64,000 nt of DNA from Octopus bimaculoides (taxonomy: Eukaryota), in the NCBI RefSeq assembly GCF_001194135.2, contig NC_068987.1, positions 54,057,822 through 54,121,821 on the forward strand, written 5' to 3'. This document shows, in pieces, positions 1 to 64,000 of the stretch; within the stretch, counting starts at the first letter, position 1; each line of letters begins with the position of its first letter. Both the position numbers and the translations under genes were made by a program. A model generated the notes under the pieces. The model saw only the letters and a program-made list of their open reading frames with translations. It did no database searches and was not told the origin of the DNA.

Positions 1-11
1 AAAAATCTTAC

Positions 12-41
12 ATCGGAGCAGCAGGTTCCTCCACAGTTTCT
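12..41 (-). CDS. 30-nt phase-2 small exon (ETVEEPAAP); gene continues left of the window
   Basis: ttttaatttcaatacag|A GAA ACT GTG GAG GAA CCT GCT GCT CCG AT|gtaaga. Confidence 0.7.
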
Positions 42-119
42 CTGTATTGAAATTAAAACATATATTTTAAATTTTACGCAAATGCATAAATGTATGCACA
101 CAGACGTTCAGTGCATTCA

Positions 120-182
<63 letters not shown>

Positions 183-849
183 AACACATAAACACACACA
201 CACACACACACGTATATATGCAAACATACGTATATACAAAGATTTTGCAGAAGCTCAAAATGTTTGTATCAGAAAGTATGGAAAATATTGATACTGTCTA
301 ATAACTAAAAACTTTTTCACTAAAATATTGATATTAATCATTTCACGTCTACTCTGAAATAATGCTTAATGTTATTAATATCCTCCATAAACTTGATAAC
401 TTAAAACGGTATATTACTGGTACTGGCAATTATTTCTTTGAAAAGAGAAACACACTTCGAATGAAACGAACTGCAAGTAAACTTAGTCTAACAATCTCAA
501 ACAAAAACGTACATGAATTTAATAACAACTGAAGTATAAAAGCAAGCATTTTCTTATCTGTTTGTTAGGGTTTCTGGTTTTATATAATCACAGAAAAGAT
601 TCACACAAATGTGAACAAAACTAAAACAAAATATATAACAGAGTGAATAGTAGTTAATTTCTTGGAAAATGTTAGGTTTCCTTAATAAGTTAAAAAGGAG
701 AAAGATTAAGAAAGCAGATGTTACTGAAAGAGATATATTTGATCTGAAAAAGGTAGAACAAGTTTACTTCGACTAACAGACTCACTATGTTTCAACTAAA
801 CAAAAACAAAACAAATGTTCAAAGGAAAATATTGATGCTGTTAACTTAC

Positions 850-876
850 ATCTGGCTAGTCTCTTCGGTTGATTGC
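850..876 (-). CDS. 27-nt phase-2 microexon (QSTEETSQ[I])
   Basis: ttttgtttttgctattcag|G CAA TCA ACC GAA GAG ACT AGC CAG AT|gtaagt; phase 0 contains TAG and phase 1 creates a stop at the next junction. Confidence 0.7.
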
Positions 877-1115
877 CTGAATAGCAAAAACAAAATATTC
901 TTAGCAATAATCCAAATTGCTCAACACCATGGTTAATGATATTACATCCATATATCAAAAGCAAACAAAAAAAAAATTATAAATATATATAAAATTTTAT
1001 TTCTCGTCTTGTTTTCTTTTTTTATGATAAAGAAAAAGAATTAATTTCTTTCGGTCATGCGCAAAAGCAGTTAAGAGCTAAGAACACTTAGAAATTTCAC
1101 ACATTTTTGTTATAG

Positions 1116-1157
1116 TTGCTAAATTTGAAATAAAAACTTTTAACGACACCAAGAGTG
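1116..1157 (+). CDS. Candidate 42-nt phase-1 exon of a possible antisense nested gene (AKFEIKTFNDTKS)
   Basis: tttttgttatag|TT GCT AAA ... AAG AGT G|gtgagt; phase-compatible with the candidate at 2198. Confidence 0.25.
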
Positions 1158-2128
1158 GTGAGTAATACAGCAGACGGGAACGCTAATTGCAAACTCGTTT
1201 GATTCAAACTTATTAGATTTGAAACAATCGTCTTTACCTTATAAAATTCACTTTCATGAAATATCTTAATCCGATAGGAAAAGCTATGCGGATCTATTTT
1301 TTGAGACAGCAGAATTTGTACGTATTCACATCATTGACAATATCAATACTTTAGTCCATCAGAAGGAAATTCTTTGTAATATTTGTTTTGCCTAAGATGT
1401 ACAAACAATACTTTGTCACTACTGCCGTTTAAAATTGAATGAACATATACTTGCGGCTTTCTGAAAAACCTACAACAAATATCGCTACTGTCCAAAAAAT
1501 TCTTGATAAAAAATTTTATAAAATAGAATAAGCATTGATCCGGAATTTTTCCAGAATCTTATCAGGCATTCGACTATCGTCTTAATCTGAGAGACGGATT
1601 TGTTTTAACTTCTTATTTACGATGAAAATTAAATATGTTCTAGGATTGCAAAAGCAAACCAAATTAAGATATAGGAGACATCTATCATGGAAATTGATGC
1701 TTCCAGTTTGTTCACTTTAGTATGTAATCAAAAGTTTGGATACTCATTTCTGTTTTCTTTGGCGAAAACAAATGTTTGGTTGCTTAATGTTTTAAAGTTT
1801 AAATAAAAATATGTCCATTTTGTCAAACGTATTTTGTAAATACTTTACGATAAAAGAATTCTTGTATTGATATTTTTTGGATGGAAATATCGGTATACAG
1901 TTTAATTTCATTGTTTATTTGCATTATGTTCTCTTTTCACTGGAGCTGAGATTGACAGTTCACCTTCTTGACTAAAAAGATACTTATCAGATGTTTATGT
2001 TAACATAAGGCTCTCACATAATGTCCGCTTGAAAAAGCATCTAGAATTCAATAGTCGGCATATAGATCGAGTTTTAATCTCAGTTGTTATTGATCTAGCC
2101 GTTACTACCCCATTTTATTTCCAGGTAG

Positions 2129-2170
<42 letters not shown>

Positions 2171-2197
2171 TAATCAATGTGTCCTTTCTTTTTCAAG

Positions 2198-2445
2198 ATG
2201 GTAATGTGGATTTGGCTGTCATTACAGGAAGAAGAAACGAAACTATTTCATCGTATTTCAGTGTTAAAGAATCTAATCACTGTGATTATAAATGCAAGGA
2301 CAAACTAATTGAACAAATAAAATATTACACGATCGGCTCAAATATCAATCCACAGATAATATTTTTTTCAGATACAGCAAAGGAAGTTTGCAAAACAGCT
2401 TCAATTAAATACGAGTTTCAATGTAACATTGATGAAGGAACATGA
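2198..2445 (+). CDS. Candidate terminal coding exon, about 82 codons, 4 Cys, unknown product
   Basis: gtcctttctttttcaag| acceptor, open frame DGNVDLAVITGRRNET...QCNIDEGT*, stop overlapped by AATAAA. Chance in AT-rich DNA is not excluded. Confidence 0.3.
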
Positions 2446-3171
2446 ATAAAGTAAATTCCTCAACCCTTTGATTTCAATATATGCCGCTATGGTTTAACCC
2501 CACTTCAGTCCTGACCACTCTACCTTTTTTCTCAGATATAGTGTATTTAAGACTATATTTTAAGCTGCCAGGAAGAGTCACAAAAAAATTTCTTGCCATT
2601 TTTAGCCAATCGCGTGACTACAGAGAAGTTATTTGTGTTGCTGCAGAGGTGTCGTTACTATGCGTTTAATTGTTTAAAAAAGCATTGGTTTACAACAAGC
2701 AAGGTACAGCAAACTAAATTTGAAGTTAATAAAGAAAAGCTGCTGCCGAGTAAATGTTGCTGGAATAGGGAAGTCAAAATATTAAGATTTGATAAATTGA
2801 TTATTACCAACTGAATACCTTTAATTTTGAAATATTTTGTAGCGATCGGGAATAGATTTACTTAGTGTCAAAAGAATTTTAAAATACCATAATGCCTTTA
2901 CGTATACCGTTTCCATATCTCAGTACTTCGTATCTTGCTCTGCACATTGAGCGTAACCAGATTTTAACTGGTCGATCTCAACTTCTACGATCAATTTTAT
3001 GTTATTAATGATTATTGCTGAAAGAATTACCGATGGATATATGCAAATATCCATTTTTTCTTTACTGTTTTTTAGGGTTTTTTTCTTCTTTTTGTTGTGG
3101 GTGTTATATTTAAAACCTAAAGATACTGCAACATCGATATGTTACAACAAACCAAAAATGTGCCTCTTTAC

Positions 3172-3177
3172 TCTTCT
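3172..3177 (-). CDS. Possible 6-nt phase-2 microexon (adds E-E)
   Basis: tttgctcttttactgctag|A GAA GA|gtaaag; preserves frame and fits the acidic composition, but a 6-nt match can arise by chance. Confidence 0.35.
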
Positions 3178-3986
3178 CTAGCAGTAAAAGAGCAAATTGT
3201 TTCATTTGCATTGCAAAAGTATGAAAGATATTCCTGTTTACTCAGACAAGAAGCAGTTTAATCCTTTAAAGAGATAAAATCACTTTCAGATTCAAATTGG
3301 CTGTGCTTGAATAAAACTATGTCACAAAAGAAGCCGATCGAAAACTTCATACGCTCGGCCTAAACGTGATCAGTTAATTTTTCTTCTTAAAGATTCGAGG
3401 CACTTGAAATATATTGTCCAGATATTAAAGAAACTGTTTGATTATTTAAGAATGATCTGGTTGGAGACACAAGCTATTAGATATAGAAATGAAATTATTT
3501 TAAAATAGGCATCAGTCATTTTGTGGGCTTCTAATGATATTAACGTAATTATATTTCGCTAAAATAATTCTCGCTTGGATTCTAATGATTCATTTATGCA
3601 TTTTAAAGTAGAATTACCAGACTAAACCTCTTAAAACACCCGTTAGTATCTTCCTAATACCAGTAACAGAATAACTTTACCAACTCAGAGAAAATGTATG
3701 ACTAGTCAAATACCGTAAATCTCAAAACATTCATCAGAATTTTGTGAGGAGAGTAAAAACACTTCATTAATTTTATGAGATGTGGAAACAACGTTGTTAG
3801 GAAAGAAAAATGGAAGTTGATTTCTGTTCATTTAATTGCAAGCAGGTAGAATGCAATTAATAATTCACCGTGGTAAATAGATAAATCGATGGGTAGATAA
3901 ATATAAGCATGGGGATGGGAAAAAATGCAGTCATAGCAAGTAAACGAAACCTCATATTTTGAGAAATTACAAAAGCTCTCACTTAC

Positions 3987-4010
3987 ATGAAGCCAGATGC
4001 TGGAGACTCC
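3987..4010 (-). CDS. 24-nt phase-2 microexon (ESPASGF[M/I])
   Basis: attctgccattttcatag|G GAG TCT CCA GCA TCT GGC TTC AT|gtaagt. Confidence 0.7.
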
Positions 4011-6506
4011 CTATGAAAATGGCAGAATAATGCAAATTGACGTTTGATTTAATAGCAACTAAGAAAGCGGATTAAATTGCAATTTTTGTCGTTGTTATTG
4101 TTAAAAGAAGCTAATGTTATATAGTGTGTTGGAATTGTTAGCAGCATTGACTTCTTACTTTAATTATATCTGCAAAATTATTTTTCATAAAAACTAAATC
4201 AATAAGCTTATTATCGAAGACATCATTATTATCATTATTATTATAAATAAATTTTACAAGCAGCCAAATTGCGTAAAAGCAACTACACTCAAGCAATTTA
4301 ATTACTAATGTCTCGACTAGCATCTATAAATTCATATTATAACAATAGACTAGAAAATTTAAATGGATGCAATTCAGGTCTTACAAGTGAATAAATATAT
4401 AAGTAAATAACATGCACTGTCTTATTGGTTAGGAAAAACTAGATGACTACACAGAAGGTGATGTTTACTATATATAATGTTTTAATTGAACAATATGGCA
4501 AACTTAACCTGAAAAGGAAACCTTATTTAACAAAAAAATGGTAGAAACGAATCTAAGTTAAAACTTGTAGACTAAGTTTGAAAACAAACCAAAACACAGT
4601 CTAAAAATAAGAGTTTGTAGTTGGAAGAAACATCAAGATTCTGAAAGAAGGAAAGTAGAAAAACAGAAAAAAAGATTTCTATTAAAAGAAGAAACAGGAG
4701 AGATATATTATTCTTCAAGTTCATAAAGAAAGGAGGTAATTAATAAAAAGGAATGGATGAAATTAAGTCTTGTGAGTGTTAGTTGAGAGCTCAGGAGTCT
4801 ATTAGCAATTCTTAAATAGTATATATATATATATATCTTAAGAGCTAACTTATAATTTAGAGATAGCAGAATTGTGCCGAGACACAATGTCAGATATGAG
4901 GTGTTGCTCCGTTAGGTCATAATCCTTGATTTTTGATCCGTTGCAGATAAATTCTGGCCACAATACTTAATTCCACATGACGTCAGTTCATGGCTTCTGG
5001 GAATAGGTAATCTGCATAAGATTGAAGTCTTATTTAGAAAGATATGTTTATCCTATTCGCTTGATTCAGAAACAACCGTTGAGCAAAAGAACTGTGGACA
5101 ACTCTCTGGAAGTCAAACTCATCAAGTCCAGAAAATAAGTAGCATCAATTATTTGTCGACATGCTGAGTAAGTCAAAAGTCTTGGGGTTAGCTACCTTTT
5201 TATTTTTCATTTTTCTAAGTTAGACCTTTGACAAAAGAAAGTTACGTGGCATTTTGCTTAATTATTATCGTCTCTAAGTTATATGAAATGCATTACAACA
5301 AACTTCATTTACTTGTATGAGTTTTCTTCTCATTAGATCAGCCTAATAAAAATGTATTTATTTCCCAGTATACCGCTTCAGTAATTATAATTTAGTTGAA
5401 TTAATTGTGTCACTCTCACTTCACGGTTTTACTCTTTTACTCAAAGATTGTTTCTGCAAGCTATAAACTTAATTATTTAATTTTCTAAATAGAGTATTTT
5501 ATAAAAAAAAAAAAGACTCTTAAAAAAATTCAATCAAACTTCCTCTAAAGAAAGTGCAGTCTTTTCCACGAAAGGACATTATGATCCAGAGCTTAATTTC
5601 TACATCTTAAGTTTTGCAATTACTAGATTAATATGTCGACCCTTGGTATAGATTTGGGTCTTTTATCCCCACTGGTATCCGTTTGGCCTAGTCGTTAAAT
5701 GAAGTCCTGGGAAGTATTTATTTTCCAGTAGTGATTTCACTGTAAATCTGACAAACGTTTTAAACTACAATACGATATTTTTCGATTTTAGCGTAATGAT
5801 TCGATTCTATTATTGAAAACAAAAATATAGATTTACATTTTATTTCTTTTATGTAATATGTCTAACGATCAAAATTATTTCTCTTTCGTAGCAGAATGAT
5901 TTCTTTTTCTTTTGTTTTTGCTGTATCTAATTGTATTGTTTATTCTGTTGTGCTTCTTTACGTTTTTTTTTTTGGTTTGCTGTTTTTTTTTTTTTGTTTG
6001 TTTTTTTCAGATTTCTATTAAATCTTGATTAATTTCTTTTCAACTACATTATCGTCTGCAATTATTTTTTTTAATATAATTTATTTCCTGAAAATTCTTT
6101 GTATGTCGATCTTAATATCTGAATTATGGTGGCTCACATACTGCAATCTTATTAAATAATTAATCGTATTAAGTGAATCCAAAAATAATAATTTTTGTGC
6201 TTAGTTATCACAGAAGATAAATTAATATTTCAAAATTATTCTTCCACTACATTCTTTCTCTATATCGATTGTTGTCGGTGTCACACATATACCATAACTA
6301 AAAGAATTGCATAGACGCGTGTAAGGTGAGAGGAAGAAATCGAACAATGAAAGTCTTTAAGATGGATTTTGGTCAAAACTGACTAAGACTAGAATAAGAA
6401 AACCATTCGTTAATTAAGCTACCATCCAAGTCAACGTGCATTTTGAAAGTGGTGAAAAAGGAGAGGATATCAAAGATTTCATCTATATTTCTATTACTAT
6501 ACTTAC

Positions 6507-6521
6507 TCAGTCTGTTCCTCA
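6507..6521 (-). CDS. 15-nt phase-2 microexon (EEQT[E])
   Basis: ttcttgttctttttcacag|T GAG GAA CAG ACT GA|gtaagt; length divisible by 3, phase 0 begins with TGA, phase 2 matches the preceding exon. Confidence 0.65.
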
Positions 6522-7974
6522 CTGTGAAAAAGAACAAGAAATTAAGAAAAAATGATTTTATTTAATTGCTGGATATATCAAAGAAAATACAAGAATTTAA
6601 ACAAAAAATACACATTCAAAACGAAAAGGCAGTGCGAAAATATCTTTTAAAGACTTGGACTTAATCCTAATTCGTATTTATGTGATCTAAAAAAGCAAAG
6701 GAAAAAAAATTTTAAACACAAATAATACATTCGTATATTTAGAAATATTGATTATATCCATTTGGTCTTTAGACATTTTGCTTTTAATTTTGGAATGAGA
6801 AACAAAATCGTCCGTCTAATATCTCTGATACACTTTTCATTGTTCCTTGAAAAGTGGCAAACTCAACTCCTTCGAGATATCCGCACTGATCTGGATTCTT
6901 ACAATGAAACCGCATTAAAGCAATTTATCCATGGTTCCTACTTATTAAACCAACTCATAAGACGTACACTATAGAATTGGTAACAAATGTTTCCGTCTAT
7001 ACTTCAAGTTAAAAATGTCGAGATGTTTTTAGATTGGATAATCAAATTAACACACCGATTTGCATCAGTGCAATAATAGATTAGAAAATCACTTTTTTTT
7101 TATTCTTTCTTCTACGATGAAGGAAAATTTCCATTTAAATGTGAGACATCGTAACAAGTTATGTCAATGAAAATAATACGATGGTTTAGTGTCAACACCA
7201 GATGACGTTCGAGATTTTCAACAGATTAAAAACGTGTTAGACTTGTTGTTCCAGCTGCTCGCTATATTTATCCGAATATTATTTCATTAACAATATGAAT
7301 CTTAGCATTTTATTAGTAGAAATGTGTACCCTTTGTAACTCTCTGTTTGTCTCACACCCCTACATATATATGTGTGTGAGTGTACACTAAACATAATTTC
7401 CTTTTCTTTGGTTTTCTTTTTGTGGCTTCATAATTTGAAATGCAGCGTATAAGCATAACTTTTTAATAAATATACAATTTAGACTGCTTAGCCTATACTG
7501 AAAAAGCAAAAACAAAGAAATTGGTTACATTCAGATTTTATCGCACAGTTGAAAGACAAACTAATAAAAAGGAGAGTATTCTTTTCACTGATGAAGCTTT
7601 AACGAGGCTAGAAACTAGCCAGATATTTTACCGCAAAGTACACAACTATTTTATATAGCATGGTTACTCCAAACACTAGAATGTACAGAGAGACAAAATA
7701 CGCTTTCAAAAAGTGAGTAGTATAATAATTGGGGAAACTTAAAGTTACAGGCATCTAAAAAGAATTCTGTTAGAATACAAAAATACAAATATGATGGTGA
7801 AAGAACAGATTCTTCAAACATATAATAGATCGTTTGCTTCATATTCTTACACAATTATATCTTAGTGCGAATGTTCGTTTAATATTTATTCATTCGTTTT
7901 ATTTTTTATTCGTTATTATCATTATTTTAGTTCATTAATTTGCTTTACTACAGAAGAAAATGTTGTCTACTCAC

Positions 7975-7994
7975 GTATGGTCTTCCTCGTCCAT
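7975..7994 (-). CDS. Start-codon exon (full exon 7975-8021, 47 nt) of a microexon-built gene; encodes MDEEDH(T)
   Basis: Minus strand reads tttttttctctttcag|TTGTTGATAGCGTAAAAGAAACCAGCC ATG GAC GAG GAA GAC CAT AC|gtgagt. Strong acceptor and donor, GCCATGG Kozak context, in-frame TAA upstream of the ATG; ends in phase 2. Confidence 0.75.
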
Positions 7995-8297
7995 GGCTGG
8001 TTTCTTTTACGCTATCAACAACTGAAAGAGAAAAAAACACGGTGAAAAATCAATGAGCTAATCGATCACACGGTGACTCACAAAAGAACATGTATATATG
8101 TATTCATAAAAATATAACTTTTATGTATCGACACACACACATATATATATATATTCTTAGACATAGATCTATATGAATAGTTTTTTTTTTACACACACAC
8201 ATAGATATATATATACACACAAATTGTGTGTGTGTGGTCATAATTTTTATATTCATACGGAAATACATATGCATATATAAGTGAAGAAGTATGTTTG

Positions 8298-8380
<83 letters not shown>

Positions 8381-8703
8381 TAATGTTCGTGTATATACAT
8401 ATATTCGTTTCGTGCGTGTATGTTATATAAGNNNNNNNNNNNNNNNNNNNNNNNNNNNNNNNNNNNNNNNNNNNNNNNNNNNNNNNNNNNNNNNNNNNNN
8501 NNNNNNNNNNNNNNNNNNNNNNNNNNNNNNNNNNNNNNNNNNNNNNNNNNNNNNNNNNNNNNNNNNNNNNNNNNNNNNNNNNNNNNNNNNNNNNNNNNNN
8601 NNNNNNNNNNNNNNNNNNNNNNNNNNNNNNNNNNNNNNNNNNNNNNNNNNNNNNNNNNNNNNNNNNNNNNNNNNNNNNNNNNNNNNNNNNNNNNNNNNNN
8701 NNN

Positions 8704-8755
<52 letters not shown>

Positions 8756-9692
8756 TCTTCTTTTAACTTTGTGAACTTTGTAGATTAGGTGTATTGATAA
8801 AAATAGACATGTGTATTATTTCTGGGTGTGTTGTATGTTTATGCATTTTAATTATTTCTGCCGTTTGTAACGTCTTTCGTTTTCAGATGTTATTCTGTTT
8901 TTTTCATTATTGAATTTTTATTGAGTCATGTTAGCATGTGAAAGAAATATAAATGATTAAAGCTAGAAACAAAAAAAAACTGAATTGCTACACATAATTC
9001 ACTTTGAAATAACCAACTTGAATGCTCGTTAGAATTCGTATTCATCCACTGTGTGTTCTTATAGCGTTTGAGAAGTATTCTTTCTTATACATAAAAGAAT
9101 TAAGCGCTTCTTTGAAAACATAAATTTTTTTTAGGTTAACACTACTGATTAAGCATGATTTAACAATATAATATGTAGGAAGCCTAGTAATACTATTTCA
9201 CAAAACTTACTTATATCTCTCCCATTAAGGAATCGGAAATTCGTTTTGTACACAAATACAGTGAATGTGTTTATATGCATTAAATATATTCGCTTAAAAT
9301 GTGTGGTCTTGCGTCTAATGTGAGCTTGAATACCACTCGTAACAGCCCAAGTAGAATTTTAAATGATCATGAATCACATGCAATACGCTTATATTCATGG
9401 TGTATCTGAACTATATATTGTTGAAATGATTATAATGCAGAACCATCATCGTCATTTATGGACCCAGTATATGATACACCTCGACTAATAAATTCTCTCT
9501 GGAATTTCAGTTTGTATGTCAGTGTTTGAGGGAAAATGCCCACCTCTATGCACTCTGTTACACTCCGCTATTCGTAAAGGAGCTAACTGAGGGTTAAACC
9601 GCTCGGATTTACAAACCTCCGCGTATTTGATGTGTGTATGTTTATATATATATATACACATGTATATACAAGTATATAAATAAACATATATA

Positions 9693-9807
9693 TTCCGGGT
9701 TCAGTCCCACTGCGTGGCACCTTGGGCAAGTGTCTTCTACTATAGCCTCGGGCCGACCAAAGCCTTGTGAGTGGATTTGGTAGAGGGAAGCTGAAAGAAG
9801 CCCGTCG

Positions 9808-9849
<42 letters not shown>

Positions 9850-10131
9850 CGTGTGTGTGTGTGTGTGTATGTTTGTGTGTCTGTTTGCCCCCCCCCCCAC
9901 NNNNNNNNNNNNNNNNNNNNNNNNNNNNNNNNNNNNNNNNNNNNNNNNNNNNNNNNNNTCCCTTGACAACCGATGTTGGTGTGTTTGCGTCCCCGTAACT
10001 TAGTGGTTCGGCAAAAGAACTGATAGAATAAGTACTAGGCTTACGAAGAATAAGTCCTGGTGTCGATTTGCTCGACTAAAGGCGGGGCTCCAGCATGGTC
10101 GCAGTCAAATGACTGAAACAAGTAAACGAGT
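9693..10131 (+). mobile_element. SINE family A copy (5'-truncated, internal microsatellite and gap)
   Basis: GGTTCAGTCCCACTGCGTGGCACCTTGGGCAAGTG...GCAGTCAAATGACTGAAACAAG shared with 7 other copies in the window. Confidence 0.9.
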
Positions 10132-10446
10132 ATATGTGTAGATTATATAAGCATACATTTAATAGTACTGATTCATCCCCCTCCTATTGGAGTTTCGCGT
10201 GAGTAGAACACATCTACATCATCAACTGTATTCGAAGATCTGATGAGGTGACTATATTGTTATGTGTTAATGCTTGCTTTTAAGTATAGTTATACTTAAC
10301 TGCAAACATTAAATTGACAGATGGCTCGCTATTTTCAAGTGGAGCAACGTATATTTTTACAAGGAAATTATCAGCTGCTTCGAAGGCTCGCGTTATTAGC
10401 CGTCATCAAACTGATCATCAGTAAAAGAGAGAAACAGAGAGAGTGT

Positions 10447-10481
<35 letters not shown>

Positions 10482-11724
10482 NNNNNNNNNNNNNNNNNNN
10501 NNNNNNNNNNNNNNNNNNNNNNNNNNNNNNNNNNNNNNNNNNNNNNNNNNNNNNNNNNNNNNNNNNNNNNNNNNNNNNNNNNNNNNNNNNNNNNNNNNNN
10601 NNNNNNNNNNNNNNNNNNNNNNNNNNNNNNNNNNNNNNNNNNNNNNNNNNNNNNNNNNNNNNNNNNNNNNNNNNNNNNNNNNNNNNNNNNNNNNNNNNNN
10701 NNNNNNNNNNNNNNNNNNNNNNNNNNNNNNNNNNNNNNNNNNNNNNNNNNNNNNNNNNNNNNNNNNNNNNNNNNNNNNNNNNNNNNNNNNNNNNNNNNNN
10801 NNNNNNNNNNNNNNNNNNNNNNNNNNNNNNNNNNNNNNNNNNNNNNNNNNNNNNNNNNNNNNNNNNNNNNNNNNNNNNNNNNNNNNNNNNNNNNNNNNNN
10901 NNNNNNNNNNNNNNNNNNNNNNNNNNNNNNNNNNNNNNNNNNNNNNNNNNNNNNNNNNNNNNNNNNNNNNNNNNNNNNNNNNNNNNNNNNNNNNNNNNNN
11001 NNNNNNNNNNNNNNNNNNNNNNNNNNNNNNNNNNNNNNNNNNNNNNNNNNNNNNNNNNNNNNNNNNNNNNNNNNNNNNNNNNNNNNNNNNNNNNNNNNNN
11101 NNNNNNNNNNNNNNNNNNNNNNNNNNNNNNNNNNNNNNNNNNNNNNNNNNNNNNNNNNNNNNNNNNNNNNNNNNNNNNNNNNNNNNNNNNNNNNNNNNNN
11201 NNNNNNNNNNNNNNNNNNNNNNNNNNNNNNNNNNNNNNNNNNNNNNNNNNNNNNNNNNNNNNNNNNNNNNNNNNNNNNNNNNNNNNNNNNNNNNNNNNAT
11301 ATATATATATATATATATAATTACACAAGACATGAAGACGATTAGACTTTTAAGATATTCTTTTCTTTACAAAGAACTTTATTGTTAATGTACTGAGAAA
11401 ATTTTAAATGGTTTCGTTTCTTTAGAACAACTGTAATTTTTGTGTTAAAATAGGGCTCCATCAAATGAAAAACATGGTCGCTTTAAATACATGTAAAACT
11501 AGACATTTTATATTCAATTTAAGTAGTATTCCTTTTCTTCAAAGAGACAATAGTATTATTGTTAAGCATGAACGCATATTCACGGAATCTCTCATCACAT
11601 CTTCTTACACTCACATATATATACATACATTACATGCATGTATGAGTGTGCATATATGCGCGTATGTATGTACCTGTGAGTGAATGTATGCATGTATCGG
11701 TGCTTATATGTAGGCAGACATACT

Positions 11725-11921
11725 GCTTTCAAATTGCGGCACAAGGCCAGCAATTTCGTGGGGAGCGATTACATCGACCTCAATGAATGATACTTATTTT
11801 ATCGACTCCGAAAGAATGAAAAGCAAAGTCGACCTCGGTGGAATTTGAACTCAGAACGTAAAGACATATGAAATGCTGCTAAGCGTTTCGCCCGGCGTGC
11901 TAATGATTCTGTTCGCCACCT
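11725..11921 (-). mobile_element. SINE family B copy
   Basis: Reverse complement of GGCAGAATCGTTAGCACGCCGGGC...GAGTTCAAATTCCGCCGAGGTCGACTTTGC, repeated more than 10 times in the window. Confidence 0.85.
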
Positions 11922-11951
11922 TATATATATATAGAGAGAGAGAGAAATATA

Positions 11952-12153
11952 CGAGGCGTTGTTGAAAAATTCTTAGCTTTGGGCAAAAGAAAATAAAGGA
12001 GGATCAGTTGATTATGATTTTTGCAACATATTCTCTTCTCAAATTCACACACTTATTGCAATGGTCCTTCAGTTTTTCTAAGCCCCGTAAAAGAACTTGG
12101 AAGTTTGAGCCTCCAGCCAGACCTTTCGCGAGGAACTTTTCAGCACCCCCTCG
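11952..12153 (-). mobile_element. Mariner-derived MITE (202 bp) retaining the transposase C-terminus
   Basis: Imperfect TIRs CGAGGCGTTGTTGAAAAATTC / CGAGGGGGTGCTGAAAAGTTC, TA on both flanks; minus frame GLEKLKDHCNKCVNLRREYVAK resembles the mariner C-terminal GIxKLxxRWxKCIxxxGDYVEK motif. Confidence 0.8.
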
Positions 12154-12334
12154 TATTGAGGAGAGTTTTAATGCATTTAAACTACTACCGTCAATACTTT
12201 CACTCACTTGACATATCTAGCTAGTTATCAAGTTGTTCATAATACCCAATTGATCAACATTACGGATTCTGTAGAACATGATCTGTCGAAAAGCTACACT
12301 GCGAAATCAGCATTAGTGACCTTGACATCAAGTA

Positions 12335-12670
12335 AAGACCCCCTTCGGTCATAAATGACCATGGGATTTTACCTAGAAAGTTACCTTCCGAAGCACAAAT
12401 CCAGGCAAGGTTGTTTCTGGAAGACTAGTAGCACCCATGCATACTGGCCTCCGCTCTCCACGCCACCGATGTTATCCAAAGGAAAGGCAAATGCCGACAC
12501 AGTTTGGCATCAGTGACGTCGCAACTCATTTCTACAGCTGAGTGAACTGGAGCAACATGAAATAAAGTGTCTTGCTCAAGAACACAACACACAGCCCGGT
12601 CCGGGAATCGAGCTCACTACCTCATGATCATGAGCCCAACACTCTAATCACCGAGCCATGCGCCTTCACA
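12335..12670 (-). mobile_element. SINE family C (tRNA-like head plus conserved-looking central domain)
   Basis: Minus strand GGCGCATGGCTCGGTGATTAG...GAGCTCGATTCCC followed by TTCTTGAGCAAGACACTTTATTTCATGTTGCTCCAGTTCACTCAGCTGTAGAAATGAGT; a second copy lies at 38945. Confidence 0.85.
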
Positions 12671-13632
12671 TGACATCAGTAAAACCATAACCGACCCGCC
12701 TATTAACTTCACCTGCTCCTTATCCTAATTCCAGACTGTGAAACAGAAAACCTCAGGAATCAAGAATTTCTCTAGCCTTAGCATACCATTAAAGAAAAGA
12801 CATGTATATATGCATACACATACCATCATATATACGTACATATGCATGTAATATGTATACATACATATACACACGTGTACATATATATTTTATATATACA
12901 CATATATATAGTCATGAATATACACATGCACATATACCAGCATATAACAAAGGTATATCTATGCCCATTTACATATATACATGCACACACACACACACAC
13001 ACACATATATATANNNNNNNNNNNNNNNNNNNNNNNNNNNNNNNNNNNNNNNNNNNNNNNNNNNNNNNNNNNNNNNNNNNNNNNNNNNNNNNNNTATATG
13101 CATATATATAAATATACATGAATATGCATATATATACATGCACAGTCACAAACATTATATTCATACACACTCATGTATATTTGTGTATTCTATACCAGCA
13201 AGGAAGGAGTCTGTCATAACCACCACCACCACTACACACCGCATTGTTTTTCGCTAGTCTTTTACCTTTCCGTTAGCTTTTCCTAGCGCTCGTACGCACG
13301 CACGCACACACACACACCAGTCCGCAACATTCCCGCACCTACAAACTTGTAGCTTCTACGAGTGTGCCAGCGCGTGCCTTTGCTACTGGTTGCCAAGTAG
13401 ATCGTATTTCATTCACCAAATACGTAGTTGATGCCGTCCCACAACTTGTACGCCTGAGCTTCTTGTTCTTTTTACTTATTTGTTCATTTCTTTGATATAT
13501 TCTCCCTACTTAGTTTTATTTATTTATTTGTTTATGCTTCCCTTCTTTTACGGGGATGGTGATGCCTTGTTTTTTACGTGATTCCTTCGTTTTTTTTTTA
13601 CTAATTTATTTATTTATACAGCTGTAGGTAAT

Positions 13633-13680
13633 ATGGCGGCGGATATACGAAGAGCCCAGAAGCAAAATGAAAGAGGAGGA
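13633..13680 (+). CDS. Candidate start exon (exon 13622-13680) encoding MAADIRRAQKQNERGG
   Basis: Long T-rich tract with ctaat branch-like site ending ...tttatacag|; aatATGGCG context; donor GGA|gtaaat. Confidence 0.3.
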
Positions 13681-14229
13681 GTAAATATATACTATACGGA
13701 GGAACAGAGGATAGTGTGTGCGTGTGTGTGTGATGTATGTAGGAGAAAGTGGAATGGGGGGAAGGGGTGTTTGTGTGCATATATATGTGTGAGTTTTTGC
13801 ATGTTTGTGTATCTGTGTGGTAGAAGAGGGTGTGAGTGAAAGGGGTGTGTTATTAAAGTAGAGAGAAATATGGCTGTGTATGGGTACGTATGTGTCAGAG
13901 TGAGAGAGGAAGAAAAGGCGAGAGTAAAAGAGATTTTTTTGTTTCTTCTCTGTCGTCTGGAAGTAATCATTTTGGCGTGTATATGTTAAAAATGGAGAGA
14001 AGATGCGTGAGTCTGAGAGCATATATATGTGTATGAGTGTATATGTGTATCTAGTGTGTGTGTGCGCGCAAGCACCCGCGCGTGTGTGTGTACTCGGCTG
14101 TTTACGTAAATGCACGTACACATTTATTTGGATTTATATAAACACATACACACGCCTATGTCTATGTATGCGTATGTAGCAAGAGAGATAAGGTCTGTCA
14201 AAGGAAAATAGAAAAAGGACAGTGCAAGA

Positions 14230-14660
14230 AATTGAGGCTGTCCATCAGAAGCTCCTGAAAGATTCCTCAATTGACATCAGACATCTGAGAGAGCCAACGG
14301 CTCATATGAATGAGTTCCAGAAGTTTTATCTTATCCTCAAACATTTTTGCTCCTGGTCGGTCACCCTGAACGCTCTTCATCTTGAACCAGCACAGAACTG
14401 ACATTAATTCGTGCATGTCTTTCAAAATCTCGATGGTTGAATGCCCATCAAAACATTTCGAGGTCTAAGACGGACACTCACAAAGTTTCATAAAAGTTTG
14501 ATTCAATTTTTGAACCATCGACAAAAATTGCTGAGGCGTTCGAACACATGATAATCCATACGGAATCACTGTAAACGAATCAATAGCATGAAACCTATTT
14601 GTAGAATGACTAAAGAGCAGTCTGGCTACACATGGTCGTCAGGTGTACATATATTGCAGT
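14230..14660 (-). mobile_element. Degenerate mariner transposase fragment (N-terminal HTH region)
   Basis: Minus frame VQDEERSG*PT matches the mariner DxxRSGRP motif; upstream ...LEMF*WAF and downstream ...ELIH-like remnants; many stops and frameshifts. Confidence 0.65.
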
Positions 14661-16472
14661 TTATCATTATAAACACGAAACTTAAAACCCAAAAATTTTC
14701 TGGTAACATGTCCGTTGTTGTTAAGTCGGTCGTCCGGTTTACAACTGACACTTTCACAATGAATGTACTTTCAACTGATTTTATTCTGTTGCATATATTC
14801 AGGCAAGGTTCCCACTCATTTTTCAACCAGAGAGACGACCTTGTCAGAGGAAGAATGTCGGCGCCTAACACTAAGAGACATGAACACACACCACCATCAT
14901 CACTACACTACAGCCCCAAGTTAGCTCTGATCAAGTGGACATATGACAAGGATATTCGAAAAGCATTCAAGCAGTCTTTCTTTCTTTATTTTTTTCCTTT
15001 TCAAGCACAGTGTATCGAGGATTATATAATCCACTGAATTCTTCCATTTGAGACCAAAAATGAGATTTCGTTGCTGTTGTATTGTTTTTGTTGTTTAACA
15101 CCAAGTCAATCTTGAACTGCCATCAAAGGTGTTGCAACTCTACCGATCTTCTTTTGGTGAGGAAGATTTATGTGTATAAAACATATAGCAAACTTACATA
15201 GCTATTTCACATACATATACTATTCAAATAGATATACAGATGCATAAATATGGGTAGCTAAAGTTATATTTGTGATGTCACTTATAAAATTATATTTACG
15301 ATTTGTGAGAAATTGATTTTTCTACCAACTCGCGTGACCATGCAGAGGCTAACTCATTGATTAGTGATAATCAGACTTGCTGTTGCGGTTGTTGTTGATT
15401 AACCCACGATCAATCCTGATTCAGCAAGCACGCATATTCAAAGATTATACATCTTTTTAAGCCTATCTACATTTATCTAGCGTGTACTTTCCGTGTATTT
15501 TGTATGATAGAGTATGATTTGTGGGATATTCAGCAGTAACTTCTAATAAATTGATTGGTCTCCAGTAAATGCTTCCTTGTTGACTTGAATCTATTAGCGG
15601 TAAAGTAGACTGAGAAAGGAAGTGAAATTTTTCGCAACTAAATACAGAGCAGCTGCCATTAACATGATACGAACTAGTGACCGTTTCGTCTTTATTTTAA
15701 CGGTGTAGTAACCATATTAACTGCAATATATATATAGACACATATACGCACGCATTAGCATGCACAGACACTCAAAACACACATACACACAATGTCGTTT
15801 TAATGAACGACACTTACCGTGTCATACACAGATATACGCAAATAAACAACTGTTTGAGAGATTTGACGATAAAGCAATTGATTATAATAATAATGTAAAG
15901 CAAATGTGGTTACTTATTCAACACACACGTAAAGGTATATAATCAGAAATATCTACGTTTGTGTAGACATGCAGGATATAACATAATATATATATGTGTG
16001 TTTGTGTGTGTCTCTGTGTGTGTGAGAATTTATTATGTTATTTTTCAAAATTAATATGCAATATAAGGTTACACATATCAAAGTAGTTATTAGTATATAG
16101 TAGTTTATACACACACACATATATATAATTTAAATTTCCTTACGTAAATAGATATAGCATATTTATTCATGTCTATGTGTATGTATGAAAGGTGTTTATG
16201 CTTATATATTTACATGTGTGTGTGTGTATGTGTGTACGTGTCAGTGCATTTGTGTGCAGAAGAAAGACAGAGAGAATGAAAAATTTGTGTGTGTGTATTT
16301 ATGTATGTGTCATTTAGGAAGTAACTTCAAGAGAATGACCAGTGGAAATAATTCATGTTTATGTTAATTCATCACATTTTTTTCGTACAGATATTCGTAC
16401 TTATTAACATAATTACTGCAGTCCCCAACCTCAACCATTCCTTTCCTCTCTCTCACTTCTCTCTTCCTGCCA

Positions 16473-16562
<90 letters not shown>

Positions 16563-17067
16563 CACTTCCTATGCTGTTTTATGCATACTTAATTAAGATA
16601 GCAGCTGCAGTGATGTCTCATAGAATCTTTTCATTTATAGATGCCATATACAATTTTTCATATATATGTGTATATATGAGTGTGTGTTCATGTGTGTATG
16701 TGTGCATTTTTTATTTTGGTTTACGAGGAATGTATAAAACATATTGTAGACTTACATGGCTATGCCAAATATATATACTATTCAAATAGATATACAGATG
16801 CATAAATGTGTGTATCTACGGTTATATTTATGATGTTCTTGTTGCCAACCCTGCTAATTTCCATACTTCGAAACATGTCAGATTTACATACTATGTACGT
16901 TGCCAGCTATATGATATATGGGTGTTGGGGAAAGGGGTTATTTGTTTATTTCAACTGAAGGAATTTCAGAAATTATAAATTTATAAAGTCATACACAGAC
17001 AAATATATACCTATGCTCATATATACATAGGTAGGTAGACACACACATCGATATGCATACATACAAA

Positions 17068-17104
<37 letters not shown>

Positions 17105-17274
17105 GTACACATATACATACACAAATACAAGTGTATACATTTATACACGCATACATACATACATAAAAAGTCTGATGATCGATGTGACGTGAAACCCGAT
17201 TCAATTTAAATTAACCATATACCTTATAACATATGCTGAGTTCTCTTTTTTAATAGTCAACGTTTGAATACAAT

Positions 17275-17660
17275 TGGCTATGTGGTAAGTAGCTTCCTTA
17301 CCAACCACATGGTTCTGGGTTCAGTCCCACTGCGTAGCACCTTGGACAAATGTCTTTTACTATAGCCTCGGGCTGACCAAAGCCTTGTGAGTGGATTTGG
17401 TAGACGGAAACTGAAAGAAGCCCGTCGTGTGTAAGTACATATGTGTGTGTTTGTGTCTGTGTTTGACACCTACCACCATCGCCATCGTTTGACAACCGAT
17501 GTTGGTGCGTTTACGTCCCCGTAACTAAACGGCAAAAGAGACCGGTAGAATAAGTACTAGGCTTATAAAGAATAAGTCCTGGGGTCGATTTGTTCGACTA
17601 AAGGCGGTGTTCCACCATGGCCACAGTCAAATGACTCAAGCAAATAAAAGAATAAAAGAA
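17275..17660 (+). mobile_element. SINE family A, near full length, tRNA-like head
   Basis: Box A-like TGGCTATGTGGTAAG, box B-like GGTTCAGTCCC, A-rich tail. Confidence 0.9.
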
Positions 17661-17951
17661 TATATATATACACACATACATATATATTTCTGGATTATAT
17701 CACTCGAAGTACTTTGTGTGAGAAACGAAAGTGCTCATAACTATGCTAAAACTAAAAACAGCTGTGCACCTTTATTCAATGCACCAATTCTCTTCATCTA
17801 TCGTTCAAACATACACACACTAACACATAAATGTAAACACACCTAAGTATACATTATCCTCAAAGACACATATATATTCATATATACATTCATACATGTT
17901 ATGCTTATACATTATATCTGAATATTATATATTATATTGGTACACACACGT

Positions 17952-17997
<46 letters not shown>

Positions 17998-18227
17998 ATA
18001 CATACATACATACATACATACATACATACAGAGAAAAACATAAATGTGTGTCTTTTTTCTCTGTCTGTATATATGTGTGCGTGTGTGTGTGTAAACATTA
18101 TAATTAGTAAACATGTTTGTTCTTGCACAGCCAATTCTGAATACAAAGTTACTCAGTTATTGAAGCTTAGCAGTCTATTTCATTATTTACTTGTTCTCTA
18201 TTACTGGTATTGCATGAAACTGGTATG

Positions 18228-18277
<50 letters not shown>

Positions 18278-18602
18278 GCGTAGATATTCTATAGAATGTC
18301 AGGCTTATTTTATTTTATTTTATTTTATTGTATTTCATAGTTTTAAGTGTAATATCACGGACAGTAGGGTTTGGACAGTTTATTAACGACCTGAAATCTG
18401 TGAAATCTAAACGTATATTTGAAATAAGCAATATAACAGACAACAGAGGTGAGAAAATGTTATTAACGATGCAATACTGAAACCTAAATTCAATAGATAT
18501 ATTCTAATGAAATTTTTTTGTCCTCTCTTTATTGCATCAAACTGAACTCGAACGACATTTTAATTTTCCTACTTTTTTGTTTGTTTTTAATCGTTTATTC
18601 AG

Positions 18603-18650
18603 GATGGAAGGGCAGTGCCCGAGGAAGTTATTCTCAAACCGGTGGCCTAA
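18603..18650 (+). CDS. Candidate terminal exon (phase 0: DGRAVPEEVILKPVA*)
   Basis: Strong acceptor ttttttgtttgtttttaatcgtttattcag|; GC-richer sequence; all three frames close within about 80 nt. Confidence 0.25.
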   Translation, partial: DGRAVPEEVILKPVA

Positions 18651-19092
18651 TCTAAATGCTCGCAACGAAGTGGCTGTTTAATGGTATTCAAAGTCCCAGT
18701 TAGTGGTGTTATAACGGGCGATGGATTAAATCTGCTGTCCAGGAATTGCACTGCACATTATTTTTATCACAAAACATATCTTTAAGTACATCTGGTTCTT
18801 TTGACGGTCACAGCAATTACAAAGGAGATAATCATTTCGTTAAAACTCGTAGCAGATGTTTGTTAAAATCATGGAAAAGATGTATAGATTTCGTTTTTCG
18901 TTTTTCGCTTTTCTTATTCATTTATTTATTTAGTTAGTTAATACGAAGATCTTAAAATTTCTAGTGGCTCATATTTCGTCTTACACAAGCACTTAACAAC
19001 TTCCAGTTTCTGCAGGTTATGTTGTAAATGATCGATTGCTATTTGTTTATTCAATGGCTTTCTTTCAAAGCCAATAGAGGTTTCTTGCTCAC

Positions 19093-19260
19093 AAATCTAC
19101 GATCATGTATAAAACTATTTTAACACTTCTAGTGTCATGCCCAGCCGATAAAAATCGCCATGAACAGCCATGGTGGCGGCCGAGAATCTCAACGTTAGTT
19201 GTCGCGCTCACGAATAGTAATTTGAACAGTTGCACGAAGCTCGGAAAGTTATTGCCAAAT
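19093..19260 (-). promoter_or_regulatory. CpG-rich patch; candidate alternative first exon with a perfect-Kozak short ORF (19115-19171, MAVHGDFYRLGMTLEVLK*)
   Basis: Local cluster of CpGs in AT-rich DNA; minus strand GGCCGCCACCATGGCT; donor GATTT|gtgagc at 19092. Confidence 0.35.
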
Positions 19261-19680
19261 ACTTGTTTTGCTTTTAATTTATATTGTTTGTAGTTGAAGA
19301 TTACGTTTGGCATCTTTGCTCGTTGATGAGAACATGCATGGTGTTTCAAACTATGCCTAGAACAAACTCGTTGATCAACAGAACATTTAGGATATATTTA
19401 GAGATGATTTCATTTTATATCATTCATGGAAGTTTTGCACATTATTTAGAGCACCCAGATATTCAATGAACATATAGCTTTTCTATAAGTATTTAGATAA
19501 AATTAACATTAGCTTAATTTCAAACAATGGCTATTGCGAATGCATTTCTATATGTTGAAATTTAATGTTTTTAAACGGTTGGTGTTTCTTTTTATTTGTT
19601 TCTTAAGTGAAGAAACTAAAGCATATTAAGTTATCTTAATATTTATAGATCTCAGTAGTAAGCGTACGTGTTATACACAC

Positions 19681-19718
<38 letters not shown>

Positions 19719-20287
19719 GCGTGTGCGTGTGCGTGTGCGTGTGTGTGTGTGTTGAGGTTTTCAAAGGCAGCTCTGCTCAGGCTGAGCAGAGCTCAAAAAT
19801 GTAACGGCTAAGCTTATGTCTGATAATATATGTAGATTTACTATTTTATCCAATGTATCCTTTTAAAGACGTCAGTGCATAATTTAAGAGAGATTTTGCT
19901 GCTAATTCGCGCAGGTCAAGCAGCAACGTTACAGGCTCCCTTGTTACCTTGTCCTTATCTTCTTTAATAATTCCAACATTTTATAGAATATATAATAAGA
20001 ATATAAGCCATTCCCAACATTTCAATGACACTTTATTTCATCGACTGCAGAACGATGAGAAACTGAGACAACCGCAATGAAATTTGATTTGCTTTCATGT
20101 GAGGAGAGAGAAAGACAGACAAACAGATAGAAAGAAAGGGAGGCTGTATAACACTTTCCAGGTGGCTAAGACCTAATTTAATCTAAGTTTAATTATTTCA
20201 TCAAGTCTACATTTCAAATAACGATTCATGGTAGCTTAACTCACCAATAATTCTATTGTATTTCTGTCAGTTTCTCTCTCTCTCACT

Positions 20288-20323
<36 letters not shown>

Positions 20324-20329
20324 TACACA

Positions 20330-20366
<37 letters not shown>

Positions 20367-20451
20367 ATCCTTTCTGTTCTTTTCAAATCACCACTGAATT
20401 AGATGAAGTTGTTTTGGAAAAAGATAAACGAGACTAATTCTATTTATTTAA

Positions 20452-20640
20452 GTTGGCAGAAGCATTACAGCGTCGGGAAAAAATGCTTAGCAGCATTTCT
20501 TCCGGCTCTTTACGTTCTGACTTCAAACACCGCTAATGTCAAGTTTACATTTCATCCTCTCGAGGCAATTAAATAAACTACCAGTCAAGTACTGATGTCA
20601 GTATAATCGTCTTACCCTTCCCACTTAAATTGCTTGCCTT
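20452..20640 (+). mobile_element. SINE family B copy, diverged
   Basis: aatgcttagcagcatttc...ttctgacttcaaacaccgc...tttcatcc motifs. Confidence 0.75.
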
Positions 20641-21041
20641 ACTCTTTTAATTGTTTCAGTCATTTGACTGCGGCCATGCTGGAGCACCGCCTTTAGTCGA
20701 GTAAATCGACCCCAGGACTTATTCTTTGGAAGCCTAGTACTTATTCTATTGGTCTCTTTTGCCGAACCGCTAAGTTACGGGGACATAAACACACCAGCAT
20801 CGGTTGTCAAACGATGTTGGGGGACAAACACAGACACACAAACACACACACATATATATATACATATACATATATATACGACGGGCTTCTTTCAGTTTCC
20901 GTCTACCAAATCCACTTACAAGGCTTTGGTCGGCCCGAGGCTATAGTAGAAGACACTTGCCCAAGGTGCTACGCAGTGGGAATGAACCCGGAACCATGTG
21001 GTTGGTAAGCAAACTACTTACCACACAGCCACTCCTGCGCC
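20641..21041 (-). mobile_element. SINE family A, full length
   Basis: Reverse complement of the 17275 copy, with internal (CA)n/(TA)n. Confidence 0.9.
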
Positions 21042-21118
21042 TGTATCAAAATTTGAAGCATTTATTATAGCTGCTATGTATTTCAATTTGTATTTTATTT
21101 AATATCTACTTCTTTAAT

Positions 21119-21320
21119 AGGTCGGCAATCTGGCAGAATCGTTAGCACGCCGCGTAAAATGGTTTACGGCATTTTGTCTGTCTTTATGTTATGAATTCAC
21201 TTTTCACCGAGGTGGATTCTGCTATTTCATCCTTTCGGAGTCGATAAAATAAGTAACAGTTAAACCAGTCGATGTAATCTCACGAAATTACTGGCCTTGT
21301 ACCAAAATCTGAAATCAATA
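21119..21320 (+). mobile_element. SINE family B copy
   Basis: tggcagaatcgttagcacgccg...tttcatcctttcggagtcgataaa. Confidence 0.85.
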
Positions 21321-21939
21321 TTTATTTCTTTAATACACAACGTTCTTATCAGTATATTTCAATAGGCGTTGGGTGGCAGAATTGATTACTAAGCCATCAC
21401 AAAGAAAAAAAAAGGACCACTGTTCTTGCCGTTCACAACAGTTTCAAATCCTATCAAAACAATCTTTGTTTTACATAAAACACCATGCACGTCTATAGAG
21501 ATATTAATATTTCTAAGTCTCTCTAAAGGAGACTACGGCAGCGGTACTGGATATTAATAATTATCGTCAAGCCAACATGGCAGTCCCAAATATAGGACGA
21601 ATGCTGCCGTGGATTAGCTCCAAGAGGCCATCGCCTCTAGCTAGCTACCATACACGTCAAATGCAGGAAAACGTGTTACTATTCTTACAGTAGAGTATGG
21701 GTGAAAATATAACAGAGGACAGAAGTAATTTTTCTCCTAAACAAGATTCGAGCTTTGCTGTGTTTCAAAATTGGCAAATACTCTTAAAACATTAACCAAT
21801 TAAAAGATTATTAATCATTCAGATTGTTTTGTTTTTTGTGGTGAGGTGCATTTTTTTACACATTGGTTTATTCCTTTTCACTGTTCATACTATCAACCAA
21901 ATCCTTCGATATGTATATTTGCTTCCATCTTGTTAGTAG

Positions 21940-22004
<65 letters not shown>

Positions 22005-22495
22005 ACTCACACACACACACACACACACACACCTTCCTCTTTCAATCACATTTTTTTCCTCTCCCTTTCCCTCGCCCACTCTCTTTCACGAACCTTTTTT
22101 GTTGTTTTTTTGTTTCTTTGTTTTTCTTTTTTCTTTTTTCGTTTTTTTCAAGTTTTGTCTTGTGTCAAGATGAAATATAGCGGAAGTGAAGCGGTGTGGG
22201 CTGATGTGTTGGTCGGTGTGGCGGAAGGGTATGTTTAGTAGGTAGGGTTGAGGAAGGAGAAGTGAGATAATAAAAAAAAGAGAGATAAAACAAGATAAAG
22301 TTTAGTTACGTAAAGGATGGTCTGTATGCCTGATTGTCTAACTGGCTGGCTGGCCTGCTGGAGAATCAGACAGATGGAATAATACACGGATATATAAGGA
22401 GACAAAATTCATAAATAACATATTGCAAACACACACACGCTCACTAACTCACCAATACATACACACACACACACGCTCACAAATACAAGGAAGCA

Positions 22496-22559
<64 letters not shown>

Positions 22560-22790
22560 GATGCCTGTATGTATGTTTGTATGTATGTATGTATGTATGT
22601 ATGTATGTATCTAGAGAGAGAAAGAGAGACATCGAACTTTATTCATGATAACACCTACAATGTATTATGTGCGAGTATGTGGTTATGTGGGTGTTTGCAT
22701 GGATCTTAGTATGGATATGTGCATATGTGGGAGTATATATGAGTGTATGCATATATGTGAGTGCGCGTGCGTATCCGAATGTGTGTGTGT

Positions 22791-22839
<49 letters not shown>

Positions 22840-23255
22840 TTTAGCCATTGTATTTCTGTTTTCTATTGTTTTGTTATGTATGAGTAAACATGACTTCATC
22901 ATTCTGTCTGCAATAATTATATTTTCCTGCTCAAAAACAAAAAAAAATAATAAATAAATATTGCGGATTAGCAACATTCAAAGTTTTGTCTGTATGCGTA
23001 CTTATAAATATATGTGCGAGCATGTGAGCAACTATGTATATGTTTATCTATCCATCTATAGATGGAGTGATATGCATACATGAGTGTATGTGAGTGTGTG
23101 TGTGCATGTGCGTGTGTGTATGTGTGTGTGTGTGTGTGTGCATGTACGTATGTATATCTATATCTATCAATCTATAGATAGATAGATAGATAGATAGATA
23201 TGTATATATGTGTGTGCGTGAGTGTGTGTGTATATATATGCATGTACATCTATAG

Positions 23256-23359
<104 letters not shown>

Positions 23360-23909
23360 CTGGTTTCAAGCTTCTTTTTTCCTTATATATATATCACTAT
23401 TTCCTACAGATATTTCATACGTTCTTAATTAAGTGTCGGTCTGTCTACTTTAATGTGCGCGCACGTGCGTGGGGGGTGGGGAGACAGAAAGAGAGACAGA
23501 CAGACTGATAGACAGAAAGATAAACAGACGGAGACAATGAGAGACAAAAAAAGAGTTTACTTGCAAATGTATAAATAACCAAATCTATGTGTGTAGATAC
23601 ACAGATGAACTATTTCTGTTTCTGTATCTTCCCACAAATGATTGTGGTTGTTATAGTCATTACAGAACTGGCAATGTGTGATGAGTTGGCAGAGATAGTA
23701 GAGAATCATGTCAATTGCTTTGCAATATTTCATTGCTTTCCTTTTCGTTTTGAGTTCAAAACCAGTCGCCTTTCCTTTTCATTCTTCTTAGATCGGGTTC
23801 CTGTGACAAGCTATGAACTGTGAACGGTTTTTCTTTGCATTTCGGCAATCTTCCAGTTTGTTAACTATGCCTGTACTGTGATAATTTAACTTGTCGTTTA
23901 CTCGTAATA

Positions 23910-24120
23910 TGGCGGCGAGCTGTCAGAATCGTTAGCATGACGGACAAAATGCTTTTTTCCGGCTCTTTACGTTTCGGATTCAAATGCCGATGAGGTCGAC
24001 TTTACCTAGCATCCTTTCGGGATCGATAAAGTTATTATCGATTCGACACTAAGGATCGATGTAACCGACTAGCCAACTCCTCAAATTTTCAGGCCTTGAG
24101 CCTTATGTAGAAAGGAATAT
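23910..24120 (+). mobile_element. SINE family B copy
   Basis: ggcggcgagctgtcagaatcgttagc...ggattcaaatgccgatgaggtcgac. Confidence 0.85.
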
Positions 24121-24379
24121 TTACTCGTGATATTTGCACTATTTTTATGAGGTTCAGGGCTGGTTATTTGAATTAGTCTTTTCTATATTGTTGGTTATAA
24201 TATATTAATGCTCTCTGCACTCTCATATAACTGTGGTTGTGCCAGATAGATTTGAAACATTTTCCACCCAATTTATGAATAACAAATTGAATAAAAGATG
24301 TTAGTCTATGAATTTCGACATAACTGTGTCGGCTGTTAAATAAAGAAATAATAAATGTGTCTGCTGTTACAATTAAAAG

Positions 24380-24985
24380 TTACCTCCACAAACAATTACC
24401 ACTATTTCATATCACTACAATCAAAATTACGGCCACTATTTGATCCCTCCATATCTCATAACTCAGGTATTAAAATTATTCTCTTACCTCGACTACTGCT
24501 GTTATCTTTATATCAAATACCTCCACGTTACAATTACCTCCATATCGCATATTTTTATTACATTTACCACATGTACCTACATATCACACGCCTCCACTAT
24601 CCCAGGTACTTTCATACCCCACGCCTCCCTAATTACAGGTACCTTCATGCCACATACCTCTACTACACATTCACCACTATCTCACACCTCCGTTATAATT
24701 ACTACCTCTAATACGTACCTCCTCCACCATAATTACCTCCATATTTCATATGGTACCACTAACTCGTATCCCAACTACCAGTTAGCTCCGTGTCACATAC
24801 CCCTCCTATCACAATTATCACCGATATAACGCACCTGGATTATTTATCTCAGTTACTTCCGTATTATATCACCCAACTAGCACAGTTACCACTGCTATCA
24901 CAGTCACCTCCAAACTCCATAAATATCAGAATTACCCTTAACGTATCATAATCACGTCCTCTATTACAGTTACCTCTATTTCATT
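24380..24985. repeat. Degenerate C-rich, G-poor tandem repeat (ttacctcca / atcaca motifs)
   Basis: tacctcc, cacctcc, ccactat and atcacag variants recur many times with strong strand skew. Confidence 0.7.
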
Positions 24986-26054
24986 AGCCAAGAATGGATG
25001 TATCTATATTTTATTGTAGGGTGAATGTTGTATCTCAGCTTTATTATTATAATATTAGTTTCTTTGTCAAAGCTCTTTCATCACACATTTCGTGGTCTCT
25101 TCAGCGATTCTTTATCCTGCGTGTTTCCTCTTGTTCTGCTTCTTCCACTTTGTCTCAGAACAAGAGGAGACACGTGGGATGTGTGAGGAGAGAGTTGTGC
25201 CATTTGTGTCTTTCTCATGGGGAGCTTAGTTCTTGATCTGCTATACATTAACTTACAATAAAATAGAGTAACTTATAATAGGTCCTCGAACTCCTAGAAA
25301 TAGTAACTAAATTTCCCTCAAATTACTTTCTCCCAACTAAAACGTGTAAAAAGAAAGGACATATTGTGTAAAGTAGTCTTAGATAAAATGTAATTGCAGC
25401 AACAACAAAAAAAGGAGATAGTCACGGTTGAAATGATTCTGATCAAAGTTGTATTTGATACTGAATGACACGGAGAGAAAGAAAAATGTATATTGAACAT
25501 GAATTCTGTGTTTTATAGAGAACACAAAACAAATTGTAAACGCAGTCACCATTTCAGTTTAGTTAACTTCGCTTTGTATTTAGCGTCCTTTGCTGTTTGT
25601 TTGTTTGTTAACCAGTCTGGTCACAATATAACATGTGTTTTAACAATATTATTATATTTTTTCCCTCTCTCTCTTTCTCTTGTTTAGATTAAAGACAATC
25701 ATTAATTTGTCTTCCGCTATTCTTGATGTTTCTTTGAAAACTTTCCTCAGTTGCATTACACACCTGTTAGCGACTTTAGTTTAGAAACAAATCTTTGAAG
25801 AATAATTAGACTTTCTGCTTTTGCTTCTGCCGCCCAATATCAAAAACAAAAATCTATAAACAAGGAATAAATTCTGACTTTTTTTTTTAAGCGAATTGTC
25901 TGTAATGATAACGAATCAAAGACACATTTTTCTCTGTAATTGAGAGTTGCGTGTTTCCTGTCATGAAAAGACTCAATCAACAGAAGCCAATTTAGCTGTC
26001 ACTTGATGGCCACTTGATGGCTTTAAACACTACCGAATAAACTAAAAGCAAAAC

Positions 26055-27110
26055 AATTGATTACTGATTAAACTGCACTCCAACCAATTGGCTGAAAAAC
26101 AATCATGATTAAGCTCACACCCAGTTGACTGAGATGATATGTCATTGATGTTGATTAAGCTGCACTCAAATCAACTGGCTTCAATGCATTACTGATAAAT
26201 TTTTACTCATATCAATTAAATTAGAGACATCGCTGATTAAGGTGCACTCATTTTTCTTTATTTTCTTTTTCTTTTTCTTTTGAACCACTTAACTAAAACA
26301 TTAATATTTTAGTTACTAAAACAACATTAATGTTTTAGTTACACTCAATCCAATTGGCAGACTTACATTACTGATTAAGCTGCACTCGAACAAGTTGAAT
26401 GGGATACATTAATACTTAAACTGTATGTACCCCAACTAGTTGACAAACATACATTAATAAATAAGCTCTTAAAACTATTTAGCTGAGGTACATTTCTGAT
26501 TAAATTGCACTCGAGTCAATTGGTTATAATTCACCAACGAAAGCACTTCTGTTTGAGCCACACTCAAGTTAGTTAAGTGTAGTTAGCTAGGATTTAACAG
26601 CTAAAAACACAGTCAATGAAATAATAATCAACTCACTAGAAGTTATTAACAAGGCAAGCTGTATATTCAAACTTTGACTAAAATTCATTTCTTCAAGATT
26701 TACTACCTACAACAAATTCGTTATAGATTTTACAAATATATTTACTTGTGCATTTTATATCGTCTTTGATTAACTATAGCGCCGTTACTTACAAGTTTCC
26801 AGCAAGACAATCAATTGTTCACTGCAGTCCAGACGGTGAAGCAGTGTCTGGAATCTAATACCCTAATTTGCTTCAGATCCGATAGCTAACACACTATTGA
26901 TTTAGTTCCACTGAAATCAATTAGCTGGTATCCACTGGCTAAATACTGATTAAGCAATATTTAAGTCTATCGGTTGAAATTAGATGACTGAAATATTACT
27001 AAACTCGGCATAAAGCAATTAGCTAAGATTTAATAGTTAATATACTGCAGATTAAGCAGCTATCAAATTAACTGGAAGTTATTGACAAAGCAAGCTATAT
27101 TCGAGACCAT
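26055..27110. repeat. Degenerate minisatellite, unit about 41 bp
   Basis: Core tgattaagctgcactc variants at 26065, 26106, 26152, 26193, 26234, 26372, 26413 and 26497. Confidence 0.8.
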
Positions 27111-28906
27111 AACCAATACTCTATGGCTTCAAGATAATACAATGAAAAAGGAAAAAATTACAATGACTGACTGTGGATACGTAGCATAGATATTATTGTT
27201 TATTCTCTGCTTGAATTAGAATCAGACGTCTTAGTACGAGTCATTTAGATATTTATTAGATAAGTGAAATTTTATAACTTAAATTACACCTTCATTGTCA
27301 TAATAAATTCTTTAAATAAGCGAAAAGTTGATAACTACCATTAATGATCTGAGGCAGAGGAGGATTTGGTTTTTTTTTCTTTCTTTCTACTGGATTGTGT
27401 TCATACGCCACGACTGATCTATAAACGTTTAAACTGAACATTAACCATATTTATCATAAGCAACTGCTCTGAGCTCGATTCAATGACAGCATGTAGAAGC
27501 TATGGGCAGTCTTCAGTCTGGTAGTGAGAAACTCCAGAAAGAACTGAACAGCAGAAGTTCTTCAAAGTAAAGGCCCCCCCTCCCCACCTTTATACAAGAG
27601 TTTCAACCCTTAACTCCTGACCCTCTCAAGACCCAGACTGCATCTAGGTCATGACTCTTGGATACTCTTTTAACCTGCAACTTCCTCAGTGGTCAAGGTA
27701 TTCCGGAGCCAAAGTATTTTAGGTGTCTGAGACACCTGTTAAACGTAAAGGAAGCTATTACGTCCCAACTTCACTTTCATTTTTCTTCGACAAGATCCAC
27801 TTGGAAACATTTGCAGCTATGGGCTTAAGGCAATGCTACCATTATATTAAGAACAAAAAAAAATAGAATATAAAAAAATAAAGAATGGGATGCTTCAACC
27901 GATTTTATCGATTTTGAAACAATTAAATTACACTGCTGTGTACATCCCAATGATAATTCCAATACACAATTATACAATCGTTTTTTTTTTGTTTTTTTGT
28001 TTTTTTTTTTCTGAACTTCATATGCCGCTTATTTCTGTGAACGAGAGACAAGTACTCTTCTGGACAGGACCCTAGTCTGCTGCAGATAGCCATGAGGATT
28101 TAAATCGATGCTAGGTTTCACCGTACAATTCACCAAATTCTATAGCATTGGCACTCTTTAAGGGGGCGGAGAGATATTTTACTCTGTAGTACCTTTGTAA
28201 ACCCCGGAGACGTCCGCAGGTGAGAGCTAAATGCGTTGGCAGTATCTGAACCCTGTACACCTAACGGAAAGTATACCACTGACCTCTCACTCGGATATCC
28301 TGTNNNNNNNNNNNNNNNNNNNNNNNNNNNNNNNNNNNNNNNNNNNNNNNNNNNNNNNNNNNNNNNNNNNNNNNNNNNNNNNNNNNNNNNNNNNNNNNNN
28401 NNNNNNNNNNNNNNNNNNNNNNNNNNNNNNNNNNNNNNNNNNNNNNNNNNNNNNNNNNNNNNNNNNNNNNNNNNNNNNNNNNNNNNNNNNNNNNNNNNNN
28501 NNNNNNNNNNNNNNNNNNNNNNNNNNNNNNNNNNNNNNNNNNNNNNNNNNNNNNNNNNNNNNNNNNNNNNNNNNNNNNNNNNNNNNNNNNNNNNNNNNNN
28601 NNNNNNNNNNNNNNNNNNNNNNNNNNNNNNNNNNNNNNNNNNNNNNNNNNAACAATAACAATCTACATGCGTCATTAGCGCATAGCTGTTTATTCGTTTG
28701 TTTGATTTTTTTTATTTTTGTTTTTGTTTTTGTTCGCAGCATAATACTTCACAACAAATTTTTAAAAAAAGTATTGAATTCTAATTAAAATAAATAATAA
28801 ATAAATTTTATTTATATTTTCTAACCAATAAATATAATTTAAACTCCCATATTAGTACTTAAATTATTATCAAGATTTTATATTCAGAACTTCATTTTGC
28901 ATTTTT

Positions 28907-28946
<40 letters not shown>

Positions 28947-30110
28947 CATATATATATACATACAGACATATACATATATATATATATATATTTATTAATT
29001 ACGTAGGGCAGTGCTTGGAAAGGACAATCTATGTTTCACAAATCAGTTCTTCCTGTATCAAATTTCATATGTGAGGCGTTTGCTACTTTGTGCAATAATC
29101 ACAAAGCCTGCCATCAGCCAACAACACCGCCATCGTCAGAACTCTCCCGCCTCTGTTGCGGACATTATCTGTAGTTAAGAGCATCTCTTTAGTAGATATG
29201 TGACTGCTTCTAGGGTTGTATACACATCAGATTTGGTTTAGACACCAACAACAATCAACAGATGACTACCGACACGATAATACATACATACATACATACA
29301 TACATACATACACACCTGCTTACATACACATGATTAGATACACATATGCATACGCACACATACTTAAATTGTAATACAAACAAGACACGCATACACTCAG
29401 CTACGCGTACTGTACAGTCACACACACACTTTTGCGAGGCTGTGGATTCCATATGTTTTTGCAGGTGAAAGAGGGGGCGTGAAGAAAGAAAGAAAGAAAG
29501 AAAGAAAGATGCAATAAAGTGTTCCACGCTAAATAAGATTATAAAATCCGATTTTGAAATATGTAAACCAAAATGCCGAGATGAACTACATAAACGAACG
29601 CCCAGTAAGCTGCTAGTTAGGGAAAGTTAACGGTGATTTGTATAATCAACAATTTCCTTTCAGACTTTCTGCTTTAGTTCTGCTTCTGTCTTTTTTGTTT
29701 TTTCTTTTGTTGTTGTTGTTGTTTTTTATTTGTTTGTTCTCGTATTCTTTTCCTTTGCTCTTCTATGTATTTCTTATCGCCATTACTTTGCTATTCAAGA
29801 AATAAGTGACGTCAACGATGACGTCAATAGAGTTATATGAAAAGAGCGATAGAACCGACTGCCTGTCAGTCGAACAGACAGATATTGACAGTGAGAAGGT
29901 GGGAAAGAGTAAGAATGCGTCGTATAAATGAGAGAGGGAGAGGAGAGAGAGAGAGAGAGAAAGAGAGTAAATGCGGATTAAGTTGCAGAATGAAACAGAT
30001 TGGCTGAGAGTGAGAGAGGGAGAGAGAGAGAGAGAGAAATGTATGTGCGTGTATACATGCATATGCATGTATATATATATATGTACATATATATATATAT
30101 GTACATATAC

Positions 30111-30175
<65 letters not shown>

Positions 30176-30889
30176 AACTTACACACACATGTGCATACAC
30201 GTACATATTATATATTTGTAGAGAGTGGGGGGGAAGAAACAGAGTGAAAGGTATATACAGCAAGATAGTTTTACGGAGTGTGTGAAGCGGAGAAGCGAGA
30301 GAAGAGAGAAAAGAGAAAAGATGACATGAGTGTCTGAGAGAGATAGAGAGAAAGAAACGAGAGAGAGCGAAAAACGAGAGAGAGCGAAAAACGAGAGAGG
30401 AGGGGGTGAGAAAGAAAAGCAAGCGAGAATATCTGTTAAGAGACATTGACATAATATTATTTATTAACATATCTCAAATTTTGTTGGAGAGCCCTGGCCT
30501 ATTTGTATCAAACCCAGTTCTCTCAAAAATGAAGGAGCATTTACCTGGTCCCTCGATCTGCTAACGAAAGAGTCATATCTCCATCAAATCAAACATTATT
30601 TCTTTGGAAAAAAAAAAAAAGACATATTGGATGATCGGTCTTAAACATACTTCAAAACAAGTGGCATGATCACGGCTGGAATGCCCTTCATCATAGGCCT
30701 GCTCAGTTTAGGCAACTTGAGACGAAACAAAGATACCAAACAAATGGTACTTTATTTTTCCGATCCCTAGGACACAGAATGTCGCCTGACATTTTGTCTG
30801 TACGTCTCTGGCGATCAAAAATAATTGCTTCCAAATAAGTCATGCGGTTTAGAATTTTAGACGGGAAGGGGATCACTCGTCCCCAAAGA

Positions 30890-31430
30890 CCCCAATACTT
30901 CGTGGGTTACTTTATCGACCCGGGAAGAATAAAAGTCAAAGTTGCCCCTAATAAAATTTGAGCCCAGAAGGTAAAGAGTTGAAACAAATACCGCAATACA
31001 TGCTCCCGACTCCATTAATGATATTGCCAACCCACAGCACTAACCACAATACCACAGATTTAGGGGTCTTATCTCAGTACCACTTTGATCTTTATTTTAC
31101 ACTCCCCAAAAGATTGAAAGGCGAAGTCAAATGGGGTGGGATTAAGATTCACAAACTAAATAATCCAATACACTTTGTTTCTCGTTTCTATCAGTTCCAG
31201 AAGAGTTGACGGGCTGAACTAAGGTGAAGAACGAATGCTCAAAGGTTCTCTAACTTCTGAATTTAAATCTCATCGAAGTCCTGATTTATTGATTATATTT
31301 TCCCGCTAAAATGAGAGGCAAAGCCGACCTTGACAGGATTTGAACTGGCATCAAAACGAAACAGAACAAAGCACTCCAATGCATCTTGTCCCTGGGGGCT
31401 GCATTTCTGCCAAATCCACCTCCCGTAAAA
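30890..31430 (-). mobile_element. Two or three degenerate SINE family B remnants
   Basis: tttatcgaccc...aaagtcaaagtt and ggcaaagccgacc...gatttgaact motifs. Confidence 0.6.
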
Positions 31431-31879
31431 TCAGCATAGCTATAATAATAATAATAATGCTTTCAAAATTGGCGAAGCATTATTAACAATAATAAAAAAA
31501 AGCTTTCGTTAGAGACTTGTATAGATTTGAGTATGTTTGTGCTTGTATACTGACACACAAGGACGCATATTTTGTTGGCGTAGGACAGGCCAAGAGGATG
31601 GCTGGAGAGAGAAGAGATAGAAGGAGGGAGAACGGGGGAGAGAGGGAGGGAGAGAGCAATATATTAAAATTGTATGAGGTAAGAATAATGCTAATATTTT
31701 CTTTAAATTTAATTCCTACGTATGCGAAAGGGGGAGAGAAAATGCACATATGGCAATGCCTACACACGCACGCACACACACTCACATACACACATACATA
31801 CACACACATACATACACACACACACACACATATATATATGTATATATGAAGTATACAAGCATATATTTATCTAAGGTAC

Positions 31880-31916
<37 letters not shown>

Positions 31917-32446
31917 ATATATATATATATTCACATACATGCATGCATACATACATACATACATACATACATACATACATACATACATACATAGGAGCAT
32001 AAATGTATGCAAGCTATGTATATGTATTGAAATGATGCGACCAAATAATGAGTAGTTAGAATGAGAGGCAATCTTTCAACATTTTCAGCTGTCATCGTAT
32101 ATTCTTATTNNNNNNNNNNNNNNNNNNNNNNNNNNNNNNNNNNNNNNNNNNNNNNNNNNNNNNNNNNNNNNNNNNNNNNNNNNNNNNNNNNNNNNNNNNN
32201 NNNNNNNNNNNNNNNNNNCTCTCTCTCTCTCTCTCTCTCTCTCTCGCCCACTCCGCTTTCTTCTTGCTTTTGTCTCTTTTTTTTTTTTAGCACAGAACCA
32301 GAATTCCGAGTTGAATTATCAATGTTTTGCTTCCTCTGTTATAGTTTGTCAGAATTTGACAAACTGATTCCTATGTTTAGTATTAGTATAGCTTAGCGAG
32401 GAAAATATATGAATGCATAAATGTTCTAAAAGGAAGAAATTAAAAG

Positions 32447-32483
<37 letters not shown>

Positions 32484-32499
32484 TATTATCATTAATATT

Positions 32500-33075
32500 A
32501 TTATTATTGAGTGAGAAAGCATTGCATGCCATCAAAGTAACACTGATGTACAAAATATACGAAACTCATTATACCGATCATGACTACTCGCCTGATAAGG
32601 GTATACCAGGCACGTATATCACAATCAATGAGCGTGACATGTTGATCTCATATCAAGATAAACAGCGCATGACTTTGCAGGTGAGGCCCATTTAGAATTT
32701 TCTTCAGGTTGAGTAGCCCATCCAGCTCAAAAGGTAACTGAATAAGATTTGTTTAAGGATGATGAACGAAACACCGATGTTTCCAAAGGTGAATTATTCA
32801 AACCCTAAAGAATTCCTCTTAGCACATGTCTATGACACTTCCCCACTTACTCCTGCTCATGATCAGAGATGCTCATATCGTCAGACACTAAGGGACAAGC
32901 ACGACAGGTGAAAGTTAAACAACTGACAAGCAAATCTGTGGTATTGAGTAGAATATTTGTTGTCGCCCATCTTTTACACAAAGACACCGAGACAAAACAT
33001 ATACATGTTGACACTTCCAATCAGTTAAGATCAGAAGCCGTGAAAGCCACTGCCTGATATTGCATCAGGGCATTT
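32500..33075 (+). mobile_element. Interspersed retro-like repeat bounded by (ATT)n, 3' stem-loop
   Basis: About 575 bp of GC-richer sequence flanked by (ATC/ATT)n; terminal hairpin tgcctgat-attgc-atcagggca before the (TTA)n tail. Confidence 0.6.
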
Positions 33076-33118
33076 ATTATTATTATTATTGGTGTTGTTG
33101 TCGTTGTTGTTATTATTA

Positions 33119-33154
<36 letters not shown>

Positions 33155-33292
33155 GTTTGGTTTTTGCTTTGTATTTGTACAAGTTGACTCCAAGTCTCAC
33201 CCAAAGCCCTAAAGCGACATCAAACTGGATGTTCAAGTTGGTATTATGACTAGGGTGCCATATTTGGTTTTTCACAGTGTATTGTTCTATCA

Positions 33293-33333
<41 letters not shown>

Positions 33334-33404
33334 GGCTAAGTCATTCAGATACCTCTGATCAGAACCCAATAATGTCTGAAAACCGATTAAGGCTGTTCGT
33401 TTTT

Positions 33405-33590
33405 AAGGAGCGAGCGGACAGAATCATTAGCGCACCAGACAAAATACACAGCGACATTTCGCCCCTATTTACGTTCTCAGTTCAAATACCGCCCAGGTTG
33501 ACTTTACTTTCCATCTTTTTCAGGGTCGATAAGTACCAGTTCAGAGTTCCTCCATAAATTTTCAGGCCTTCAGCCTGTAGTAGAAATTAT
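33405..33590 (+). mobile_element. SINE family B copy
   Basis: agaatcattagcgcacc...cagttcaaataccgcccaggttgactttac. Confidence 0.8.
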
Positions 33591-34022
33591 CATCATCATC
33601 ATCATCATCATGCTCAAGCGATCGTGTTGATCCACTTCTGAAGCTACTTCTGTACTAAACCTCAAGCTGTTGCAGTTCATAAAACAATTTAATAAACCTG
33701 GCCATTGAATTCGTAGTCTGGATTCTGCTGATAGGTTGCGTGTTATGGCCGATGTGTATATGTCCGTTATATATTAAGTTTGTTACATGCATATTGTCCG
33801 CAACCAAGTAGACATTATGCTCACCAGACTACATGAGAACTAAGATGTTCAGTAATGTTCATTGCAATCATTCCAATCAAATAACTGATGCAGCATATAA
33901 TCGTACATGAACCTTCACGGTGTGGCAAACACTTTTAAATCAAGAGTTAAAAGTATACGTGCACATACTTCTACATATATACATACATCTACATAGACAA
34001 ACTCTTCTTGGTAAGGAAAGAT

Positions 34023-34070
<48 letters not shown>

Positions 34071-35092
34071 GGGAAGAAATGAAAGAGAAAGAAAGGGAGT
34101 AAAAAAGAAAAGGAGAAAGTGGGGGTTGAAAGAGAGAGGATTCTGTGATGAAAGCGAAGATTGAAATACATGGGATGGGGCGCAGCGTTAGATAGATGAC
34201 AGCAAACAAACAGTGAGCTCACATATAACCAGCATGGTGAGAGGAGGTAAGAGAGAAAGAATGGACAAAGAGGGAAGGAGAGAGGAAATATGGCAAAAGA
34301 AGAGACAAAATGCTAGGAACATAACCATATCTGTTGAGGTAAAAGCATGTATATATTTGGAATTCGACTCTTGTAGCATTCATTGCCTGCTTGATCTTAG
34401 CAGTTTCAAGAACGTTATGTACGTATATATGTACATGTCAATTTGTATATCATGTATGCATGTACACTACAAAATGTGCTGGTAGGCTACTAAGAGGTGA
34501 GTGGAATGGTAGTGGGGTAAAAAGAAGAGATTTTTTTCAAGTTGGGGGTGGGATAATTAAACAACGGGTGAGGGTGAGAGTGAAATACTAGGAAAGTGTG
34601 ATGAGGGCAGATGTTCAGGGTCAAGATAAAAATACACGCGTATAGGTATATACAGTGACAGGTAGTAAGACACGAAGTAGAAAAGAACCTCATTTTCGTG
34701 GAAATGCATACATGTATATATGTATTTATATGGACGCATATAAATTTCTATCAAAGCCTATTTCTGTACTTATATCTATAAACATACACACACGCTCGCA
34801 CACATACACAAATTATATGCATGTATATATGTGCATATACATGTATCTATATGCACATATATATTCATATATTCAGGCATATATTTAACAAATGCATATG
34901 TATAAGCATAATACATGGGTATATACGCATATACGTAAATTCATATATAAAAACACACATATACATATGTGTATGTACAAATATGTGTCTCTGTTGTATG
35001 TACAAATATATAACAAATGTGTGTGTGTATACATGTGTGAGCGTGTGCGTGCGTGCGTCGACAGCACTGCGTGCGGATTTGGGCTAGTGAGA

Positions 35093-35148
<56 letters not shown>

Positions 35149-35659
35149 GCATAAATGTACTTTACCCTGCAGACACATAGCTACTCACTGCGCCAGTTCT
35201 AACTATCTCACCTGAAGGTATTTGATTTCAACCGAATAAGCAGCCAGGTGAACAAAACGTATCTCAAACGCATACACGTATCTATTTCATGGTACTTCGG
35301 TAATTAGAAAGAGAGACCTATTTCTGAAACATAGTTTGCAGGTGCGTGTACCCCCTTTTAAGCCCTTCTAAGTATGAATAAGGGGTGCTTGGTTTATGTT
35401 TGCTGCCATTGCTATTACTTTTGTTACTAATGTTTTATGTAGGTATTACTGATTGCTGCTAATCATAATGGTGATGATGAAGTTGTCGTTATTTATGTAT
35501 GTAGTTTGCTCACGATTCCTCTAGAAATAGTTGATTCCTTTCCAAGATTTCTAGATCACGTCAGATCACCTTACACACGTCAACTCCCCTCTCTTCCACT
35601 CTGCTGACAACTACATATATATGTGTGTGTGAGTGTGTGTGTAATTTATAATATACACA

Positions 35660-35694
<35 letters not shown>

Positions 35695-36227
35695 CGGGTG
35701 TATAATTTATTTTATTATACACATACACACAAACACACACACATATATCTGCTTATATATTTATGTATGAAGGTGTGTGTGTGTATGTGTATTAGTTTCT
35801 GTTTGTTATATAGATATAAAATACATATGTTTGTATGTGTATAGATGTTTGTCTGCATTTATAGGCATTTGTTATATAAATGATTGACCGNNNNNNNNNN
35901 NNNNNNNNNNNNNNNNNNNNNNNNNNNNNNNNNNNNNNNNNNNNNNNNNNNNNNNNNNNNNNNNNNNNNNNNNNNNNNNNNNNNNNNNNNNNNNNNNNNN
36001 NNNNNNNNNNNNNNNNNNNNNNNNNNNNNNNNNNNNNNNNNNNNNNNNNNNNNCTCTCTGCTTATTTCCTCATGTTCCTTTCTGTTGAAGAGCGTAGGCT
36101 CGAAACGTTAAAGACTCTCTCATCTTTCCGAGCGTTAAACTAATACACGTGTTTGTTGTTTATACACCTGTCTTCGTCTTTTGTTTTTCTATAAATTTCA
36201 ACTATATATGTGTGTGTGTATTCGTGT

Positions 36228-36520
36228 TAAGGCGCAATGGCCTAGTGGTTAAGGTAGCGAACTCGCGGTCATAGGATCCCAGACCGGGCGTTGTGAGTGT
36301 TTATTGAACGAAAACACTTAAAGCTCCACGAGGCTCCGGCAGGGGGTGGTGGAGAAACCTGCTGCACTCTTTCACCGCAACTTTCTCTCACTCTTTCTTC
36401 CTGTTTCTGCTGTACCTGTGCTTCAAAGGACCAGCCTTGTCACACTGTATCACGCTGAATCTTCCCGAGAACTACGTTATGGGTACACGTATCTGTGGAG
36501 TGCTCAGCAACTTTCACGTT
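36228..36520 (+). mobile_element. SINE family D (tRNA-like head)
   Basis: atggcctagtggttaaggtagcgaactcgcggtc...cagaccgggcg; caactttctctcactct shared with the 54043 copy. Confidence 0.8.
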
Positions 36521-36565
36521 AAGGACGGAGTGCTGTAGTAATATATATATATATATATATATACA

Positions 36566-36963
36566 CTTTTATCCTTTTACTTGTTTCAATCATTTGACTG
36601 CAGTCATGCTGGAGCACCGCAATAAAGGGATTTTTAGTCGAAGAAATCGACCTATTGACTTATTCTTTGTAAGCCTAATACTTATTCCATCGGCCATTTT
36701 TGCTAAGTTACGGGAACGTAAGCACACCGCCACCGGTTGTCAAGTGGTGGGGAGGGGAACAAATACAGGCAAAGACATACACTTAAATAAATACATATAC
36801 AACAGAATTCTTTCAGTTTCAATCCACCAAACCCACCCACAAGGCTTTGGTTGACCCGAGGCTATAGTAGAAGACATTTACCCAAAGTGTCCCGCAGTGG
36901 GACTGAACCCGGAACTATGTGGTTTGGAAGCAACCTTCTTACCACACAGCCACAGCTTGCGCC
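36566..36963 (-). mobile_element. SINE family A, full length
   Basis: Same head and tail motifs as the other copies. Confidence 0.88.
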
Positions 36964-37350
36964 TATATGTGTGTGTGCGTCTAAATATATACAAACTGAT
37001 CGTCCTTGGGTCAAGTAACCGGAAGAGGAGTCTAGGTATATTTTTCTGTTATATTTGTGCATTTGAAGAAGACATTCTCTGTTTAAACATTTACCATACA
37101 TTACAGGGTTGGTTTTAACTTTCAGTCTTCCAGATTATGAAAACGTTGACAGAGTCCCTAGCATAAATTTAATTCAGTTCTATAAACGCTTTCCAATTAA
37201 TTTTATAAGTTGGTTTGGCGCAGGATTTAACTTGGGTTAGCAACTGATATCTTATTACTCAGTGGCTTGGAAGAGCAGAGAAGGCTGGACCAATAATGCA
37301 ATGTACAAACAACCGAGGTATCGATTATTCATTTCCTGTCATCGATGTTT

Positions 37351-37381
<31 letters not shown>

Positions 37382-37401
37382 GCGTGTGCGTGTGTGTGCG
37401 T

Positions 37402-37439
<38 letters not shown>

Positions 37440-38944
37440 CAATGACCGAGACATTTAGCTCTCAAAGGTTATGTCGATCAAAATTTATGCAGGTTGCTGG
37501 TGTTGTTTGGCTCCAGATCTATGGTCAAAAAATATTCCAGCTGTGATCATCTTTTTTTTTTCTTTGTTATCTGTTGATATATTTACAGTTGCTTTAAGCC
37601 AGATTGTAACCCAGGATTACGTTGTAAAATGTTCCTCATTTTCTTAAGGTAGTAAGACGTGCTTTGAGATTTGTCTCAAGTCACATCATGTTAGGGAGAT
37701 TTGTCTCCTATTTCTCGCAGATCTCATAGTGACATAGAGGTTTCTTTCTTAGCTGAGAAAAGTACCACCTTATTGTATCTTTGAGCTCACAAAAGTAATG
37801 CCTCAGAGCTTAATGTTGGAAGCAGCACTATCAGTGCTGTGGAATTAGTAAGTTATCTTGTACTGCAGAATCTTATTCCGTATGTAAAGCTGTAATAGGC
37901 TAAGATACAATTCAGAGATTCTTCTTTTGTTGGTTTTGTACCATGCGAGACGAAAGTAAGTGCTGGTCCTATATATATTTTATTATTCGGAAAAGGACAA
38001 TCTTATAACGATTAGCGTGTATTTATCTTGTTTATCCCATCACATATTAAATAGTGTGATGGAAATAGGTCGCAAGGAATTAGAGGTATGAAAATGTCCA
38101 TGAGGCTGAGTTGGAAAGAGGTGATTAAAGGTTATTAGGCCCTCCTCCCTTGGGGTTGGAAGATAAAGGAATAACGTGCCCTGCATGTTTCCTTCAATTC
38201 AATTCCGGAATAGTAACATTTGGTACATACAACGTTAGACGGACTTGATGTTTATTGTTCAGTTGTTGAATTCCTAAAATTTTGCAAATGAACAAAACTA
38301 TATAGTTACATCAGTATATTAAACATTGAGGTTTCTGTCATTGACGTAGCGTTGGTTTTGTCTACCATCTGCAGTAGTTTAACTCAAATTGTCTGCTCTC
38401 GTCCTTATACGTAACAAATCTTCGACAAGAGGAAACACACGTATATAAAATGGCCGCCCTGTGTAGACTGCACATATGCTGCTCATCGAATGTCTTGCCA
38501 CAAGGTTTTGCACATACATTTACTGCGTTGATTTTCTAGAATTCTTTTAACACGAGAGTATTCTCCGACACATAATAGTTAAGTTTGGAAGTATACTTTT
38601 TTCTGCTGTGGGTAATATCAGGAAATGACATGATACAATAACTATAATCTAACTTTTATCAAATATTTTTATGCTTATACAAAATGACGAATGGAATGCT
38701 AATTTCCAGATTTCACTTTTATATATTAGCAATAACTATGTAGCTTTATCAATATAATAGCAATCTCCTGCATGGAATGTCTATTTTTCAGAAAGTTATC
38801 ATTGTCTGCCACCAAACCTCATGCGTTATTGTGTTAACACCTCTTATGCTAACTCTCTCTGTAGTACTCTTCTACTCTTTATACGATGTAATGTGTGACC
38901 GGAGAATTTAAACAACTAACCGACCAACATTTATGTCGGCTACG

Positions 38945-39240
38945 GCAAAGACACCCATCGGTCATGAAGGACCATGGGATGGCACCTAGAAAGTTTCCCT
39001 CCGAGACACAAGTCTGCGCAAAGTTGATTATGGAAATATGACATAATACGCCCAAGTTTACCCTTTCCCTGCCACCGATGTAGCAAAGGCCGATACAACA
39101 TGGCATCGGTGATATTGCAATTCATTTCTACAGCTGAGTGAACTGGAGCAACGTGAAATAAACACAGCTCGGTCAAGAATCAAACTCACTTCCGCATGAT
39201 TGTGAACCCGACGCTCTAACCCTGAGTCATGCTCTTTCAC
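38945..39240 (-). mobile_element. SINE family C copy
   Basis: Shares catttctacagctgagtgaactggagcaac and gaccatgggat...cctagaaagt with 12335-12670. Confidence 0.85.
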
Positions 39241-39355
39241 TATACCGGCTATCATTATATAAAGATAACATCCACTTATTGTGTTTTTGACTCGTTAGAT
39301 GACTTGAATTTCAATTTGGCAAGAGCCAGATATAGTAAGGAAGGATCTATCACAT

Positions 39356-39409
39356 TTAGTGTAGAATGGAACGTTAGTGTAGAATGGAATGTTAGTGTAG
39401 AATGGAATG
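39356..39409. repeat. 18-bp tandem repeat x3
   Basis: ttagtgtagaatggaa(c/t)g repeated three times. Confidence 0.9.
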
Positions 39410-40444
39410 TTAAATTTAGGGGTTAAGTTAAACATAGTATATTAATTAATGATATATTTAAGTGATAGTTTTGAATTCTCTTTGGTTAATAAGAGAACGC
39501 TAAGTATATTGTCGCTAAAACTGATGGTGTTGCTGTAACAGATTGTATTGTGAAACATCTTATCAAGCATAATTCTGTAAATTGAGAACATTGATTAAAT
39601 ATTTGTGAGAATGTAGTTAATCATAGTTTAACCCAAATAAGGACATTATAAGCCATTTACTCGGTCACATATATCTCTCGGGTTCAATAGTAACTTTGCA
39701 AACGACTAGAAACACTAGTATATACTATTTATTCGATAAAATAATGCGAGCAGCGATTCAACTCAAGCCTTGGCCTCACGCCTATTTAAAGAATCAACAG
39801 TTGGCCTTTTGCCTGCTCAAAAGAGGTTTTCTGAATTTCTTGGAAATAAAAGTTTGAACTATGTCACATAATAAATATTTATATTTCTTTTATTATCAGT
39901 AAAATATCACCTAAAACATGATCTTCACATTTATTTGTGTCATATTATTGGCAATGAGTAATGTTAAATCCCTTTAGACTCGCCTTTAGAATGTACAGAG
40001 GCTTCGTATCATAAATAGCTGTTGTCTATATTAGATTTTTTGTAATTTCCTTCGAATATCCTGAGATTAAAGACAGGGTGAATAAGAATTGTTAACTGCT
40101 TCAAGCAGCCGTCAGATGGAGTGGTTTTAAAATGAAAAAAACATATATATGCTTAAATTGGTAGCCAAGTTTAAATAGCTGATTGGTGAAACATGAAGAC
40201 AAAAGAAAATGAAAGTGTACTGTGCAAAGGGGAAGGCGAACTTGGACCACAAAAGGGAATGAGAGAGAAAGAGAGACAGAGAAAGAGAAAGGAAACGAGA
40301 GAGAAAACGAAAGAGAGAGAAAGAGAAAGCGAGATAGAGAGACAGGCAGACAGGAAAATAGAGGAAGACAGATGAAGACGAAGAAACATTAACAAAGATT
40401 ATAAAGAGAGAAGTAAAAGGATGGTTGTCCGATATATATGTTTA

Positions 40445-40529
<85 letters not shown>

Positions 40530-40753
40530 ATAGAGAGAGAGAGAGAGAGATGGTTAGAGAGAGAGAGATGGTTAGAGAGAGAGAGATGGTTAGAGAGAGA
40601 GAGTGAGTGAGTGAGAGAGAAAGAAAGAAAGAAAGAAAGAAAGAAAGTCTTTATTCCAAATAAGTGTAAATTCAGGAGAAAATTAAAAGAAAGTAAATGA
40701 AAAATCAAAGAAACTAAAACAAGACACTTTTTCACACACACACACACACACAG

Positions 40754-40791
<38 letters not shown>

Positions 40792-41804
40792 GCACACATC
40801 TTTGCACATAGGTTGGTGGGTTATAGATGAAATGACAAACGGCTGTATATGTGTGTGTGTGTTTGTGATTGTGTGAGTGTGCATGTGTGTGAGTTTGTGT
40901 ACGCACACATTTCTACCGACATATGCACACATTCCAGCAAATAGCCACACATACATACATACAATTAGACAAATACATGCTGCAACTGATACAGAATAAC
41001 CTCGATATTGACAATGGTGGTGGTAGTGGTGGTAGTGGTGGTGGAAGCTAGGAGATTTACGGTTCTGGTGATAGCGATGTTGGCGTTGGTGGTGATGATA
41101 ACAGGGATTCTGATTCCAGTGGTATCAAAAATGATGATGGCAGTGGCAGTATTGGTGTCGATGCTGGCGCTGATGGTAATGGTAGTTGTGGTGCTGGTGG
41201 TTGTAGGGGGTGATATTCCAAGTGGGGTAAGAAAGCAGGAGGATAGCGGATGATTATCATTAAGGTGTTGATATTTTATTTATTCTATATGTACGTATGG
41301 TAGTTATGAGTCATGCCTTACGAACGGGGTGGTATGTATTATCGGTGAGATAACTAATTTCTTGTTGCTCTTATTGTCGTTCTTGTTGTCTAGCCCCAAA
41401 TCATTCCAGAACTAACAGACCTCTGATTAGAAACATTCCAAACGTGACTATCTTCTTTTCTTTTTTCTACATCAGGTCACGTGCTAGATTATCAAATGTG
41501 ACATTACTGATTTTAAGAGGAAGAAGCGTAATTTAAAAGTTTTAGTTGCTATTTTTTGCACCCCAAGTGAACCCGCAAGCACATCGTAGTTCATTTGTAA
41601 TTTTTGTTTTTTAACCATCCAGCCAAGATGCAGTATTCCCATGATCAAAATCTTGTCACACTACATTAAAACATTTTCTTTTTCATTAATTTTTAAGTAA
41701 TCAAAACTCCAGGAATGCTCATTAAACTTATGATTTTTTTTCTCCTTCCCACAACAGATATCATTCTAATTAATTAAAATTCCTTAACATACATGGACGG
41801 AAAC

Positions 41805-41947
41805 GTGACTGTGTAGTAAGAGGTTTGCTTCCCAGTCACATGATTCCGGTTTCAGTCCTACTGCAGAGAACCTTGGTCACCGCGGTGACCAAAGCTTTGT
41901 GAATTGATCTAGTAGTCAGAAACGGAAAAAAGTACATTGTGTATATG

Positions 41948-42023
<76 letters not shown>

Positions 42024-42250
42024 AACAAAATGTGTATGCGTGTATTTGTTTCTCCCCACCACAGCTTGACAACCGTAGTTAGTTTGTTTACGTCCCAGTA
42101 ATCTAGCGGTTCAGCAAAAAGAGACCGATAAAATTAGTACCAGACTTAAGATAAAAGATAAGTACCGTGATCAATTTGTTTGGCTAAAACCTTTAAGGTC
42201 GCGACCCTGCGTGGCCGCAGTCCAATGACCCACAACAAATAAAAGATAAC
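41805..42250 (+). mobile_element. SINE family A, diverged, with internal (CA)n and a 20-bp palindromic replacement
   Basis: Family A motifs; ttggtcaccgcggtgaccaa at 41873-41892. Confidence 0.85.
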
Positions 42251-42689
42251 AGATGCTGTACTGAGAATGGTAACATCGATATTACCACTTACTATTTTAG
42301 ATTACGTTTGGCGAAACGGAATGTTATGGCAACAGTAATGTTATGTGGTGCATTGAGCAGGGTAGGAGTAAAAACGGGTTCAGAAACTAGATAATGTCAG
42401 ACATTCTTCTGTCTCGTTTTCTTTTTTATTTTCTTTTCTTTTATTTTTTTAGCTTCCAGTTCAACTTTCAGAGAAACAAGGTTGTTCCCAAAGCAACAAG
42501 AACTTAGTTGCAAAAGAAGATATCTATCTAGCGACTGATCATAAACAGACGCTTCTTCTGTGTTTCGGGGGATAGATGTTTTTTGTTTGCTTGTTTTTTC
42601 TATGAATAATTTTTTTTCTTTATTAAAGTCCCCTTCCCAGTTACTAAGTGTTCCATATATATATATATATATATATANNNNNNNNNNTT

Positions 42690-42795
42690 CTATAACACAA
42701 AATAGATAAGTATACGAAGTTTGAAAGTCTTTCCGTACCAAAAACACTACGTAAAACATAAATGAAAACTGGCGCCCCCGTTTTAAAATAGATCC
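42690..42795 (+). mobile_element. 3' end fragment related to the 44761-45551 element
   Basis: aagtatacgaagtttgaaagt...gtaccaaaaacactac matches 45474-45520; ends GATCC. Confidence 0.65.
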
Positions 42796-43076
42796 TATAT
42801 TCCTTGTATGTCTCCATTGTCATGTTTTTGTTCCCAACATTGACCCTCCATAAATCCTAAATTTTATTTTAGAATTTATGGGAGCAACTGTCTTTGAAGA
42901 CTCACATTGTCGTTGAATGCTCGAAATGAGTAGTAGATAGACAGCCGACAGCTAATGAAGGGTCCTTTCTCTGTGTTTACTTGTCTTGTTCTCCATTTTT
43001 TCTCGTTTGTGTATTTGTTGTTTACGTATTTCATGTTGTTTGAACCATAGGTGATGTCCTGTACCCATATATGCAT

Positions 43077-43117
<41 letters not shown>

Positions 43118-43454
43118 NNNNNNNNNNNNNNNNNNNNNNNNNNNNNNNNNNNNNNNNNNNNNNNNNNNNNNNNNNNNNNNNNNNNNNNNNNNNNNNNNNN
43201 NNNNNNNNNNNNNNNNNNNNNNNNNNNNNNNNNNNNNNNNNNNNNNNNNNNNNNNNNNNNNNNNNNNNNNNNNNNNNNNNNNNNNNNNNNNNNNNNNNNN
43301 NNNNNNNNNNNNNNNNNNNNNNNNNNNNNNNNNNNNNNNNNNNNNNNNNNNNNNNNNNNNNNNNNNNNNNNNNNNNNNNNNNNNNNNNNNNNNNNNNNNN
43401 NNNNNNNNNNNNNNNNNNNNNNNNNNNNNNNNNNNNNNNNNNNNNNNNNNNNNN

Positions 43455-43509
<55 letters not shown>

Positions 43510-43949
43510 CAAGCTCATTCTACTTGAGAATTACTTTAAGGAAACGTGTGTCTATGGACTGCTCACCCATTTATACGTTAATTCAGGAACAGGTAATTTT
43601 GTCGATCAAACAACTAAATCTTCATTGTCGAATGTCGGTGATCCACCATATCACCGAACTGTAACTGGATTGTTTCACATTCTTCATTGAGTACTTTACT
43701 AACATTTGGATTACGATCAAGTGTTCATTCCTACTACTATTATAACTGACGTTTTCCTAAATTTTAATTCTTAACATTAAATTCTGAAGGTCAAGCACTT
43801 GGGCTTTAAAGACAGTTTGGCAGATCTTCAAAATTCTGTTCAAATTTGTGGCATCACCACTAACACTCTCTTCCTGATTTGCCTTTGCCTGTTTGTGAAG
43901 GTTTGGTGTGTTTGTATAATTTATGTATACTTCTTCACCAGAAACATCA

Positions 43950-45700
43950 ATCTATATAAACAAGCTAATGAAACATTCTAACCAATAAGTCAACGTTCTT
44001 AAGTTTAAACAGTAACAATATCACTCAAAGCTTCAAGTTTGCATCTCAATTTCACATTTGCTACAACACTGAATATATTTAAAAGGTCATTGTGTTAACC
44101 GAAGCTACAATTGAATTGCCTGCTAAATCATTTAACATTAAAATTTTGCCTAATTTTATACCCAATAAGTTTATTAGTAAACAGTAGTTCTTTCCGATTA
44201 GTTACTTTTCCAAATCTTACTATTTGTGCAGCAAACATCAAAAGCGTACAATTATCAGCCTAAGGTGTTGCTGCTTGAAAATTAAACTCGCTAGTCTTAT
44301 TGTACACCTTACAAACTCTATCATTTACAAATTTGAACCGAAACGCTTCACATAAGTAATATTATTAGCATCCTTACCAATCCTACTAGCTTCAAAACGC
44401 CTGAGAAAATTTCAAATTATAAATATTCAAGGAAGCTATAATTTGGAACGGAAATACCAACTAATTATCTACAACAGCTAAGGATCTGTCTAATTTTCTT
44501 TGCTATAAACCTATAAGAAAATTCACTTCAGATGAGGTGAAGTATATGTTGGTTAACAAATAACAACGAATATCCACCATAGGAATGCCTCTGACTTGCC
44601 TGAATACTTTACTCGCTAAGGAAACGTATGCATTATTTTAAAACAAGCTTAACTTAACTCATTAAACATGAAGTCCTCTATATGTTTAATTGAAACACAT
44701 TCACTAACTCTATTAATTTAAATATTCCCATCTTAATTTTAAATCTAAATTAATATATAGGGATCTTTGTGATTTGACGGGCAACACTTGTTTTCTTAAC
44801 GAAACACTTTCAAACTTGGGACACTGGTAGAATGTGTCATGCAAAACAACTTTTTCTCTTAGCCTTCTTAACAAAAAATTGTACATCGCAAGTTATTTCA
44901 TGTTAAAGTTGTCGTATTTCTGTAATTTCAACCAATCACTGACGTCTATTCAGCTGAATACAGTCAGTGCCTGCCGGTCATAAAAGTTATTCCCTGTGAC
45001 ATATTTCATCCGGTTTAATCGTGATTTATACGCATATATTGTTTATATAATAAATTACGCTGTGCGTATCTGTGTGTGTATATTTTCCCCATAACCTCAC
45101 TCATAACCCTAACCCTAACCCTAAAACCCGAACCCTAACCCTAAACTGGAGTTTGATTTGAAGAAGATTTGGCTGCTATTTCTAGGAAATGAAGCACTTG
45201 GTGGAGGTGCATTAATAATTCTGGTAGCTCAATAACAAGTGCAGGCAATATTCAAGTATTTTGATGGCTTTTTCCCCTTTGTTTACGAACAGTCTAGTTA
45301 ATCGGAAATGTCAGAACTAACGGGGATTAATACCATATACACCGTTACAGCACTTACTGTTTTCAACTGAATAGACGTCAGTGATTAGTTGAAATTATCG
45401 AAATAAGACAATTTTTACCGTGAAATAACTTCGAATACAAAATTTATTATCTGTTCTATACCACAAAATATACAAGTATACGAAGTTTGAAAGTGTTTCG
45501 GTACCAAAAACACTACATAAAAAAATGTTGCCCGTCAAATCACAAAGGTCCATATATAGTGTACAAAAATCAAAGACATTGTCCAAATGTCCTTCTTGTC
45601 TCCCCAAATCCCATACTAGAGCCGATGTTTCATAATAAACTAACACACAGTACTTTAGTGAATAGCTTTAAAATATCTACCACAAATTGCGCTAAACACT
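43950..45700 (-). mobile_element. Penelope-like element reverse transcriptase relic, split by the 44761-45551 insertion
   Basis: Minus frames give VFDFCTLY|INL, KVFRQVRGIPM, KVYNKTSEFNF and AQIVRFGK in the order of the PLE RT motifs DFxTLYT, QxxGxPMG, YDKRDDFNF and SQLIRY; many stops. Confidence 0.75.
44761..45551. mobile_element. Non-autonomous long-TIR DNA element (791 bp) with internal (TAACCC)n; 8-bp TSD, possibly Merlin-like
   Basis: About 200-bp imperfect TIRs beginning GGA(T/C)CTTTGTGATTTGACGGGCAACA; identical flanks atatatag; taaccctaaccctaaccc at about 45105-45145. Confidence 0.85.
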
Positions 45701-46064
45701 TCTTTAATTAAAATCGCTATCTGTCTATTTTTATCTTTCTTTGCAAATGCATATAGCGTATAAGCACGTATTAATGTAAAAATATATATTCATGTGTTAT
45801 ATGCATGCATTTATAAGACAGACAGGCAGACAGACAGAGATAGATAGATAGATAGAATATTATGCATAGGTAAATAAAGAAAAATTTAATATAGCTAAAC
45901 GACAGCTTTTTAACGCCTACACTATAGAATGTAAGCAAAGGAAAATACAATCTGTTCGCTTCGCGAAGAGAATAACAGGATGTGTTTACATATGTTTACA
46001 CTTTCCACTCACAAACATCTGTTTATTCTTCACACACGAAGAATACATTTTATATATATATATA

Positions 46065-46395
46065 TATCATCATCATCATCGTTTAACGTCCGCTTTCCAT
46101 GCTAGCATGGGTTGGACGATTTGACTGAGGACTAGTGAAACCGGATGGCAACACCAGGCTCCAATTTGATTTGGCAGAGTTTCTGACGCCAATCACTCAG
46201 AGAGTGTAGTGGGTGCTTTTACGTGTCACCCGCACAAGAGCCAGTCCAGGAGCACTGGCAACGATCTCGCTCGAAAATCCTACGAAGGCCAGTCAGGTGG
46301 TACTGGCAATGGCCACGCGTCAAATTGGTGTATTTTATGTGCCACCTGCACAAGAGCCAGTCCAGAGGCACTGGCAACGATCTCGCTCGAAAATA
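46065..46395 (-). mobile_element. Retroposon fragment with (GAT)n tail and internal duplication of about 50 bp
   Basis: catcatcatcgtttaacgtccgctttccatgctagcatggg end; gcacaagagccagtccag...gcactggcaacgatctcgctcgaaaat occurs twice (about 46231 and 46348). Confidence 0.65.
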
Positions 46396-47396
46396 TACAC
46401 ACACTCACACTATATATACATATATATATATATATACATATATATAATATAATATAGGATAAATTCTTTATAAGAATTTATCAAGTAGTCAGCGTGAAAA
46501 AAACCTCATAATGAGAAAATAACGAAAAATTTCGTAATGAAAAAAATTCATCGTTTCTTCATAGAGATATTTAATTATATATAAAGGGCATTAACTGTGT
46601 ATTAATGCCTCACGCGTGAGGCATTAATACACAGTTAATGCCCTTTATATATAATTAANNNNNNNNNNNNNNNNNNNNNNNNNNNNNNNNNNNNNNNNNN
46701 NNNNNNNNNNNNNNNNNNNNNNNNNNNNNNNNNNNNNNNNNNNNNNNNNNNNNNNNNNNNNNNNNNNNNNNNNNNNNNNNNNNNNNNNNNNNNNNNNNNN
46801 NNNNNNNNNNNNNNNNNNNNNNNNNNNNNNNNNNNNNNNNNNNNNNNNNNNNNNNNNNNNNNNNNNNNNNNNNNNNNNNNNNNNNNNNNNNNNNNNNNNN
46901 NNNNNNNNNNNNNNNNNNNNNNNNNNNNNNNNNNNNNNNNNNNNNNNNNNNNNNNNNNNNNNNNNNNNNNNNNNNNNNNNNNNNNNNNNNNNNNNNNNNN
47001 NNNNNNNNNNNNNNNNNNNNNNNNNNNNNNNNNNNNNNNNNNNNNNNNNNNNNNNNNNNNNNNNNNNNNNNNNNNNNNNNNNNNNNNNNNNNNNNNNNNN
47101 NNNNNNNNNNNNNNNNNNNNNNNNNNNNNNNNNNNNNNNNNNNNNNNNNNNNNNNNNNNNNNNNNNNNNNNNNNNNNNNNNNNNNNNNNNNNNNNNNNNN
47201 NNNNNNNNNNNNNNNNNNNNNNNNNNNNNNNNNNNNNNNNNNNNNNNNNNNNNNNNNNNNNNNNNNNNNNNNNNNNNNNNNNNNNNNNNNNNNNNNNNNN
47301 NNNNNNNNNNNNNNNNNNNNNNNNNNNNNNNNNNNNNNNNNNNNNNNNNNNNNNNNNNNNNNNNNNNNNNNNNNNNNNNNNNNNNNNNNNNNNNNN

Positions 47397-47469
<73 letters not shown>

Positions 47470-48376
47470 CGTGCGTGCGTGTGTTGCAATGTTGTTAGTT
47501 CGATGCCAATAATTTCATGTAAATAATATTCGCAGTTATTGAATCATAGTTTGAATAATATTGGCAGGTCAGTCATTCTTGTCTGCTTGAATGAAAACGA
47601 AAGACCAAAAGAGATTTCGCATGCTTGCCTTTCTCCAGTTAATTAAGCCTTTTGTCTTTCTCCCATCTGTTACTCTACTAAATCTCGCTTACATTCAACA
47701 GTAGCAGTAGTACAAACAGTAGTGACATTATAGCACAAACATATCACTCGATTTGCTAACAGTAACAACCAATTCATCCTTAAATCACATCCCACCGCCT
47801 CAGAAAAAATAAACAAATGAGTTGAAGGTGATTTGGCTTTATTCCTAGCAGGTCGAGTTACCTAGTTGAGGCCCGACCATGGCCACTTATTGGTTGGTCT
47901 TATTAACGGTGTAAATTAATGATGACAATGTTGCGTTTTGTTTGATTCTTGCTTGCTTTTTGTTTCTTTTTATAGCCAACAACTGCGATGCCATCTTAAC
48001 TTGCTAGCGGCCTATTATCCATTTCATGTATACTGTACTATATTATATATTTTTCAGCTTGCGAATGCTTTCTGTATATGTCTACAGAGATAAAAACCCA
48101 TTAATAAAATTAGATGGCCCAATATGCATTTAAAACATATTCGTGAAAGCTAGCTCGATTCATAAATCACAGACGTGATTTAGCCAAAACAATATGTACG
48201 GGTAGATATAAACCTCTTGTTTGATGAAATCCTATACCAGGAGTGAAACTAGTTTGGCTGATTTCGTTTTACTGTGCATGAAGACAATGTGTATACTGAC
48301 AAGGTGTGTACCTCTGTCCATACATAAAGTGTTGCCTATAAATATATTTATAGGTCTACAAATATATTCTTTAATA

Positions 48377-49629
48377 CAGGGGTATACAACAGGCTGCCTG
48401 TTGACTCTCCTAAACTATGTGGCCTGACAACTGATGGGGTACCCTCAATGACAGGTAGAATTATTGGCAGGTATAACCAAGAAATATTTGAATACCATCT
48501 GTTCGCAAGAGGTTGTGGTGAATCACAGCATTATACACCAGAAAAAGCTTGTGCAGAAAAATACTCGGCTTTACTGATGTTATGAAAAATGTTGTTCAAT
48601 GTGTAAATTACATTCGTTCTTGAGGACTAAATCATCGGCAATTTAAGGCCTTCTTAGAAGAACTTTACTCGGATTATCCTGATATTGTGTAATTCTCTGC
48701 AGTGCGTTGGCTCAGTAGAGCTGCTACTTTGAAAAGATTTTGGAGTCTAAGAAAGAAAATTGGATCATTCATGATAAATAAGCAACAAAATGTTCCTTAT
48801 TTAAATGATGATGACTAGTTAAATGACGTTGCTCTCCTAACTGACATAACACAATATCTTTCAGATTTAAATGTGAAACTACAAGGTAAAAGTCAGCTGG
48901 TGAACATGATGTTTGTACACTTTTTTCCTTTGAAGAGAAACTACGACTTTTTCAGATTCAGCTGAGTAGAACAACACCCACTCATTTTCCCAGTTTAGCT
49001 CACAGAAAAGCAGAAATGCTAGATTTAGATTGTTCCAATTGCTGAAAGTGTTGGCAAGTTATGTGCTGAATTTACAAGCAGATTTGCTGATTTCAGGAAA
49101 TGTGAAACTGAGTTTTCTCATCCATTTGACATGGCACCTGAGGACAATCCTGACTGGTGTCAAACGGAGCTAATTAATTTAGTTTGATATAGACTTGAGA
49201 AGAGCATATAATAGCAATGACTTGGTAACTTGCTACAAAAATTATGTACGCATCCAAATTTGGAGCAACATGCTAGGAAAATGACATCCCCCTTTTTGGC
49301 AGCACATGTTGTGAGCAGTTCTTCTCAAGAACGAAATTTACTAGAAACAGATACCGAAGTCAGCTCATAGATGAACATCTGACCAATCAGCTTCGAGTTG
49401 CTACCACATCAGTCAAAGCGGACATTGATAAATTGTACAAAAACCTAAAATAGCAAGTCTCACATAAATAAAACTAAACTTTATTTTATTTGTCTTTGTT
49501 GTTTAAAAATATATTCATGACTCAATACACTAGTTGCCATTGGATAACATATTTTTGACGGTGACTGGCCCCAATTGTTGTTCCAATGTTCGAAAGTGGC
49601 CCGCCAATGAAAAATGTTGCATACCTCTG
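48377..49629 (+). mobile_element. Internally deleted hAT (SPIN/Charlie-type) transposon with dead transposase
   Basis: TIRs CAGGGGTATACAAC / CAGAGGTATGCAAC, 8-bp TSD ctttaata / ctctaata; residual IIHQ, VRWLSR (48702) and GST-CCEQFFS dimerisation-like motifs; stops and frameshifts. Confidence 0.9.
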
Positions 49630-50608
49630 CTCTAATACTATCATACTATAAGTAGACACAACACTATAAGGGTATTAATAATTTATTAGGTAATTACTAA
49701 CGCTTGTTATTGTTGCTTACTTATGAAAAAGACAGGACAGCCACGTCTGGGATAACTTTGACCACAGGTCTTCATAAGCAGGGCTGACCTAGGGTTAAAT
49801 AGTAACACCACCACTATTACTGCTATCGAGAGGAACAGCAGCTAAATAGCTAAATACCCCTTTTTTTATGTATTAGGCAAAATAGGATAAGAATAATACT
49901 TTCTGGGTGCAGTGTACCTAAAATATGTGGAATCATGGTTGGAATCATAGGTCTGCTTAATCCAGGTTCACCGGGATTGTGGTAGGCGGGGTAACCACCA
50001 ACAGAAATGTTATGAGCCAATAAGGGAAACTCTACCTGGTTGCTTGACATAATAGAAATAACAACCAAACCAGCCTCAAATTACACCATAGCGTCTTGTT
50101 AAAGTAAATGAAACGTTAGATGATGTAGTCTTATAAAGCAAAAAAAGAAGGCTAAACGGCCACAGGAGGAATGCCTTTGAACATAGGTCAGATCGACAAC
50201 AGCAACCTCATTATCACTACATCCGCTACCGTCACAGCCATCGTAATGTTTTCTATTACAGGCACAAGGCCTCAAATTTTAGGCCTCGGCATTGCAACTA
50301 CTCACATTAGTAATAACGCTACCACCAGCAGATACACCTCCCACTTCACGTCTACCACCATCATTACGAGCTTCAGAAAGAAGCAGCACACACAGTAACT
50401 TCATCATTTTTTCTTTCTTTCTCACTCACTCTTCCCATACGATTACCCTTTCTCCTTGTCGTTCTTTAGCTTTTTCTATGAGCCCCACTCCTCCTTCTCC
50501 CTCTCTCTCCCTCTGGCGCTGTCTCAGTTTTTCTCCCCTTCTCAATTTGTTGTGCTTCATCAGTATCCATCCTATCCTCTTCGTTCCTCAACGAAAATAT
50601 GTTCTTTC

Positions 50609-50639
<31 letters not shown>

Positions 50640-51117
50640 GGTGCTCGTAAAGATTGCAGTGATAGCAGTAGTGAATGTGGTGGGGGTAGGAAAGAGGATA
50701 GTGGTTGTGGTGGCAGTGGTGGCAGCGGTGGTGCTGATAGTATAAAAGTTGTAGGAATAGTAGTGAACGTGGTGGTGGCAGTGGTGGTGGTGGTGGTGGT
50801 TATAAAAGTTGTAGGAATAGTAGTGAAGGTGATGGTGGTGGTGGTGGTGATGGCGGCGGTGGTGATGATGATGTTAAGGGTTATGGTGGTAGTAATAATG
50901 GTAGCAATGATGGTGACGACGAATGAGTGTGGATAGAGGTGAGAACTGTATTGGTGATGGTGAGGCTAAATGCAATGATATTGATGATGGAGAGATAAAG
51001 TTGCTGTTTAGCCCAAGGTCAGCGTCGACCGAGTACACCAACGATCAAATTTAAATCCGCCATGACCATCCCATTTGTTTTACAGGCTTAGCATTTAAAG
51101 AACAACGTTATCTAAAG

Positions 51118-51380
51118 CAGAGGTTCTCAACCATTATTTTACCTACGGACTCTTTGATTCCTGTTTTATTCTACTGCCTGACCACCTTGGCCATTCGATG
51201 TTTCAATAAAACCCTGTTATATTCTAATAATTGAATATTATCAGGAATTGTATAAAAGAAATTGTTGAAATATTTTGAATATTTTTAGAAGTAGAACCAA
51301 TTTATTGAGCATACATTTTAACAAGAAAATCTTATATGAATCCCCTAGAACTATATGGACCCCGGTTGAGGAGATTTTAG
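51118..51380 (+). mobile_element. hAT (Charlie-like) MITE, degenerate 3' end
   Basis: Starts CAGAGGTTCTCAACC; flanks atctaaag / ttctaaag. Confidence 0.6.
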
Positions 51381-51389
51381 ATTCTAAAG

Positions 51390-51656
51390 CAGTGGTTCTC
51401 ACCCATGATTTACATGACCCTTGGGGGTCCATATAAGATTTTGATGTTAGAATTTACGTGCAATAAATTGGCTCTATTTAAAAAAAATACACAAAATATG
51501 TTTTTTTATACAATTCCTAAAAATATTTAATTATAATAATATAATAGGGCTTTTTGAAACATTGAATAGGTGTGAGGGAGAGCCCAATAGAGTAAAATAG
51601 CAATCAAAGGGATCCATAGGTAAAAAAAAAAAGGGTTGAGAAACACAGTACCTCTG
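51390..51656 (+). mobile_element. hAT (Charlie-like) MITE adjacent to the previous one
   Basis: Starts CAGTGGTTCTCACCC, ends GGTTGAGAAACACAGTACCTCTG; flanks ttctaaag / ttttaaag. Confidence 0.7.
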
Positions 51657-52461
51657 TTTTAAAGTGTCCTTTTCAAGAGAGCAAAATGTAGATTGAAAAG
51701 AAATTTGGCTACTATTTCTATCAAGTTCATTGACCACGTAAAGACACACTGGTGAGTGTGTTAGCTAGCAGTGATGGTTTTGGTGTAGTGGTGGTGATAG
51801 TACTTTCGATTAAGATGATGATGATGGTGATGAAGAGGAGGGAGGGGGGAGGATGTAGGTAGTTTCAAGAATTGCGCTGATAATGATGGAACCTTAGATG
51901 ATGAAGATGAATATAGCAAGCATAGTTAGGTGGTGGGATTTATGGTAACAGAGGTGATGATGCTGATGGTGGTCGTGGTAGTGGTGGTAGTGGTGTTGGT
52001 GGTGGTGGTAGTGCTGCTGCTGCTGTTACTTGTGACGGTAGCAGTGGGAATAGAAGCAAGAGTTATAGCAACGGGGTATGGGAGAGGTGGAGAGTGGTGT
52101 GTATACATATCTGTGCCACCCTTTAGTGCTTAAGACAAGCTGTCTTTATCATGTGATAAAGCGTACATTATCTCTTACACATGCACACACACACATACGC
52201 ATAGTTGCGTACACGAATACATATATACACGTAGGCATATACATACTTATCGTGTAAGCTTATGTGAGTGTATACTGAGTCACTCAGTGATAAAAAAAAT
52301 CAGCACACATTCACACGCACACATTCTGACTGACTGTTCACACACACACACACACACACATTTTTATACAGGCATACCTTTGCAATCTTAATATACGCCC
52401 ACATAAAGAGATATTTCACAAACAGCAGGCCTCCTTTTAACCAAATCTTGATAACGATAGG

Positions 52462-52531
<70 letters not shown>

Positions 52532-52597
52532 AGAGAGAGAGAGAGAGGGGGGAGAGGGAGAAAGAGAGCGAGAAAGAAACAGAGACAGAGAGAGTAA

Positions 52598-52662
52598 CGC
52601 GGCAATCTGGCGGAATTGTTAGCACACCGAACAAAATGCTTAGCGGCATTTCGTCCGACATT
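52598..52662 (+). mobile_element. SINE family B 5' end, cut by an assembly gap
   Basis: gcggcaatctggcggaattgttagcacaccgaacaaaatgcttagcggcatttcgtccg. Confidence 0.75.
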
Positions 52663-53569
52663 NNNNNNNNNNNNNNNNNNNNNNNNNNNNNNNNNNNNNN
52701 NNNNNNNNNNNNNNNNNNNNNNNNNNNNNNNNNNNNNNNNNNNNNNNNNNNNNNNNNNNNNNNNNNNNNNNNNNNNNNNNNNNNNNNNNNNNNNNNNNNN
52801 NNNNNNNNNNNNNNNNNNNNNNNNNNNNNNNNNNNNNNNNNNNNNNNNNNNNNNNNNNNNNNNNNNNNNNNNNNNNNNNNNNNNNNNNNNNNNNNNNNNN
52901 NNNNNNNNNNNNNNNNNNNNNNNNNNNNNNNNNNNNNNNNNNNNNNAAGACATCCCTCCCTTTAGTGCCTCGTTTTTGAAATGATATCAAGAATTGTTAT
53001 CGATATGTTTCTCTCTATATTTTAATACAGTTGAATATGATTGGAGGGAAATGTGACTGCTATTTCTCGCATGTGGAGGAACTACAAAGAGCCTTCTTCC
53101 TTCACTTGCATTAGATTTCACTCCCTAGTTGATAAATACTATGAAACGTTTATTGGTGATCAAAAATAAAGGGGATCGATCCCAACAGACCTTGAAATAC
53201 CGAATATAAAACTAAAAAAAAAAAAAATTGAATACTCGATTATTTGTCTCAGCGCCATTTTAGTAAATAGATAGGAACTAATAGCTCTTTTATATTTTCT
53301 TTTATTTTTCATATAAATAACATTAAATTTTATAATTTGTAAACAACGATTCAAGAGTGAGAAATAACGATGTGCTCTCCCTGGTGAGAGTCACATAGTG
53401 CATCGCATACCTGTCAGATAAAACTAATTACTGCAATGTATGTATATAACAGGTTGACGAGTTCAAATTAAAAAAAAAAAGATGTTTGCACCAACGAAAA
53501 TTTAGTATTCAATACAACAGTAGGCGCGCGCGCGCACACACACACACACCTATCTATTTATATCTATAT

Positions 53570-64000: not shown

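What the first reader, a model, noticed from the sequence alone, without database searches (positions are those of the whole stretch)
12..8021. Hidden gene built from a chain of frame-symmetric phase-2 microexons encoding an acidic N-terminus
Seen: five minus-strand exons (20 coding nt, then 15, 24, 27 and 30 nt) with canonical acceptors and GTRAG donors, separated by introns of 0.8-3.1 kb. All internal exons are multiples of 3 in phase 2 and splice to MDEEDHT-EEQTE-ESPASGFM-QSTEETSQI-ETVEEPAAP (13 of 38 residues D/E, no K/R, EE motif recurring). The other two phases hit stops. The six-frame track misses all of it. Known: short symmetric exons can be skipped without frameshift, and the acidic N-terminus of troponin T in vertebrates and insects is built from tiny alternative exons after a non-coding exon 1; Schistosoma micro-exon genes are similar but carry signal peptides, absent here. 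Inference: a combinatorially spliced acidic 'tuning' module, likely mis-annotated; the protein identity is unknown and troponin T is only an architectural analogy.
Basis: partly seen in the sequence, partly recalled or inferred. Interest (0 to 1): 0.85.

Follow-up and report, generated by a model that had tools for sequence, protein, structure and literature searches.

The report
Acidic microexon chain, likely troponin T start
The five tiny minus-strand exons are real-looking and far beyond chance: they form the start of a protein-coding gene in an octopus-like genome, laid out like the start of troponin T genes, though the rest of the gene lies outside the window.

Summary
A start-codon exon (8021-7975; ATG 7994-7992, 20 coding nt) is followed by four exons of 15, 24, 27 and 30 nt on the minus strand. 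All have YAG acceptors and GTAAG/GTGAG donors. All splice after the second base of a codon. Spliced, they read MDEEDHTEEQTEESPASGFMQSTEETSQIETVEEPAAP. Exon G+C is 45-54% against about 29% around them.

Strict microexon criteria find five sites in the whole window on both strands. Four of them are these exons; simulation expects 0.008 per 8.1 kb.

This is the 5' end of a gene that runs off the left edge, not a whole hidden gene. I mapped annotated troponin T genes of a beetle, a butterfly, a tardigrade and a nematomorph. Each has the same layout: a short start exon ending two bases into a codon, then 1-3 symmetric same-phase miniexons encoding an acidic segment. Troponin T is therefore my leading identity (about 0.5), but it is unproven. 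The defining domain would lie outside the window, and the sequence similarity is only compositional.

No protein in the 5.8-billion-sequence database contains the peptide, although that database holds an Octopus proteome. Alternative splicing could not be tested. A new member of a known kind; moderate interest.

The parts
7975..8021 (-). Start-codon exon E1: acceptor (…ctctttcag at 8030-8022), 27 nt of 5' UTR (8021-7995) with an in-frame TAA, ATG at 7994-7992 in the context GCCATGG, and 20 coding nt (MDEEDH + AC). The donor GTGAGT lies at 7974-7969.
6507..6521 (-). Microexon E2, 15 nt. One leading base completes a codon and 2 bases are left over. It encodes (T)EEQT(E). Acceptor ttctttttcacag, donor GTAAGT.
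3987..4010 (-). Microexon E3, 24 nt, same phase. It encodes (E)ESPASGF(M). Acceptor ctgccattttcatag, donor GTAAGT.
850..876 (-). Microexon E4, 27 nt, same phase. It encodes (M)QSTEETSQ(I). Acceptor tttttgctattcag, donor GTAAGT.
12..41 (-). Microexon E5, 30 nt, same phase. It encodes (I)ETVEEPAAP and leaves AT to be completed by the next exon. Acceptor tttcaatacag, donor GTAAGA at 11-6. The following intron runs off the window.
42..7974 (-). Four GT-AG introns: 7974-6522 (1453 nt), 6506-4011 (2496 nt), 3986-877 (3110 nt) and 849-42 (808 nt). They are AT-rich and contain microsatellites. They hold no other convincing exon, no RNA family and no long ORF.

Best explanation
These are the true first coding exons of a protein-coding gene on the minus strand of an octopus-like genome.

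Translation starts at the ATG at 7994-7992. The N-terminal 38 residues are acidic, free of K/R and probably disordered. They are encoded by a short start exon and four symmetric microexons. Every intron falls after the second base of a codon, so any subset of the four microexons can be skipped without changing the frame. The gene continues left of position 1.

The most likely identity is troponin T, the tropomyosin-binding subunit of the thin-filament calcium switch. In vertebrate troponin T (from the literature read here), the N-terminal variable region is built from such miniexons, and their inclusion sets the charge of the N-terminal arm and through it calcium sensitivity.

Shown here: the exons, their phase, the start context and the match in layout to annotated troponin T genes.

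Inferred: the troponin T identity, cassette splicing and the tuning role.
For: (1) The exon signals are far beyond chance. Exon G+C is 45-54% against about 29% locally.

(2) The ATG is the first in the exon, sits in the context GCCATGG, and has an in-frame TAA five codons upstream.

(3) Only one frame of the spliced chain is open.

(4) I mapped annotated troponin T coding sequences onto their genomic DNA:
- Beetle: start exon with 26 coding nt, ATG TCC GAC GAG GAA GAG GTT TAC TC|gtaagt, then 36- and 30-nt exons in the same phase.
- Butterfly: acceptor, 17 nt UTR, 23 coding nt ending TAT TC|gtaagt, then 42-, 18- and 18-nt same-phase exons, then a 28-nt exon returning to phase 0.
- Tardigrade: 26 coding nt, then a 24-nt same-phase exon that is absent from isoform X2, so it is a cassette.
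- Nematomorph: 41 coding nt, then a 39-nt same-phase exon.
- Window: acceptor, 27 nt UTR, 20 coding nt ATG GAC GAG GAA GAC CAT AC|gtgagt, then 15, 24, 27 and 30 nt in that same phase.

(5) The 5' alternatively spliced exons of human TNNT3 are likewise of one phase class (PMC2447309). They encode acidic segments that modulate calcium sensitivity (PMC8559874).

(6) The genome is octopus-like. The best named hit of a transposase remnant in the window is an Octopus vulgaris protein.
Against: - The Troponin domain (PF00992) and the tropomyosin-binding helices that define the family would lie outside the window and were not seen.
- Similarity of the peptide to troponin T N-termini is no better than composition gives: 17% of shuffled peptides score as well.
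- I could not obtain any mollusc troponin T for direct comparison.
- No database protein or assembled transcript ORF contains the peptide, so there is no expression evidence at all.
- The peptide is only 34% D/E and is rich in S/T/Q/P, so it is less acidic than most troponin T N-termini.
- Other genes with disordered N-termini could share this layout.
Confidence: 0.5

Rival explanations
1. The exons are real and form the 5' end of a gene, but that gene is not troponin T. It would be another protein with a disordered acidic N-terminal extension built from same-phase microexons, for example troponin I, another cytoskeletal or neuronal protein, or a lineage-specific gene.
For: All the intrinsic evidence for real exons applies equally. 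The sequence similarity to troponin T N-termini is only compositional. The peptide finds no Pfam family and no homologue. UGC lies 8-14 nt upstream of the acceptors of E3 and E4, which is reminiscent of neuronal microexons, though two of four is weak.
Against: The full combination matches all four troponin T genes mapped: an internal start exon with about 20-40 coding nt, an M(S)DEE-type start, a split after the second codon base, and a run of symmetric same-phase acidic miniexons. I know of no other family for which that combination is characteristic (own knowledge, not tested across a genome).
Confidence: 0.38
2. The five units are chance pseudo-exons in intergenic or intronic AT-rich DNA. 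They are not spliced, or are spliced only as noise.
For: There is no transcript, protein or conservation evidence. The peptide is absent from 5.8 billion database proteins, including Logan transcript ORFs and an Octopus proteome. It is also absent from JGI metagenome contigs and from the literature.
Against: Four strict microexon sites fall on one strand within 6.5 kb, downstream of an ATG in a good start context, all in one phase. Simulation expects 0.008. The rest of the 128 kb of both strands gives one such site, inside a repeat. G+C jumps by about 20 points exactly within the exon borders. Their absence from k-mer transcript assemblies is expected for 15-30-nt cassette exons, because such assemblies break at these junctions (inference).
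Confidence: 0.06
3. A micro-exon gene of the schistosome MEG type: a secreted, antigenically variable small protein assembled almost wholly from symmetric microexons.
For: The exon sizes (15-30 nt), the multiples of three and the introns of 0.8-3 kb resemble MEGs (bioRxiv 10.1101/2023.06.21.545858).
Against: MEG proteins begin with a signal peptide followed by a hydrophobic or aromatic motif, and they are specific to Schistosomatidae. Here the N-terminus is MDEEDHTEEQ…, with no hydrophobic stretch, and the genome is octopus-like.
Confidence: 0.02

Closest known systems
Troponin T genes: N-terminal hypervariable region (vertebrate TNNT1-3; arthropod, tardigrade and nematomorph TnT)
   Same: In the beetle and butterfly loci the start-codon exon is internal, preceded by an acceptor and a short UTR, as in the window. 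In all four loci it carries only 23-41 coding nt and ends two bases into a codon. It is followed by 1-3 symmetric exons of 18-42 nt in that same phase, with GTAAGT/GTGAGT donors in beetle, butterfly and tardigrade (weaker in the nematomorph), encoding an acidic segment with few K/R. At least one such exon is a cassette in annotated isoforms (tardigrade). The 5' alternative exons of TNNT3 are of one phase class.
   Different: There are four microexons here, against one to three in the loci I mapped. The start exon has 20 coding nt rather than 23-41. The introns are much longer (0.8-3.1 kb). The peptide is less acidic and richer in S/T/Q/P. The defining Troponin domain was not seen because it would lie outside the window.
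Schistosoma micro-exon genes (MEGs)
   Same: Runs of very short symmetric exons separated by long introns. Annotation pipelines have trouble with them.
   Different: MEGs encode secreted proteins with a signal peptide and a hydrophobic motif, and they are restricted to schistosomes. Here there is no signal peptide, the N-terminus is acidic and the host genome is octopus-like.
Neuronal (SRRM4/eMIC-dependent) microexon programme
   Same: Exons of 30 nt or less that preserve the frame and have strong splice sites. UGC lies close to the acceptor of E3 and E4.
   Different: Those microexons are usually single insertions within structured proteins (own knowledge). They are not a consecutive chain forming the N-terminus. 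I found no enrichment of Rbfox, QKI or PTB motifs, and two of the four microexons lack the UGC.

Membership tests
Troponin T (Pfam PF00992 Troponin; tropomyosin-binding subunit) | Troponin domain with the T1 tropomyosin-binding helix and the T2 region that binds TnI and TnC | not testable with these tools
   It would be encoded left of position 1. The window ends 11 nt after E5. No tool could extend the sequence.
Troponin T (Pfam PF00992 Troponin; tropomyosin-binding subunit) | Short start-codon exon that ends after the second base of a codon | tested here: met
   The window has 20 coding nt...CAT AC|gtgagt. Beetle 26, butterfly 23, tardigrade 26 and nematomorph 41 coding nt all leave 2 nt over.
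Troponin T (Pfam PF00992 Troponin; tropomyosin-binding subunit) | N-terminal variable region encoded by consecutive miniexons of one phase class | tested here: met
   The window has exons of 15, 24, 27 and 30 nt, each with 1 leading base and 2 left over. The same class is seen in the four mapped TnT genes and is stated for TNNT3.
Troponin T (Pfam PF00992 Troponin; tropomyosin-binding subunit) | Sequence similarity of the N-terminus to known TnT N-termini | tested here: inconclusive
   MDEEDHT resembles MSDEEEY(S/T). However, the best local score against 160 TnT N-termini (55) is reached by 17% of shuffled peptides.
Troponin T (Pfam PF00992 Troponin; tropomyosin-binding subunit) | Alternative inclusion of the miniexons and expression in muscle | not testable with these tools
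   No cephalopod transcript data could be reached. The peptide is absent from database ORFs.
Schistosome micro-exon genes (MEG) | N-terminal signal peptide followed by a hydrophobic or aromatic motif | tested here: not met
   The N-terminus is MDEEDHTEEQTEESPASGFM, with no hydrophobic run and a net charge of about -13 over 38 residues.
Schistosome micro-exon genes (MEG) | Restriction to Schistosomatidae | tested here: not met
   The best named relative of the transposase remnant in the window is from Octopus vulgaris.
eMIC/SRRM4-type neuronal microexons | UGC motif just upstream of the 3' splice site | tested here: inconclusive
   Present at -14 (E3) and -10 (E4), absent from E2 and E5. About 0.07 probability by chance on my rough estimate.

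The most novel reading that the evidence does not exclude
The octopus troponin T gene, or another thin-filament gene, carries an expanded battery of at least four independently skippable microexons that current octopus gene sets miss. This would give up to 16 N-terminal charge variants for tuning different muscle types (arm, mantle, heart). A second, alternative first coding exon may lie 25 kb upstream at 32887-32851, in the same phase.
Probability: 0.3. Interest if true: 0.5.

Novelty: new member of a known kind. Interest (0 to 1): 0.35.

Why it matters
If confirmed, the troponin T N-terminal miniexon array would extend to a cephalopod: the short start exon, the split after the second codon base and the run of same-phase cassettes. 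I mapped it here in four ecdysozoan genes, and a same-phase 5' array is reported for human TNNT3. That would support an origin in the bilaterian ancestor.

It would also flag a systematic gap in cephalopod annotations, because exons of 15-30 nt are missed. And it would give a handle on how octopus muscles diversify thin-filament regulation.

If the gene is not troponin T, it is still a clean example of a frame-neutral microexon chain building a disordered N-terminus.

Tried and rejected
1. Protein search with the spliced peptide. No candidate shares three 5-mers with it. The representative search refuses spliced sequences.

2. Attempt to reach a cephalopod troponin T so that I could fetch its locus and overlap it with the window.
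   - I used a Drosophila TnT core written from memory as bait. The 120 hits shown were dominated by arthropod TnT entries.
   - A search of the 50%-identity representatives with a copepod TnT gave further arthropod-like hits plus nematode, tardigrade and nematomorph TnTs among those I looked up.

3. Five window ORFs looked up as exact products, in the hope of a contig extending past the left edge. None is on record.

4. Degenerate DNA patterns for E5 and for the spliced E1-E2 junction in JGI metagenome contigs: 0 hits.

5. Literature searches for the peptide strings and for cephalopod or mollusc troponin T: nothing usable.

6. Rfam and tRNA scans of the window: nothing.

7. Splicing-regulator motifs (Rbfox GCAUG, QKI, PTB, MBNL, CELF) within 300 nt of the exons: no enrichment.

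8. Duplicated exon-plus-flank units as a sign of recent tandem origin: none, only microsatellites.

9. The bacterial promoter/terminator scan is not meaningful for this eukaryotic locus.

10. Pfam on the peptide and on the transposase remnant: no family.
Full report
**What is in the sequence**

- E1 (8021-7975) follows the acceptor tttttttctctttcag. It carries 27 nt of untranslated sequence, an ATG at 7994-7992 in the context GCCATGG, and 20 coding nt. It ends ...CAT AC|GTGAGT.
- E2 is 6521-6507 (15 nt), E3 is 4010-3987 (24 nt), E4 is 876-850 (27 nt) and E5 is 41-12 (30 nt).
- Each of E2-E5 follows a pyrimidine-rich YAG acceptor and precedes GTAAGT (GTAAGA for E5).
- The introns are 1453, 2496, 3110 and 808 nt.
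- Exon G+C is 45-54%, against about 29% in the surrounding 2-kb windows.

Every internal exon starts with one base that completes a codon and ends with two bases of the next. Spliced, they read MDEEDHTEEQTEESPASGFMQSTEETSQIETVEEPAAP, followed by AT. That is 13 D/E of 38 residues and no K/R. The other two frames of the chain contain stops. A TAA lies in frame five codons upstream of the ATG. The statement about stops is true of the chain as a whole. It is not true of every exon taken alone.

**Is it more than chance?**

A loose scan of the whole window on both strands gives 24 candidate small exons, and the five units are the best of them. The scan required a YAG acceptor, at least 70% pyrimidines upstream, a length of 9-60 nt and a GTRAG donor.

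A looser scan of the minus strand of 1-12000 finds no further exon of comparable quality between or around them.

I then applied criteria that E2-E5 all meet. The window has five such sites: E2-E5 and one inside a repeat at 20940-20920. Second-order Markov simulations of the region expect 0.008 per 8.1 kb, or 0.22 if the G+C filter is dropped. The criteria were chosen after the fact, so the nominal probability is too small. Even so, with the looser rate, four sites on one strand, in one phase and downstream of a well-placed ATG are very unlikely by chance. The exon regions are unique within the window and show no duplicated flanks.

**Surroundings and organism**

- The window is a draft eukaryotic assembly with 13 runs of N, many (AT)n and (GT)n tracts and several copies of a SINE-like repeat.
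- Rfam and tRNA scans find nothing.
- No long ORF in the window looks like a gene.
- A frameshifted hAT-type transposase remnant lies at about 48.3-49.5 kb on the plus strand. Its best named relative is a hypothetical protein of Octopus vulgaris, at 67% identity over half the query. Some other hits carry hAT dimerisation domains. So the genome is octopus-like.
- That result also shows the protein database holds at least one annotated octopus proteome.

**External evidence for the peptide**

- The spliced peptide, padded to 41 residues, shares three 5-residue words with no protein among 5.8 billion. That database includes eukaryotic RefSeq, UniRef and transcript-derived ORFs, as the troponin T search shows.
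- Degenerate DNA patterns for E5 and for the spliced E1-E2 junction find nothing in JGI metagenome contigs.
- The peptide strings occur in no paper.
- So there is no expression or annotation evidence for these exons.
- It is also what one expects for 15-30-nt cassette exons in k-mer-based transcript assemblies. That last point is my inference.
- I could not extend the sequence to the left. Five window ORFs are not on record as called genes.

**Testing the troponin T lead**

I could not obtain a mollusc troponin T.

- A Drosophila TnT core, written from memory and used only as bait, returned 120 listed hits dominated by arthropod TnT entries.
- A search of the 50%-identity representatives with a copepod TnT returned further arthropod-like hits. 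Those I looked up were nematode, tardigrade and nematomorph proteins.

I therefore tested the architecture instead. I fetched four annotated troponin T loci and mapped each protein onto its DNA with an exact spliced aligner.

| Gene | Start exon | Following exons |
|---|---|---|
| Beetle (Aethina) | an acceptor-like tctttttcag lies 24 nt upstream of the ATG; 26 coding nt, ATG TCC GAC GAG GAA GAG GTT TAC TC\|gtaagt | 36 and 30 nt, each 1 leading base and 2 left over; then a large exon entering with one base |
| Butterfly (Colias) | acceptor, 17 nt UTR, 23 coding nt ending TAT TC\|gtaagt | 42, 18 and 18 nt in that phase; then a 28-nt exon (GEGDPEFIK) returning to phase 0 |
| Tardigrade | 26 coding nt, 2 left over | a 24-nt same-phase exon, missing from annotated isoform X2 and so a cassette |
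| Nematomorph | 41 coding nt, 2 left over | a 39-nt same-phase exon |
| Octopus-like window | acceptor, 27 nt UTR, 20 coding nt, ATG GAC GAG GAA GAC CAT AC\|gtgagt | 15, 24, 27 and 30 nt in that phase |

For human TNNT3, the 5' alternatively spliced exons are reported to be of one phase class (PMC2447309). The variable acidic N-terminus is reported to modulate calcium sensitivity and tolerance to acidosis (PMC8559874).

The layout therefore matches troponin T in every feature the window allows me to test.

At the sequence level the match is not significant. MDEEDHT resembles MSDEEEY(S/T), but 17% of shuffled peptides score as well against 160 TnT N-termini.

**Most likely mechanism**

Shown:
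- a start codon in a good context;
- a frame-preserving chain of symmetric microexons;
- an acidic N-terminus free of K/R and without a signal peptide;
- identity of layout with troponin T 5' ends.

Inferred:
- The gene is the octopus troponin T (about 0.5) or another gene with such a module (about 0.4).
- The microexons are cassettes. Because each is a multiple of three in one phase, any subset can be included.
- In troponin T this changes the length and charge of the N-terminal arm. That arm does not bind other thin-filament proteins, but it alters the conformation of the tropomyosin-binding core and thereby calcium sensitivity.

I found no enrichment of Rbfox, QKI, PTB, MBNL or CELF motifs near the exons. 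UGC lies 8-14 nt upstream of two of the four acceptors, which is not decisive.

**Rivals**

- Chance pseudo-exons are unlikely (about 0.06), for the statistical reasons above.
- A schistosome-type micro-exon gene is excluded on two defining features. There is no signal peptide or hydrophobic motif, and the lineage is wrong.
- A different gene with the same layout remains fully open, because the defining domain is out of view.

**Novelty and verdict**

- The module is real-looking and frame-neutral.
- It is the 5' end of a larger gene rather than a hidden gene.
- Combinatorial splicing is untested.

This is a new member of a known kind. It would matter mainly as evidence that the troponin T miniexon array is ancestral to bilaterians, and as an example of microexons that cephalopod annotations miss. 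Interest 0.35.

In passing I noticed a second exon-like unit 25 kb upstream on the same strand (32887-32851). It reads cccttag|tgtctgacgat ATG AGC ATC TCT GAT CAT GAG CAG GA|gtaagt, has 26 coding nt, leaves two bases over, and is unique in the window. It could be an alternative first coding exon that would splice in frame to E2. This is speculative.

Noticed in passing
window 32851-32887 (- strand): A further exon-like unit: acceptor gtgcttgtcccttag, 11 nt, then ATG AGC ATC TCT GAT CAT GAG CAG GA|GTAAGT. It has 26 coding nt (the same number as the beetle and tardigrade TnT start exons) and leaves 2 bases over, so it would splice in frame to E2 (MSISDHEQ-D-EEQTE...). It is unique within the window. 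It may be an alternative first coding exon or promoter of the same gene, an exon of another gene, or chance.
   Followed up: partly
window about 48328-49450 (+ strand): A frameshifted remnant of a hAT-type transposase, with motifs ...KLCGLTTDGVPSMTGR... and ...LFGSTCCEQFFSRTKFTRNRYRSQL.... The best named hit is a hypothetical protein of Octopus vulgaris (67% identity over half the query). Some other hits carry PF05699 (hAT dimerisation). Pfam itself does not score the remnant.
   Followed up: partly
window 10045-10112, 17301-17510 (-), 20668-21005 (+), 36791-37115 (+), 61415-61798 (+), 62777-63103 (-): Several copies of one SINE-like repeat. Its spurious translations recur (...LLSVSVYQIHSQGFGQPEAIVKDICPRCYAVGLNPEPCGW). 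From memory it resembles the abundant octopus SINE. One copy produces the only false-positive 'microexon' under the strict criteria (20940-20920).
   Followed up: no
window 8432-8703, 9901-9958, 10482-11298 and ten further N runs: Thirteen assembly gaps (3613 N in all), mostly flanked by (AT)n or (GT)n microsatellites. Three lie within 3.3 kb upstream of E1, so a non-coding first exon or the promoter of the gene could be hidden in a gap.
   Followed up: no
L001 (ENA ERZ28675667 ctg52, an 879-kb contig): A long contig in an ENA 'metagenome' assembly carries relatives of the same hAT transposase (63% identity). It is probably host (cephalopod-like) DNA inside a metagenome assembly.
   Followed up: no
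P0081: An insect-type troponin T fragment (84% identical to the Drosophila bait) is deposited as a hypothetical protein of Clostridium perfringens. This is evidently contamination in a bacterial assembly.
   Followed up: no
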